Part shown: positions 1 through 64,000 of the stretch, piece by piece
Layout: every line of letters begins with the position of its first letter
Position numbering within the stretch: the stretch's first letter is position 1
Notes under the pieces: generated by a model
Databases searched by the model: none
Seen by the model: only the letters and a program-made list of their open reading frames with translations
Told to the model about the DNA's origin: nothing
Assembly: GCA_965224025.1 (NCBI GenBank)
Contig: OZ245033.1
Coordinates: 2,464,001 to 2,528,000 of the forward strand
From: Candidatus Multivorans sp.
GTDB taxonomy: Bacteria > Acidobacteriota > Thermoanaerobaculia > Multivoradales > Multivoraceae
Reading direction: 5' to 3'
DNA: 64,000 bases
Translations under genes and position numbers: made by a program

Positions 1-1
1 G

Positions 2-199
2 ATCGCCGACTTCGTTCGCCCGAACGGCGAACGGGTCGAAGGCCGGGCGGTCGTCCCCGAGTCGCTGGTTCCTCTCACGCGGGAGGGGTTGCTCTCCGGC
101 AGGGACGAACCCCGGGAGGCGGCTCTGGCCTGGATCGCTTCAGAGCTGGACCGGGAGAGTCGCGGTACCGTTGACGGCGGCGGCGCGGCGGAGAGGTGA
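2..199 (+). CDS. C-terminal end of a probable S41-family peptidase (partial, runs off the window)
   Basis: Manual translation of frame 2: IADFVRPNGERVEGRAVVPESLVPLTREGLLSGRDEPREAALAWI...*. This resembles the S41 C-terminal pattern 'xxPxGxxIEGxGVxPD...DxxLxxA'. Confidence 0.6.
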   Translation: MADFVRPNGERVEGRAVVPESLVPLTREGLLSGRDEPREAALAWIASELDRESRGTVDGGGAAER

Positions 200-251
200 C
201 GAAACGCGCGAAGGATGCCGCGGTCGCCTGCTCTCCGAGGAGTGAGCTTGG

Positions 252-845
252 ATGAACGTCGGCCTTTGGAGTGAAGGAGTCGGGCTTGGCCGGTTCGGCG
301 CCGAGGGCGCCCTCGGACCGCCCTGGCTGTGGGTTGTGGCGGGACTGCTGCTGTTGCTGCTGGGTCGACAGCTCTACACCGCGTTGCTGGGGCTACTCGG
401 CTTCTTCGTCAGCTACGGCCTGCTTTCCGATGTGGTGACCCTGCCCAGCGACATGCGGCTGGTGGTGGCGGTGGGCATCGGAGTCGTCAGTGCCTTGCTC
501 GCGTTCATCGTGCGCAAGGTCGCTGTGGCCATGGCGGGCGCGATGCTGGGCGCCGGCGCCGCGCTGTGGGCGGCGGGCTTCTACGGCCTGCAATCGGAAG
601 TCCTGTGGTGGGTGGTGACCGCTGCCGCGGCATTGCTGGGAGCGTGGTTGCTGCGCCAAGTCTTCGAAACGGCGCTGATCGTGGTTTCGTCGTTCATCGG
701 CGCGCTGCTCATCATGGCGGCCGTGGGCCTGGACGGGCTGCCGGCCCACGCGGGCGTCGCCGTGCTGATCGTGGTCGGGGTTGCGTTTCAGATGCGGCGT
801 CGTCGCGGGCAGGAACGCGACGCGAAGAAGGCCTCGGCAAGCTGA
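252..845 (+). CDS. Multi-pass membrane protein (DUF4203-like)
   Basis: 197 aa with about 7 hydrophobic helices and a basic C-terminal tail; GAGGAG upstream. Confidence 0.7.
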   Translation: MNVGLWSEGVGLGRFGAEGALGPPWLWVVAGLLLLLLGRQLYTALLGLLGFFVSYGLLSDVVTLPSDMRLVVAVGIGVVSALLAFIVRKVAVAMAGAMLGAGAALWAAGFYGLQSEVLWWVVTAAAALLGAWLLRQVFETALIVVSSFIGALLIMAAVGLDGLPAHAGVAVLIVVGVAFQMRRRRGQERDAKKASAS

Positions 846-855
846 GGAGTCGGCG

Positions 856-1332
856 ATGAAGGATCGGCCGGGTCGGCGCCGGAGTTGGAATGGCGCCGCG
901 ACGCGCGCGCTGCTGGTGTGCGCCTGCCTGGCCGCGCTGCCGGAAGCCGCGACCGCCGTACAGGCTGAATCGGCCGCGCAGGCCTGCGTGGCCGATGCCA
1001 CCTCCCTGTGCCTGAACGGTGACCGATTCCGCGTCGCCGTCCGCTGGGAGACCGAGAACCGGTCCGGCGACGGCAAGGCGGTGGAACTCACCGGCGACAC
1101 CGGCTACTTCTGGTTCTTCAGCGAGAACAACGTCGAAGCCGTGATCAAGGTGCTGAACGGCTGCGCGATCGGCGACGGCGCCTACTGGGTCTTCATCGGC
1201 GGCCTGACCGACGTCCGCGTCGAACTCGACATCGAGGACGTCGAGTCCGGCGAGTCCAAGACGTACCTCAACGAAGCCGGGAACCTGTTCGTGCCGGTGA
1301 CCGACACGAAGGCGTTCTCGACCTGCGACTGA
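856..1332 (+). CDS. Secreted hypothetical protein with a stand-alone LCL..RF.V..W / GYFWFF..N.E..KVL.GC domain
   Basis: ATG at 856 after GAGGAG; signal peptide; motifs LCLNGDRFRV, TGYFWFFSENNVE, KVLNGC and YWVFIGGLTDV. Confidence 0.75.
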   Translation: MKDRPGRRRSWNGAATRALLVCACLAALPEAATAVQAESAAQACVADATSLCLNGDRFRVAVRWETENRSGDGKAVELTGDTGYFWFFSENNVEAVIKVLNGCAIGDGAYWVFIGGLTDVRVELDIEDVESGESKTYLNEAGNLFVPVTDTKAFSTCD

Positions 1333-1396
1333 AGGTGGGGGGCGGCGCGTCCGAGGAGAAGGTGCGAGGCTTGCGCCTCGCGCGTGTCTTCCGGTA

Positions 1397-1430
1397 CGCC
1401 GGCCTGTAACCGCGGGTCTTCTGACCCGCG
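1397..1430. repeat. REP-like palindrome, family A copy 1
   Basis: cgccggcctgtaaccgcgggtcttctgacccgcg; 33/34 identical to 14664-14697; hairpin cgcgggtc-ttct-gacccgcg. Confidence 0.8.
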
Positions 1431-1472
1431 CAGAGAAATGGGCGATGCCGCGAAGCGGCGAGCCCGTGAGGC

Positions 1473-2702
1473 CTACCTACCTTCAGAGTGCTCTGCCGCC
1501 ACGGCGAGAACCCCCTTGCCCGTCGCCCTGGTGCTCCCCGCGATGGCGGGGAGAAGGACGGCCTGACCGGGCCGCAGCAACTCCGAACCCGAGGCGTTGC
1601 GTACCTCGATCTCTCCCTTGAGAGCGAGGACCATGCGGGCACGACCATCAGGGTTGAGCGGTGCCTCGCCGTCGTTGCCGACCTGCAGGACATCCAATCG
1701 AAAGTCGTCGACCGGCGGCCTAAAGCGGGATCGTGTGCCCCAGGGCTGTTCGTCGACTCGGGGCGCCACCAGGGCGCCGCCGGCGGCTTCGTAGACGAGG
1801 ATGTCGAGCAGCTCTGCGACGTCGATGCGCTTGGAGGTCAGACCGAGGCGGAGCACGTTGTCGGAGTTCGCCATCACCTCGACCGCGGAGCCCGCCAGGT
1901 AGCTGTGTGGCACGCAGGGTCCGGTGAAGAGAGCTTCGCCGGGATCGAGGCGAATCAGGCGCAGGAAGAGCGGTGCGACGACCAGAGGGTCGTCCGGGTA
2001 GTGCCCGGCGATGCGGACGACCCACTGCATCGCCTCCCGGCAGTCTGCGTTGCTCCCGGTCGAGGCGCGGCGGGCCGCGTCGACGGCGGCGGAGGCGAAC
2101 TCGGTCCCGGTGTGCCGGTAGAGCGCTTCGAGCAGCGGTCGATAGGCGGCGGCGCCCGCGGATTCGAGCCAGTGGACGTGCGGCTGGAGTCGTTCGAGGC
2201 CGAGGTCGGCCAGGAGCCGGGCCGCCTCGGCGGCGGGCCGGAAGCCGGACAAGGCGGAGAACGGCGTCAGTGCGTAGAGCAGCTCCGGCTTGTGGTTCCG
2301 GTCGCGGTAGTTGCGGTTCGCTTCGGCGCCGGGTTCGGCGCCGCTGGTTTCGGCGGCGAAGCCGAGGGCGGCCTGCTCGCGATTGGGGTGGGCCTGGATC
2401 GACAGTGGCCGGGCGGCGGAGAGGACCTTGGTCAGGAACGGCAGGGCGGCGCCGGGCTTGCCGGGGCCGAGAACCTCGTCCTGGCGGTCGGCGATCAGCC
2501 GGTCGAGGGGAACTGCGGCCGGAGGCGGACAGGCGAGAGCGACGCCGGCCGGCGCCTCGGGATGGGCGCCGAACCACAGTTCGGCTTCCGGCCGGCCGGT
2601 GGGTTCGCGGCCGCAGAGGCGCGGGATGAAGTCGCGGGTGCCCCAGTCGTAGTGACGCACCTGGGGGATGAGCCGCAGGGGGCGGTCGAGCGGCGCGTTC
2701 AC
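1473..2702 (-). CDS. manA: Mannose-6-phosphate isomerase, class I
   Basis: Motifs YDWG, AELWFGAHP, LPFLTKVLSAARPLSIQAHP, NYRDRNHKPEL, PHSYLAG and EVMANSDNVLRLGLT. Confidence 0.95.
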   Translation of the reverse strand: MNAPLDRPLRLIPQVRHYDWGTRDFIPRLCGREPTGRPEAELWFGAHPEAPAGVALACPPPAAVPLDRLIADRQDEVLGPGKPGAALPFLTKVLSAARPLSIQAHPNREQAALGFAAETSGAEPGAEANRNYRDRNHKPELLYALTPFSALSGFRPAAEAARLLADLGLERLQPHVHWLESAGAAAYRPLLEALYRHTGTEFASAAVDAARRASTGSNADCREAMQWVVRIAGHYPDDPLVVAPLFLRLIRLDPGEALFTGPCVPHSYLAGSAVEVMANSDNVLRLGLTSKRIDVAELLDILVYEAAGGALVAPRVDEQPWGTRSRFRPPVDDFRLDVLQVGNDGEAPLNPDGRARMVLALKGEIEVRNASGSELLRPGQAVLLPAIAGSTRATGKGVLAVAAEHSEGR

Positions 2703-3316
2703 CGGCGCGCCGCCTCATGGGTCCACGAACGGGCGTCGGCTTCGGTATCGACATCCTCGAGCGGCGCCGGCGAATCGAGTTCCACCTCCCGGATGTGCTC
2801 GGCCAGGGAGTCGAGGAGCGGGCGCGCCCCTTGGTCGCCGCGCAGACGCTCCAGATGCCCGAACCACCGCCGGCCGAAGGTGACGGGCGCGCCGCGGCGG
2901 CCGCGGAAGGTCGGCACGACGATCGAGGAGGGGTCGCGGAACGCGCCGAGCAGGCGGTCGATGACGGCGGCGTCGAGCCCCGGTTGGTCCACGGCGAGGA
3001 ACATCGCGCCATCGGCATCCGCCGGGACCGCGGCCAGACCGCGGCGCACGGACCCGCTCTGGCCGCGCTGGTAGTCCGGGTTGTGGACCGCGCGCAGGTC
3101 GAGGTCGGCCACTTCCGCGCCTATCCGCCGCTCCGCGCGGCCGGTGACCAGGACGACCTTCACCAGGTTCGAGGCGAGTGCTTCGCGGCAGACGCGCCGC
3201 ACCAGAGTCTCGCCGTCGATGCGGTAGAGCTGCTTCGGCTCCGTCGCGCCAGTGGCCGTCTCGAACCGGGTCGAGAGCCCGGCGGCGAGCACGATGCCGG
3301 AGACCGGGCTGGTCAT
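2699..3316 (-). CDS. Molybdenum cofactor cytidylyltransferase-like nucleotidyltransferase (MocA/YgfJ)
   Basis: ATG at 3316; motifs GIVLAAGLSTRF, KQL, HNPDYQRGQSGS, DQP, GDQGAR and DVDT; adjacent to XdhC genes. Confidence 0.9.
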   Translation of the reverse strand: MTSPVSGIVLAAGLSTRFETATGATEPKQLYRIDGETLVRRVCREALASNLVKVVLVTGRAERRIGAEVADLDLRAVHNPDYQRGQSGSVRRGLAAVPADADGAMFLAVDQPGLDAAVIDRLLGAFRDPSSIVVPTFRGRRGAPVTFGRRWFGHLERLRGDQGARPLLDSLAEHIREVELDSPAPLEDVDTEADARSWTHEAARR

Positions 3317-4041
3317 CGGTCCGTCGCCGGCCGGCCGTTCCTCACCGCGACGAGCTCGGCGGCGATGGCGAGAGCGATCTCCTCGGGCTTGCGACCTCCG
3401 AGGTCGAGGCCGATCGGCGCATGGATGCGATCGATCAGCTCGGACGACAGGCCGGCCTCGGTGAGCGCTTTGACCCGCTTGCCGTGGGTTCGCCTGGAAC
3501 CCAGGGCGCCGACGTAGCGGACACGGGCTTCGAGCGCCACCTGGAGCGCCGGGTTGTCGAGCTTCTCGTCGTGGGTGAGGAAGACGCAGAACGTGTTGGC
3601 GTGCAGCGGCATCCGCGCTAGGTAGTCGGCCGGCCACTCGACAACGAGATCGTCGGCGTGGGGAAAACGCTCGGCGGTGGCGAAGGCGGAGCGGGCGTCG
3701 ACGACAACGGTGCGGAACCCGAGTTGGCGCGCGAAGTGGACCAGGTGGATCGCGACATGGACCGCGCCGAGGATGAACAACTGGGGCAACGGCTCGAAGG
3801 TCTCGACGAAGATCTCTGCGCCTTCGATCTCGCGCAGACCCGTGGGCGGAAGGGCTTCGCCGTTCGCCAGCGCCGTGGCCGCCCGGTCGAGGCCGGGGTC
3901 GCCCAGCGTTCCCTGGGACCGTCCGTCGTCGGGCCACGCCAGCAGGCGGGCGCCCAGCCCGGCGCCGTCGGCCCCCGTGAAGGACACCACCCGTTCGGCG
4001 GCCAGCAGCGACTGGCGCAGGGACTCGAACCGGGAACTCAT
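3313..4041 (-). CDS. XdhC/CoxF family protein, C-terminal Rossmann part
   Basis: Motifs LFILGAVHVA, LTHDEKLD, YVGALGSRRTH and IHAPIGLDLGGRKPEEIALAIAAE. Confidence 0.9.
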   Translation of the reverse strand: MSSRFESLRQSLLAAERVVSFTGADGAGLGARLLAWPDDGRSQGTLGDPGLDRAATALANGEALPPTGLREIEGAEIFVETFEPLPQLFILGAVHVAIHLVHFARQLGFRTVVVDARSAFATAERFPHADDLVVEWPADYLARMPLHANTFCVFLTHDEKLDNPALQVALEARVRYVGALGSRRTHGKRVKALTEAGLSSELIDRIHAPIGLDLGGRKPEEIALAIAAELVAVRNGRPATDR

Positions 4042-4067
4042 CGGTGGGTGCTCTTGGCCGGTTGGCC

Positions 4068-4382
4068 TCAGCCGTCGATGCGTTCGACCAGCACCTCGAC
4101 CTCACCGCCGCAGGTGAGGCCCACGGACCACGCCTGCTCGTCCGAGATGCCGTAGCTGAGCCGCTTCGGCCGGCCGTCGTGGAGAACCGACTGCGCCTCT
4201 TGGAACACGGCGCCTTCGATGCAGCCGCCGCTGACCGAGCCGCTGATTCCGCCCGCGTCCGAGACCGCCATCTTCGAACCCAGCGGCCGGGGCGAGGAGC
4301 CGACGGTGCGAATCACGGTGGCGACGGCCACTTTCTGGCCGGCAGTGCGCCAGCGGTCGATGTCGGGAAGGATGTCCAGCAC
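4068..4382 (-). CDS. XdhC/CoxI family protein, N-terminal part
   Basis: Motifs ATVIRTVGSSPRPLGSKM, GSVSGGCIE and GLTCGGEVEV. Confidence 0.9.
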   Translation of the reverse strand: MLDILPDIDRWRTAGQKVAVATVIRTVGSSPRPLGSKMAVSDAGGISGSVSGGCIEGAVFQEAQSVLHDGRPKRLSYGISDEQAWSVGLTCGGEVEVLVERIDG

Positions 4383-4441
4383 AGGCGGATTCTACCGGCG
4401 TTCGGTCGTCCGGGCAGCGCTATAGTGCCTGTGGGAGGTAG

Positions 4442-5212
4442 TTGACGATGACGATGCGGCGACTTTGGACGTTCGCAGTTGGAGCGGCCGCGGGGCTGCT
4501 GGTGGTGTTCTTGGTCGGCTGCGCGACGCCCGAGGCGGACCCGGTTGGGGCCGACGCGGACCCGGTTACCGCGCGGAGTCAGCCCGGTACCGGGATGGGG
4601 CTCTACGAGCCGGAGCAGCACGAGCTGTACGACGGCTGGTTCGTGATCACGGGCGGCAGCGTCCACCAGGTCGGCAGCCTGGACGACGAATCGCCCTGGG
4701 ACCATATGGGCGACGACGCCAGCAACGTGGCCCCGGTGGGCGGTGAGATCACGATCGATGTCGACGAGATCGCGAACACCGGCACCTTCCGCGCCGAGTT
4801 GCAGCTTCCCGAGGGGGACTACGTGGTGGAACTCGACCGGTTCCACGAGTTCTCGGAGTGCCAGGACGGGGGCATCGCGGCCTACCTGTTCGAGCACGGC
4901 GATGCCGGCTGCGGCGATTCGAACTGGCCCAAGAGCCTGCTATATGTCGCCGGCTGGGGTTATGGCCGCGCAACGCTGAACGGCGAGGAGCTGTACAGCG
5001 ACTACCAGATCCACTTCATGGTCACCCAGGGCATGCGCGACCGCGAGACGCTGCAGGTGCAGCTCGAGCCCGCCGAGGGTTCTGCCGGTGCCGTGAACCC
5101 GGCGGCCCAGCAGTTGGACTTCTACATCCGCAGCCCCGAGAACAACGACGCGAACCACCCCAACCGCGAGGTCTTCGACCACTTCTTCGCGATGGCGGTG
5201 ACCTGGCAGTAG
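4442..5212 (+). CDS. Hypothetical lipoprotein
   Basis: Lipobox LVGC after a hydrophobic stretch; GGGAGG RBS; typical GC3-rich codon usage. Confidence 0.8.
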   Translation: MTMTMRRLWTFAVGAAAGLLVVFLVGCATPEADPVGADADPVTARSQPGTGMGLYEPEQHELYDGWFVITGGSVHQVGSLDDESPWDHMGDDASNVAPVGGEITIDVDEIANTGTFRAELQLPEGDYVVELDRFHEFSECQDGGIAAYLFEHGDAGCGDSNWPKSLLYVAGWGYGRATLNGEELYSDYQIHFMVTQGMRDRETLQVQLEPAEGSAGAVNPAAQQLDFYIRSPENNDANHPNREVFDHFFAMAVTWQ

Positions 5213-5279
5213 GGGCCGAGAGCGGCTGGGGGTCGGTCGCGGTTGCAACCGGCCGGTCGGGGAGCGTCGTTGGTCGGGT

Positions 5280-5410
5280 GGCGACGGCACTCCTGGCGGC
5301 GGAACCGCGCTGACGATCGCCGCAGCGCGATTCCACGGCATACCGAGATCAACCGGATACTGGCGCGGAAGATCTGCGCGGATCTCGGGGTCGAGCGGAT
5401 CCCCTGAGCC
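5280..5410 (+). pseudogene. 3' fragment of a hicA toxin gene (duplicate of 13118-13248)
   Basis: 131 bp with 6 mismatches to the 3' part of the intact hicA; no start codon or 5' part. Confidence 0.9.
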
Positions 5411-5419
5411 GTTGCGCTA

Positions 5420-6307
5420 TCAGTCGCCGCCGCCGCCGCCGGTGCTCCCGGCTTCTGCGGCCAGCACGTCGGACTCGAGCATCCGCGCGCCGCGCAGCGT
5501 GTTGCCCATCGCGTAGTTGCCCTCGTGGCAGGCGTACTCGTAGACGAGTTCCGGGCGGTTCCTCCAGATGTACTCGCCGGACCAGGCCGTCTGCCAGGTG
5601 GCCGGATCGTCCATCGTGAACCGGTAGAGGATGTCGCCGTTCGGCTGCAGGGTCAGGCGCTCCGTGGCGTGCAGCTCCTGGGTCGATCCGCGCAGGAACG
5701 TCCTGGGGTGGAAGTTCACGGAGTCGATGACCAGGGTGTCGCCCTCCCACCAGCCGATGGAGTCGCCGAGCCACTTCCGCTCTTCGGGACTCGGATGCTC
5801 GGAGTTCAGGCGCACGATGCGGGCGTCGTGGACCATTTCGATCAGGATCATGATGTGGTCTTCGGTCTGCACCGCCCGCTTGTAGTTGTTGTAGCCGCTC
5901 GGAAGCGTCGGCGTGGCGCCGGTGAAACCGACGATGCAGCGCTCGGTGACCGGCAGCGACTCGGGGCCGTCGTAGGGACCGGGGCCCTCGATGTCGAGCC
6001 ACCACGCGGAGCCGTCGTTCGGTCGGCGCAGTTGGTCGCGCGCCGCCCTTTTCGCCTTTGCGGCATCGGTCCTTTCCGGCATGCGGCCGTTCGGCGGGTC
6101 GACGATGATCGACGTCCGGAACTTGCCGTCCACCGAGAAGGCCTCGGTGCCGAAATCGAGCCAGAAGAAGTTGTAGCCGCCCACGTTGCCGGCCAGATCG
6201 GGCCGACCACCGGGAGTGCGCTTGATCTCGTCGTCGGCCGCCAGGGCAGGCGTCGTGATCAGGAGCAGGACTATGGCGATCAGGGCCGCCGGGGCTCCGG
6301 CTTTCAT
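5420..6307 (-). CDS. Secreted hypothetical protein, paralogue B (internally deleted)
   Basis: ATG at 6307 and a signal peptide; highly similar to 6330-7409 (ERCIVGFTGATPT, WLGxSxGWWEGDTLVIDS, YEYACHEGNY) but lacks about 63 aa after PDL. Confidence 0.8.
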   Translation of the reverse strand: MKAGAPAALIAIVLLLITTPALAADDEIKRTPGGRPDLAGNVGGYNFFWLDFGTEAFSVDGKFRTSIIVDPPNGRMPERTDAAKAKRAARDQLRRPNDGSAWWLDIEGPGPYDGPESLPVTERCIVGFTGATPTLPSGYNNYKRAVQTEDHIMILIEMVHDARIVRLNSEHPSPEERKWLGDSIGWWEGDTLVIDSVNFHPRTFLRGSTQELHATERLTLQPNGDILYRFTMDDPATWQTAWSGEYIWRNRPELVYEYACHEGNYAMGNTLRGARMLESDVLAAEAGSTGGGGGD

Positions 6308-6329
6308 TCTGTGTCCACCAGGTTTTCGA

Positions 6330-7409
6330 TCAGTCGCCGCTGCCGGCCCCGGTGCTGGCGGCCTTCGCGGCCAGTGCGTCGGCCTCGAGCACCCGCGCGC
6401 CGCGCAGCGTCCCGCCCATCGAGTAGTTGCCTTCGTGGCAGGCGTACTCGTAGACATTCGCCGGGCTGCGCATCCAGATGTACTCGCCGGACCAGGGGAC
6501 GTCCCAGGTGGCCGGATCCTCGATCGTGAACTGGTAGAGGATGTCGCCGTTCGGCTGCAGCGTGAGGCGCTCCGTGACGTGGGATTCCTGGGTGGCGCCG
6601 CGCAGGACGGCCTTCGGGTGGAAGTTGCGCGAGTCGATGACCAGGGTGTCGCCTTCCCACCAGCCGACCGAGTGGCCGAGCCACTTCCGCTCTTCGGGGC
6701 TCGGGTGCTCGGCGTTCAGGCGCACGATCCGGGCGTCGTGGACCATCTCGATCAGGATCATGATGTGGTCCTCGGTCTGAACCACGCGCTTGAAGTTGTT
6801 GTAGAGGCTCGGGAAGGTCGGCGTGGCGCCGGTGAAGCCGACGATGCAGCGCTCGGTCACCGGAAGCGTCTCCGGGCCGTCGTACGGGCCGTGGCCCTCG
6901 ATGTCGAGCCACCAGGCGGAGCCGTCGTTGGGCCGGCGTAGCCGGCGGCGCTCGGCGGCCCTCGCCTTGCCGGCCTCGGTCATCTCCGGCATGCGGCCGT
7001 TCGGAGGATCGAAGATGATCGAGGTCCGGAACTTGCCGTCGACCGCGAATGCCTCGGTCCCGGCCTCGACCCAGAATCGGTTGTAGCCGCCCACGTTGCC
7101 GGCGCCGCCCGTGGTCCCGTCGCCGCCGACCGGCGGGGGCTTGCGGTTCGGATCGGAGATCTGGTGCCGATCCTGGCGGTACTGGGCCGCATCGGCCTCG
7201 ATCTTCTCGGCGTCTTCCGTAGAGAGGAAGAGGTTCTCGCCGTACTTTTCGGGCCGCTGGAGCGGCGTCAGGGTGCCGGCGTCGAAGGTGCCGGTCAGGT
7301 CGGGCTTGCCGTTGGCGGCGCGTTTGATCTCGCCTTCGGCGGCCAGGGCAGGGGCCGCGAACAGCAGCACGACGAGGGCGGTCAGAGCTGCGGGGACTCG
7401 GACTCTCAC
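6330..7409 (-). CDS. Secreted hypothetical protein, paralogue A (YEYACHEGN family)
   Basis: GTG at 7409 with GGAGG RBS; signal peptide; motifs GKPDLTG, RTSIIFDPPNGRMP and YEYACHEGNY. Confidence 0.85.
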   Translation of the reverse strand: MRVRVPAALTALVVLLFAAPALAAEGEIKRAANGKPDLTGTFDAGTLTPLQRPEKYGENLFLSTEDAEKIEADAAQYRQDRHQISDPNRKPPPVGGDGTTGGAGNVGGYNRFWVEAGTEAFAVDGKFRTSIIFDPPNGRMPEMTEAGKARAAERRRLRRPNDGSAWWLDIEGHGPYDGPETLPVTERCIVGFTGATPTFPSLYNNFKRVVQTEDHIMILIEMVHDARIVRLNAEHPSPEERKWLGHSVGWWEGDTLVIDSRNFHPKAVLRGATQESHVTERLTLQPNGDILYQFTIEDPATWDVPWSGEYIWMRSPANVYEYACHEGNYSMGGTLRGARVLEADALAAKAASTGAGSGD

Positions 7410-7618
7410 TCTGTTTCCTCCAGGGTTTTCAGGGGCTGTCGGGAAGTCTCGGAAACTCTCGAAAAATCTATGTGGATCAAGGGTTTGCGACGTTAACCGG
7501 CCTTCACGTGATACTGTGCGGTTTCGCAGGCTCCCAGCGACAATGTGGGACCCGGTGAGGGACTGGCTGAGGGTCACGGACAAAAAGGAGTATGGGACAC
7601 GGAGGGAGATTCCGTCAG

Positions 7619-8811
7619 ATGCCAAGGAGGAAGCTGACCGCCGCGTTCGTGCGGTCCGTCGACCGGGCTGGAAAGTACGGTGACCAGCACGGGCTCATTC
7701 TACGCGTCCGCCCGACCGGCTCCAAACAGTGGATCTGGCGTGGCACCGTTGCGGGCCGCCGGGTCGATCTCGGGCTGGGTGGCTATCCCTACACGACCCT
7801 GCGCGAGGCCCGCGACCGGGCGTTCGAGTACCGGAGGGCCGCCAGGTCCGGCCGCCACCCGAAGGCGCTCAGCAAGCGCGTCCCGACCTTCTCGGAGGCG
7901 GCCGAGCGCGTGATCGAGATGCACCGCTCTTCCTGGCGGGCCTGCAGCGCCAGCGACGAGGACTGGCGCCGCACGCTACGCCTCTACGCCATGCCCCGTT
8001 TGGGGCGATGCGAGTGAGCGAGATCAGCACGGCGGACATCATGGCGGTGCTGCAGCCGATATGGGGCGCGAAGGCCGTGACGGCAAGGCGCGTCCGACAG
8101 CGGATCGGAGCGGTCATGAGGTGGGCGATCGCGCGGGGCTACCGGGCCGACAATCCCGCAGGCGACGCGGTTACCGCGGCGTTGCCGCGAAACGCAGCGC
8201 AGCCGGAGCACTTCCGTGCGCTGCCACATAACGAGGTGGCGGCGGTGCTGGCGAAGGTGCGGCAGTCGGAGGCCGGTCCCTGTGCGCGGCTCTCCCTGGA
8301 GTTTCTGATCCTGACTGCGGCGAGAGCAGGCGAAGTCCGGCACGCGCGCTGGGTCGAGGTTGACCGAGCCGGCAGGGTCTGGGCGATTCCGGCCTCACGG
8401 ATGAAGGCCAGCCGGGAACATCGCGTTCCGCTAGCGCGACGGGCGCTTGAAGTGCTCGACGAGGTCAGGAACCTCGGGGACGGCTCGCCACTAATCTTCC
8501 CCTCGTCGCATACAGGCAGAACCCTGAGCTCCGGCGTGTGGTGGAAGCTCCTGCGCCGCCTTGACCTCGACTGCACGGTTCACGGATTCCGCAGTTCGTT
8601 TCGCGACTGGTGCGGGGAGAACGGGGTGCCGCGCGAACTCGCCGAGGCTTGCCTCGCCCACGCGATCGGCAACCAGGCCGAAGCCGCGTACGCGCGTTCC
8701 GACTTGTTGGAGCGGCGGCGTCGCGTGATGGAGGACTGGGGTCAGTACGCGAACGACGACCATCTCGATCCTGCTAGCGCTGGAACTACCTCTGCTGTCG
8801 GATTGGACTGA
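7619..8811 (+). CDS. P4-like tyrosine integrase (Arm-binding domain plus catalytic domain), with a frameshift near 8003
   Basis: N-terminus KLTAAFVRS...GLILRV...DLGLGGYP; catalytic residues in TAARAGE, MKASREHRVPL, HGFRSSFRDW, LAH and AYARSDLLERRR. The frame changes in a GGGG run. Confidence 0.9.
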
Positions 8812-9203
8812 GACTATCTGGTACTTAAGTTCAAGAACCAGCCGCTCGGCCGCTTGACCGACGGGGCGGTGGCACGCGATCTTAGTAGCTACCACAAGAC
8901 TAGCCGGCGCTGATCACCCGGCCGTGAGCGGTGCGGGGCGGCCAACTACTGCGTTGGTCTAAGACTGGAGCAGAACCGGCGCCGTGGGGCGCGAAGTGTG
9001 TGTGGGAGCCGAACGGGTCTGTTTCGGCACACTGAGTGGCCGTCGGATAATCGCTGCCGAGAAGAGAGGGCGCGGTTGACCAGTCAAGCGTCTTGCTCGG
9101 CGCTCAGATCCTTCTGGTCAAGGAGGTCAAGAAGATACAGGGCGGAAACGAACTGATCGCCGGCATTGACTCTCATTCCGTGCTGACGAGCATTTACACC
9201 GAT

Positions 9204-9735
9204 GGCTCTTCAGGGTTTCGAGTGGAACGTGAGTGAATCGGGGTAGAGTTCGAGTCCACCGAGATGGAAGTAGATGGCGTTGCGGAAGCGGTTGCGATTT
9301 CGATAGCCGCGGGCGGTTTTCTTGAGGGACTGTATGACCGAGTTGATGCCTTCCAGGCGGGCGTTGGTCACTCCTTGCTCGATGGCGTTGAGCATGCCGT
9401 CGAGATGAGCTTTGATCATCCTTGCGACCTTCTTCATGGGCTCCAGGCGGCAGCGGATCGCCCACGAGTACCAGCCCTCGTAGGTGGCCCGGGCCTCGTC
9501 GCGGTCCGAGGTCTCCCACATCAGCATCGCCAACTCCTTTAGATGCCAGCAGCGGGCGGTCTTCGACGTGCCGTCGATCAAGTCCTTGAAGCGGACCCAG
9601 GAGCGCACCGGCACATGGTCAGGGTGATACAGCCACAGGTAGCGCGTCTTGGCCAGACTGTCGTCGCCACGGCTCCGCAGAAGCCGGTGCTCCTCGCGGC
9701 GCACCTTGTCCACGGCCTCGCCGAGGCGGTTCCTG
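9204..9735 (-). mobile_element. ISL3-family remnant (transposase C-terminus and one terminal end)
   Basis: AVDKVRREE...TNARLEGINSVIQSLKKTARGYRN..F..AIYFHLGGL; terminal GGCTCTT at 9204; N-terminal part missing. Confidence 0.85.
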
Positions 9736-10335
9736 GCCCGGTACCGACGCCGCGCCACGGTAGCTAGGCGGCTGCGGCCTGCGCGAGTTGTGAGGAGGCC
9801 ACCAGACGGATGATGCGAACGAATGGATAGCCGCCCTGGTCACGGGGTTTCTCCTGGACAGCTTGGGAGTGTGGCAGGGCGATGCGACTCGGAGCACCAG
9901 GATTGGAAGGAGTGGCGGAGTTCGTGCGGGTGGTGGAGGTCCACGTGTTGGGGGCAACTGTAAAGGTCCCGTTCGTGGCAACCGAAAACGGCACACTCCG
10001 CGGTTTGTCGGAGGTCGTTCGTCGTTCGATACTGCTGGTTTCGCCAACAGCCATGGAGTGTTGGCAACGTTCGGAAAGTGAGCCACCCAACGTTTGGAAA
10101 GTGAGCCACCTCGGCCGTGTTGAGTGTACGCGAGTCTTCTCTCGTCGGTCCCCCTTGAGTCAGTAGCAGTAGTGGCCGCGGTAGCTGTGGGAAACCGGTC
10201 TGCCGGTTTTCCAAGGCGGTGCGGGAAACGGTCCGCCGTTTTCCGCGGCGCCGGCAGCTTCCGCAGCTGGCCGCCGGTGCGGTGCTCTCGGCGGCGGCGC
10301 CGCGGCGGTCCGGTTGCGCGTCGTGGGGTCCGGAT

Positions 10336-11086
10336 TCACGAGGGGCTTCTCCGCGGCCGTGTCCGATAGGAGGAGCCCTTTGTGGCAAGGATGTGGGCGT
10401 GGTGGGAGAGGCGGTCGAGCAGGGCCGTGGTGAGCTTCTCGTCGCCGAATACGCGGACCCATTCGGAGAAGGCGAGGTTGGAGGTGACGATGGTCGAGCG
10501 GCGCTCGTAGCGGTCGGCGAAGACGTTGAAGAGCAGCTCGCCGCCGGCGCGGTCGAGGGCACGAAGCCGAGCTCGTCGCAGATCAGGAGGTCGATCCGCT
10601 GAAGCCGCTGCTGGAGGCGGCCCAGCTCCCGCTGGTCGCGGGCTTCGATCAGGTCGCGGACGAGGTCGGAGGCCTTGCGGAACCAGACCCGGCGGCGGCG
10701 CTTCGCGGCCTCGATGCCCAGCGCGATCGCGAGATGCGTCTTGCCGGTGCCGATGGGTCCGACCAGGACGACATCGTCGCCGCGGTCGATGTAGTCGCAG
10801 GCCGCCAGCTCTCGCAGTTCGGCTTGGACACTCCTTGCAGCGCCTCGAAGTCGATCTGCTCGAGCGTCTTGCGGTCGGGGAAGCGGGCCGCCCGCGGCCG
10901 GCGCTCGACGGCGCGGGCCTCCCGATCCCGGATCTCGGCCTCGAGCAGTTGCCAGAGGTAGTCCTCGTAGTCCCACTGCGCGTCCTGGGCCTGACGCGCC
11001 CGCTGCTCGTAGTCGCGCAGCACGGAAGGCATCTTGAGCGTCTTGAGGCCCTCGGCGATGACGGCTCTGCGCGCGGCCCGGCTCAC
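10336..11086 (-). CDS. istB: IS21 helper ATPase IstB (frameshifted near 10825 and 10560)
   Basis: Walker A GPIGTGKTHLA, DLLICDELGF and ALLDRLSHH are spread over three frames. Confidence 0.85.
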
Positions 11087-12594
11087 GATGCCGCCTCCTG
11101 AAGCAGCACGTCGAAGTCGGCGGTGCGAGCGCTCTCGACCTCGTGGCCCCGGAGCGGCTCGGGCACCTCCATCCGGGGCGCGGAGCTTCGCTCGACAAGT
11201 CCCAGCAGGTCGAAGCGGCCGGCGGCCAGGGCTTCCTCGAGAGCGGAGGCGACCTCTTCGCTGCCGTGGTCCACAACCACGCTCAGCAGCTTGGCGAAGA
11301 GCCGCGCCGTCTCCAGGGCGCCGTGCCGCAACTCCAGCATTCTCCATAGCTTGCGGTACGCCGGACCGAGCTCTGCGAGCAGCTCCGGAGCGACTTGGCG
11401 CACCGCTTGAGGTTTCCGAGACAGCTCCTCGAAGTAGTGCGCGTAGCGCACCAGGCGCTGTCCCGGCCGCACAAGGTCGCAGCGGTACTCCGCGTCGCGA
11501 CAGGAGAAGACGATGTCGCTGACGCCGACGAGGGCGTGGATCTCGAGGCTCTTCCAGCGCGAGGGAACCGAGTAGGTGGCGCCGCCCAACTGCACCGTCG
11601 CCCGCCGCGAAGCCCGCACGATCTTGAGCTTCCTTGGCTCAAAGCCGGCCGCCGGCAACTCTCGCAGCGCCTCCTGCTCCTCCTCCCACCGGGCGCGCTC
11701 ACTGTGTGCCGCGTCGACCGAAGCCAGCACCTCGCCTGCGATCTGCTCCAGAGTGCGCCCTTGGGGTACCGGACTCATGTGAGCCAGACGGATTCCCTTG
11801 CCGCGAGACTCCACGCTCCCCTTGTCGTGCCCCTCGCCGGGGCGGGCGAAGCACGGCTCGAACAGGTAATGGCTCACCAGCGCCTGGAATCGATCCGTCA
11901 ACTGACGCTCGGTGCCGACCCGGCGACGCACAGCCGCACTCAGATTGTCGTAGACCAGACGCAGCGGCACGCCGCCGAAGTGAGCGAACGCCCGCACATG
12001 GCCGTCGAGGAACGCCACCTGGTCGCAGCGGTCGTAAAGCCACGCGAACGAACGGCCCGAGTACGGCAGGTGCAGCAGGAACTTCCACACCCGGTGAGCC
12101 ACGCCGTCCTCCTCCACCGTCACCTCGAAGAACCCGGGTGGCGCGCTCCGCGCCACACGCGAACCTCTCCGGGTGCGAGTCATCGAGCACACGGAAGGCA
12201 GTCCACCTGGCCGCACTCGCCGGCACGGTGCACCAGCGGAATAAACGTCTCCCGCCGCTGACGCTTCCACTCCCGCACGTAGCTGCGCACCGTCGTGATC
12301 CCCGACCTCGTAGCCATCCTCCAGCAACTGGCGATGAAGACGCACAGCCGTCAGACGCTGCTTCGCCGTTGTCCGGCGAGACCATGTCGTCAACAACTCC
12401 TCCAGACGAGGCGCCACACCCTCCGTCACCAACCGGCGCCGGGGCTTGCTCTCCACCCGCACCGGCTCGCTCTGATCCAGGTACTTGCGCACCGTGTTGC
12501 GGCTCACACCGTGCTCGCGGGCCACCGAGCGCTGGCTCCGACCCTCCCTCAGCACCTGGTGCCGAATAACATGAACCTGATCCATCCTCAGCAA
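11083..12594 (-). CDS. istA: IS21 transposase IstA (extra G near 12300 and a 68-bp insertion)
   Basis: HTH (GVSRNTVRKYL), GQVD|FFEV, YDNL and GHDKGSVE. Confidence 0.9.
   Translation of the reverse strand: MLRMDQVHVIRHQVLREGRSQRSVAREHGVSRNTVRKYLDQSEPVRVESKPRRRLVTEGVAPRLEELLTTWSRRTTAKQRLTAVRLHRQLLEDGYEVGDHDGAQLRAGVEASAAGDVYSAGAPCRRVRPGGLPSVCSMTRTRRGSRVARSAPPGFFEVTVEEDGVAHRVWKFLLHLPYSGRSFAWLYDRCDQVAFLDGHVRAFAHFGGVPLRLVYDNLSAAVRRRVGTERQLTDRFQALVSHYLFEPCFARPGEGHDKGSVESRGKGIRLAHMSPVPQGRTLEQIAGEVLASVDAAHSERARWEEEQEALRELPAAGFEPRKLKIVRASRRATVQLGGATYSVPSRWKSLEIHALVGVSDIVFSCRDAEYRCDLVRPGQRLVRYAHYFEELSRKPQAVRQVAPELLAELGPAYRKLWRMLELRHGALETARLFAKLLSVVVDHGSEEVASALEEALAAGRFDLLGLVERSSAPRMEVPEPLRGHEVESARTADFDVLLQEAAS
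12133..12200 (-). repeat. 68-bp double-hairpin insertion element, copy 1 (inside istA)
   Basis: Interrupts the codons GAC|TTC of the QVDF motif; 57/69 aligned positions identical to 36841-36909. Confidence 0.8.
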
Positions 12595-12844
12595 ATCCTT
12601 CCTCCGATCGCGTTGGTCTCATGTACAAGACCAAGCTACCGGCAAAGGGCCGAGGGTGGATCACTTTCTGCCCGTTGGGTGGCTCAGTTTCCGAGCGATG
12701 CCTCCAGAAGCGGTGAGGGCGTGCTTTGGAAGGCAGTAGGCGACGAGCGGCCGGGAACTGCTGCGGGGGTAGAGTCTGCTTTGCGGGCTGCCTAACTGGC
12801 CGGGCACCAACCACAGCTGTCTTCGAGAGAGGAGCCGGAGGAAG

Positions 12845-13060
12845 ATGCAGGAGTACACCGCGATCGTCAAACGGGCCGGCGACTGGTGGATCGGCTGGAT
12901 TGAAGAGGTGCCGGGCGTCAACTGCCAGGAGCGGAACCGCGAGGAGTTGCTGGAGACACTGGCCATCACCCTGGCCGAGGCGCTGGAGTTCAATCGGCAG
13001 GCAGCGCTGGCTGCGGCGGGCGAGGGCTACACCTTGGAGAAGGTCGTCGTCGCTACATGA
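12845..13060 (+). CDS. hicB: HicB-family antitoxin (short)
   Basis: YTAIVKRAGDWWIGWIEEVPGVNCQERNREELLETL; ATGA overlap with hicA. Confidence 0.85.
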   Translation: MQEYTAIVKRAGDWWIGWIEEVPGVNCQERNREELLETLAITLAEALEFNRQAALAAAGEGYTLEKVVVAT

Positions 13061-13245
13061 AGCGCAGAGCCCTTCTGCGGCATCTTCGAAGACAGGGCTG
13101 CGAGTTGGTGCGCGAGGGGCGACGGCATTCCTGGTGGCGGAACCGCGCCGACGATCGCCGCAGCGCGATTCCTCGGCATACCGAGATCAACCGGATACTG
13201 GCGCGGAAGATCTGCGCGGATCTCGGGGTCGAGCTGGTCCCCTGA
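13057..13245 (+). CDS. hicA: HicA-family toxin
   Basis: MKRRALLRHL..GCELVREGRRHSWW..AIPRHTEI..LARKICADLG. Confidence 0.85.
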   Translation: MKRRALLRHLRRQGCELVREGRRHSWWRNRADDRRSAIPRHTEINRILARKICADLGVELVP

Positions 13246-13568
13246 GCCCTTGAGCCCGGTGGCTTCCCGACGGGGTGCGCGGGATCGGGAGCTTGTTCCA
13301 GCCGTCTCACGCGTGCGGCCGGCGCGGCCGCAAGTAGGGCTGGGCGCCACTGAACCCTCCCGCTCGAGCCGCCGCCATCCTCTTGTGGTCTGGCTTGAGC
13401 ATGGCGCCCGCCGGTTGGGTCAGAGTGCGGGACTCTGGGGTACAGCAGTTCCCTAAACCATTGCAGAATAAGGACTTACGCCGCCTAGAGTCCCAACTCT
13501 CATTCTGTTTCCTCCAGTTTCGATTGGGTTCGGGGATTGTACCGGAAGGCAAAGCGCACCTTCGGCCG

Positions 13569-14618
13569 TCAGGGTGTCGGCTTGGAGCCCTCGATCCGTC
13601 GCCTCGGCAGCGGACGCTCAGGGACATCCTCAAGCAGTCCGCCGTGGCCGAGCGAGGTGATGTCGCGGCGGGTCAACCGATCGCCGGCGAGCAGGCGGGG
13701 CAACACGAGGTCGACGATGTTCCGCTTCGGGCTGCGGGCGCAACCGGGGGCGCCGAGAACGGGCGTACCGCCGAGTTCGGCGAGCAGCAACAGGTTGCCG
13801 GGGTCGACCGGCGCGCCATAGCAGATGACCGACCCGCCGGCTGCCTCGATCGCGCTGGGAGCGAGATCGTGGCGGTCCTGGATCGCCGTTTCACCGGCGA
13901 GGATCAGGAGATCGACTAGCGGTGCGAGTTCGGCCACCGCAGCGGTCAGACCGGGGGCGCCCCGCTCGCCGTCGAGGGGCGCGAAACGAACTGTCGCGAG
14001 GTCGGTTCCGAGATCGTCCAGCCGCTGGCGGAACGCCTTCTCGAAGCCAGCGACGAGCCGCTCGCGTCCAACTGATTGGCTTGCTGCCACGGTGCCTGAG
14101 ACGATCAAGCCGGCATTCCGGCGTGGAAGTGCGTCAAGCCGGACAAGGGGGCTGGAGGCGAGGCTCTCCGCCGCGGCGACCGTCTCTTCGGGCAGAGCGT
14201 AGGGGAGGATCTTGGTCGTCGCGACCATCTTGCCGACGCGTGCGACGCTGTGGTCGGGGAGGGTGGCCAGGGTCACGCCGTCGCACTCATTGATGCGGTT
14301 CAGGGCTTCCGCGTCGACGCGCAGCAGGCCGAGCGTCTCCGCGTGCAGGTTGACTCGGCCCGTGGTCGGACCGCGAAGGACGAGCCCCGGGCCCGCGACC
14401 GCCTCGCTGATCCTTCGGGCGGCTTCGTTCTCGTCGACATCGCCGGGTTCCAGCCGGGCGGCGTAGACCTCTGAACGGCCCAGCGCGGTCAGGAGAGCCA
14501 CTTCCTCCCGGCCGAGCGCCCGACCCTTGCGCAGCACGCGGCGGCCATCGCCGTCGTACGCGTTGTGGCCGAGCACTGCCCCCAGGGCCTCGGTGAGCGG
14601 TGTGGACTCGAACTTCAT
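13569..14618 (-). CDS. Molybdopterin-binding protein (MoeA-like / N-terminal domain of MocA fusions)
   Basis: Motifs TGRVNL, KILPYA, GAPVDPGNLLLL, GAPGCARSPKRN and LGHGGLL. Confidence 0.85.
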   Translation of the reverse strand: MKFESTPLTEALGAVLGHNAYDGDGRRVLRKGRALGREEVALLTALGRSEVYAARLEPGDVDENEAARRISEAVAGPGLVLRGPTTGRVNLHAETLGLLRVDAEALNRINECDGVTLATLPDHSVARVGKMVATTKILPYALPEETVAAAESLASSPLVRLDALPRRNAGLIVSGTVAASQSVGRERLVAGFEKAFRQRLDDLGTDLATVRFAPLDGERGAPGLTAAVAELAPLVDLLILAGETAIQDRHDLAPSAIEAAGGSVICYGAPVDPGNLLLLAELGGTPVLGAPGCARSPKRNIVDLVLPRLLAGDRLTRRDITSLGHGGLLEDVPERPLPRRRIEGSKPTP

Positions 14619-14663
14619 CTGCCGCCGAAACTACACCGCAAACACTGGGCGCGCCGGCGTCCT

Positions 14664-14697
14664 CGCCGGCCTGTAGCCGCGGGTCTTCTGACCCGCG
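14664..14697. repeat. REP-like palindrome, family A copy 2 (GTAG-type)
   Basis: GTAG followed by hairpin ccgcgggtc-ttct-gacccgcgg; matches 1397-1430. Confidence 0.8.
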
Positions 14698-14753
14698 GAC
14701 AACAACGCGCCTCGAAGCGGCGACCGTACTCCAACGATAAACTCCCATCCCCT

Positions 14754-15908
14754 ATGGCTTCCGACAACTACGGCCGGATCGACGGCTGGCGCGACGAGCT
14801 CACCGAGTGGCGCCGTGACTTCCACCGCCACCCTGAGCTCGCGTTCGAAGAGGAGCGAACGGCGGGCATCGTCGCCGAGCGCCTGCGCTCCTTCGGCATC
14901 GATGTCCATGAGGGGATCGCCAGGACGGGCGTGATCGGGACGATAAGCGCCGGCAACTCGGATCGGGCGGTGGCGTTGCGGGCCGACATGGACGCGCTGC
15001 CGATCGACGAGAAGAACCAGTTCGGGCACTGCTCGACGGCGCCCGGGAAGATGCACGCCTGCGGGCATGACGGCCACACCGCGATGCTGCTCGGGGCGGC
15101 CCGCTACCTGGCGGGAACCCGGAATTTCGACGGCACGGTACAGCTCATCTTCCAGCCTGCCGAGGAGAAGGACGGCGGCGCCGGAGTCATGGTGCGCGAG
15201 GGCCTGTTCGAGCGCTTTCCGGCCGACAAGGTCTTCGGGCTGCACAACTTCCCGGGGGTGCCGACCGGCGCTTTCGCGACCAACAGTGGGCCCTTCATGG
15301 CCGCGATCGACCAGTTCGAGATCGAGATCCGCGGCCGGGGCACCCACGGCGCCTGGCCCCACAGCGGCATCGATCCGATCGTCGCCGCGTCCCAGGTCGT
15401 GCTCGGCTTGCAGACCCTGGTGTCGCGCAACGTCGACCCCCGGCGCCGGGCAGTCGTCTCGGTGACGATGAGCCACGCCGGCGACGCCTTCAACGTGATC
15501 CCGGAGACCGCCTACCTGGCCGGCGGCGTCCGCTCCTTCCTGCGCGAGGTCCAGGAGACGCTCGAGCTCGGGCTGGAGCGGGTCGTCCACGGTATCTGCG
15601 CGGCCCATGGCGCATCGGCCAAGGTCGACTACCAGCGCTACTACCCGGCGACCGTCAACGCGCTCCGCGAGACGGAGGAGATGACCGCCGCGGCGCGCAG
15701 CATGGGCTGGGAGGTCGATGCCGACATGGAGCCGCTGATGGGTTCCGACGACTTCGCGTTTCTGGCCGAAGAGCGGCCGGGATCGTTCATGATGATCGGC
15801 AACGGCGACAGCGAGATGCTGCACACGCCGAGGTACGACTTCAACGACGAGTTGCTGACCATCGGCGCCAAGTACTGGGCGCGCCTGGCCGAGAGCCAGC
15901 TTTCTTAG
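14754..15908 (+). CDS. M20D amidohydrolase (hippurate hydrolase-like)
   Basis: Motifs RRDFHRHPELAFEE, LRADMDALP, MHACGHDGH, FQPAEE and LHTPRYDFND. Confidence 0.95.
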   Translation: MASDNYGRIDGWRDELTEWRRDFHRHPELAFEEERTAGIVAERLRSFGIDVHEGIARTGVIGTISAGNSDRAVALRADMDALPIDEKNQFGHCSTAPGKMHACGHDGHTAMLLGAARYLAGTRNFDGTVQLIFQPAEEKDGGAGVMVREGLFERFPADKVFGLHNFPGVPTGAFATNSGPFMAAIDQFEIEIRGRGTHGAWPHSGIDPIVAASQVVLGLQTLVSRNVDPRRRAVVSVTMSHAGDAFNVIPETAYLAGGVRSFLREVQETLELGLERVVHGICAAHGASAKVDYQRYYPATVNALRETEEMTAAARSMGWEVDADMEPLMGSDDFAFLAEERPGSFMMIGNGDSEMLHTPRYDFNDELLTIGAKYWARLAESQLS

Positions 15909-16067
15909 GGAACCGTCGAAACAAAGCCGGCGGCTGCGGCGTATTCCTTGGTGACGCGGGCAGTTTCCGGGCCCCTTCAGCCGGACACCGAAGATGCGGC
16001 GATGGCCCCCGCGCTCCGTCCACCCATAGCTTCGAAGATCACGCTTCCAAACAGACGAGCAACCTTG

Positions 16068-17243
16068 ATGCCGTATACGAACCAGCCCACGGCGGCCACG
16101 TCCCGAGCGAGCTGGACGCCGCTTGTTCTCACTCTTCTCTTCATTCTTCCCTTCGCGGCCGGTTGCGCCTTCGATAGCGGTGTGGCCGGTGAGCCGCCGG
16201 CAGCCGACACCGCCAGCCCGGCCGACGACGACGCGATTCCCGTCGCGGCGCTGCCGATGTTCCGCGGCCGGATCGAGTCCGTGCTCCGCTTCTCGACCAA
16301 TCTCGAGGCCGAAAACCGGGTCGATGTGCTCTCCGAAACCGAGCGGCACGTGACCGACCTCCTGGTCGAGGAGGGCGACACGGTGCGCATCGGCCAGACC
16401 CTGTTGCTGCTCGAGGACGAGGCCCAGCGCACCGCCCTCAAGAGGGTCCAGAGCCAACTGGCCCGCTCGCGCCTGGAGTACGACCGCCAGGAGCGCCTCT
16501 TCGAGCAGGACTTGATCAGCGAACAGGCCTACAACAAGGCGCGCTACGACATGGAGCAGCTCGAGCTGGCGTTGGAAGACTCCGAGCGCGAACTGAGCTA
16601 CGCGACCGTCATGGCGCCGATTGCAGGCGTCGTCACCGAGCGCCTCGTGAACATCGGCGGCCACGTCGAGACCCACGCCAAGCTGTTCGAGATCGTCGAC
16701 TTCGACTCCATCGTGGCGCGCGTGTTCGTGCCGGAGCGCCAGTTGACGGGGCTGTTCGTGGGGCAGCCGGCGCGAGTGCTGGCGCAGTCTCTCGACGGCT
16801 CGCATCAGGCCCGCGTCGAACGCATTTCGCCGGTGGTGGACCCGCGGAGCGGCACGGTCAAAGTGACCCTCGACATTCCCGGCAACCAGGGTCTGCTGCC
16901 CGGCATGTACGTCGAGGTCGACCTGGTGGCCGCGGTCGAGGAGGACGCCCTGCTGGCGCCGAAGCGGGCGTTGGTCTACGACCAGGAGCAGGTCTTCGTG
17001 TTCCGGGTTACCGAGGGCGCCGAGGGCCCGCGCGCCGAACGCCTGCTGGTGAGCATCCGGATCGAGAGCGAGGACGTGGTTCAGTTGGCCGGCGATCTGA
17101 CCGAGGGCCAGCGCCTGATCGTGGCCGGTCAGGCCGGACTCAAGGACGGCGCCCGCATCCGCCTGCTCGACCCGGCCGAGGCGCTGGGCGCCGCGGCGGA
17201 GCTGGGCGCCGCGTCGACGCCGACCTACCAGCCCGCGAGCTGA
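16068..17243 (+). CDS. RND efflux membrane fusion protein (lipoprotein)
   Basis: Lipobox AAGC; VEEGDTV; APIAGVVTER; ISPVVDPRSGTVKV; LLPGMYV. Confidence 0.9.
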   Translation: MPYTNQPTAATSRASWTPLVLTLLFILPFAAGCAFDSGVAGEPPAADTASPADDDAIPVAALPMFRGRIESVLRFSTNLEAENRVDVLSETERHVTDLLVEEGDTVRIGQTLLLLEDEAQRTALKRVQSQLARSRLEYDRQERLFEQDLISEQAYNKARYDMEQLELALEDSERELSYATVMAPIAGVVTERLVNIGGHVETHAKLFEIVDFDSIVARVFVPERQLTGLFVGQPARVLAQSLDGSHQARVERISPVVDPRSGTVKVTLDIPGNQGLLPGMYVEVDLVAAVEEDALLAPKRALVYDQEQVFVFRVTEGAEGPRAERLLVSIRIESEDVVQLAGDLTEGQRLIVAGQAGLKDGARIRLLDPAEALGAAAELGAASTPTYQPAS

Positions 17244-17277
17244 CTCCTGCCACCGCGATAGCGAGAGGAGCGGCGTT

Positions 17278-20838
<3,561 letters not shown>

Positions 20839-20840
20839 GA

Positions 20841-23800
20841 GTGAGCGATTCGCGGCGCACGGGCAACGGAGATCAGCCGGACAACCGGCGCCTCGCTTCC
20901 CTGGGCGTCTCGCTGCCCCGGCTGTCCCTGGAGCGGCGGATCGGTGTGGTCGTCGTGGTCGGCGCGGTCCTGGTCATGGGACTGGTTGCCGCCCTGTCGC
21001 TGCCGATCGAGCTCATTCCGTCCGGCTACAGCTCGCCGTTCCTGCGCGTAACGGTGCCGTGGCGGGACGCGCCGCCCCAGGAGCTGCTGGACAAGATCAC
21101 GATTCCGCTCGAGGAGGAGCTGGCAACGGTTCGCGGGCTGGAAAACCAGTTCTCGTTCTGCGCCGTGGGCTTCACCCAGGTTTTCCTGAGTTTCGCGCAC
21201 GGCACGGACATGGACGTCGCTTACCGCGAGGTCCGCGACCGGATCGAACGCGCCCGGGCCCGGATGCCCGACGACGTCGAGCAGGTCCTCATCCGCAAGG
21301 ACGACGACGCGATGATGCCGGTGGCCATGGTCGGCCTGATGGTCGAGGAGGGGACGGCCGACACCTACAACCTGATCCAGAACGAGGTCATCCTGAAGCT
21401 GGAGCGGGTCCCGGGCGTGGCCTCGGTCGACGCCCAGGGCCTGCTGGAGCGGGAGGTGCTGATCGAGCTCGACCGGCAGCGGGTCGAGGCGGCCGGGCTC
21501 AACATCTTCGAGATCGCGCAGGACCTGGCGAGCGACTACTTCACCCTGGCTTCGGGCAACGTGCGCGCCGGCGACCGCAAGCTGCTGCTTCGGTCGGTGG
21601 CGAGGTATCCGGCGCCGCAGAACGTCCGCGACATGTGGATCACCGACACGGTGCGGCTGGGAGACATCGCCTCGGTGCGCTACGACGTGCCCGACGACGA
21701 ATTCCGGGTGCGCGTGAACGGCAGCCCTGCCTACGCGATCCGGGTCCAGAAGGAGGGCGAGGCGAACGCGCTCGAGGTTGCGAGCGAGGTCGAACGCCTG
21801 GTCCGGGAGATGGCCAGGAACCCGCGTCTGGCGGCGCTGGATATCGCGGTGATCATGAGTTCGGGCGAGATCATCCGCGACTCGATGGGCGTGCTGCTCT
21901 CCAGCGGCCGCATCGGCGCCCTGTTCGCGATGATCGTCCTCTTCTTTTTCCTCCGCCGGCTGCGGATGTCTCTCATCATCGCCTTCTCGATCCCGCTCTC
22001 GATGGTCGCCGCGGTGGTCGCGATGTACTTCTTCGGCGAGACCTTCAACGTGATCTCGCTGCTGGGCCTGATGATCTCGGTCGGGTTGCTGGTCGACAAC
22101 TCGGTGGTCGTGGCCGAGAACATCCACCGGCTCCACCAGAGCGGCGTCGGCCGGCGGCAGGCGGCGCTCCAGGGGGCGGGGGAGATCGCGCTCGCGATCA
22201 CCACCGCCACGCTGACCACGGTGATCGTCTTCCTGCCGGTTTCCCTGGTTGACGGTCAGGGCCAGTTCATGCTGCTGCGCTTGGTGATCCCGATCACGGT
22301 CTCCCTGCTTGCCTCGCTGGTTGTGGCCCTGGTGGTCGTGCCGCTGATGGTCTACGTAACCCTGCCCTCGCGGCGGGCGGCGGAGAAGGGCGCCCTGCGC
22401 CAGGTTCGCGATGCCTCGAACGTGGTCCTGCGCCGGGCCTACGAGGCGACGTTCGGCCTGCTCAACCGTGCCTACCGCGGCATGCTCGCCTATGGCCTGC
22501 GGCGTCGGCTCGACGTGGTTCTGGGGCTGGTGGCGGCGCTGGCGCTGACCCAGTTCGCTGCCAGCGGCCGCCTGGAAGTGGTGCCCATGTCGGAGGACGA
22601 CCAGGCGTTCTTCAACATCGAGGTCCGGTTGCCGCGCGACTTGTCGTTCGACGAGACGATCGAGTACTTCGCGCGCGCCGAGGAGAAGATCGACGGCCTG
22701 CGCGACGAACTCGGCCTCGAGTACCTCGTGTTCTTCCACGAACGCACCTGGGGCCAGATCCAGGGGATCATGGCCACCGACACCGACATCGGCCTGAAGC
22801 CGCGCGAGGTCACGCAGCGGGTGCTCGATCTGATGCCCGAGATGCCCGGGATTCGTTTCCACACGGGCTTCGCCTCGGAACAGGAAACGACGGACAAGGC
22901 GTTCGAGACGCTGACCCTGTTCGGTGAGGACGCCGACGTGTTGGAGGCGGTGGCGAGCGGGATCGAGGACCGCCTGGTCCGGGTGCCGGGCGTTCTGGCG
23001 GTCAAGAAGGCGGCCGAGGAAGCGCCGAACGAACTCGCCCTGGTCCTCGACCGGGACCGCGCCATGCGCCAGCAGGTGAACCCGCGCACGCTGGCGGTGA
23101 TGGTCGGCTATGCCCTGCGCGGCCAGGCGCTGCCGCGGATCTACTACGGCGGCCAGGACATCCCGGTGCGCATCCGCTTCGAGGAGCAGGACCGCCAGAG
23201 TCTCGCCGAACTGCGCAACTTCTCGGTACCCGCCGAGACCGGCGAGACGCTTGCCATCGGCGCCCTGGTCGATGTCCGCCAGCAGCCGGCGGCGACCCGT
23301 ATCTCGCGCCGCGACAAGCAGACCGCGCGCCGGATCACGCTGGAGCTCGAAGAGGGCAGGGAGAGCGAGGCGCGCCGGGCGGTGCGGGAGGTCGCGGCAC
23401 AGACGGAACTGCCTGAGGGCGTGGCCTGGGCGCGGCTTGTGCGCAATGTCGCCGCGGAGGAGACCCGGAACCTGATGATCGCGGCGCTGATGTCGATCGC
23501 CTTCGTCTACCTGCTGATGGGTTTCCTGTTCGAGAGTTTCCTGCTGCCGTTGGCGATCCTGGTCACGATCCCGCTCGCCAGCATGGGGGTGACCTGGATC
23601 CACCTGCTCGCCGGGCGCGACCTGGACTTCCTGGGCCTGGTCGGGCTGATCATCCTGATCGGAGTGGTCGTGAACAACGGCATCGTGCTGCTCGACTCGG
23701 TGAACCGCCTGCGCGCGGCGGGCACGGAGCGAGGTCAGGCCCTGCTCGAAGCCGCCGACCGGCGCTTCCGTCCGATCATGATGACCGCGCTGACCACGAT

Positions 23801-24038
23801 CTGCGGCATGGTGCCGTTACTCTTCGGTCAGCCGACGCAGATGGGGCTGAGCTACAAGAGCTTCGGCTTGACGTTGATCGGCGGCATGGCGGCGGCGACG
23901 CTGCTCACCCTGCTCGCGGTGCCGGTGTTCTACACCCTGATCGAGGACGGCCGCTCTTGGGTCGGCCGCACGATCGCCGGCGCCCTGGCGCGGCGGCCTT
24001 CTAGCCGGCTTCCGGTGTCTGCAATCGGATCCGAGTGA
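20841..24038 (+). CDS. RND permease (AcrB/AcrD/AcrF family), subunit 2
   Basis: GLLVDNSVVVAENI, GVVVNNGIVLLD and RFRPIMMT. Confidence 0.95.
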   Translation: MSDSRRTGNGDQPDNRRLASLGVSLPRLSLERRIGVVVVVGAVLVMGLVAALSLPIELIPSGYSSPFLRVTVPWRDAPPQELLDKITIPLEEELATVRGLENQFSFCAVGFTQVFLSFAHGTDMDVAYREVRDRIERARARMPDDVEQVLIRKDDDAMMPVAMVGLMVEEGTADTYNLIQNEVILKLERVPGVASVDAQGLLEREVLIELDRQRVEAAGLNIFEIAQDLASDYFTLASGNVRAGDRKLLLRSVARYPAPQNVRDMWITDTVRLGDIASVRYDVPDDEFRVRVNGSPAYAIRVQKEGEANALEVASEVERLVREMARNPRLAALDIAVIMSSGEIIRDSMGVLLSSGRIGALFAMIVLFFFLRRLRMSLIIAFSIPLSMVAAVVAMYFFGETFNVISLLGLMISVGLLVDNSVVVAENIHRLHQSGVGRRQAALQGAGEIALAITTATLTTVIVFLPVSLVDGQGQFMLLRLVIPITVSLLASLVVALVVVPLMVYVTLPSRRAAEKGALRQVRDASNVVLRRAYEATFGLLNRAYRGMLAYGLRRRLDVVLGLVAALALTQFAASGRLEVVPMSEDDQAFFNIEVRLPRDLSFDETIEYFARAEEKIDGLRDELGLEYLVFFHERTWGQIQGIMATDTDIGLKPREVTQRVLDLMPEMPGIRFHTGFASEQETTDKAFETLTLFGEDADVLEAVASGIEDRLVRVPGVLAVKKAAEEAPNELALVLDRDRAMRQQVNPRTLAVMVGYALRGQALPRIYYGGQDIPVRIRFEEQDRQSLAELRNFSVPAETGETLAIGALVDVRQQPAATRISRRDKQTARRITLELEEGRESEARRAVREVAAQTELPEGVAWARLVRNVAAEETRNLMIAALMSIAFVYLLMGFLFESFLLPLAILVTIPLASMGVTWIHLLAGRDLDFLGLVGLIILIGVVVNNGIVLLDSVNRLRAAGTERGQALLEAADRRFRPIMMTALTTICGMVPLLFGQPTQMGLSYKSFGLTLIGGMAAATLLTLLAVPVFYTLIEDGRSWVGRTIAGALARRPSSRLPVSAIGSE

Positions 24039-24120
24039 TTGGATCCTCGGCCGATTTGAGCCGATTCCGGCCTACCGTTGCTATAGTCGAGCGTTTCAGC
24101 AACCACGGAGGGATCGGCTC

Positions 24121-27100
24121 ATGCGACGCACCCTGGCCTTGCTCGGAACGCTCTCGCTCCTCGTCCTCGCCGCGCCGGTCGCGGCGGACAGCCCCGAAAC
24201 CGGGGTTGTCGTCGGACGGGCGGTCGACTCGAATGGAGACCCAATGCCCGGGGTCACGGTGACCCTCGCCGGCGAGCGGGGCGAGAAAGTTGCGATCACC
24301 GACGCTCAGGGTGCCTACCGGTTCGCCCTGGTGACGCCTGGACCGTACACGGTAAGGGGCGCTCTCGACAGCTACGGGACGGCGGAGAGCGCGGTGCAGG
24401 TGACCCCCGGCACCCGCTCGGAAGTGGGTCTGACCATGGTGCTCGAAGCGGCGGGAGAGATCACCGTCGTCGCCGAAGCGCCGGTGATCAACCGCTTCGA
24501 GTCGACCTCGGCCGGCACGATCACGTCCGACGTCGCGGAGAATGTGACTTCGATCAACTCGAATTACTACAGCGCCCTGGCGCTGCTGCCGGGCGTCACC
24601 TCGGACGGCGACCTGGCTGACGAGTACCCCGGCTCCAACGGTTCGCGGTGGATGGAGGCCGCGGTCTTCGTCGACGGCGTGGACACGACGTACACGCGGC
24701 GGGGCGGCTCGCGGCTGTATCTTCCCCAGATCGCCGTGTCCTCAACCTCCCTGCAGTCCACTTCCGGCAGCGCCGAGTACGGGCGCGCCACTGGCGGCGT
24801 CACCAACGTCACCACCAAGTCGGGCACGAACCGGTTCCACGGCGACTACAAGGCCCACCGGCAGCAGGGCGACTGGGTGTCGGAGTTCAAGAGCCATCCG
24901 GAGCTCGCGGAGCGAGTCACCTGCAAGTACAGAGCGGTCGTGAATCCGCACCTCCTGGCCCGCAGCCCATACTGCAACCCGGATTTCTTCTTCCGCACCG
25001 AGGAGCAGAAGGACTACTCGGACCTCGAACTGCAGGGTTCGCTCGGCGGCCCGCTGGCGCGGAACAGGGCCTGGTTCTTTGCCGCGGTCGCGGACACGAA
25101 CACGTTCAGCAGCCAGGAGACATATGGCGGCGACATCGTGGACAACAGCGCCTACGTCGGCAGCCGGATCGCCAAGCTGAACTTCCAGCCCAGCCCGGCC
25201 CACGCGCTCTCCGCCTACTACACCACCTCGCCGCTCGACGTCACGTTCATTCTTGGTGATTTGCCGGCTGACAAGTACACGGCCACGCCGCATGTCTTCG
25301 GCGGCGAGCTGCTGACCGCCAACTGGAACTGGAGCGCCAGCCAGGACGTGTTCATGGAGTTCAAGCTGGCGTTCCACGATTCCAGCGAGCACAAGCCACT
25401 GAACGCCGGCGACGGATACGACCTGGAATCCGCTCTGCTCGAGAAGCAGCAGGATCCGCGGTATCCTGCGAACGATCAGGGACCCCACAGCCCCGGCAAC
25501 AACTTCCACGGCTATATCGGTTTCGACGGGCAGGATCATTGGTGGAACGGCTGGATACTGGACAACGGTTTCGGTCGCAACGACTACCCGCGGGACCAGG
25601 CGAACGCGCGCATGACCTGGTTCGCCAGCGAGAGCCACGAGGCGCTGTTCGGCGCGGACTGGCAGAGCGTCGGCTGGGTGCAGAACCTGCAGCGGAACAA
25701 CACCTACAGCGGAAACCAGTTCAACGTCTCGAGCCCGTCCGGCTTCGACATCTGCAGCATCATCGCGTTGGGGTACCGTCTCTGTGTCTTGCAGGACTAC
25801 GCGCCCGCGGATCTGGTGGGCGACCCGGTTCTCGACGGCACTAGGTCATCGAACGTGGCGTTCTTTGCACGCGACAGGTTCTCGGCGGGAGATCACTGGA
25901 CTTTCAACCTTGGGCTGCGCTACGAAGACCAGGTGCACAAGAACGATGTCCGCCGCACGGTGATCGATTCAACCGATGTCTCACCCCGCATCTTCACAGC
26001 CTACGATTTTCGAGGCGACGGAAAGATGCTGCTCAGTCTGAGTCTCGGCCGTTCCTACCAACATATGCCGCAGGACCTCGTCAACAACCACCTGCTTGAA
26101 GGGTGGAACGGCACGAATGCGTTCGACCGGTTCATCTACTGTGATCAGTTGGCAGCGTTGTTGCTCGCGCATGTATGTCGGGGGGTGGGATATACGGGAC
26201 TGGTCGGCAGGCAGCGTCCCGGCGTCATGTGGCAGCAGATCGATGCCGGTGTGCTCCCCGATGTCGACATCGAGCCTTACTTCAAGGACGAAGTCGACCT
26301 GAGCCTGCGTTGGGCCCTGAACCCGAGTTGGTACTTCCAGGCGAGCGCCATCTACTGGACGTTCCAGAACTCCATCGGCACCACGCAGCAGCGACTGCCC
26401 AACGGGGACTTCTTCACACTGACCGAGAACTACAAGGACTACGAAGAGGTCCTGGGTGCGCTCGGCGTGGTGGATCCGGACGTGCTGGCTAACTTCGAAG
26501 AGGGCAGGCGCACATACAGGTCCCTGCAGTTGCAGCTCAACCGGAGCTTCCGCAACGACTGGGCGCTCTACAACAATCTGACTTTGGCCGATGCCAGGGG
26601 CCACTTCTGGGGCGGGTTGTTCAACAACGTGAACGCGGACTACGGGCGAAACCTGGATGTCGGACTGACCCAGGGGCACATCGATTCGTGCGCGGGGGGG
26701 CAACTTGTGACCTCTGGTGGACAGCCGGTGATCGGCGTCGACGGCAGTCCCATCGTGAGGCCGTACCCGGTCGATTGCGAGGCGGCGCTGTCGGGGTTCC
26801 TCGGCGTACCGGTATCGACGATCAATCGCTACGGAACGGTCGGCGAGAACAACAAGGTCACATGGAACAGCTACGGCTTCAAAGCCTTTGATCTGGGCAA
26901 CAGCGGTCAGAGGCTCACGTTGGGCGGCTCGTTCTCATGGCGCTCCGGCAAGCCGTGGCAGCGGCAGGCGGGTGCGGGACTCGGGAGCTGCGGCAGCACC
27001 TTCGACGGCTGCGATCCTGTGCAGGCCGCCATCAGTTCAAGCACTTCCCTGTATCTGGAGCCGCGGGGCACGCGCGATCCGCTGAACTCGAACTGGACGT

Positions 27101-27291
27101 CAAACCTGTACTTGAACTGGGAATTCCCCATACGGGGGGATCTGAGGGGTAGCTTGCGCCTTGAGGGCTCGAACGTGACGAACAATCAGAAGCTTCAGCG
27201 AGTGACAAGCCAGGGCGAAGTGGACACCTCGCGGTACATCGGCTGGCAGGACCCACGGAGGTTCGCCCTGTCGACGACGTTCAGCTTCTAG
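24121..27291 (+). CDS. TonB-dependent receptor with N-terminal carboxypeptidase-regulatory-like domain (Oar-like)
   Basis: Signal peptide; G.PMPGVTVT; SAEYGRATGGVTNVTTKSGTNRFHG; NLGLRYE; C-terminal PRRF...FSF. Confidence 0.9.
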   Translation: MRRTLALLGTLSLLVLAAPVAADSPETGVVVGRAVDSNGDPMPGVTVTLAGERGEKVAITDAQGAYRFALVTPGPYTVRGALDSYGTAESAVQVTPGTRSEVGLTMVLEAAGEITVVAEAPVINRFESTSAGTITSDVAENVTSINSNYYSALALLPGVTSDGDLADEYPGSNGSRWMEAAVFVDGVDTTYTRRGGSRLYLPQIAVSSTSLQSTSGSAEYGRATGGVTNVTTKSGTNRFHGDYKAHRQQGDWVSEFKSHPELAERVTCKYRAVVNPHLLARSPYCNPDFFFRTEEQKDYSDLELQGSLGGPLARNRAWFFAAVADTNTFSSQETYGGDIVDNSAYVGSRIAKLNFQPSPAHALSAYYTTSPLDVTFILGDLPADKYTATPHVFGGELLTANWNWSASQDVFMEFKLAFHDSSEHKPLNAGDGYDLESALLEKQQDPRYPANDQGPHSPGNNFHGYIGFDGQDHWWNGWILDNGFGRNDYPRDQANARMTWFASESHEALFGADWQSVGWVQNLQRNNTYSGNQFNVSSPSGFDICSIIALGYRLCVLQDYAPADLVGDPVLDGTRSSNVAFFARDRFSAGDHWTFNLGLRYEDQVHKNDVRRTVIDSTDVSPRIFTAYDFRGDGKMLLSLSLGRSYQHMPQDLVNNHLLEGWNGTNAFDRFIYCDQLAALLLAHVCRGVGYTGLVGRQRPGVMWQQIDAGVLPDVDIEPYFKDEVDLSLRWALNPSWYFQASAIYWTFQNSIGTTQQRLPNGDFFTLTENYKDYEEVLGALGVVDPDVLANFEEGRRTYRSLQLQLNRSFRNDWALYNNLTLADARGHFWGGLFNNVNADYGRNLDVGLTQGHIDSCAGGQLVTSGGQPVIGVDGSPIVRPYPVDCEAALSGFLGVPVSTINRYGTVGENNKVTWNSYGFKAFDLGNSGQRLTLGGSFSWRSGKPWQRQAGAGLGSCGSTFDGCDPVQAAISSSTSLYLEPRGTRDPLNSNWTSNLYLNWEFPIRGDLRGSLRLEGSNVTNNQKLQRVTSQGEVDTSRYIGWQDPRRFALSTTFSF

Positions 27292-27347
27292 ACGGCCTGT
27301 CGGTGGGCCGCCGCGGGTACGCGCAGTGGCCGATTGGGTATCGCGCG

Positions 27348-27378
27348 GAGCCCGGCTTCGGCCGGGCTCTTCGTCTTT
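27348..27378 (+). terminator. Intrinsic terminator between convergent genes
   Basis: gagcccggc-ttcg-gccgggctc (9-bp stem, UUCG loop) followed by ttcgtcttt. Confidence 0.8.
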
Positions 27379-27387
27379 CTACCTAGC

Positions 27388-29000
27388 CTAGGGTCCGACA
27401 GTTCCATTGGCTGACCGGATTGCGCCGGTCAGTGGGTCGTATACGGCGGCCACGAAGCGGTGCTCGCGGCGGCGGAGCAGCAGGTTCGTCTCGTAGTAGA
27501 AGACATCTCCAGGTTCCGGCTTGCTCGTGCCCGAGATGAGAATCTTCTCGACCGGCGTTTCGGAGCGGTCGCCGTCCTCGTCGATGACTGTGACGCGGAA
27601 CTCCAGTTCGTTCGTCCACCGGCCGGCGATGGGCAGCAACTGCACGTGGTCGAGCGGGATGGTTATCTCCATCGGGACCAGACTTTTCTGGATCGGGCGC
27701 GCTCCGGGCTGCCCAGGCGCACGCCGAGAAGTTCGGCGCCGGGCGAACCGCCGAAGAGCAGAGCGCCCTCGACGAGCATCGTGACTTCGGTGCTCCTCGA
27801 CATGTCGAGGTAGCTTCGGCGCGACCGGACGCGCAGCTCGGGGCGCCCGTCGCCCCGGACCTCGACCTTGTGGCCTTCGTCGTCTTCGTTGCGCGGCGGC
27901 TCGAACCCGAGCCAGTAGTAGGCGCGCGTGTCCGCCGCGGCCCGTGCCAACGCTGTCTTTCTCTGCGCGTTGATCATGGCCAACCCGCCGGTCTCGTCCG
28001 CCAGGTAGCGGAGACTGTCGTGGTCCAGCCACTCCTTCCCCGGGCCTAGCCCTACCGGGGTACCGGGGTCAGCATCGCTCTCATCGGAGTACCCCACGGA
28101 GGCGTCGTTGGACGACGTGGCTCGGAAGCCTGGAACATCCACCGGATAAAGCGTGTAGCCCACGAGGTTCGCGGCATCCACGAGAGGCCCCAGGACGTTG
28201 TCCACGTTGATGTCAAGCATGGTCGGCAGACCGTCCTCGAAAGTTGGCTGGGGAAAACCCCAGCCGCCGGCTAGAACCAGCATCACCTTGCGGCCCTCTC
28301 GACCGGCGAAACTCCCTAATGTGGCCACCGCGGCCAATGCGGAGCGCTTGACCTGTTCCGCCAGATATCGCTTGGCCTGTTGGACCTCCTGCTTCTTCGA
28401 GGACTGGGGGATCGCCCGCTGATCGACCCTCCGCATCAGACCGAGCGCCGGGCGCTCCCGTGCCTGGCGTAGCGCTTCCCGGATCTCATCGGCGGAGTTC
28501 GTCCAGCCCGTCAGCAGCGCCACGTTGGCGCCGTCCGAGGCGACTGCCGCCACGCGGTCGGCGGGGCCCAACTGCGCCAAATCCCCTTCCAGCCGTCGGA
28601 GCACGTCATCGCGGTGTTGCCGGATGGAGAAGAAATCGTCGATGAACACCAGGAAGTTCGTGCCGACTTCTTCGCCGGCGTGCAGCGCAGGCATGGCCTC
28701 CGCGACTTCCACGCCCCTCGCGGGCGCCGCCCGGTCGATGCCCTCGTCGATCTCCGTGAAGTAGGCGATTGGCGCCGGCTCGCCGTCCACCAGGAGCACG
28801 AAGTCGTTCGCAGTCAGACCTCGGACCCGGTTCCCCTTCCTGTCGGTGACGACGGCTTCGACGTTCACGACCCGGACGTCGATCACGTCGGAAAAGATGT
28901 CCGGCAGGGGGCTCTCCTGGGCGACGGCGGGGAGGGCGGCCAGGAGCCACGGGGCCGCGGAAGCCGGTCGGAATCGATGAAAAGGCCGTCTTCTCATCAT
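27388..29000 (-). CDS. Acidobacterial-type VWA domain protein, paralogue 1 (frameshift near 27685)
   Basis: Signal peptide; DVIDVRVVNVE..TDRKGNR, FIDD, GRKVML, YPVDVPG and LADETGG; the C-terminus continues in another frame to 27388. Confidence 0.8.
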
Positions 29001-29015
29001 GTCGTGCACCTCTGT

Positions 29016-30563
29016 CTACCTCGGTCCAACGTCGCCTCTCGCCGACAGCAACTCGCCGGTGAGCGGGTCGTAGACGGCCGCGACGTAGCGGTGCTTGCGC
29101 TTGCGGATCCGCAGATCCGTCTCGAAGACGAACAGGTCGCCCGGCATGGGCTCGTCCGGGATGACCACGTGGAGTTTCGCAACCGGCGGCGTAGCCATCT
29201 CCCCGAACCTGTCCATGAGTCTCATCCGGAACTCCAGCTCGTTCCTCCACTGGCCGTTCACTGGCAGCAGCTCCACGTCGTCGAGCGGGACCGTAACCTT
29301 CATCGGGACGAAGAGCTTCCGGAAGCCGGCCTTGCGCGGCGTGCCGAAGCTCACCTCCAGGGAATCGGTCCCGGGTGAGCCGCCGAGCAGGAGGGCGCCC
29401 TCGACCAGCATTGAAACCTCGGTCGCCCTGGACATGTCCAGGTAGTTCTCCCGGGCCCGGACCCGGACGCCCTCATGCCCGGGCAAGCGGACTCTGATGT
29501 CGTGAAGTCTGTCGTCTTCGCTGCGGGGAGGCTCGAAGCCGAGCCAGTAGAAGGAGCGGGTGTCCTTCACGGTCTCCCCGAGCGCCTTGTTGCTGAAGGA
29601 GTTGATCATCGGTAGTCCTCCGGTCTCATCTGCCAGGAACCGGAGGACGTCATGGAATCCGCGCTCGGGTACCTCCCTCCACATTGCGTACGCTCCAATG
29701 GAACCCGCGAAGGGTGGCCCGCCGAAGCCGCTGATCGGAATATCCCGGCCGCGGAGGCCGGGCAGGTCGATCGGGTAGAGGCTGTAGCCGACCAGGTTCG
29801 CGGCGTTGACCAGAGGCCCATAGAGCCGGTCCAGCGTTGCGCCGGCAGAGGCCGCCGCATACGCCGATCCGAAGTTCCAGGAGTCGGACACGGTGGCCCA
29901 CCCTTCGATCAGCAGCAACATGACCTTGCGTCCCGGTGCGTTGGCGAAACTGCGCATGGCGCCGGCGGCAGCCATCACCGATCGCCGGGTCTTGTCGCCC
30001 CGGTCTGCGCCCATGCCGAACCTGTACAGCAGACCGTGCGGCTTGCGCTTCCTTGCCTCCTGTAACGCGGTCTCAATGTCTTCGCGGGCGCCGGTCCAGT
30101 CCGTGATCAAGGTGAGTTCGCGGCCGTCGTTGGCCACAACCGCCACGCGATCGGCCGGCTCGAGCTGGACCAGATCCCGTTCAAGACGCGTCAGCACCCG
30201 GTTTCTGCGCTGCTTGATGGCGAACAGATCGTCGATGAAGATCAGATAATTCGTGCCGACCGGCTCGTCCGGCGCCAGTGCGGGCACGTTGCTGATCTGG
30301 TCGTCGGAGGTGGCCAGCGCCCGGCCGTCATCGATCTCGGTGAAGTAGTCGATTCGTACAGGTCGGCGGTCCACGAGGAGTTCGAAGTCGCTCGCCTGCA
30401 GTCCGCGGATGCGGTTCCCCTTCCTGTCGGTGACGACGACTTCCACGTTGACGACCCGGACGTCGATCACGTCGGAGAACAGGTCCGGCAGGGGGCTGTC
30501 CTGGGCTGCGCCGGGAACGGCGGCGAGGCCTAGAACAGCTATGGCCAGTGTGCAGGATCGCAT
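29016..30563 (-). CDS. Acidobacterial-type VWA domain protein, paralogue 2
   Basis: Intact 515 aa with the same motifs as paralogue 1. Confidence 0.85.
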   Translation of the reverse strand: MRSCTLAIAVLGLAAVPGAAQDSPLPDLFSDVIDVRVVNVEVVVTDRKGNRIRGLQASDFELLVDRRPVRIDYFTEIDDGRALATSDDQISNVPALAPDEPVGTNYLIFIDDLFAIKQRRNRVLTRLERDLVQLEPADRVAVVANDGRELTLITDWTGAREDIETALQEARKRKPHGLLYRFGMGADRGDKTRRSVMAAAGAMRSFANAPGRKVMLLLIEGWATVSDSWNFGSAYAAASAGATLDRLYGPLVNAANLVGYSLYPIDLPGLRGRDIPISGFGGPPFAGSIGAYAMWREVPERGFHDVLRFLADETGGLPMINSFSNKALGETVKDTRSFYWLGFEPPRSEDDRLHDIRVRLPGHEGVRVRARENYLDMSRATEVSMLVEGALLLGGSPGTDSLEVSFGTPRKAGFRKLFVPMKVTVPLDDVELLPVNGQWRNELEFRMRLMDRFGEMATPPVAKLHVVIPDEPMPGDLFVFETDLRIRKRKHRYVAAVYDPLTGELLSARGDVGPR

Positions 30564-30590
30564 TGGGATTCCCTCGGTCGTGTGTGGTTT

Positions 30591-32210
30591 CTATTGCTGC
30601 CCCACGGCCCCGCTGGACGAGAGGATCGCGCCGCTCACCGGGTCGTAGACGGCAGCGACGTAGCGATGTTCGCGCTTACGGAGCAGCAGGCTTGTGTCGT
30701 AGACGTAGTGCTGGCCGGGCTGTGGTTCTGCCGGGCCCGCGATGCGGATCGTCTGGACCGGTGTCTCGGAGCGGTCGCCGGACTCGTTGATCACGGTGAC
30801 GCGCAACTCGAGTTCGTTCATCCACAAGTCGCCCATCGGAAGGAGCGTGATGTCGTCGAGGGGGATGACTACATTCATCGGCACCTGGATTTTCCTGAAA
30901 CGGGCCTTCCGCGGCGCGCCCAGGACTATCTCCAGGGATTCCGTCCCCGGGGATCCGCCAAACAGCAGGGCGCTCTCGACCAGCATCGTGACTTCGGCGC
31001 CCTTCGACATGTCCAGATAGTGCTTTCGCGACCGCACGCGCAGGTCGTTTCGTCCCGCCAGCCGCACGTCGATTCTGTGGAGCGCGTCGTCCTCGTCGCG
31101 GGGTGGCGTGAAGCCCAGCCAGTAGAACGACCGCGTGTCGTCAGCCGTCGTGGAGAACGCGACGTCGCGCCGGGAGTTGATCATCGGCAGTCCGCCGGTT
31201 TCGCGGGCAAGAAACTCGAGGACCGAGTGATCCGCCCACTCCGGTGCGTTCGATGAGAACAAGCTTCGTTGCAAACCGCGTGCGGTCATGTACCCGTTGT
31301 AGAGGTCGTAGCTCCCGAAGAAGCCATAGTCGCGGTAGAAGCCGTGACCTCCGAAACCCGCTGCTCCGATCGACGCGTCGCTCTCGGGCCATGGAAACCT
31401 GGGTCGGAAGCCGGGAAGGTCGACGGGATACAAGGTGTAGCCGACCAGGTTGGCGGAGTGGACCAGCGGCCCGTACAGGTCGTCCACCCTGATGTGGGGG
31501 AAGCCGCCGCGGCGGAGCACGTTTTCGGGTAGAGCCGAGGGCGCGCGCCATCCCTCGGCGAGGAGGAGCATCACCTTGCGGCCCGGAACAGCGGCGAAGC
31601 TGCGCACGGCAGCCGTGGCGGCCATGACAGCTCGCTGGATCTGGGCGGAGCGGCTGCCCAGGGCGACTATCTGCCTCAGACCAAGAGCTTCACGGTCTCG
31701 CGCCTGCCTTAGTGCGGCTTCGATCTCGTTGCGGGAATCCGTCCAGTCCGTCAAGCGGGTGACGTTGTAGCCGTCGAACACGACAATGGCCACGCGGTCC
31801 GCCGGCCCGAGCTGGGCGAGGTCGGTAAGCAGCCCGTCCAGTACCCGGTCGCGGTCGCGCCGGATCGCGGACAGTTCGTCGATGAAGATGAGGTAGTTCG
31901 TGCCTACCAACTCGTCCGGCGCCAGCGAGGGCACGTTGCCGACGCCGTCGTCGGACGATGTCTTCGCGAGCCCGTCATCGACCTCCGTGAAGTAGTCGAT
32001 CCGCACGGGTGCGCCGTCGACGTGGAGTTCGAAGTCGCTCGCCTGGAGTCCCCGGATCCGGTTCCCCTTCCTGTCGGTGACGACGACCTCGACGTTCACG
32101 ACGCGGACGTCGATCACGTCGGCGAAGAGATCCGGCAGGGGGCTCTCCTGGCCCGCGGCCGGTACGGCGGCCAGGAGCAGCGCTGCGGTCGTCGCGCGAA
32201 GGAGCCTCAC
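30591..32210 (-). CDS. Acidobacterial-type VWA domain protein, paralogue 3
   Basis: GTG at 32210 overlapping the upstream TGA, with GGAGGG RBS; same motifs. Confidence 0.85.
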   Translation of the reverse strand: MRLLRATTAALLLAAVPAAGQESPLPDLFADVIDVRVVNVEVVVTDRKGNRIRGLQASDFELHVDGAPVRIDYFTEVDDGLAKTSSDDGVGNVPSLAPDELVGTNYLIFIDELSAIRRDRDRVLDGLLTDLAQLGPADRVAIVVFDGYNVTRLTDWTDSRNEIEAALRQARDREALGLRQIVALGSRSAQIQRAVMAATAAVRSFAAVPGRKVMLLLAEGWRAPSALPENVLRRGGFPHIRVDDLYGPLVHSANLVGYTLYPVDLPGFRPRFPWPESDASIGAAGFGGHGFYRDYGFFGSYDLYNGYMTARGLQRSLFSSNAPEWADHSVLEFLARETGGLPMINSRRDVAFSTTADDTRSFYWLGFTPPRDEDDALHRIDVRLAGRNDLRVRSRKHYLDMSKGAEVTMLVESALLFGGSPGTESLEIVLGAPRKARFRKIQVPMNVVIPLDDITLLPMGDLWMNELELRVTVINESGDRSETPVQTIRIAGPAEPQPGQHYVYDTSLLLRKREHRYVAAVYDPVSGAILSSSGAVGQQ

Positions 32211-32982
32211 CTGGCGCCCTCCGGCGAGGCGCCCGTTCCCGTTCCCAGCTCGCCGCTTGCCGACAGGATCGCGCCCGACAGGGGATCGTAGACGGCAACG
32301 ACGTAGCGGTGTGTGCGCTTGCGCATCAGGAGGTCCGTCTCGTAGACGAAGGTCTCTCCGGGTGGCGGCGTCTCCGAACCGAGGATCGGGATCTTGCTGA
32401 CCGGGGTTTCGGACCGTGCACCGTGTTCGTCGATCAGGGTGACCCGGAACTCCAGCTCGTTCATCCACTGCTCGCCTACCGGCAGCAAGGTCAGATCGTC
32501 GAGTGGAATCGTGACCTCCATCGGCACGAAGATCTTCCTGAACCTGGCTTTCCGCGAGGCGCCGAAGCGCACATCCAGGGCTTCGGCGCCGGGGGCGCCG
32601 CCGAACAGCAGGTTGCCTTCGACCAGCATCGTGAGCTCGGTGCTTCTCGACGGGTCCATGTAGTTACGGCGTGACCGGACCCGGAAATCGCTGCGTCCGA
32701 CCAACCGCACGTCGATGTCGTGAAGTTCGTCGTTCTGTTCGCGTGCCGGCTCGAATCCCAGCCAGTAGTAGGAGCGCGTGTCGGCTGCCGCGTCCGCCAG
32801 GGCTGTGCTGCGCGCCGCGTTGATCATGGCTACGCCGCCGGTTTCCCGGGCGAGGAACTCGAAGGCGGCGTGCTGGGAGGGTTCGAGATTCACCCAACGC
32901 CCATTGGAGGAGCGGCCGGCGTAGGCCAGGTTACTCCGTTGGCCGATCTCCTGGACGGTAAAGTTGGAGGAGCGGCCGGCGT
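32207..32982 (-). pseudogene. VWA paralogue 4, C-terminal half only
   Basis: FLARETGG..YYWLGFEP..VYDPLSG is present; the signal peptide and N-terminal half are missing. Confidence 0.75.
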
Positions 32983-34391
32983 CTCCGACCTGTCGCCGTG
33001 TTCGTCGATCAGGGCGACCCGAACTCCAGTTCGTTCATCCAGTGGCTGCCCATCGGCAGGAGTTTCACGTCGTCGAGAGGAATCGACACAACCATCGGCA
33101 CCTCGATCTTCCTGAAACCAGCCTTGCGAGGCGTGCCGAAGCGTGCGTCCAGGACGTCCTGGCCCGGCGAGTCGTCAAACAGCAGGGCACCTTCGACGAG
33201 CATCGTGACCTCGGCGCCCCTGGACATGTCCAGGAAGTGCTTTCGCGTGCGAACGCGGAGGCCGCGGCGCCCGACCAGCCGCACTCCGATGTCGTGAAGC
33301 TCGTCGTCTTCTTCGCGAGGAGCTTCGAAGCCGAACCAGTAGTAGGAGCGGGTGTCCCTTGCGGTCTCTGCGAAGGCTCGGTCGCGGTACGAATCGATCA
33401 TCGGCAGTCCGCCAGTCTGGCTGGCCAGAAACCGGAGGACGCCGTGCCCGCCTCGTCTCCCGCACCACCGAAGCGAGGCGGACGGGATTCTGGATGACCG
33501 GTAGGACGTGCCCAGGGTCCAGCCGCGGGAGTCGCTGGTGGAAGACGCTGTCTTACGCCCAAACACGCCGGAGGACGACGAACACGTGACCAGGTCCCTG
33601 AATCCGGGAAGATCGATCGGATAGAGGCTGTAGCCGACCTGGTTCGCGGCATGGACAAGTGGACCGTACAGGTTCTCCCTGTCTGTTTGAGGTGGTCCAG
33701 GTTCGGTGATGCTCCGAACGCCGGCCGACGTGCTCCAGCCGTCGGTCAGGAGAAGCGCCACCTTTCGGCCGGGAGCGCCGGCGAAACTGCGAACCGTGGC
33801 GGTAGCGGCCATCACGGCCTTCCGGACCTGATGCGCCCCCGAGTGGCGTAGCCTCGCGTGGCCATGTGCCCCGCGCTGCCGCGCTTGAACCAGGGCCTGC
33901 TCGATCTCCTGGCGGGAGTCGGTCCAGTCGGTGAGCCGGGCAACGTCTCTGCCATCGAAAGCGACAACCGCAAGGCGATCCGCCGGGTTCAGCAGAACGA
34001 GATCCTGCTCCAGGCGGCGCGGCACCCGGTTGCGGTGCTGCCGGACCGCGTGCAGGTCGTCGATGAAGATGAGATAGCTCGTGCCCACCGGTTCGTCCAT
34101 GACCAGGGACGGGACTCCCCCGACTCCGTCTTCGAACGGGCCTCGCGCGTAGCCTTCGTCGACCTCGGTGAAGTAACTGACCGGCACTGGTTCGCCGTCG
34201 ACCAGAAGTTCGAAGTCCTTCGCTTCGAGAGCTCGGATCCGATTGCCATTCCGGTCCGTGACGACGACCTCGACGTTGACGACCCGGACGTCGACTACTT
34301 CGGAGAACAGGTCGGGCAGGGGGCTCTCCTGTCCCCAGACGGGGACGGCTGCGACACAGAAGATGACAGCGGCCGCTGAACCCAGCCTCAT
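32983..34391 (-). pseudogene. VWA paralogue 5, C-terminally truncated
   Basis: Full N-terminus; homology ends at ...DRSETP near 32980, after a frameshift near 33018. Confidence 0.75.
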
Positions 34392-34544
34392 CGAGTCTCC
34401 CTGGCTGTCCTGTGGTTCAAGACAGTGTGCTGAGCAGCAACACGCGTGCCAAGGCCGTCGTTCAGCGAGGTGTCTCCACGCGCATGTGGGGCGCGAACGC
34501 GGCGAAGTCGCATACGTTCCAGGTGAGAATCGATTCGGCTTCGC

Positions 34545-34760
34545 CTATGAGCGCGGCTCGCGCGAGTCGTCGCGATCATCGCGCGTGCGGATTTCATCGA
34601 TGACGGCGGCCGTTTCCGCCTGGGTCAAAGCCGCCGGTGTTCTTCCTCGCGGCACCGCGACGACGAACGAGCCGCGCCGTTCGAGCCTGGCGTCCATTCG
34701 GCCGGGCTCGATGTGGGCGTCGTCGCCGGGCCGACGAACTGGTTTGTCGATCTTCGCCAT
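34545..34760 (-). CDS. Small protein resembling an antitoxin C-terminus
   Basis: 71 aa, ...ARLERRGSFVVAVPR...LTQAETAAVIDEIR; similar in style to the antitoxin at 56914-57144. Confidence 0.4.
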   Translation of the reverse strand: MAKIDKPVRRPGDDAHIEPGRMDARLERRGSFVVAVPRGRTPAALTQAETAAVIDEIRTRDDRDDSREPRS

Positions 34761-34845
34761 GGCGGAGACGATACCGCTTCTCCTCTCGCGCAGGCTGAGC
34801 CTTCCAAGAGGCCGGGAGGGGACCCGGGAGGCTCGTCGGACAAGG

Positions 34846-36309
34846 TCAACGGCGAACCTGAGCGAGTCGCCGGCGGAGCCGCGAGGCATCGGGGCGCCCC
34901 GCTTCCTCGGCGAGGTCGAGCGCCTTCTCGAGCTGCGCGGCGGCGGGGTCGTCGAGTCCCGAGGCCGCCATTGCTTCGGCCACGTTCTCGAGGAGCTGAA
35001 TCAGAGCGCCCCGGGTCGAGGGATCCTGGGGGCGCGCGCCGTAGGCGCGGTCCAGTGTCTCCACGGTACGAACGACGTCGCCTCGTTCCGCACTGATCAG
35101 GGCGACGAGGAGCATCATGTTCACGTCGCCGGCGGCCCGTTCCAGAGCTTCGTCCGCCATTGCCAGGGCTCCGGTCTGATCGCCGCTCTGGAAGAGGGCG
35201 CGGGCCAGGAAGGCAGCGACGCCTTCGAGTTCCGGGTGCAGGTCGTACGCACGGCGGGCAGCCGCGAGCGAGCCCGGCTGGTCGCCCGATGCCGCGAGCA
35301 CTTCGGCGAGGGCGAAGTGGAACTCGGGCCGCAAGGCGTCGACTTGGATGCCGGCCAGGAGCTCGCGCTGCGCGAGGTCGAGTTCGCCGTGGACGCGGTG
35401 GGCGTTCGCGCGGCGCAGGTAGCTCCGAGCGTCGAGCGCTAGTTCGTGGACGCTGGAGCGGATCGGGTCGTTGCGGTAGTTGATTCGTCCCAGTGAACGC
35501 GCGGCGGCGGCGATCTGTTGCCCGCGTTCGCGGTCGCCGGCCCGGGCATGCGCCTGTGCGAGGGTGACGGCGAACGATCGGTTCTCGGGCGCCAGTTCGC
35601 GGGCGCGTGACAAGTGTCGGACGGCGGCGTCCGCGTCGCCTGCGGCGAGGGCCAGCCGGCCCAGGCCGGCGTGGGCGTGGGCGTTGGCCGGCATGAGTCG
35701 GGCGGCCTGCTCGTACTCCCCGGTGGCGGCGTCGAACCGGCCAGCCCGCTCCAGGGCCTCGGCGTAGCGGGCGCGGCCGGGAGCGTAGTCGGGGTCGAGG
35801 TCGAGGGCGGCGCGGTAGAGCGGAAGGCTGTCCGCGGCGGAACGCTCGTCGATCAGGGCGGCGAGGAGGTAGGGCCAGCGGAAGGTCCGTGGTGACAGCT
35901 CGTGGGCCTGCCGGTAGGCGGCGATCGCTTCTTCGGTGAAGGTGTGCGCTTCGAGTGCCATGCCGTAGCCGCCCCAGGTGTCGCCGCTTTGGGCGTTGGC
36001 GCGGAGGTCGGCCTGGAGGGTTGTGAGCCGTTGGCGAACGGCGGGTTCGGCGCCGTCGAGTTGGGGGGTGGGGATCTGTTGGGCGGGGAGGGTGGCGGCG
36101 GTGGTGAGGAGAAGAATGGTTGCGAACGAGAGTCGCGGAGACCGGCGCGCGGGCGCGCCGGATGCCGGCCGGAGGCCGGCGTACGCAGCGGGAGGTCTCG
36201 GCTTCAGGGAAGGCGTAGCGCTGCCGCAACGTCGCCGGCCGGAGGCCGGCGTACTCAGCGGGCGGGTGTCGCCGGGCCGAGGCTCTCTGCGCGTTTGTCG
36301 GGTCGTCAC
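34846..36309 (-). CDS. Tetratricopeptide-repeat protein (start uncertain)
   Basis: Repeated A...Y..A..L.P helices; signal-like ATILLLTTAATLPAQ; possible GTG at 36309 coupled to the CRTAC1 stop. Confidence 0.8.
   Translation of the reverse strand: MTTRQTRREPRPGDTRPLSTPASGRRRCGSATPSLKPRPPAAYAGLRPASGAPARRSPRLSFATILLLTTAATLPAQQIPTPQLDGAEPAVRQRLTTLQADLRANAQSGDTWGGYGMALEAHTFTEEAIAAYRQAHELSPRTFRWPYLLAALIDERSAADSLPLYRAALDLDPDYAPGRARYAEALERAGRFDAATGEYEQAARLMPANAHAHAGLGRLALAAGDADAAVRHLSRARELAPENRSFAVTLAQAHARAGDRERGQQIAAAARSLGRINYRNDPIRSSVHELALDARSYLRRANAHRVHGELDLAQRELLAGIQVDALRPEFHFALAEVLAASGDQPGSLAAARRAYDLHPELEGVAAFLARALFQSGDQTGALAMADEALERAAGDVNMMLLVALISAERGDVVRTVETLDRAYGARPQDPSTRGALIQLLENVAEAMAASGLDDPAAAQLEKALDLAEEAGRPDASRLRRRLAQVRR
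36164..36262. repeat. Two direct copies of a REP-like palindrome (family B)
   Basis: gccggccggaggccggcgtac(g/t)cagcggg at 36164-36192 and 36234-36262; a related inverted copy lies at 54474-54499. Confidence 0.8.
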
Positions 36310-38117
36310 GGTGTCTGTCCTTCGCCGCGGATGAGCTCGATGACTTGGTTGGCGGCGGCGCCGTCGAAGGTCTCGGCGAGGCCGTCGGGCCAGACGACGT
36401 CGAAGCTCTCGACGGAGTCGGCGGTGCCGAGTCCGAGGTGTGCCGTTGCCGGGCCGGCGGAGAGGTAACTGCCGGGAGGCAGGACGTGGAGCAGCCGCGC
36501 GCCAACTGCGGTGTGGGCGGTGATCCGGGCGCCGATCGCTTCGCGGTTGAGGCGCGGATCGATGGCGCGGATCTGGAGCCAGTTGGCGGCGCCGGTTTCT
36601 TCGCCGGGACCGTCGGGGTCGATGGTCAGGTTGCGCAGCAACTGGATATGCCCGTCCAGGTTGGCGATCACCAGGTCGAGGTCGCCGTCGCGGTCCAGGT
36701 CGGTGGGAACGAGCGCCCGGCTGAGGCCGAGCTCGGTCCAGGGCAGCTCGGAGGAGGCGTCGGTGAAGCGTCCGCCCTGGTTGATCAGGAGCAGATTGGG
36801 TTCGACGTAGTCGGACCAGAATGCGGGCAGGATGCCCGGGTGCCATCCGGGCGCCCGATGACGGGCGCCCGGACTGGTTCGCGGGTGGCGCTGGAGAGCG
36901 CCACCCGGGTTCCCGGGCGGCGTCAGTGCGGAGGGCCGCCGTTTGACGGCGCCGTTGGCGACCGCGATGTCGAGATCGCCGTCGTTGTCGGCGTCGAAGA
37001 AGGCGGCGCCGAAACCGGTCAGATCGAGGCTGGCGGCGCCGAGGTCGGATTCGATCGTCGCGTCCTCAAAGCCGGGCAGCATGAGATTGCGGTAGTACGT
37101 GTTCGTCTCGGTGATCAGGTGGGTAACGAACAGGTCGAGGTCGAGGTCGAGGTCCGCGTCGCCGGTGGCGATGCCCATGCCGGCCTCGCTGTTGCCCCAA
37201 CGGTTGAAGGCCGACCCCTGGAGAACGCCCTCGTCGACGAAGCTGGCGCCGCCCTGGTTGACCCACAGGTTGTTCGGGTCGGCGTCGTTCGCCACGTAGA
37301 GGTCCATCTCGCCATTGTGGTCGAAGTCGGCGGCGACGACGCCCAGGCCGGCATCGGAGACCATCGAGATGCCGGCTGAGGCGCTCACGTCCTCGAAACC
37401 GGCGCCGCCCCGGTTGTGCAGCAGCACGTCGCTCAGTCCCTCGAACTCGGTCGGCCCGCAGAAATCGCGCCGGCCGCCGTGCTGGGAGCAGACCCGCTCC
37501 GGGTCGAAGGCGACGTAGCGGGCGACGTAGACGTCCAGATAGCCGTCACGGTCGAAGTCGAGCAGGGCGGCGGAGGAGGACCAGCCGGGTGTGGCCGCGC
37601 CCCATGCCTCGCTCCGATCCGTGAAGACACCGTCGCCGTCATTCAGCAGCAGACGGTCGGGACCGACGCGGGTCATGTAGAGATCGAGATCGCCGTCGTT
37701 GTCGAGGTCGCCGGCGGCGGCGCCCATGCCGTCGCCATCCAGCCCGGCCGCCGTCGTTGCGTCGGTGAAGCGGCCGTCGTCCTGTTGCTGGTAGAACCGG
37801 CTGCCGGAGTCTTCGGAGGCTCGCGTTGGTGCGATCAGGTAGAGGTCGAGATCACCGTCGCTGTCGGCGTCGAAGACCGCGACGCCGCCGCCCATCACGG
37901 CCGGCATGGGGTAGGTCGAGTCCGTGCCGGTCCTGTAGATGAAGTCGATGCCGCTCGCGGCGGCTACATCGACGAAGCGGGCGGCCACGGCGGCCGCCGC
38001 CGGACCGGCGACGGACGTCGGGTCCGTTGGTCCGGAAGCCGGGTCCGAGGGCGGCGAGCAGCCGCCCGCCAACGCGCTGAGGAGGCCTATCCAGAAGCCC
38101 GTATCCGCTGCCCGCAT
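36306..38117 (-). CDS. CRTAC1-family lipoprotein (FG-GAP repeats plus ASPIC/UnbV domain)
   Basis: Lipobox AGGC; repeated DxDxDGDLDL; AGMGIATGD; C-terminal AIGARI..GSYLS..HLGLG..WPDG. Confidence 0.92.
   Translation of the reverse strand: MRAADTGFWIGLLSALAGGCSPPSDPASGPTDPTSVAGPAAAAVAARFVDVAAASGIDFIYRTGTDSTYPMPAVMGGGVAVFDADSDGDLDLYLIAPTRASEDSGSRFYQQQDDGRFTDATTAAGLDGDGMGAAAGDLDNDGDLDLYMTRVGPDRLLLNDGDGVFTDRSEAWGAATPGWSSSAALLDFDRDGYLDVYVARYVAFDPERVCSQHGGRRDFCGPTEFEGLSDVLLHNRGGAGFEDVSASAGISMVSDAGLGVVAADFDHNGEMDLYVANDADPNNLWVNQGGASFVDEGVLQGSAFNRWGNSEAGMGIATGDADLDLDLDLFVTHLITETNTYYRNLMLPGFEDATIESDLGAASLDLTGFGAAFFDADNDGDLDIAVANGAVKRRPSALTPPGNPGGALQRHPRTSPGARHRAPGWHPGILPAFWSDYVEPNLLLINQGGRFTDASSELPWTELGLSRALVPTDLDRDGDLDLVIANLDGHIQLLRNLTIDPDGPGEETGAANWLQIRAIDPRLNREAIGARITAHTAVGARLLHVLPPGSYLSAGPATAHLGLGTADSVESFDVVWPDGLAETFDGAAANQVIELIRGEGQTP
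36841..36909 (+). repeat. 69-bp double-hairpin insertion element, copy 2 (in frame inside the CRTAC1 gene)
   Basis: Perfect stems tccgggcgcccg-atga-cgggcgcccgga and cgggtggcgct-ggag-agcgccacccg; homologous to 12133-12200. Confidence 0.8.
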
Positions 38118-38198
38118 CGCTTGATTCTGTACCAGGGCGAGCGCCGGGTTCAGCAGCCTTCGGCCGCCGTCATCAGGTGGCGCGAGCGAAGCCGATTC

Positions 38199-38612
38199 CT
38201 ACTGCCAGGCTCCCTGGATGGCCCCAACGATCGCGAAGCCGATCGTCAGGTGCGCCGCGTTGATCAACCACAGCTTGAGGGACTTCTGCTCGTGCAGGTA
38301 GTTGACGCCCATCATCACCGAAGCGACGCCAAGGCCGAGGAGCAGACCGGTGTGGATTCCGGCCATGTAGCCCTCGCCGCCCATTTCGGCCATCAGCATG
38401 CCGACGACGATGGCCGCGACCAGTTCGAGCACGAAGGTGCCACCCATCGTCTGGACCATGTTGACCTCGGGCGGGTTCTCCGTATCGATCCCCAGTTCGG
38501 CGGCCCATGCCTTACCGAACAGGACGGAGTACCAGAGGGCTCCGAGGGCGTAGAAGGCAACGGCGGACACGATCACGGCGAGCCAGTTCAGGTCGGCGAG
38601 ATGCATGGGCAC
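38199..38612 (-). CDS. DUF1761-family membrane protein
   Basis: NWLAVIVSA..LGALWYSVLFGKAW...LWLINAAH; four TM helices. Confidence 0.85.
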   Translation of the reverse strand: MPMHLADLNWLAVIVSAVAFYALGALWYSVLFGKAWAAELGIDTENPPEVNMVQTMGGTFVLELVAAIVVGMLMAEMGGEGYMAGIHTGLLLGLGVASVMMGVNYLHEQKSLKLWLINAAHLTIGFAIVGAIQGAWQ

Positions 38613-38679
38613 ACTCCTTTCGGATGTTACTCGTAACTTTCAGTGTAGCTTCTGCTTTGAGGAGTGCAAGCTGGTGCGG

Positions 38680-39150
38680 CTACTCCTCCGGCACGCCGAA
38701 GTGCTCGACCATGTAGGCGTCGCAGGGGCCTGCAAGAAAGTCGAGGAAGATCTCGTTGACGAGCTTGACCGCCCTGGTGGCGGCGTAGTCGAGGTCGCCG
38801 TCGAGGCAGCGCAACTCGATCGATACGGAGCCGGCCCGGTTCCGACAGCCGGCGTTCGCCTTGGCCGGGTCGAGACGGCGGTGCTCCGGCAGATCCTCGC
38901 TGCTGCGGGCCGCGACGTACGACCGGAGCGCCCGGTCCATGACCGACGGATAGGGAATGCCGGGCAGGAGGTCGACGAAGACGAGGGTGCCGCGCCGCGG
39001 GTCGAACCGCAGCCGATGCGGCTCCGGTGCGTGCCAGAGAAATCTGCACTCCAGGCCGCCCCCACGCGTTGTTCCGGCCCCGAATCCCCGAAAGATCCCC
39101 CGGTCGGCGTACTTCTGCAAGCAGGCAAGCACCGTCTCGGGCGGGGTCAT
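38680..39150 (-). CDS. Hypothetical protein
   Basis: 156 aa with GGAGGG RBS; co-directional with the ThDP enzyme gene. Confidence 0.7.
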   Translation of the reverse strand: MTPPETVLACLQKYADRGIFRGFGAGTTRGGGLECRFLWHAPEPHRLRFDPRRGTLVFVDLLPGIPYPSVMDRALRSYVAARSSEDLPEHRRLDPAKANAGCRNRAGSVSIELRCLDGDLDYAATRAVKLVNEIFLDFLAGPCDAYMVEHFGVPEE

Positions 39151-39184
39151 CCGAAGACCCTCCGGAAGCGGGTGAGTCGCCGTT

Positions 39185-41170
39185 TCAGTGGTAGTAGGCC
39201 ATGCAGCCGGGCTCGACCTTGCGGGGCAGGCCGGGCGGGTAATCGTTGGTCCAGAACTCCTTGATCGCCTGGCAGTTGATGAGCGTCGAGACGCCGTCCC
39301 TGGCGGCCATCTCGTAGCTCCTGGGCAGGGCCTCCCGCAGTTGCTCGGGCGAGGTGACGTACTCGCCGCGGGCGCCCAGGCCTTCGGCGATCTTGTCGTA
39401 GCGCAGGTTCTCCTGGAACAGGTACATGTGCATCGAGCGGGTGGCCCGCCGCGCCGATCCGTACACGCCCCAGGCGTTGTTGTTGTAGACCAGCACGACC
39501 GCGGGAATCTTGTACTTCGCCAGCGTCTCGAACTCCATGCCGGAGTAGCCGACGCCGGCGTCGCCGGTGACGGCGAAGACGGGCGCGCCGCGATAGGGCG
39601 CCTGCGGACCCACTCCGTTCATCACCGCCGCGCCGGCGCCTACGGTGTAGCCGACGTCCGGGCCGATCGCGCCGTACTGGTAGGCGCCGTTCAGGATCTG
39701 CCCCGGCCGGTGGGCGCGCAGCCAGCGGCGCGTGTAGCGGGCGATGCCGTAACCGCCGGAGACCACGGTCGTCTGCTCCTTCGGCAGATCGCCGGAGTAG
39801 AGGAAGGACGAAAGCTCCTGCGCGATCACCGCCGGGTGGATCGAGTCCGTGGCGGCGCTGTGCTTCAGGCCGAGTTCGTACCACTCCGCGTTCTGCTTCG
39901 CGAACGCCTCGCGGGCGGCCGCGAGTTCGGTGCGCCAGGCCGGACGCGCCGCGGACGGCAGCGCCTCGGCGAGCGCTTCGAGCCCGCCGCGGGCGCTGGC
40001 GACGAGACCGAGATCGACGGGCAGGTTGCGGCCGATGTCGGCGGCGTCGGGATCGATGCGGATGACCTTGGCGTCCGGGTCGAAAGCGACCTCGCCGACG
40101 TTGGGCATCGAATACTGGCCGGCGAAGATCACGAGATCGGCCGAGAGCAAGGCGTCGGGTCCGGTGCTCGCCGAGAGCGGGTGGCTGTCGGGGAAGTGAC
40201 CGCGCATGGCCCCGGACTCGACCACCGCGATGTCGGCGCGCTCGGCCACGGCGCGGAGCACGTCCCACGCCCGGTCGTAGAAGACGCCGGTCGAGGCGAC
40301 GATGATCGGCCGCTCGGCCTTCTGGATCATCTCCACCGCCTTCGCCGTGTCGGCCCTGGACGGGTAGGGGTGGGCTTCGGTGCGGTACGTGCTCTTGTCG
40401 TGGTAGTAGAGCAGGTCGTCCGGCGTGTCGAACTGGGCTCGCGCGACCTCGCCGGTGAAGTCGAGGTGGACCGGGCGCGGTACGCCGGACCGCAGGTGCC
40501 GGAAAGCGTAGGCGGCGTACTCGTAGACCCGGTTCGGGGTGATCAACCGCTTGCCGTACTTCTTCATCCCGACCGTGGTCGGCTGCTGGTAGCCGCGCTG
40601 GATACCGCGCTCCGTGTCGTCGCCGCCGACGGTCATGTTGCTGGCCAGCACCAGAAGCGGCGTGCGTGCGGCGTTCGCGGCGCCGATGTTCATGATCATG
40701 TTCGTGAACCCGGGCCCCTCGGTGCCCGAGCAGGCGGCGACCTCGCCGGTGACCCGGGTGAAGCCGTCGGCGGCGGCGCACATGCTGCCCTCGGTGCGGC
40801 CGCCGTAAGTGGGGACGCCCTCGGCGGCGATTGCGTTAATCACCTGGTAGTTGCCGGGCGCGCAGAACAGCGCCTTCAGACCCTCGTGGGCGCAGGCTCG
40901 GGCGAAGACCTGAGCGCCGTTCATCGGGAACTCGGCCGGGTCGGGCGCCTCGCCCAGAGTGCGCGGGATGTCCTCGGGGATCGAGATCGGCCGCTCCTCG
41001 CGGTCGACGGCGGCGGCCCTGGCCTGGTTGGCGAACAGGGCGGCGGCGCCGACGCCGGCGGCGCTCGTAGCGACGAATCTGCGGCGAGAAACCGAGGAGC
41101 CCTTCCCCGGCTCTCCGACCTGGCCCTTCTCGGTGGTCTGGGTCTCGGGCGTACGTTGGGTCTCGCTCAT
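39185..41170 (-). CDS. Thiamine-diphosphate-dependent enzyme (OXC/HACL/ALS-like) with a twin-arginine signal
   Basis: ATG at 41170; SRRRFV + hydrophobic + ARA; GRTEGS; EGPGFTN; ThDP motif GDAG...NNN. Confidence 0.9.
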
Positions 41171-41172
41171 TG

Positions 41173-41643
41173 TCAGTTCTCCAGGATCTGGACGGACCCT
41201 TCGAGGGGCGGTTTCTTCGGCCGCATCTCCTTTGGACCGATGCTCCGCAGGTAATGGACGAGGTCCCATATCTCGTCGTTGTCGAGTTCCTCTTCGAACG
41301 GCGGCATGTCGAGGCCGGCGCCGAACTTCGTGCTGCGGAAGAGGTCGCCGTCGGTGGTCCCGAATCGCCAGCGCTCGGGGTCGGTGAGGTCGGCGGCCTC
41401 AAAGTCGATGTTCTCGAGCGCGCGACCGTCGAAGCCGTGGCAGATCTGGCAGTGCCGCAGGTAGTGGGTGCGGCCGCTCTTCGCCGCGGTCTGCGTGTAC
41501 GGCGTGGGGTTCGCGGCTACCACGACGTCCTCCGCCGGTTTGCCGCCGATGGTCGCGTCGGTCTGGCCGGCCGCGGCCGCGGCCGCGGCAAGGCAGAGCG
41601 ACGCGAACGTCGCTTCGCGGAGCGCTTTGAGGACGACTGTCAT
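41173..41643 (-). CDS. Monoheme cytochrome c
   Basis: Signal peptide; CQICH; MPPF distal Met; [10 protein letters not shown]. Confidence 0.9.
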
Positions 41644-41673
41644 CGGAGGGACCGGGACAGTGTACCGCCGGAC

Positions 41674-44093
41674 TCAGTCCGCCCGGGTGGGAACCAACTC
41701 GATCCGAGCCTCCGCGGCGTCGAGGATGGCGGGGCGCGTGTAGAGCAGGGGGAATGCCTCGTCGGCGGCCCAGGGCGCGAACAAATCCTTGTAGTGCGGG
41801 CTGCGGGGATCGCCGGACTGGCCCGGGTTGTTCATCGCCACCGAGGCGTCCCAGTTGCCGACGTCGATCACCATGCGGAAGGAGGCGCCGGATGTCTGGC
41901 GGAAATCGCCGCGGTAGCGCGTGTTGCCGACGGTGTCCCCGGAGCCGCCGCGGGGCGCGGGGCCGACGTTCGCGATCCGACCCAGTTGGATTCGCCATAG
42001 CGGGTGTTCGAGCTCGATCTGGTGCAGGTCACCCCAGCGCCAGGACGCGGGATCGGCGCCCAGGCGTCGGGCGACGTCGGCGTAGGCGGCGCCCAGGCTG
42101 GCCAGCAGCGCTTCGTCGCGGGCAGCCCGCCGCGGCTCGCCGAGCCTGGGGTCGGCCTCTTCGAGGATCCGAAGCAGGTTCTCGTCGTGGACGGGGACTG
42201 GCGCTTCGCCCGTCCCGAGCGCCGCGGCCATGCGTTTGCCGACCTCCACCTCGAGGTGTTCCCGCCACCAGACCTCGAACAGGGTGGCGGCCGCGCTGTT
42301 TGAGGTGAGCTCTCCGTTCCAGCCGGCGAGGAGCTTCAGCGCCGGTGCCGCCTCGGCATCGGCGGCTGCCGCCTGGTTGGTCCGCAGCAGCGCCAGCAGC
42401 CGGCGTGCGGGAATCGACACGTAGTCCGCTTGCAGGCGCACCGCGTCCTCGACGGTCATGGCCTCGGTTGCGGCCAGCACTTCGCCGATTCGCTGGCGCC
42501 GGTAGGGGGTCGCCCATTCCCAGCCCAGGGGTACGTCGTAGCCAGCCGGCAGGTTCATCTCGTTGGCCGTTGCCACCCAGCCGCGCTCCGGGTTGAACTC
42601 GACCGGCAGTTCGTCCATGTCCCGGAAGCCCCGCCACTCGTAGCGGCCGTCGCCGGGAACCGGCAACAGTCCGTCCCAGTTCGGCCGGATCGGCGCCAGA
42701 CCGCCCGGTTTCCAGCCTATGTTGCCGTGAATGTCGGCGTAGACCTGGTTCTCGGAGGGCGCCCCCCCAGCGGTTCATCGCCGCCAGGAACTGGTCCCAG
42801 TTCCGCGACCGGATGTACTCGATGGACCCCAGGTAGGGCGCCATGCCGGGTTCGAGCCATGCGGCCCTGAGCCCGATCGCGAGGTTTCGGTCGGGGTCCC
42901 GGTAGAGCACCGGCCCGTGATGCGTGAAGCGAAGTTCGACTGCCCGCCCGTCGCCGCCGCGTACAGCCACGGACTCTTTGAACACCTCCATCGGCAGCCA
43001 GTTGCCCCGGTACTCGTAGAAGTCCGGTTCGCCGGGCTTCGTGCGGTAGACGTAGGTGTCCTCCTGGTCGATGCTGAAGATCGTCAGGCCGAACGCGATC
43101 GTGCCGTTGTGGCCGATCGAAACCCCGGGCAGGGCCGGCTCGCCGGCCCCGATCACGTCGAGGTCCGGGGGAACGGAGATGGACGATGTAGCGGAGCGAG
43201 GGCACGGCCTGTGTGCGGTGCGGGTCGTTGGCGAGCAGGGGCCGGCCGGTGGACGTGAGCACGGGCGACACCGCCCAGTTGTTGCTGCCTTGCCCGGCAA
43301 GGTCCGGGTCCGCGGGCTCGCCGGTTTCGCCGATTCGCTGCAGCGCGGTCGCGACGGCTTTCTCGCCGTTTACCAATTCATCGAAACGGACGGAGCGCGT
43401 GGCCAATCCGTAGGTCGCCAGCGGGCCAGAGGAGTCCAACCACGAGGGGTCGAGACCATCCGGGACGACGAGATCGTGGGCCGGTTGGTAGTGGTCGCGG
43501 AGCTCGAGGGCGCCCGGTCCGTGCAGGGCGAGAAAGCGGGCGCGGTCTATTTCGCTGCGGGCGTTCCGCAGCAGTCCGTGGCTTCGGATCCGCGGCACGG
43601 CCTCCGGCGTCCAGTGCGAAGGTTCGTAGCCGAGCGCCTCGAACTCCGGCGGCATCAATTCGGGACGCTCCAGCACCAGGTCCACGTAGGCGTTCACTCC
43701 GCGCACCCAGGCCGTGACGATGCGCTTCGTGTCCGAGGCGTAGGCGAGCCACTCGGAGTGCATGTCGCCGCGGTAGAGGAAGAGCCGGGCGGCGCGATCC
43801 TGCTCGACGTAGTCCGGCCCGAAGACCTCGGAGAGCGTGCCCTCGCCGCGCCGCCGCCACAGGTCGATCTGCCACAGGCGGTCCCGGGCTGCGTTCCAGC
43901 CCTGGGCGAAGAACAGGTCGTCCTGGCCGCCGGCGAAGACGTGGGCGACACCCCAACGGTCGACCAGAATCTCGACCGGGGCTTCGAGGCCGGGAACCTC
44001 GAAGCGGGTCGTTTCGATCGCCGGCTGCGCTTCGGCCGCGCCGACGGCAAGCAGCAGGGGGATCGCGGTGACGATGCGCGCGCGTCTGAGCAT
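41674..44093 (-). CDS. Penicillin acylase family (S45 Ntn hydrolase), frameshifted near 43168 and 42765
   Basis: DRWGVAHV, DRLWQIDLWRR, GSNNWAV, LANDPH, ENQVYADIHGNIG and PGQSGDPRSPHY; both shifts fall in homopolymer runs. Confidence 0.9.
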
Positions 44094-44217
44094 GGATGAG
44101 CCGGGACGATACCAACGGCGACGGTGCTCTCGCCGGCCCCCTGCTCGCCCCGGATGCTGCACCTGGCGGTGGGCGGTGGAGCGGCGATTCTCGACTAAGC
44201 TCTTCCGGATGTTCCGC

Positions 44218-46167
44218 ATGCAACGAGAGCGCCGGTGCGTTGTGATCGCGCCCTCGCTCCTGATCGTCGCCGCCGGGCTGATCGCTCAAGAGGCGGAGGA
44301 CGCGAAGGCAAAGCAGGAGAACCAACCTCCGACCGCGACTTACTACGAGACCGCCACTGTCAGGGCGCGTGCCCTCGACACGGCGACTGCTTCAGTGCAG
44401 GTGATCGAGCGCGGCGACCTTGCCGATCTGGCTGCGGGCGATGCGTCCGAGGCGTTGCGCCTGGTGCCTGGGGCCTTCATTCTCGGCAACGACTCGAGCG
44501 CCGCGGTCGCCGGTGCGTCGCTCCGGGGCGGCGACGCGAACTTCACCCTGGTGCTGATCGACGGGGTGCCGGTCAACGACAGCACGGACCAGTACGGCGG
44601 CGCCTTTCCGCTTGGCAGCATCGGCGCGGCGGAGGTCGAGCGGCTGGAGGTCGTGCGCGGCCCGCTGTCGTCCTTCTACGGCTCGAGTTCGCTCGGCGGG
44701 GCGGTGCAGGTGATCACCACCGCGCCGCGCAGCTCGGCGCCGTTCGTGGGTTGGAACGCCGACGCCGGCAGCCAGGAGCATCGAAGCGGCCGCCTCTCGT
44801 GGGGCCGTGCGGGCGAGTCCTCGGCCGGCGGGTTCGGCGCCGCGGTCCGGGAAGAGCAAGGCCGGGTTGGGGACGATCGTCTGGAGCAGAGGTCTCTGAG
44901 CGGCCGCTGGCAGCGCCAACTGGGATCGGCGTCGGCGTTCCGGTTTTCGGCCCGGACGGCCGGCTGGCGGGCCGACGACTACCCGGACGGTTCCGGCGGC
45001 CCGCTGTTTGGCGGCGGCGAACTGCGTTCCTCGGACCACCGCGAGTACGGTGTGGCGGCCACTCTCGATCTCGGTGGCGGGGAGCGCTTCAGTCAGTACC
45101 TGCGATCGACCTGGTACCGGCACTCGATGGAGCGGGACAGTCCGGCAATCGGATTCCAGGTGCCGCCGTGGACCGAGGATACGAGCTTTCAGGATCTTCG
45201 TCTGGCCTGGACCGGAACGCTCGCACCCGAAGGCGGTGGGTCCGAGCTCAGCTTCGGCGCCGAGGCGTTGACCGAGGAGGGGCGAAACAACAGTCTGCTG
45301 CTGTTGCCGGCCTTCTTCGGCGGGCCGCTCGACGGTGACTACGCGATCGACCGGAACCGCGTCGGCCTGTTCGGAGACTGGCGCCGGTCCATGGGCAACC
45401 TGGTGGCTGAACTCGGCGTGCGCGCGGACGTGCTCAAGGGTCGGGGCGCCGGCGGCGGGCGCGAGGAAGTGAGCCCGCGCTTCGGTCTTCGCTACGCGCC
45501 GGACGGCGGCCGCTGGTCGCTTCGCGCTTCGGCCGGCCGGGCCTTCAAGTTGCCGAGCTTCTTCGCACTGGCGTCTCCGCGGGCCATCGGCGGCAATCCG
45601 GATCTCGACGCGGAGACCAGCGTCGGCGCCGACTTCGGCTTCGAGGCCCGTTCCGCGGACGGCTCGCTCAGGTGTAACCTGACGGCCTTCGCGAACCGCT
45701 TCGAGGGCCTGATCGACTTCGACTTCGAGGCCTTCCTGAACGTCAACCGGAACAAGGTGGACGCCGAGGGGCTCGAAGGACTCCTGGTGTGGCGCCCTTC
45801 GCCCCGGGTCATGCTCGATGTCGCCTTGACGGTGCAGGACACCGAGGATCGCGCCACGGGTAGGCCGCTGCGGCGCCGGCCGGATCTCTACGGCGGCGTC
45901 GGACTCCGCGTGGACCTGAGCGAGGCGGTGCGGCTCGGCCTGGAGGCCAGACACGCCGGCAGCTATCTCGACGAGCAGATTCCGGCGCCCTGGCGGACCG
46001 AGGTCGACGGGCGGACGCTGGCCGGATTGACGCTGGCGTGGCGGGCCGCCGAGCGCTGGCGGGTCACGATGCGGGCGGACAATGCGCTCGACGAGTCGTA
46101 CGAGACCCAGGTCGGTTTCCCCGGTCCCGAGCGCTCGGTCCGCGTCGGCGTGCGGTATGGGTACTAG
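44218..46167 (+). CDS. TonB-dependent receptor (BtuB-like)
   Basis: SLRGG, LVLIDGVPVND, ERLEVVRGPLSSFYGS, GNPDLDAE and C-terminal RYGY. Confidence 0.9.
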   Translation: MQRERRCVVIAPSLLIVAAGLIAQEAEDAKAKQENQPPTATYYETATVRARALDTATASVQVIERGDLADLAAGDASEALRLVPGAFILGNDSSAAVAGASLRGGDANFTLVLIDGVPVNDSTDQYGGAFPLGSIGAAEVERLEVVRGPLSSFYGSSSLGGAVQVITTAPRSSAPFVGWNADAGSQEHRSGRLSWGRAGESSAGGFGAAVREEQGRVGDDRLEQRSLSGRWQRQLGSASAFRFSARTAGWRADDYPDGSGGPLFGGGELRSSDHREYGVAATLDLGGGERFSQYLRSTWYRHSMERDSPAIGFQVPPWTEDTSFQDLRLAWTGTLAPEGGGSELSFGAEALTEEGRNNSLLLLPAFFGGPLDGDYAIDRNRVGLFGDWRRSMGNLVAELGVRADVLKGRGAGGGREEVSPRFGLRYAPDGGRWSLRASAGRAFKLPSFFALASPRAIGGNPDLDAETSVGADFGFEARSADGSLRCNLTAFANRFEGLIDFDFEAFLNVNRNKVDAEGLEGLLVWRPSPRVMLDVALTVQDTEDRATGRPLRRRPDLYGGVGLRVDLSEAVRLGLEARHAGSYLDEQIPAPWRTEVDGRTLAGLTLAWRAAERWRVTMRADNALDESYETQVGFPGPERSVRVGVRYGY

Positions 46168-46191
46168 GAATCCCTTAAGGAGGGTGGATCG

Positions 46192-46965
46192 ATGAGATGG
46201 ATGGCATCGCTTGCGTTGGTGGCCGCGATACTCAGTTTCGGTTGCAGGATTTCTGTAGGCAGTGGCGACTCGGCTTCGGAGACGGAGGCGGCGGCGGCCG
46301 AGCCGGTTGCGGAGGTCAACCAGCTCAGTGCCGAGGAAGCGGAGGCGGGCTACATCCTGCTGTTCGACGGCGCGTCGCTGGAGCACTGGCGGGGCTTCAA
46401 GCTCGACGACGTGCCGGCGGGTTGGGCGGTGGCCGAGGGCGTGATCCACTTCGTGCCGCCCGAGGGAGACGACGCCGGCCCGCGGGCCGACCTGATAACC
46501 CGCGAGCAGTACCGGTCATTCGAGTTCCGTTTTGACTGGGCCGTAACACCGGGTGGAAATAGCGGCGTGATGTTCCACGTTGCCGAAGACGCCCCCGCGG
46601 CCTACTCGACGGGCCCCGAGTTCCAGATCCTGGACGACGGCGGGCACCGGGACGGTCAGCGCATGGAAACCTCGGCAGCTTCGAACTACGCCCTCCACGC
46701 CCGCCAGGGCGGCGAGCTTGTGCCGCTGGGTGAGTTCAACGCCAGCGCGCTGCGGGTCGAGGGTGCTGTCGTTTCACACTGGCTGAACGGCGAGAAGGTG
46801 GTCGAGTACACGCTCTGGGACGAGGAGTGGAAAGAACTCGTCGCGGCCAGCAAGTTCGCCTCGATGCCCGGCTACGGGATGATGGAAACCGGCCACATCG
46901 CCCTCCAGGACCACGGCAACGAGATCTGGTTCCGCAACCTGCGCATCCTCGTCCTGCCCGACTGA
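46192..46965 (+). CDS. DUF1080 (3-keto-disaccharide hydrolase-like) lipoprotein
   Basis: LLFDG, GNSGV, GPEFQILD and GHIALQDHGNEIWFRNLRI. Confidence 0.92.
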   Translation: MRWMASLALVAAILSFGCRISVGSGDSASETEAAAAEPVAEVNQLSAEEAEAGYILLFDGASLEHWRGFKLDDVPAGWAVAEGVIHFVPPEGDDAGPRADLITREQYRSFEFRFDWAVTPGGNSGVMFHVAEDAPAAYSTGPEFQILDDGGHRDGQRMETSAASNYALHARQGGELVPLGEFNASALRVEGAVVSHWLNGEKVVEYTLWDEEWKELVAASKFASMPGYGMMETGHIALQDHGNEIWFRNLRILVLPD

Positions 46966-48941
46966 TGGACGATCCAGGCGGGGCGGCCGGCCTGCAGTGG
47001 TTCAAGGTCGCCGAACCGGATGAGCTGCCCGAGAACCGCGTCAAGACGGTGGCGGCCGGCAGCCGTTCGATCTGCCTGACCCACTACGACGGTCAGTACG
47101 GCGCGCTGGACAACCGCTGCCCGCACCAGGGCGGCCCCCTCGGCGAGGGGTCGATCGAGAACGGTTGGCTGCGCTGTCCGTGGCACGGCTGGGACTACTG
47201 CCCGCTCAGCGGCAAGTCGCCGGCTGGGTACGGCGAGAAGGCGCCGACCTATGCGATCGATGTGCGGGACGACGGCGTCTACGTCGGTGTCGAACCGGAG
47301 GTCGAGCGTGAGCGGACGGTCAGCGACGCAATGGTCGAGACCTTCGTCAACTGGGGCGTCACCCACGTCTTCGGCATGGTCGGCCACTCGAACCTCGGTC
47401 TTGCCGATGCGATTCGCAACCAGTGCGAGGCCGGCGCGCTCCAGTACGTCGGCGTCCGGCACGAGGGCGCCGCGGCGTTCGCGGCTTCGGCCTACGGCAA
47501 GCTCACCGGCCGGCCGGCGGCGTGTCTGACGATCGCCGGGCCCGGCGCGACGAACCTGCTCACCGGAATGTGGGACGCGCGGATGGATCGCTCCCCGATC
47601 CTGGCGCTCACCGGCCAGGTCGACACCCAGGTGCTGGGGCCGGGCGCCTTCCAGGAGGTCGACCTCTCCGCCGCCTTCGCGGGCGTCGCGGCGATGAGCC
47701 ACGCCGTCTACCGCGACAGCCGCCACGTGGAACTCGCGAACCTGGCGTGCAAGAACGCGATCCTCAAGCGGGACGTGGCGCACCTGATCTTTCCCGACGA
47801 GGTGCAGACCTTGCCCTCCGACGCTTCGGCCGGGTCTCCCGAGGGCCGGCTGACGCCCTCGGAGATCACGCCGCCTCCCGAGGCCGTCGAGCGGGCGCTG
47901 GCCCTGATCCGCGGCGCGCGCCGGCCGGTGATCGTCGTCGGCCACGGCGCCCGATTCCAGATGGACGGCGTGACCGCGCTCGCCGAATGGCTGAACGCGC
48001 CGGTGGTGACGACCTTCAAGGCGAAGGGCCTGATTTCCGACGATCATCCGCTGGGCTGCGGCGTGCTCGGCCGGAGCGGCACGCCGGTCGCGAGCTGGTT
48101 CATGAACGAGAGCGACCTGCTCATCGTGTTCGGCGCCTCGTTCTCGAATCACACCGGAATCACGACCTACAAGCCGCTCATTCAGGTCGACTTCGAGGCC
48201 ATGGCGCTGGGCAAGTTCCACGCCGTGGACGTGCCGGTCTGGGGTGAGATCGGCGTCACCGCGCGTTTGTTCGCGGAGGCGCTGGAGCAGGGCGGGGTCG
48301 AGACCGTCGATCAGCGGCCGGAAGTGGCCGCCCGCTGGCGGATCTGGCGCGAGGAAAAGGAGCGCCGCCTGGACGACATCGGCGAGGCGGGCATCAGCTC
48401 CGCGGCCGCCTTCGCGGCGCTGAACAGGTGCATACCCGAGGACGCGATCATTGCCGTCGACGTCGGCAACAACACGTACTCGTTCGGCCGCTACTTCGAG
48501 TGCCGCCGGCAGGCCGTGCTGATGTCGGGTTATCTCGGATCGATCGGTTTCGGCTATCCGGCCGCGATGGGCGCCTGGGCGGCGACCCGGACGGACGACC
48601 CGCGCTTTGCCGGCCGCCCGGTGGTGGCGATTACCGGCGACGGCGGCTTCGGTCAGTACCTGGGCGAGGTCGCGACCGCCGTCCACCACCGGATGAACAT
48701 CACTCACGTGCTGCTGAACAACAGCGAGCTCGGCAAGATCTCGAAGGAGCAGCGGGCGATCGAGTTGCCGGTGTGGATGACCGCACTGACGAACCCGAAC
48801 TTCGCCGACTTCGTGACCAGTTGCGGCGGCCTCGGCATCCGCGTCGAGGACGCGGCCGATCTCGACGGCGCCCTGCGGCGCGCGCTCGACTACGACGGAC
48901 CGGCAACGGTCGAGATCGTGGCCGATCCGCTGCTGGTGTGA
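46965..48941 (+). CDS. Rieske-ferredoxin domain fused to a pyruvate-oxidase-like ThDP enzyme
   Basis: CPHQGGPL..CPWHGW; VRHEGAAAF; GPGATN; GDGG..NN. Confidence 0.9.
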   Translation: MDDPGGAAGLQWFKVAEPDELPENRVKTVAAGSRSICLTHYDGQYGALDNRCPHQGGPLGEGSIENGWLRCPWHGWDYCPLSGKSPAGYGEKAPTYAIDVRDDGVYVGVEPEVERERTVSDAMVETFVNWGVTHVFGMVGHSNLGLADAIRNQCEAGALQYVGVRHEGAAAFAASAYGKLTGRPAACLTIAGPGATNLLTGMWDARMDRSPILALTGQVDTQVLGPGAFQEVDLSAAFAGVAAMSHAVYRDSRHVELANLACKNAILKRDVAHLIFPDEVQTLPSDASAGSPEGRLTPSEITPPPEAVERALALIRGARRPVIVVGHGARFQMDGVTALAEWLNAPVVTTFKAKGLISDDHPLGCGVLGRSGTPVASWFMNESDLLIVFGASFSNHTGITTYKPLIQVDFEAMALGKFHAVDVPVWGEIGVTARLFAEALEQGGVETVDQRPEVAARWRIWREEKERRLDDIGEAGISSAAAFAALNRCIPEDAIIAVDVGNNTYSFGRYFECRRQAVLMSGYLGSIGFGYPAAMGAWAATRTDDPRFAGRPVVAITGDGGFGQYLGEVATAVHHRMNITHVLLNNSELGKISKEQRAIELPVWMTALTNPNFADFVTSCGGLGIRVEDAADLDGALRRALDYDGPATVEIVADPLLV

Positions 48942-48975
48942 GTTCAGGGACGCCCGTGGGCTATCCTGCCCACCG

Positions 48976-49722
48976 GTGACGATCGACGGCCAGGAGGATC
49001 TGGAGGGTCTCCGCCGGGCAGGTCGAGTGGCGGCCCGGTGCCTGGCGAGGATGGGCGAATGCGTCGAGCCGGGCATGACGACGCTTGAGCTGGACCGGAT
49101 CGGCCGGGAGTTCATGGAGAGTCGGGGATCGCGCTCGGCGCCCGAACTGAGCTACGACTTCCCGGCCGCCACCTGCATCAGCGTCAACGAGGAGGTCGCG
49201 CACGGCATTGCCGGCAAGCGTCGGATCGAGGCCGGCGACCTGGTCCACATCGACGTCTCTCTCGAGCTGGACGGGTACTTCAGCGACACCGGCGCGGCTT
49301 TCCCGATTGCGCCGGTGAGCGAGGAACGGCGGCGCATGATCTCCGCCACCCGGCGGGCGCTGCGGGCCGCGATGCAGCAGACCCGCCACGGCCGCCGGCT
49401 GCGCAACATCGGCCGGGCGATCGAGGACACCGCGACCAGGGCGGGTTTCGGATTGATCCGCAACCTGGGCTCGCACGGCATCGGCCGCTCGCTGCACGAG
49501 GAGCCGAAGTTCGTGCCCGGCTTCGACGACCCGAACGATGACCGCTTCCTGCACGATGGGCTCGTGCTGACGATCGAGCCGTTCCTGACCAACGGCCGCG
49601 AGCAGGCGCTGACCGCCAAGGACGGCTGGACGCTCCTCAACGAGCCCGGCACGACAACGATCCAGTTCGAGCACACGATCGTCGTCACCCGCAAGAAGCC
49701 CCTGGTGATGACGCTGCCGTAG
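48976..49722 (+). CDS. map: Methionine aminopeptidase type I
   Basis: CISVNEEVAHGI, DVS..DGYFSD, HGIGRSLHE, TIEPF and QFEHT. Confidence 0.93.
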   Translation: MTIDGQEDLEGLRRAGRVAARCLARMGECVEPGMTTLELDRIGREFMESRGSRSAPELSYDFPAATCISVNEEVAHGIAGKRRIEAGDLVHIDVSLELDGYFSDTGAAFPIAPVSEERRRMISATRRALRAAMQQTRHGRRLRNIGRAIEDTATRAGFGLIRNLGSHGIGRSLHEEPKFVPGFDDPNDDRFLHDGLVLTIEPFLTNGREQALTAKDGWTLLNEPGTTTIQFEHTIVVTRKKPLVMTLP

Positions 49723-49877
49723 GGGAGGGGACTGGCCGGGAGTTCTTGAGGTTAGGCCGCCGCCTCCTTGGGAACGCGGGCATTTTGGCCCACATCCGTA
49801 CGGCGAAGGGACCGGCTGAGCGGCGCGTTGCATCCATCATCCCTGCTTATCCAAAGTTGCGCTTATAATCCGCAAGG

Positions 49878-51071
49878 ATGAGGAGAGATCAAGTCCTTCC
49901 GAGGCGGGCACATGGAGCCGTGACCGCCGCGCTCGGTCGGCAGGCGGCCGTTGGGCTGATCGGGCCGCGTCAGGTCGGCAAGACCACGCTGGCCTTGCAG
50001 ATCGCGGATAGCCGGAACGCGCTGTACCTCGACCTGGAATCCAGCACCGACCGGGCGAAGCTGGCCGATCCGAATCTGTTCCTGGGCGAGTACGAGGACC
50101 GTCTCGTCGTGCTCGACGAGATCCACCGGGCGCCGGAACTCTACAGCGACCTGCGGGGCCTGATCGATCGCGGTCGCCGGCGCGGCAGGCGCAGTGGCCG
50201 CTTTCTCATTCTCGGCTCGGCGTCGATCGACCTGCTCCGTCAATCGGGGGAGAGTCTCGCGGGTCGGATCGAGTACGTCGAGCTCAATCCGCTCGATGTG
50301 CTTGAGATCGCGGCTCAGGAAGTGCCCTTGAGTGCTCTGTGGCAACGGGGAGGACTGCCGGACAGTCTGCTCGCGGCAAGCGACAAGGACAGCTTGGCGT
50401 TTCGGCAGAGCTTCGTACGCACCTATCTCCATCGCGATGTACTCGACCTGACCGGGCGGCGTCTTCCGGCCGAGACTCTGGAGCGCCTGTGGACCATGCT
50501 GGCGCACAGCCAGGGCACGTTGCTCAACGCGTCGAAACTGGCCGCGAGCCTTGCGGTCAGCGCGCCGACGGTTACGACCTACATCGATCTGCTGGTCGAT
50601 CTGATGCTGGTGCGCCGGCTGCCGCCGGTGAGGGCGAACGTCGCCAAGCGGGTCGTCAAGTCGCCCAAGGTCTACGTCAGGGACAGCGGCCTGGTGCACG
50701 CACTGCTCGGCATCGCCGACTACAACGCGCTTGCGGGGCATCCCGTCGTCGGAGCGAGCTGGGAGGGTTTTGTGGTGCAGAACCTTCTGAGCGCGGCCCC
50801 GACCGGTACCCGGGCGGGGTTCTACCGTACCCGCGCCGGCGCTGAGATCGACCTGGTGCTGGAACTGCCGGGCGAGCACGGTCCGTGGGCGGTCGAGATC
50901 AAGCGCGGCTCGGCGCCCCGGCCAAGCCGCGGTCTACACAGTGCCCGAGAGGATCTGAGGCCAAGCCGCACCTTCCTTGTCGGCGCCGGCGCGGACCGTT
51001 ACCCGGTAGCGGACGGGGTCGAAGTGATCGGCCTTTCCGAGTTGGCCGCGGTGGTGGGCGGCAGGGAGTAG
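49878..51071 (+). CDS. AAA+ ATPase (AAA_14 plus DUF4143)
   Basis: GPRQVGKTT, LDEIH, ESLAGR, KSPKVYVRDSG and EIDL..EIK. Confidence 0.9.
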   Translation: MRRDQVLPRRAHGAVTAALGRQAAVGLIGPRQVGKTTLALQIADSRNALYLDLESSTDRAKLADPNLFLGEYEDRLVVLDEIHRAPELYSDLRGLIDRGRRRGRRSGRFLILGSASIDLLRQSGESLAGRIEYVELNPLDVLEIAAQEVPLSALWQRGGLPDSLLAASDKDSLAFRQSFVRTYLHRDVLDLTGRRLPAETLERLWTMLAHSQGTLLNASKLAASLAVSAPTVTTYIDLLVDLMLVRRLPPVRANVAKRVVKSPKVYVRDSGLVHALLGIADYNALAGHPVVGASWEGFVVQNLLSAAPTGTRAGFYRTRAGAEIDLVLELPGEHGPWAVEIKRGSAPRPSRGLHSAREDLRPSRTFLVGAGADRYPVADGVEVIGLSELAAVVGGRE

Positions 51072-51101
51072 CCGGATGGCGCCGCAGGCTGGCAAGGCGG
51101 A

Positions 51102-52976
51102 ATGAAGACGATGACGCGGTTCGGCGGGAACCACCCTGGCGGGAACATCGGGGCTTTCGGGGCGGCTTTCGCCGTTCTCTGTGGTTCCGCCCTGTCCGCC
51201 CAGGAACCGGCGCCTTCCTCCGAACCGGGGCTGGCGGAGGAACTTGCCTACGTCGTCCTGCAGGCGGTGGTCTACCGCCAGGCCTCCGCGAAGGTGACGC
51301 TCCTGGCCAAGAACGCGGAGGGCGTCGAGCAGGAACTGCCCGTGACCAGCGATGAGTACTACGAGGTGTACCTGTTCGAGCCGGGTCCGTGGTGGGTACG
51401 GCCGGCGCCGGCCAGCGGCTTCTGGGGCCGCGAGACCCTGATCGATCCCGATGCGGCGAGGAGCGGCGGGATCGCCTCGGTCCAGGACGAAGCGGAGGTG
51501 CAACCCGAGGTCGTTCCGGTGTTCGAGATCCCGGCCTACCCCGCGGCGACGGCCAGCGGCCGCGTGGTGGGCGCCTCGCGTCCGGGTGGCACGCTTCGGA
51601 TCGTGCTTGGCGATGTGGATCCGGAGAACACGGACCCGCGGTTCCACGTCCAGCGCGTGGTGGTCAGGTGCCCGGTGGCGGGCGACGGACGCTGGTCGTG
51701 CGAGTTGCCGGCCGCCCTCGTTCACCTCGTGTTCTGGCGGCCCGGGCACTCTCCAGACTACCGGTGGAACGTTCCCCTGCACGATCGGCGGCAGCTCGCC
51801 CTGGGCGATCAGACGCTCGTTCCCGGAGCGAGTCTCGCGGGTTTCGTGGCCGCGGGCCCCGACTTCCAGGGCTTCGTCGACCGCTGTGTCGTTCACGTCG
51901 CACCGGGCGACCCCGGCCTGTGGAGGTCCAGTCTCGAGCCGGTGTTGACGACCGTCGACGTGAGCCGCGACGGCTTCTTCCAGGCGGCGGGCCTGGGCGT
52001 CGGCAGACGCTGGATTCAGGTTGACTGCGACGGCCGGGTTGCGGCGCGGGCGGGACCGTACGAACTGGCCGAGAACGCCGAGACCTTCCCGCGCAAGCGG
52101 GTGCTGCTGGCGCGGAGCCGCCTCCTGGACGTTTTCGTGCAGCCCGCCGATCCGCCCTACGGCAGCCATTGGGTAGCCCTGCTCAAGCAGATCAGGGAGG
52201 ACGATTCGCCGGAGTTCCGGTCCCGCTACGTGAAGAGGGAGTATCCCCAGCAGACAGCCGTCGTCGAGAACGGCCACGCCCGGTTCCACGTCCCCGGCGA
52301 CGGCGCCTTCTCGGTGGAGATCCAGGACGCAATTGGTGGGCGATTCGGCGAGCTGGACTATCTCGAAGTTGTCGTCGACCGGTCCGCGGTTGTCGAACTG
52401 GAGCTGGTGCCCGTCGTTGGCCGGGTGACGCTGGACGGGGTCCCGCTGGCGGGCTACGTGTTCTTCGGCGGGCGCGGCGCGTCGCCGGAGTTGTTCTTCA
52501 AGGTCGCGGAGGATGGGTGGTTCCGGGGTGCGTTGCCCGAGCGGGAGGACTGGCGGGTCGACGTGGCGTCGCCGGCACACGATGTGATGCAGTCGTTCCA
52601 CGACGTCGATGTGCCGGTGAACGAACCCCTGACGCTGGAACTCGCCGACACCGTGGTCCATGGCCGCGTCGTCTTCGCGGAGACCGGTGAACCGGCGGCC
52701 GGCGCGGTCGTTCGCTTCGAAACGACGGACGACCGGATCGTGCATCAGGCCCGCGCCGGCGAGGACGGCGGATTCTCAGCCCGCGGCGTACCTGTCGGCT
52801 GGATCCGCATCTCCGCCTATCCACGGGGTTTGGGCGGACAGTTGGCGAAGGTCTCCGTCGAGGCGGTAGTAAGTTCGTCTGCACCGCTGAACGTGACCCT
52901 GCGGTTGCCGAAACTGGATCTGGAGTCGTTGCGGCCGGGAGCGGCGGCGCCGGTCCGCCGGAACGTCCGGCAGTAG
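51102..52976 (+). CDS. Secreted carboxypeptidase-regulatory-like domain protein
   Basis: Signal peptide; repeated GRV...G.P..GA.V and DG.F beta-sandwich motifs. Confidence 0.65.
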   Translation: MKTMTRFGGNHPGGNIGAFGAAFAVLCGSALSAQEPAPSSEPGLAEELAYVVLQAVVYRQASAKVTLLAKNAEGVEQELPVTSDEYYEVYLFEPGPWWVRPAPASGFWGRETLIDPDAARSGGIASVQDEAEVQPEVVPVFEIPAYPAATASGRVVGASRPGGTLRIVLGDVDPENTDPRFHVQRVVVRCPVAGDGRWSCELPAALVHLVFWRPGHSPDYRWNVPLHDRRQLALGDQTLVPGASLAGFVAAGPDFQGFVDRCVVHVAPGDPGLWRSSLEPVLTTVDVSRDGFFQAAGLGVGRRWIQVDCDGRVAARAGPYELAENAETFPRKRVLLARSRLLDVFVQPADPPYGSHWVALLKQIREDDSPEFRSRYVKREYPQQTAVVENGHARFHVPGDGAFSVEIQDAIGGRFGELDYLEVVVDRSAVVELELVPVVGRVTLDGVPLAGYVFFGGRGASPELFFKVAEDGWFRGALPEREDWRVDVASPAHDVMQSFHDVDVPVNEPLTLELADTVVHGRVVFAETGEPAAGAVVRFETTDDRIVHQARAGEDGGFSARGVPVGWIRISAYPRGLGGQLAKVSVEAVVSSSAPLNVTLRLPKLDLESLRPGAAAPVRRNVRQ

Positions 52977-53019
52977 CTCGCCTAGCGGGGCCGTTCGGCC
53001 GGTGGTACCCTGCGCCGCC

Positions 53020-54216
53020 ATGACTGGTCCGCTCGACGGTTTCCGGGTGATCGAACTGGCGACCATGGTGTCGGCGCCGATCGCCACCATGCTGCTGGCG
53101 GATCAGGGCGCCGAGGTGATCAAGGTCGAGGCGCCGCCGCACGGCGACATCATGCGTCGCCTCGGACCGCAGCGAGGGGGAGTCACGGCCGGGTTCGCGA
53201 CGATCAACCGCGGCAAACGGTCCCTGGTGCTCGACCTGAAGCATGAGCGCGGCATCGGCATCCTCCACGACCTGCTGCGAACGGCCGACGTCTTCGTGCA
53301 GAACTTCCGGCCCGGGGTGGTCGACCGGCTCGGGCTCGGCGCCGAGCGGCTGCGCGAGATCAACTCGAGGCTGGTCTACGTGTCGATCAGCGGTTTCGGA
53401 CAGGACGGTCCGTACGCCCAGAAGCGGGTCTACGACCCGATCATCCAGGCCCTGTCCGGCTTCGCCGACATCCAGGCCGACCGGGTCACGGGCGAGCCGA
53501 AGATGGTGCGCACGATCATCCCCGACAAGGTCACCGGGCTCACCGCGGCCCAGGCGATCACGGCGGCGCTGCTTGCGCGCGAGCGCGCCGGCGAGGGCCA
53601 GCACCTCGGCCAACACCTCGAGATTGCCATGCTCGACGCGACGATCTCCTTCGTCTGGCCCGAAGGCTTCGTGCGCCAGATCCTGGTCGGCGGCGAAGTG
53701 GCGCACGGACGCCCGGGATCGACCAGCGACCTGATCTACCGGACCGCGGACGGCTACATCACCGCGTCGACGATCTCGGACGCCGAGTGGGAGGGCATGG
53801 CGCGCGCCACCGGACACCTCGAATGGCTGGAGGACGAGCGCTACAACACGGCCGCGGGCAGAATCTCGAACGCCGACCAGCGACTCGGGATGGTTGGCGA
53901 CGTGCTGCGCCAACGCACGTCCGCGGAATGGATCGAGGCCTTGGAGGCGGAGGATGTCCCCTGCGCCCCGATCCTGACCCGCAACCAGGTCCTGACCGAC
54001 CCGCAGGTGGTCCGCAACGAACTGCTGCGGGAACTCGACCATCCCCAGGTCGGCCGCATGCGCCTGCCGCGCGCGGCGGCGAAGTTCTCGGGCACGCCGC
54101 CGGAGCCGGCGGCGGCATCGCCCGTCCTCGGCGAGGGAGCCGACGACCTGCTGGGCGGCCTTGGGCTGAGCGAGGCCGAGCTCAAGGCGCTGCGGCGCGA
54201 GAAGATCGTCGGCTAA
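53020..54216 (+). CDS. Family III CoA transferase (CaiB/BaiF)
   Basis: GAEVIKVE, NRGKRSLVLDLK, NFRPGV, SISGFGQDGP and YDPIIQA. Confidence 0.95.
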   Translation: MTGPLDGFRVIELATMVSAPIATMLLADQGAEVIKVEAPPHGDIMRRLGPQRGGVTAGFATINRGKRSLVLDLKHERGIGILHDLLRTADVFVQNFRPGVVDRLGLGAERLREINSRLVYVSISGFGQDGPYAQKRVYDPIIQALSGFADIQADRVTGEPKMVRTIIPDKVTGLTAAQAITAALLARERAGEGQHLGQHLEIAMLDATISFVWPEGFVRQILVGGEVAHGRPGSTSDLIYRTADGYITASTISDAEWEGMARATGHLEWLEDERYNTAAGRISNADQRLGMVGDVLRQRTSAEWIEALEAEDVPCAPILTRNQVLTDPQVVRNELLRELDHPQVGRMRLPRAAAKFSGTPPEPAAASPVLGEGADDLLGGLGLSEAELKALRREKIVG

Positions 54217-54253
54217 GCGTCGGCGTCGGCGTCGGTGGCACCCGCCCGCTGTC

Positions 54254-54416
54254 GGGGCTCCGGGGGGAGGTCTCCCAGGTGCCGTTCGCGCTTTGTCGGA
54301 TTGCGAAGGGGGGTGCGCTCGCTGCACTCCGCTCGCTTCGATCAGGCGTCGCTTTCCCTGATGTCGTCGGCCGTCGCTCGCTTCGAGCCACCTGGGAAAC
54401 CTCCCCCCGGAGCCCC
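54254..54416. repeat. Long inverted-repeat (MITE-like) element
   Basis: 28-bp arms ggggctccggggggaggtctcccaggtg and cacctgggaaacctccccccggagcccc (1 mismatch) around a 107-bp spacer that contains cgctcgcttcg twice. Confidence 0.75.
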
Positions 54417-54536
54417 TGGCGCGGGCTGGACGGCGGTGCCCCGAATGAGGCCGAGCACCGACGTGTCTACTGGGTGCGCCGGCCCTCTGGCCGGCATCCG
54501 CCGCAGCGACGTCGCGTGGACGCTAGGAGTACGGCT

Positions 54537-55424
54537 TCAGAGAGTCGCGTGGCCTGCGACCAAGGCGGCCCAGATCAATGGCAGCACGATCAGGGAACCT
54601 AGAAAGAGTGTTCGGGCGCGTGGGTCGCTGCGCTTGCTTGCGAAGAGAATGGCGAGTACAACGAAGGCCGCGCTGAAGCCGGCGGCTGTAGCGGCGAAGG
54701 CCGCCGAAGTCAGACCGACGACGGTGGCAAGCAGGCACACACCGACCAGTACGAGGGCCCAGAGGAGGGAGTGCACCGCGGTGCGGCGCCCGTCCGGATC
54801 GACGGCCGCCAGGACCCTGAAACCGGCGCGGGCATAGTCGTCGCGGTAGAGCCAGGCCAGGGAATGGAAGTGGGGTAGTTGCCAGGCGAAGACGATGGCG
54901 AACAGCAGCCAGGCTTCCACGGTCAGGGCGCCGCGGGCGGCGGCCCATCCGATCACCGGGGGCAGCGCGCCCGGTACGGCGCCGACCAGGACTGCCCAGG
55001 TGGAGCGCCGCTTCATCGGGGTGTAGATCCAGGCGTAGCTGACCAGGGTCGCCAGCGCGACGCTCGTTGCGACCAGGTTGACTCCGAACGCAAGTAGGAT
55101 CAGACCCGCCACGCTCAGGATCGTGGCGAAGAGTCGGCCTCCCGCCGGCGAGATACCGCCGACGGGCAGTGGGCGCGAGCGGGTACGCACCATCAGCGCG
55201 TCCAGATCGCGTTCCGCGACCTGGTTGAAGGCGGCGCCGCCGCCAGCCACGAGCGCGGAGCCCGCGAGGACAAAGAGCAACACGACCAGGTCGAGTTCGG
55301 GCGCTCCGAGGTAGTAGCCGATGCCGACGGTGGCGACGGCCAGCGCATTGAGCCTTGGCTTGGCCAGCGCGAGCAATACCGAGGCGCGCCCCGGATGCGC
55401 AGCCGCGGCGGCCAGGAGCGTCAC
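54537..55424 (-). CDS. ctaB: Protoheme IX farnesyltransferase (heme O synthase)
   Basis: KPRL, ERDLDALMVRTRSRPLP, YTPMKR, GAVPGALPP and WQLPHF..DDYARAG. Confidence 0.93.
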   Translation of the reverse strand: MTLLAAAAAHPGRASVLLALAKPRLNALAVATVGIGYYLGAPELDLVVLLFVLAGSALVAGGGAAFNQVAERDLDALMVRTRSRPLPVGGISPAGGRLFATILSVAGLILLAFGVNLVATSVALATLVSYAWIYTPMKRRSTWAVLVGAVPGALPPVIGWAAARGALTVEAWLLFAIVFAWQLPHFHSLAWLYRDDYARAGFRVLAAVDPDGRRTAVHSLLWALVLVGVCLLATVVGLTSAAFAATAAGFSAAFVVLAILFASKRSDPRARTLFLGSLIVLPLIWAALVAGHATL

Positions 55425-56398
55425 GCCCTTGCCTGCCGCGGCGCGCCGGCGGCGTTGGCCACCAAGTCCGCGGCCGGGATGGACTGCTCGTCGCCGAACC
55501 AGGCCCGGTGGACGCGAAGCGCCAGGGTCGCTGAAACGACCCACACCAGAGCGCCGGTGGCGACATGGGCCGTGTTGATGTGGGGCTGCAGACCGCTCCA
55601 GACGGTCCATGCGCCCAGGCCGATCTGAACCAGTAGCACAGCGCCAAGAAGCATCGCGGGATGGACGAGTTCAGACCGGTGGCGGTGCTGGCCGAAGACC
55701 CGGACGATCAGAGCGATGGCGGCTATGGTCACGGCCACCGCGCCCAGTCGATGCGCGAAGTGGAGACCGATGCCGAGGCTCCACACGGGCGGCGGGAGCC
55801 GTCCGAAGGCGAGCGGGAAGTCCGGAATCGCCAGTCCCGCATCGTTGTGGCGCATGGTCGCGCCGAGCAGGATCTGACCGTAGACGCAGGCTGGGACGAT
55901 CACGGCGAGGCGGCCCAGAACCTGATCGTGCAGCGGCTGGGCGCGCCCGTAGCGAGTTCGCCACCCCGGCGACGTAAACACACCCAGGCTGACCACCAGG
56001 GCGAAGAAGAGTTGAGCCAGTCCCGCGTGGCTGATCGAGACCGGCTTCGGCAGCAGGTAGATCACGGTGATGCCGCCGAGCAGACCCTGCGCCACGACTG
56101 CAGCCAGCGCGCCCCAGGCCAGACGCCGCACCCAGGCGCGTCTCTCGACGCGCGCGGTCCAGACCGCCAGACCGATCGTCAGCAGTCCGACCACGCTCGC
56201 GATCAGCCGGTGACCGTGCTCGTAGACGATGCCGCCGACCATCTTCGAGAACGGGAAGGAGAACATGAAGTAGCCGTACGTGTTCGGCCAGTCGGGGACC
56301 GCGAGCCCCGAGTCCGTGCTGGTGACCAGACCGCCCGCCGCGATCAGCAGCAGGGATGCCGCGGCCAGCAGCCGGAGGTAGTAGTGCAGCCAGCGCAC
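55421..56398 (-). CDS. ctaA: Heme A synthase (COX15/CtaA)
   Basis: SGLAVPDWP, EHGHR, QGLLGG and HFAHR. Confidence 0.9.
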   Translation of the reverse strand: MRWLHYYLRLLAAASLLLIAAGGLVTSTDSGLAVPDWPNTYGYFMFSFPFSKMVGGIVYEHGHRLIASVVGLLTIGLAVWTARVERRAWVRRLAWGALAAVVAQGLLGGITVIYLLPKPVSISHAGLAQLFFALVVSLGVFTSPGWRTRYGRAQPLHDQVLGRLAVIVPACVYGQILLGATMRHNDAGLAIPDFPLAFGRLPPPVWSLGIGLHFAHRLGAVAVTIAAIALIVRVFGQHRHRSELVHPAMLLGAVLLVQIGLGAWTVWSGLQPHINTAHVATGALVWVVSATLALRVHRAWFGDEQSIPAADLVANAAGAPRQARA

Positions 56399-56467
56399 GA
56401 CCGGTGGACTCTACATTCGAGACCGTGGCGCCCGCCAGTCCGTCCATGGCTGCGCTGCTTTGCGGCT

Positions 56468-56917
56468 CTAGTCCCGGGACTCTGGCTTGAGCAGGAGGAT
56501 TCGGTTGTCGCTGGCGCCTGGTACGGCCGCGATCGGTATCGAGTCGTCGAAGGTGGCCAGTACGCCGTCGTTGTGCACCGCCAAGGCCAGCAGGTAGACG
56601 TCCGTGATCTGGCGGTACCCGCGAATCGACCCGGCGGTGAGGTGCTCGCGTTCACGCAGCGATAGCGAGTCAGGCCAGAAGACGTGATCGCCGGTCTGGC
56701 AGAAGACTCTCAGGCGCTCAGACGCGTCCGCCACGGTCGTTCGGCGTCCCGGATAGTTCGGGTTCGCCACGATCCGGACGAAGCCGTTCTCGGTCAGCGG
56801 GCAGGTTGACCAAGAGCCACGTGCGCGACGTCCGAACCATGCATGGGCCGTTTCGTAGTGGATGTGATCCGGGTCGAAGAGCGCGATCAGGACGTTGACA
56901 TCGAGCAGCGTGGTCAA
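56468..56917 (-). CDS. vapC: VapC-family PIN toxin
   Basis: LLDVNVLIAL, TCPLTENGFVR and QITDVYLLALA...LATFD. Confidence 0.9.
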   Translation of the reverse strand: MTTLLDVNVLIALFDPDHIHYETAHAWFGRRARGSWSTCPLTENGFVRIVANPNYPGRRTTVADASERLRVFCQTGDHVFWPDSLSLREREHLTAGSIRGYRQITDVYLLALAVHNDGVLATFDDSIPIAAVPGASDNRILLLKPESRD

Positions 56918-57144
56918 GTCTCGTCGTCTCGAAGGGCATTGACTGCGGCGAGGGAGACCGGCCGGGCACCGTCACGTGGCGGCAGGAGGGGAACGCCGTT
57001 TCGCTTCTTGAGTCGGTCGTCCGGGGGCGCCAGCGCCTTCCTGGCCAGGTCCGAGACGACTTGACCCACAGGCACACTGCGCTGCGCTGCGAGTTCCTTG
57101 GCGGCCCAGAGGACATCTTCGTCGAGGTTCAGAGTGGTGCGCAT
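56914..57144 (-). CDS. vapB: VapB/CopG-type antitoxin
   Basis: MRTTLNLDEDVL.AAKELA..G.VVSDLAR..RNGVPLLP; overlaps the vapC start. Confidence 0.85.
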   Translation of the reverse strand: MRTTLNLDEDVLWAAKELAAQRSVPVGQVVSDLARKALAPPDDRLKKRNGVPLLPPRDGARPVSLAAVNALRDDET

Positions 57145-57188
57145 GGCGGTAGCATCACGCATCACGCATCTGATGTCAACGGGACGGT

Positions 57189-57410
57189 CTATGTCGCCGT
57201 CCCGGACTCCGCTCGGATCGCCGGGCCGTGCCGGTCGAGTTCGGGCCGTTCCAGCACCTCTTTGCACAGCCGCACGAATTCGCGGTCGTTCTGGACTCCG
57301 ATCAGGACGGAATCGCCGTCGCCGAGCTGGAACAGCCCGTAGGGCACGATCGTCGGGTGGCCGAGGCCGACCCGTGGCCAGTCGAGGCCCTGATGTTCGA
57401 AGCGCAAGAC
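57189..57410 (-). pseudogene. Internal fragment of a CaiB/BaiF CoA transferase
   Basis: RVGLGHPTIVPYGLF...VLIGVQNDREFVRLCKEVLERPEL; N- and C-terminal parts are absent. Confidence 0.75.
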
Positions 57411-57411
57411 G

Positions 57412-58092
57412 TCATCGCCAAGCGAAGACCGGCTGCTCGTAGTGAGCGACGCGGACGTCGTTGCCGCGCAGGACAACCTCGAGCATCTGGTAGACGATCG
57501 CCGCGGTCGGCGCATGGACGAGGCCGCCGCGGATCGGCATCGAGAGCACGGGATTCTCGCTCTCGGGAATCTCCCGCAGCACCGGCACGTCGGGCCGGTC
57601 AAGGTCGATCAGCGGGATGCGGTAGGCGCGGTAGACCTCGTCGGGGTTCGGCTGCAGTTCGCGGTAGTCGTCGCACCAGAACACGATCGGCGTGATGACG
57701 AAGCCGGAGCGGGTACCGAAGTCGTCGAGCCGGCCCAGGACGGTGCCGGGTTCGAGGTCCAGGCCGACCTCTTCGTGGAGTTCGCGCAGGGCCGCTTGCT
57801 CGGGGGTCTCCGCCTCGTCGATGCGGCCGCCTGGAAGTGCCCACTGACCGCGATGGCGGCGGAGCCTCAGGGAGCGCCGGGTGAGCAGGAAGCAGCCACG
57901 CCCGCCCTTGTCCGGCAGCAGGGTGATCGCTACCGCGGCATGGGCGTTGGCCGGCACGGCGCCGGTGTGCCCCGAGGCTTCCGCGGCCCGCGCCGCAGCC
58001 GCTTCAGGATCGAGCTTCCGCCGCTCGAAGCGCTCCAGGTTCCGCTCAGCGTGGGCGTGGAGTTCCGGGCCGTGCCGCGCGGGGAAGCTCAC
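57412..58092 (-). CDS. Nudix CoA pyrophosphatase
   Basis: LTRRS..LRRHRGQWALPGG...ALRELHEEVG and NPDEV. Confidence 0.9.
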   Translation of the reverse strand: MSFPARHGPELHAHAERNLERFERRKLDPEAAAARAAEASGHTGAVPANAHAAVAITLLPDKGGRGCFLLTRRSLRLRRHRGQWALPGGRIDEAETPEQAALRELHEEVGLDLEPGTVLGRLDDFGTRSGFVITPIVFWCDDYRELQPNPDEVYRAYRIPLIDLDRPDVPVLREIPESENPVLSMPIRGGLVHAPTAAIVYQMLEVVLRGNDVRVAHYEQPVFAWR

Positions 58093-58114
58093 GTAGTGGC
58101 GGGTGCCGGACCGG

Positions 58115-59161
58115 TCAAGGCGCCTCCTCGCGGATCAGCTCGACGACCCGCCCGAGGGTATCGAGTCGTTCGGTCACCGTGGCGCCGGCCGGGCTGAGAC
58201 GCAACGTCGTCACGCCGGCGTCCCGATGGGCGCGGATGCGGCTGCGGATCCGGGCCTCGTCGCCGATCAGGGTGTTGCCGAGCACCATCTCGTCGGGAAC
58301 GCGCGCCGCGGCTTCCTCCCGCTTGCGGGCGATCCACAGCGCCTGCACTTCGCGGGCCGCCTCGACGAAACCGGCGCGGCGGTAGGCGTCGTTGTAGAAG
58401 TTGGTCCGCGCCGAGCCCATCGCGCCCAGGGTGAAGGCCATGGCCGGCTTGCGGCGGGCCGCCATCCGCTCCAGGTCGTCGCCGAACTCGACTTCGCCGC
58501 CGACCTGGATGTCGATGTCGTCGAGGCTGCGACCGGCGCGCTCGGCCCCCGTGCGCATTGAGGGAAAGAACGCCTCCGCGTGTTCCGGGATGAACGAGGT
58601 GCCGAGCCAGCCGTCGGCCACCTCGCCGGTGAACTCGAGCGACTTCGGTCCGAGCGTCGCCAGGTAGATCGGCGGTTGCGGCCGTGGAGGCTGCGACATG
58701 CGGATCGCCTTGCCCTCGCCACCCGGCCTCGGCAGGGTGTAGTGCTGGCCGTCGTAGGCGATCTTCTCGCCGGAGAGAGCGATCTTCAGGATGTCGATGT
58801 ACTCCCGGAGACGGCCCAGGGGCTTCGCGAAGGCGGTGCCGTGCAATCCCTCGACCACCTGGGGGCCGCTGACGCCGAGGCCGAGGACGAACCGGTCCTT
58901 CGACATCGAGGCCAGGGACATCGCGGTCATCGCCGTCATCGACGGCGCCCGCGCCGAGATCTGCATGATGCCGGTGCCGAGCCGGATGCGCTCCGTGCGC
59001 GCGGCGAGGTAGGCGAGAGGGGTCACCGCGTCGGTGCCCCAGGCCTCGGCCGACCAGACATCGTCCACGCCGAGGCGATCCGCCTCGACGACGTACTCGG
59101 TGAGCGCCTCCCAGTCCGTTCCCGAGGCATAGGCGCTCCCTATGCCGATCGCGGTCCGCAT
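58115..59161 (-). CDS. LLM-class (possibly F420-dependent) oxidoreductase
   Basis: WSAEAWGTDA, LGTGIMQISARAP, LGLGVSGPQVVEGLHG and GEVADGW. Confidence 0.92.
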   Translation of the reverse strand: MRTAIGIGSAYASGTDWEALTEYVVEADRLGVDDVWSAEAWGTDAVTPLAYLAARTERIRLGTGIMQISARAPSMTAMTAMSLASMSKDRFVLGLGVSGPQVVEGLHGTAFAKPLGRLREYIDILKIALSGEKIAYDGQHYTLPRPGGEGKAIRMSQPPRPQPPIYLATLGPKSLEFTGEVADGWLGTSFIPEHAEAFFPSMRTGAERAGRSLDDIDIQVGGEVEFGDDLERMAARRKPAMAFTLGAMGSARTNFYNDAYRRAGFVEAAREVQALWIARKREEAAARVPDEMVLGNTLIGDEARIRSRIRAHRDAGVTTLRLSPAGATVTERLDTLGRVVELIREEAP

Positions 59162-59189
59162 CGATTCTTCCTCCTTGGTTCAGGCAGCT

Positions 59190-59771
59190 CTACTGAACGG
59201 CCGTGGCGCGGACGTAGATCAGTTTGCGGATGTCCGGACGGGGGTCTTGAGTGCGGGTGTGCAGCATCACCTCCAGTTCGCTTCCGTCCTTCGACAGTTG
59301 CCAGGTTTCGGTGATGTCGAAGTCGCCGAACGGTGTGACTCTCGTGTAGGAGACGGAGAGCTTGTTCTTGCGCCACTTCACGCGGGCGGTGCGCGTACCG
59401 CCCTGGAAATCGGGCATCTCTGCGGGCTTGCCGTCGGTGGTGAGGTTCTGGGTGAACTGGACTGGCGCCGGGAGGTTTCCGCCCCGCATGGTGTAGTTCA
59501 TGATCAGGTCTTCCCCGGTCAGGGCGATGTCGAGTTCGAGGTCGAGCGTGTTCGGCCGTTCGCGGCCGGCGCGGCTCGGGGCCAGGGAGTCGCTGCGCTC
59601 GTTGTCGAGTTGCCAGATTCCGGCGAAGCCCTCGTTGGCGGCGGCCAGCGGCGCGGCGCCGAGCGAGGCGACGGTGAGGGCCACGGCCACGACGGAGGCT
59701 GCCAACCTTGTCGCTGTGAAGGAGCGGGGAGGGTGGCGAGGGCTGGTACGAGTGGGGACCGTCTTGTTCAT
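59190..59771 (-). CDS. Secreted hypothetical protein (lipocalin-like F.G.W.LD..RS motif)
   Basis: Signal peptide; FAGIWQLDNERSD; ETWQLSKDG; AGGAG RBS. Confidence 0.75.
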   Translation of the reverse strand: MNKTVPTRTSPRHPPRSFTATRLAASVVAVALTVASLGAAPLAAANEGFAGIWQLDNERSDSLAPSRAGRERPNTLDLELDIALTGEDLIMNYTMRGGNLPAPVQFTQNLTTDGKPAEMPDFQGGTRTARVKWRKNKLSVSYTRVTPFGDFDITETWQLSKDGSELEVMLHTRTQDPRPDIRKLIYVRATAVQ

Positions 59772-59824
59772 GGATGTCTCCTGACGGCAGGTACCGACGA
59801 TGCCGGTTGCTGTCCGCGGCGTTG

Positions 59825-59972
59825 GGCTGACCTCGATCTCGATGTCGGCCGCGTTCGGTTACGGCCGGTCATGGCGACCCGGCCAGGGAGCATCGCTGCG
59901 TGCGGTGTCCTTCCGCCAGATGCCGACCATGCGTCGAGAGTGGATCGCTCGGCTGGGGGCGGTCTGGTTCAT
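59825..59972 (-). pseudogene. Degenerate N-terminal copy of the 59190-59771 gene
   Basis: MNQTAPSR..VGIWRKDTARSD...RP*PNAADIEIEV versus MNKTVPTR..AGIWQLDNERSD...RPNTLDLELDI. Confidence 0.55.
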
Positions 59973-60039
59973 GGGCATCTCCTTGCGGTCGGCGTTGTCC
60001 ACATCGGCGATGACGGTAAGATCCCGCCATCCTAGCGCG

Positions 60040-60630
60040 CTTGCGCAGCAGCGCGGCCACCCGGTGGTTGATGTACTCGGAGCCGTTGTCGGCGTGGAGC
60101 CCCGGATGGTGAAGGGGAAACCTCGATCGATCCTTCCAGGGCCGGAACCAGAAACGCTCCGAAATGCCTTCTACAGCGGCCACGAACTCGTACTGCGTGA
60201 CCTCGTCCACGAGATTGATTTCGTACAGACCCTTCTCCCCGTCCAGGTCGCCCTGATGGACCGAATCCACTCGCAGAAACTCCGGCCGACCGGCGGGATG
60301 AGGCTTGCGGCGCTCTCCGATCTGTACCTGCGTCGACCGCGTCCTGACCACCACAAGGCGGCGCCGCCGGTACGTCGTCGACTCGCGAAGCCGGTACAGA
60401 TGGCTGTTCGAGAGCCCCGCCAGGCGCTCGAACCGCACATCCCCGAACACCGCGTACTGGCGCTGCATCATGCGCCGGGTCACCGCGCCGCACAGACCGC
60501 CAAGGGTCTCGGCCACCGCGGCCAGCAGGCCGATGTCCGCCTTCGTGTAGCGCCGGGGAAACGGACGCTTCGGACCCCGGCGCCGGTCCTCGATGCGCCC
60601 CGTCTCCCGGTACTGGAAGATCAACCGCGC
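60040..60630 (-). mobile_element. Internal fragment of an rve/DDE integrase-type transposase (ISNCY/IS481-like)
   Basis: IGERRKP..GRP.FLRVDSVHQGD, INLVDEVTQ and HADNGSEYINH; truncated and frameshifted. Confidence 0.8.
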
Positions 60631-60755
60631 CCCGGACGATTCGACTCTCAGGGCCAAAGTACTGCCAACTTGGCCATACCCCACACCTCAGCCCTGACTT
60701 CACGGTGACTTTGGAATGGTTCTGATGGGACAAGTGGATGGGACAAGGCTCGGCC

Positions 60756-60785
60756 TTGACAAGCCCACGTCCGAGCCTGTAGCTT
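60756..60785 (+). promoter_or_regulatory. Candidate sigma70 promoter
   Basis: TTGACA, 18-nt spacer, TAGCTT, upstream of the ATG at 60833 in an AT-richer stretch. Confidence 0.35.
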
Positions 60786-60832
60786 CATCTTCTGTATAGT
60801 AACAAACGATAGTCTTGGAAGAGGATCTATCT

Positions 60833-61234
60833 ATGATTGCGAACCGACACCGAAGAGCGAACAATGAGTCAAGCTCCCTGAACTTGGTCCCCGCTTTGCT
60901 GCTTGTTCGGTCGTCGGGGATGCGGGGGTTCGCACGTGATGGGTTCTTGCGAGGAGCGTCCAGAGGAGGGCTCCAGTGGAGTTGACTCCTGCCAGACGGG
61001 CCTCTACCACTACACTCAGTCGGGTTGCACAGAGGGTGACCTTGGATGCGATATCGGTCGCGCTTGGACGACAACGGGCGTAGACGGTTGGTACTACGCC
61101 TCCGCCATGTGCGGCAACGGCAAGCTCTTGGAGTGCAGCGGAGACGGATATGCGTATGCGTGGTTCGACGGAGACAAAGCCGGCGTTCGCCGCCGAAGAG
61201 GGGCTTTGACCACGGCGACGACCGCTGCTACTAG
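60833..61234 (+). pseudogene. Small Cys-rich, probably secreted peptide gene (frameshifted)
   Basis: GAGGA RBS + ATG, hydrophobic LVPALLLV, then in another frame SC..DSC..GC..GC..ASAMCGNGKLLECSG, ending DDRCY* in the frame of the initial ATG. Confidence 0.45.
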
Positions 61235-61243
61235 AGGTGGGGG

Positions 61244-64000
61244 GTGGCCGGCCGAGAGATCGCGGGCATTGCTGTCCTGGTTGTCTCCGGCACTGCCGGA
61301 GCGGAGGAGCTGCGCGTTTCTGGCACGATAGCCGGCGTCTCGGTGTCGGACCCGCCGGTCCGGGTACAACTCGTTCGAGCGCCGACGAGGTATGAGCGGC
61401 TCAAGGGGATAGCAGGCGGTTCGGTTGGACCCCTATACGAAGTCCATTCCGAGGTGCTCTCGAACGACGGTCGGTTCTCGCTGATCGCGACGGAGCTTGG
61501 TGTCTGGAGGGCGCTGGCCGGCCCCGCGACGTCATGGTACGGGGGGCTGTCGATTGTCGGCCCGGAGACCGATCTGGTCCTGTTCAAGGAGGATGAGCGC
61601 TCGCTCGCCGCGTGCCGGCGGTTGCTCCGGGAACCAGCGGTCGCCTGGATTCGGGCAGGAGAGGCTGAACGGTTGGACGGCGAGCGATCGAGCGGTTGGC
61701 AACGGTGGGGCCCGTGGATCCGGTTGGAGCGGGGGCGCGAACAGTCCTACTGGTTCGACGCGAAAGCCAAGCGGGTTCGAGTCACGATCGGCGCCGTGGG
61801 CAGGGATCCGGTTCCCGTCGATTGCCGGGCTGGCGAGCGCGCCGAAGTGAGCCTCGCGGTACTCACTGGGGAACCGCTGGGGCTTCGCTTGGTGCGTAAC
61901 GGCCGACCGCTCGCGGCGGCGGTGTTGGCAAAAGAGAGGACGGTTGGCCCGAATGCCTGACAGACGGGGAAGGTCGGTGCCGCTCCCGGACTGGTTCATA
62001 CTCGGTGGTCTCCGCGGACCGGGCCGACGCGCGCATCGAAGTGGTGCGAGGCGGAGAGGTTGAGGTGCCGCTCGTTCGAGAGGAGCCCGGCTGGGTGGAT
62101 GTAGTCTTGCACGATCGACCGGCGGGCGACTCGGCGCGAGCGAAGGGTCCGTCATCTCTCCGTAGACCTGTACACCTCCGCAGATCTTCGGTTGGTCTCT
62201 CGGTTGTCCACTGGTCCAATGCGAACGAGATCCTGGCGTCCAGCACGGTGACGGCTTCGCCAGACGACTCGAACCAGATGCGCGCCGTGGTTAGGCGGCG
62301 GTTTAGTGCTGCACGTACAACCGTCATGGCGGCAGGATTCGGAGCCGTCTCGGTCGCCTGGCTGGGCGATCGAATCGACGTGAGGAGTGAGTTTCGAACC
62401 GTTCATCTGAGAGCGCTTGTCCAGGTCGAGGGAGAAGTGGTCGACGCGGAAGGACTTGCCTTGGGAAGCGCGGAAGTTGCGGCTTGGGTCCAGGACGACG
62501 GCAGCCTGAGGCGGCGCGCGGTCGTGAGCCGCGACGGTCGATTTCTCGTCGAGGCGCCCTCAGGCGTCAGGCAGGTCGGGTTCAGCGCCCGGGCTCCCGG
62601 ATTCCGCCATGTGTAGAAACTGGTCGAGTCGTCGGTGTTCCCGCTTGTGCTGGAGATGGAGAGAGTCTCCGGCCTGCGGGGCCGGATAGTCTCGCCGTTC
62701 GGTACCGCCCTTTCGGGTGACGCCGCCCTCGTTCGGAGCCGCGGTCAGCCACTGGCGAGCGAATTGATCGGCGCCGTGCGCCAGTGGCGGCGAGCGAGCA
62801 GGACGCCCTGGTCGCGTATGGGCGCGATTGCCACTTCACAGACGACAGTCGACGGGGCGTTCCACTTTGAGGACATGCCGGAGGTGGACGACCTATGGCT
62901 TGCGGTGAGCGCGGAGGGCTACGTGCCCGCTTGGCGGCGGATCGATAGGGCAGCAAGCGCCCACCCGGGCGTGGGCGATCTGCACGTGGGCGATCTGGTC
63001 GTCGAACCCGAGGTTCCATTCCATGGTCTCGTGACATCGGCCGGCGCGCCCCTGGTCGGCGTCAATGTCGGCTATTCGCGTAGTCCGGCGATAGTAGGAC
63101 GGGAAGGGCTTCTCAACGAGTTCAGGCCGATCGCCTCGGTCGAGAGCGACCGACTGGGGCGCTTCTCGATCGGCGGTCTTGCTAGCGGTGGTCTCCTCGA
63201 CATGGTGCTTGACCGGCCTGGTTTCGTCACCCGTGAACTGCGGGGGATCCGGATCGACGCTGCTCCTGGCCAGTCGCTGCTGGAAGTCGCACTCAACCCC
63301 GCCGTCGAGATGACGGTCCGCGTAACGGACCGGGAGTCAGGTGCTCCAGTCAAGCGGGTGAGGACTTCGTACGGCCCCCCAGGCAGGCGGCCTTGGGCTA
63401 TCGAGTCATCCGCTCCAGACGGGTCGGTGACGCTTCAAGGTATACCGGATCGCCCCGGAGTTCTCGTCGTTGAGGCGAGAGGATTCGAGCCAGTGCGATT
63501 GCCGCTGGAGAAGCCGCCGAGGGAGACGCTCGGGATCGAACTCGAAAGGGGCGATTCTCTGCTCCGCGGCGTCGTGGTGAAGTCCGGTTCACCCCTGCCG
63601 GGCGTTCGGATTTCCATTGGCTCGATCCGCGCGGAGACCAATGACCAGGGACGTTTTGAGGTCCGGCTCAGCGCTGGGGAACGGACCATCGTGGTCGCGT
63701 GGCTTTCCCTGGATCCGATCGTCAAGGTGAGCCGACCCCTGGCCACGCGCCCTGGTCTGAACGAGATCGTCCTTGACGCAACGCCAACGGAGATCACCGG
63801 TCGAGTCGAATGGGAGGACGGGCGCCCCGTCGCCGGGGCAAGGGTCGGCGCCGGTGCCGAAAAGGTCCGGTGCGGTTTGGACGGCCACTTCACGTTGCAG
63901 GTGTTTCCGGGCTTGACTGACTTTGCGGCTCACGATTCCGACGGCCGTCTCCTGGCTCGAACGCGGGTCGCGGTGGAGGCGGCGAGCAGGCAACACGTGG
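61244..64000 (+). pseudogene. Large carboxypeptidase-regulatory-like repeat protein, fragmented (runs off the window)
   Basis: Repeated GEVVD..G..L..AEV, SRDGRF, GAPLVGVNV, SDRLGRF, TNDQGRF and GRVEWEDGRPVAGARV, with several stops and frameshifts. Confidence 0.6.

Follow-up and report, generated by a model that had tools for sequence, protein, structure and literature searches.

A double-hairpin element in two unrelated genes

The window analysed here, a 64,000-nt stretch of contig OZ245033.1 from Candidatus Multivorans sp., carries two similar short segments lying within two unrelated protein-coding genes, and raises the question of what this element is and how it comes to stand in coding sequence. 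Copy A (36841–36909, + strand) is 69 nt long, with letters as earlier quoted, and copy B (12133–12200, − strand) is 68 nt long. As the first-pass annotation had noted, copy A matches the reverse complement of 12133–12200 in 57 of 69 alignment columns with one 1-nt gap, TTC directly follows both copies, and the two are oppositely oriented relative to their host genes, copy A being antisense and copy B sense. Chance is excluded as the source of this similarity, because the genome contains 165 copies of the repeat, referred to here as the core.

Copy A folds into two hairpins, the first pairing 36846–36857 with 36862–36873 and extended by 36842–36845 with 36875–36878, and the second pairing 36882–36892 with 36897–36907. 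Both stems are perfect, at 12 bp (16 bp with a one-base bulge) and 11 bp, in agreement with the initial description. The predicted RNA fold has a free energy of −59.7 kcal/mol (z −8.49; none of 200 shuffles is equally stable) and the DNA fold −38.7 kcal/mol (z −9.78); the fold of the opposite strand is almost equally stable. Copy A scores 60.1 bits with nhmmer and 93.6 bits with the covariance model R1. The insertion is also supported by contigs from two sequencing runs (X1 and X2), which span both junctions without differences; two runs from other studies (X3 and X4) have the core together with an additional 27-nt unit at the same site. The copy A insertion is thus common to one other species and two independent metagenomes, and the orthologous insert in genome G044 is identical at 68 of 69 positions.

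Copy B (nhmmer, 49.4 bits) has decayed stems. Its RNA folds, at −33.0 and −32.3 kcal/mol (z −1.6 and −2.2), are equalled in stability by 15 and 6 of 200 shuffles respectively, and are much weaker than that of copy A. Relative to copy A it has double substitutions that change C-G to T-A in stem 1 and T-A to G-C in stem 2, while four other stem positions are unpaired; both the pairing-preserving and the weakening changes reported previously can be read directly from the two sequences.

Host genes of the two copies

The host of copy A is a CRTAC1-like gene (36306–38117, − strand) coding for 603 aa with FG-GAP repeats and an UnbV_ASPIC domain, and sharing 72–87% identity with its orthologues. The element is, as proposed, exactly 23 codons without a stop. 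It forms residues 405–427, and the Pfam domains FG-GAP_3 and UnbV_ASPIC flank it on either side. Copy A adds these 23 codons to a variable loop, which we read as a surface loop given the loop-length variation among orthologues and a gap in the structural alignment, the match to PDB 9etn_A being confined to regions outside residues 407–469. The core is absent from 14 of the 15 resolved orthologues; for the orthologue in genome G042 the covariance model finds no core. The TTC at the 3' end of the core (36910–36912, + strand; GAA on the coding strand) is also present in core-less orthologues and is the putative target or cleavage motif.

The sequence surrounding copy A is itself repetitive. The core splits a REP-A-like unit at 36821–36917, with a left part at 36821–36840 (+ strand; unit hairpin 36823–36839) and a right part at 36910–36917; 42 other REP-A copies are split at this junction too. 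From the genome census of REP-A and comparison with genomes G016, G044 and G051, the 'empty' CRTAC1 sequence is itself a copy of REP-A within which the 69-nt element is nested. The expectation of empty CRTAC1 sites was correct in that core-less orthologues exist.

Copy B lies in an IS21-family istA ORF (11083–12594, − strand; 503 aa), delimited by three-frame translation and alignment with 477-aa homologues. The adjoining native TTC (12130–12132, − strand) is the first Phe codon of a conserved DFFEV motif, and all six aligned IstA homologues lack the core and read ...GQVDFFEVTV... without interruption. Since the 68-nt copy is not a multiple of three in length, the istA frame stays open only through a 1-nt G insertion in the G run at 12300–12303, about 100 nt upstream; the G insertion and the 68-nt insert together leave 33 conserved codons (12201–12299) out of frame, and the rve domain fails to reach its Pfam cut-off. 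The istA ORF is probably a pseudogene broken by copy B. The first-pass view of an insert that tolerates coding sequence holds for the in-frame copy A, but copy B does not preserve its frame and istA looks dead. A second IS21 copy was considered as a witness to the empty site and rejected, an internal deletion having removed the insertion site; the protein homologues were used instead.

The core is an abundant repeat of the genus

Further copies had been predicted from the mobile-element reading, and the 165 nhmmer matches lie on two of the three contigs of the genome in both orientations (76 + and 89 −). Full-length copies number 131, with lengths mostly of 68 nt (77 copies) or 69 nt (40 copies), and 98 of these 131 are directly followed by GGTTC. 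Stem pairing is strongly maintained, with 94.1% of cells paired compared with 29–47% when the partner is slid; double, compensatory changes occur in 8 of 27 pairs, and between 0 and 1 of 500 shuffles reach the observed values of pairing and covariation. Stem mismatches include 51 G·T and 80 A·C, with one consensus-G·T pair left out, an asymmetry that leans slightly to the strand reading GAAC-hairpin and is too weak for use. Orientation by replichore shows no significant bias of the kind that targeting of the lagging strand might produce (47+/63− versus 29+/25−, p = 0.24), although this is a weak test given an irregular cumulative GC skew. The core is present in 17 of the 18 congeners searched and in none of 12 genomes from other genera of the order.

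Most copies (154 of 165) lie outside long ORFs in which the coding signature is present to either side of the repeat. Copies in frame within genes number at least 11, with gyrA, ychF and a uvrD-like helicase gene among the hosts, and nine of 11 are antisense; a gene for a RecB-family nuclease is also among the hosts. A looser count places 24 of 164 copies inside ORFs, most of the additional ones having a weak upstream coding signal. Of 124 intergenic copies, 39 lie between convergent genes, a class that makes up 388 of 1995 spacers overall; these counts depend on our own crude gene calls. No more than three copies in this genome are identical to one another, and core subfamilies correlate with the type of flank.

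The second repeat, REP-A, is 33 bp long, and its 229 genomic matches include 156 that are empty and 42 that are filled at one exact junction. Core and REP-A form BIME-like mosaics and tandem arrays, and share the tetranucleotide GAAC, found in one orientation just before the hairpin of REP-A and before each of the two core hairpins; neither GTAG nor CGTC stands beside either core hairpin in the copies listed. Three other classes were tried for the core and rejected. It is not a MITE, as its termini are not inverted repeats of each other and target-site duplications are lacking; it is not a REPIN, as its two hairpins are unlike in sequence and fold side by side; and it is not a known RNA family, there being no Rfam match near the gathering score.

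Insertion junctions

Filled and empty sites can be compared for the CRTAC1-like gene, istA, the uvrD-like gene, ychF and gyrA, and in all five the insert directly adjoins a native TTC on its 5' side. No target duplication is seen at the CRTAC1 junction (in its G044 form) or at that of istA. The 3-nt GAA at both ends of the inserts in the uvrD-like gene, ychF and gyrA is explained by the GGAA end of the element itself, the far end of the core reading GG(C/A)A. Apart from GAA/TTC, the four targets other than CRTAC1 show no homology to the element. At the same sites as the core, units of 27, 18 and 33 nt have been gained or lost. The TTC-side junction without duplication, together with the far end, recalls the 'peel and paste' movement of IS200/IS605-type elements.

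A RAYT-like gene in relatives

The first-pass annotation had suggested looking for a Y1 transposase or RAYT gene flanked by the same hairpins. Such a gene is found in congeners but is absent from this genome, in which PF01797 detects no Y1 transposase and a tblastn search with the congener RAYT gives a best E-value of 0.44; no TnpB was found here either. The clearest case is L062 (genome G051), where inverted core copies, themselves nested in arrays of REP-A, stand to either side of a gene for a 214-aa protein. With PF01797 (cut-off 23) the protein reaches 33.7 bits. With the 'REP-associated tyrosine transposase' model NF047646 it reaches 79.8 bits, 0.2 bits short of the cut-off of 80, and it has a weak match of 23.9 bits to the IS200 model NF033573 (cut-off 55). 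Its translation contains an HVH motif and a Y-I-x-x-N-P stretch, both candidate RAYT motifs.

A core copy also stands beside a Y1 gene in G016 (L059), G012 (L055) and G044, on one side only at L059 and L055, and a strong core copy adjoins the gene in only three of the 11 Y1-bearing loci examined. Congener genomes have between 0 and 3 Y1 matches each. The RAYT-like genes of G016 and G051 are 99% identical and occupy the same syntenic locus. In other phyla, genes related to the congener RAYT likewise lie between inverted REP-A hairpins. In the RAYT-positive G051 at least 14 core copies have the same model score.

Origin and spread of the core

We consider it likely that the core, two different GC-rich hairpins each followed by GGTTC, is a genus-specific REP-type repeat that forms a mosaic system with REP-A and, as the sequence comparisons suggest, is most likely mobilised in trans by a RAYT. 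The 165 copies, the empty sites and the RAYT link in congeners bear out the original proposal of a non-autonomous mobile element tolerating coding sequence, while the alternative raised with it, a structured RNA insert removed from mRNA, finds no support.

The RAYT, an HUH Y1 enzyme, would act on single-stranded DNA hairpins of the core and REP-A, and the junctions show that the element enters immediately 5' of TTC (3' of GAA on the other strand) without target duplication. In one orientation each hairpin of the system has GAAC in front of it, and since the TTC/GAA motif is part of this tetranucleotide, the core often lands inside REP-A. Copy A probably landed in a REP-A-like stretch in the variable surface loop of the CRTAC1-like beta-propeller protein, where its length of 69 nt and the lack of a stop in the host frame let it survive, and the 68-nt copy B probably landed in the istA gene of an IS21 element and broke it. 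The RAYT gene would since have been lost from this genome, so that the ~165 copies now probably no longer move and are slowly decaying. With no Y1 gene in this genome, mobilisation here is not ongoing, and the RAYT link comes from relatives. Since core subfamilies correlate with flank type, some apparent insertions into REP-A may be products of composite amplification or gene conversion and not independent events.

Three other accounts of the core are less likely. It could be a PATE, a miniature IS200/IS605 derivative that depends on a classical TnpA(Y1), TnpB being present or not, and not a REP moved by a RAYT. The two subterminal hairpins, the lack of terminal inverted repeats and target duplications, the insertion beside a fixed short motif that the far end of the element resembles, and the weak NF033573 match of the flanked gene are all as such an origin would have them. 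The IS200 score, however, is far below its cut-off and the RAYT model score is much higher, the gene occupies a single syntenic position in two species, with few matches per congener, as is typical of a RAYT and not of a multiplying IS, this genome has no TnpB, and the BIME-like mosaics and tandem arrays also speak against it; we regard a PATE as very improbable. Slightly less probable still, in our estimation, is that homologous recombination or gene conversion among the repeats, or slippage during replication, has done most of the spreading in place of a transposase. This would accommodate the core-less CRTAC1 loop, which is exactly as long as the orthologous 99-nt loop and yet contains a REP-A unit (28 of 30 positions), the coming and going of the 27-, 18- and 33-nt units, and the tracking of flank classes by core subfamilies, but not the unique-sequence targets istA, uvrD-like, ychF and gyrA, which share only GAA/TTC with the element, nor junctions that are base-exact in five of five cases.

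The least probable account makes the core primarily a functional structured RNA, such as a terminator, mRNA stabiliser or small RNA, with the intragenic copies as by-products. Very stable hairpins kept by covariation fit such a role, and so does the excess in convergent spacers, which is expected of REPs acting at 3' ends (PMC3733652). No Rfam family reaches threshold (best match 20.6 bits, gathering score 52), the copies are found in either orientation and also inside genes, where most are antisense, and the two strands fold alike, so that no RNA strand is singled out. An RNA role also leaves the exact TTC junctions and the RAYT link unexplained.

Movement by a RAYT, our preferred reading, admits a more speculative extension. 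Possibly, although we doubt it, the enzyme belongs to a RAYT clade without GTAG, whose cognate hairpin GCGGGC-N5-GCCCGC with a TCCCAG tag has been kept with the enzyme across several phyla, the two-hairpin passenger having been acquired in one acidobacterial genus. If this is true, the filled and empty pairs at GAA^C would be the first natural 'before and after' record of a RAYT integrating REPs, and the RAYT-less genome would offer a naturally occurring test of how orphaned REPs decay. Its in-frame copies in gyrA, the uvrD-like gene and ychF have been retained across species, possibly as harmless or useful loops.

Comparison with known systems

The class to which the core belongs, hairpin repeats that a tyrosine transposase mobilises, is already known, and the core is a well-documented example rather than a new principle. 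Intragenic REPs have already been published (PMC3733652), and the spread of REPs is described in PMC8266576 as still poorly understood. The genus provides exact insertion junctions, a candidate enzyme, and both genomes that have this enzyme and genomes that lack it. For annotation, the core explains 23-residue 'extra loops' in CRTAC1-like proteins, GyrA, the UvrD-like helicase and YchF, and flags the istA ORF at 11083–12594 as a probable pseudogene.

Like the repeats of the REP/BIME-RAYT systems, or REPtrons, of E. coli, Pseudomonas and Stenotrophomonas (PMC8266576, PMC3733652), the core is a high-copy, mostly intergenic short palindrome in mosaic and tandem arrangement with a second repeat. 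Compensatory changes maintain its stems, inverted copies of it lie around a Y1 HUH gene in congeners, and some genomes of the group have lost the RAYT. It differs from REPs as described there in having GAAC before every hairpin in one orientation in place of a GTAG or CGTC tag, in comprising two unlike hairpins over ~68 nt and not one palindrome of 20–40 nt, and in its junctions, which point to a cut within the tag (GAA^C) whereas the studied RAYT enzymes use CT or CA sites. This genome also differs from REPtrons in having no RAYT. The REPINs of Bertels and Rainey 2011 (PMC3116915) are also units of ~70 bp with two hairpin-forming parts, thought to be replicative and served by a single-copy RAYT, and the at least 14 copies of equal model score in RAYT-positive G051, compared with at most three identical ones in the RAYT-less genome, are in keeping with this; a REPIN, however, consists of two inverted copies of one REP forming one long hairpin, and the core hairpins are unrelated and side by side.

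Intragenic REPs and Rickettsia palindromic elements (RPE) are similar in being in-frame palindromes that add 20–30 residues and leave proteins intact, and the UvrD-type helicase and RecB-family nuclease hosts fall in functional classes listed by Di Nocera et al. 2013 (PMC3733652). Relative to the intragenic REPs described there, the core is found in a different lineage (Acidobacteriota, Thermoanaerobaculia) and has a different sequence; what it has in common with RPE is the in-frame insertion, and unlike RPE as there portrayed it has a candidate transposase, identified in relatives of this genome. With IS200/IS605 elements and PATEs, following the IS608 model as outlined in PMC8266576, the core shares subterminal hairpins, the lack of terminal inverted repeats and target duplications, and insertion beside a short specific sequence resembling the other end of the element. 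It is set apart from them by an associated congener protein that scores as a RAYT and not as an IS200 TnpA, and by a genome without TnpB; no full-length parent IS was seen.

Sequence and copy number of the core

Two copies of the double-hairpin core lie in the window, copy A (36841-36909) within a CRTAC1-like gene, and copy B (12133-12200) within an IS21-family istA. Their description in the first-pass annotation holds at the level of sequence: the letters quoted for copy A agree with the window, its alignment to the reverse complement of copy B has 57 identities in 69 columns with a single 1-nt gap, and TTC directly follows both copies. Copy A forms a pair of perfect hairpins, with an RNA fold of -59.7 kcal/mol (z -8.49; 0/200 shuffles equally stable) and a DNA fold of -38.7 kcal/mol (z -9.78), and its other strand folds nearly equally. 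Copy B contains both of the compensatory double substitutions that had been named, together with four further stem positions without pairing, and its folds are decayed (z -1.6 to -3.8).

The core is a dispersed repeat. A two-round nhmmer search of the genome to which the window belongs (G000; 5.14 Mb, 67.6% G+C, 3 contigs) identifies 165 copies, 164 on contig 1 and one on contig 2, with 76 on the + strand and 89 on the - strand. Full-length copies number 131 (77 of 68 nt, 40 of 69 nt, 10 of 67 nt and four of other lengths); 127 of these sequences are distinct, the biggest identical group has three members, and identity to the consensus has a median of 91%. In a set of 41 copies taken from across the scores, pairing holds in 94.1% of stem cells, compared with 29-47% with a slid partner, and 8 of the 27 stem pairs have changes on both sides; the observed values were reached by 0-1 of 500 shuffles. 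An Rfam search with the core gave no family near its threshold. At two places on contig 1 (1443993-1444128 and 4082830-4082965) core copies lie head to tail without a spacer.

Nesting of the core within a second repeat

The same genome carries a second repeat, REP-A, whose ~33-bp unit consists of a hairpin, GCGGGC-N5-GCCCGC, followed by G-TTCCCAGG. A motif search allowing up to two mismatches yields 229 matches (e.g. contig 1, 124743-124810), often in tandem at a distance of 33 bp, as in 10 of the 24 close pairs; 27, 39 and 42 bp are among the other distances. Of the 229 matches, 156 have TTCCCAG right behind the hairpin, 42 have the core exactly between hairpin and TTCCCAG, and the remaining 31 have neither arrangement. 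On the opposite strand, GAAC precedes the REP-A hairpin and each of the two core hairpins. Halves of a REP-A-like unit surround copy A inside the gene (36821-36840 and 36910-36917), the sole REP-A place in the window, and copy A is one of the cores nested in REP-A.

Core copies inside genes

Eleven of the 165 copies are intragenic by a strict test demanding an open reading frame across the core and a coding G+C signature on either side. With looser gene calls the count rises to 24 of 164; most of the extra copies have poor upstream coding signal and probably lie upstream of the true gene start, and at least one more, at 4,596,399 on contig 1, looks real. Nine of the eleven are antisense to the host gene. 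They are read in two frames, giving peptides of the types PGGALxRHPRTSPxARHRAxGW and PGWRxxAPPANQSERxSSSARM. In a consensus-like core composed out of two copies, with A at the TTCAC position, the first frame contains a stop; gene-borne copies have G in place of this A. Other than the CRTAC1-like gene, nine of ten hosts are named by Pfam: prolyl oligopeptidase, amidase_3, UvrD-type helicase, GyrA, PQQ dehydrogenase, alpha/beta hydrolase, PD-(D/E)XK (AddB/RecB-like) nuclease, hydantoinase and YchF.

Empty sites, as the first-pass annotation anticipated, are found for both copies in the window. Of 15 resolved CRTAC1-like orthologues in the genus (with the core covariance model, R1, run over 16 ortholog loci), the congener G044 is the sole one with the core, at the identical place, with 68 of 69 positions identical and an extra 27-nt REP-A-like unit. 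The closest protein (87% identity), from the congener G016, has the 27-nt unit without the core, and eight orthologues have a 99-nt loop equal to the G000 loop minus 69 nt; in the congener G051 this 99-nt form carries a perfect REP-A hairpin. Loop lengths are 78, 87, 99, 126, 168, 180, 189 and 195 nt, every one a multiple of three. In the protein the insert belongs to a loop left uncovered by the alignment to solved human CRTAC1 (9etn_A), in which residues 407-469 are unaligned. Further support for copy A comes from contigs of two sequencing runs (X1 and X2) that span both junctions with zero differences, and runs from two other studies (X3 and X4) have the core plus the 27-nt unit in this gene. 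Given these contigs and G044, the insert is real and common to at least two species, with polymorphic neighboring units. Within the genus the loop (window 36817-36935; loci L002-L012 and L089-L092) is hypervariable, and repeat-like units are gained and lost there.

Copy B is placed between GAC and TTC of istA, and all six aligned IstA homologues (71-85% identical, 477-482 aa) lack the insert and read ...GQVDFFEVTV... Because copy B is 68 nt long it shifts the istA frame, which is restored ~100 nt upstream by one extra G in a G run. The 69 nt so added leave the reading frame open, with 33 conserved codons of this stretch (window 12201-12303, - strand) out of frame, and istA is very likely a dead gene, barring an assembly error in the G run. 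Another, partial copy of this IS21-type element (contig 1, 3670874-3672780; 93-99% identical) lacks an internal segment, equivalent to window 11708-12424, and with it the copy B site.

Five congeners served as comparison for the in-frame cores of the uvrD-like helicase, ychF and gyrA. All three inserts are present in G051, and the sites are empty at all three genes in G016, G010 and G003; G001 has an empty uvrD site and a gyrA insert, and its ychF was unresolved. The core at the G001 gyrA site is diverged, and the gyrA insertion is therefore older than the others. The G051 gyrA insert (L074) differs from that of G000 (L067) by 18 additional nt, a multiple of three, which partly duplicate the core's first bases. 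The empty site is GAA^C in G003, in which the flanking base is conserved. In each of the five genes compared (CRTAC1-like, istA, uvrD-like, ychF and gyrA) a native TTC directly borders the core on its 3' side (in the complementary strand, GAA on its 5' side), the opposite end of the core is GGCA or GGAA, and the junctions show no target duplication.

A candidate transposase in related genomes

With R1 the core is detected in 17 of the 18 congeners in a first draw (3-95 matches each; none in G011) and in five more congeners (21 to at least 150 matches); 12 genomes, one from each of 12 further genera of the order, give no core. A Y1_Tnp match above cut-off is present in 25 of 41 congeners. A candidate for the Y1 or REP-associated tyrosine transposase (RAYT) gene flanked by the same hairpins, which the earlier annotation had suggested seeking, was located in G051 (locus L062) and is absent from G000, where a PF01797 search gives no Y1 transposase (the assembly is rated 100% complete), tblastn with the congener protein has a best E of 0.44, and no TnpB was found. 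The 214-aa L062 gene has REP-A arrays on both sides and, outside these, one core per side in inverted orientation; its product reaches 33.7 bits against PF01797, whose cut-off is 23, and 79.8 bits against NF047646, 'REP-associated tyrosine transposase', whose cut-off is 80.

A gene 99% identical to it in G016 and a Y1 gene in the congener G012 each have a core on one side, and in G044 a core lies ~450 nt from the Y1 match; the other eight fetched Y1 loci are paralogues (48-51% identity) without a strong core copy. At least 14 core copies have equal R1 scores in G051 versus four in G000, which suggests, from equal scores of copies rather than their identity, a master sequence where the RAYT is present. 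The RAYT gene has one and the same pair of neighbors in G016 and G051, and the syntenic place in G000 (contig 1, ~632,033-633,293) contains other DNA and no RAYT. The REPtron neighborhood is rearranged in each of G051, G000 and G016; a 1.15-kb segment beside the locus (G000 contig 1, 632032-633181; L062 856-2001) is inverted between G051 and G000 and missing in G016.

A scan of public genomes with the RAYT protein as query gives 564 relatives in many phyla. Among the 80 loci retained from these, the bare REP-A hairpin is present in 35 and its tagged form in 12, and the core in only one, from Candidatus Multivorans sp.; in the three loci examined closely the hairpin forms inverted repeats around the gene. 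Relatives with inverted REP-A hairpin flanks are 45-66% identical and come from Latescibacterota, Dehalococcoidia, Planctomycetota, Verrucomicrobiota and others (L095, L096, L098 and others of L094-L173). Across phyla, the enzyme and the REP-A hairpin seem to have been conserved as a pair. With REP-A hairpins around RAYT relatives and the core in one genus, REP-A appears to be this RAYT clade's cognate repeat, and the core an addition specific to the genus.

Proposed mechanism and comparison with other systems

The core family has conserved hairpins, exact TTC/GAA junctions and REP-A nesting, and relatives of G000, itself without a RAYT, possess one with inverted flanking copies. By analogy with IS200/IS605 and TnpA-REP, as treated in PMC8266576, the RAYT would recognize single-stranded hairpins with a GAAC tag, cut 3' of GAA and 3' of the GG(C/A)A end, and paste the excised strand after another GAA. 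Copies with a length that is a multiple of three and an open frame could survive in tolerant loops, and others would break genes, as in istA, or be purged. With the RAYT gone, the core copies of G000 would no longer be moving.

REPs inside genes have already been described by Di Nocera et al. 2013 (PMC3733652). That paper reports intragenic REP dimers coding for 20-30 residues, with replication and repair genes (UvrD and RecBCD among them) frequent as hosts, summarizes the Rickettsia RPEs, the classic case, and notes that some acidobacterial Y1 genes form a group of their own, with inverted-repeat flanks that lack GTAG. We found no publications on repeats of this genus in the literature searched, which is not all of print. 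The core resembles the intragenic REPs of that paper in residing within genes, including UvrD-type and RecB-like hosts; particular to this case are the GAAC tag, the two-hairpin unit, the base-exact junctions, and the availability of both RAYT-bearing and RAYT-less genomes.
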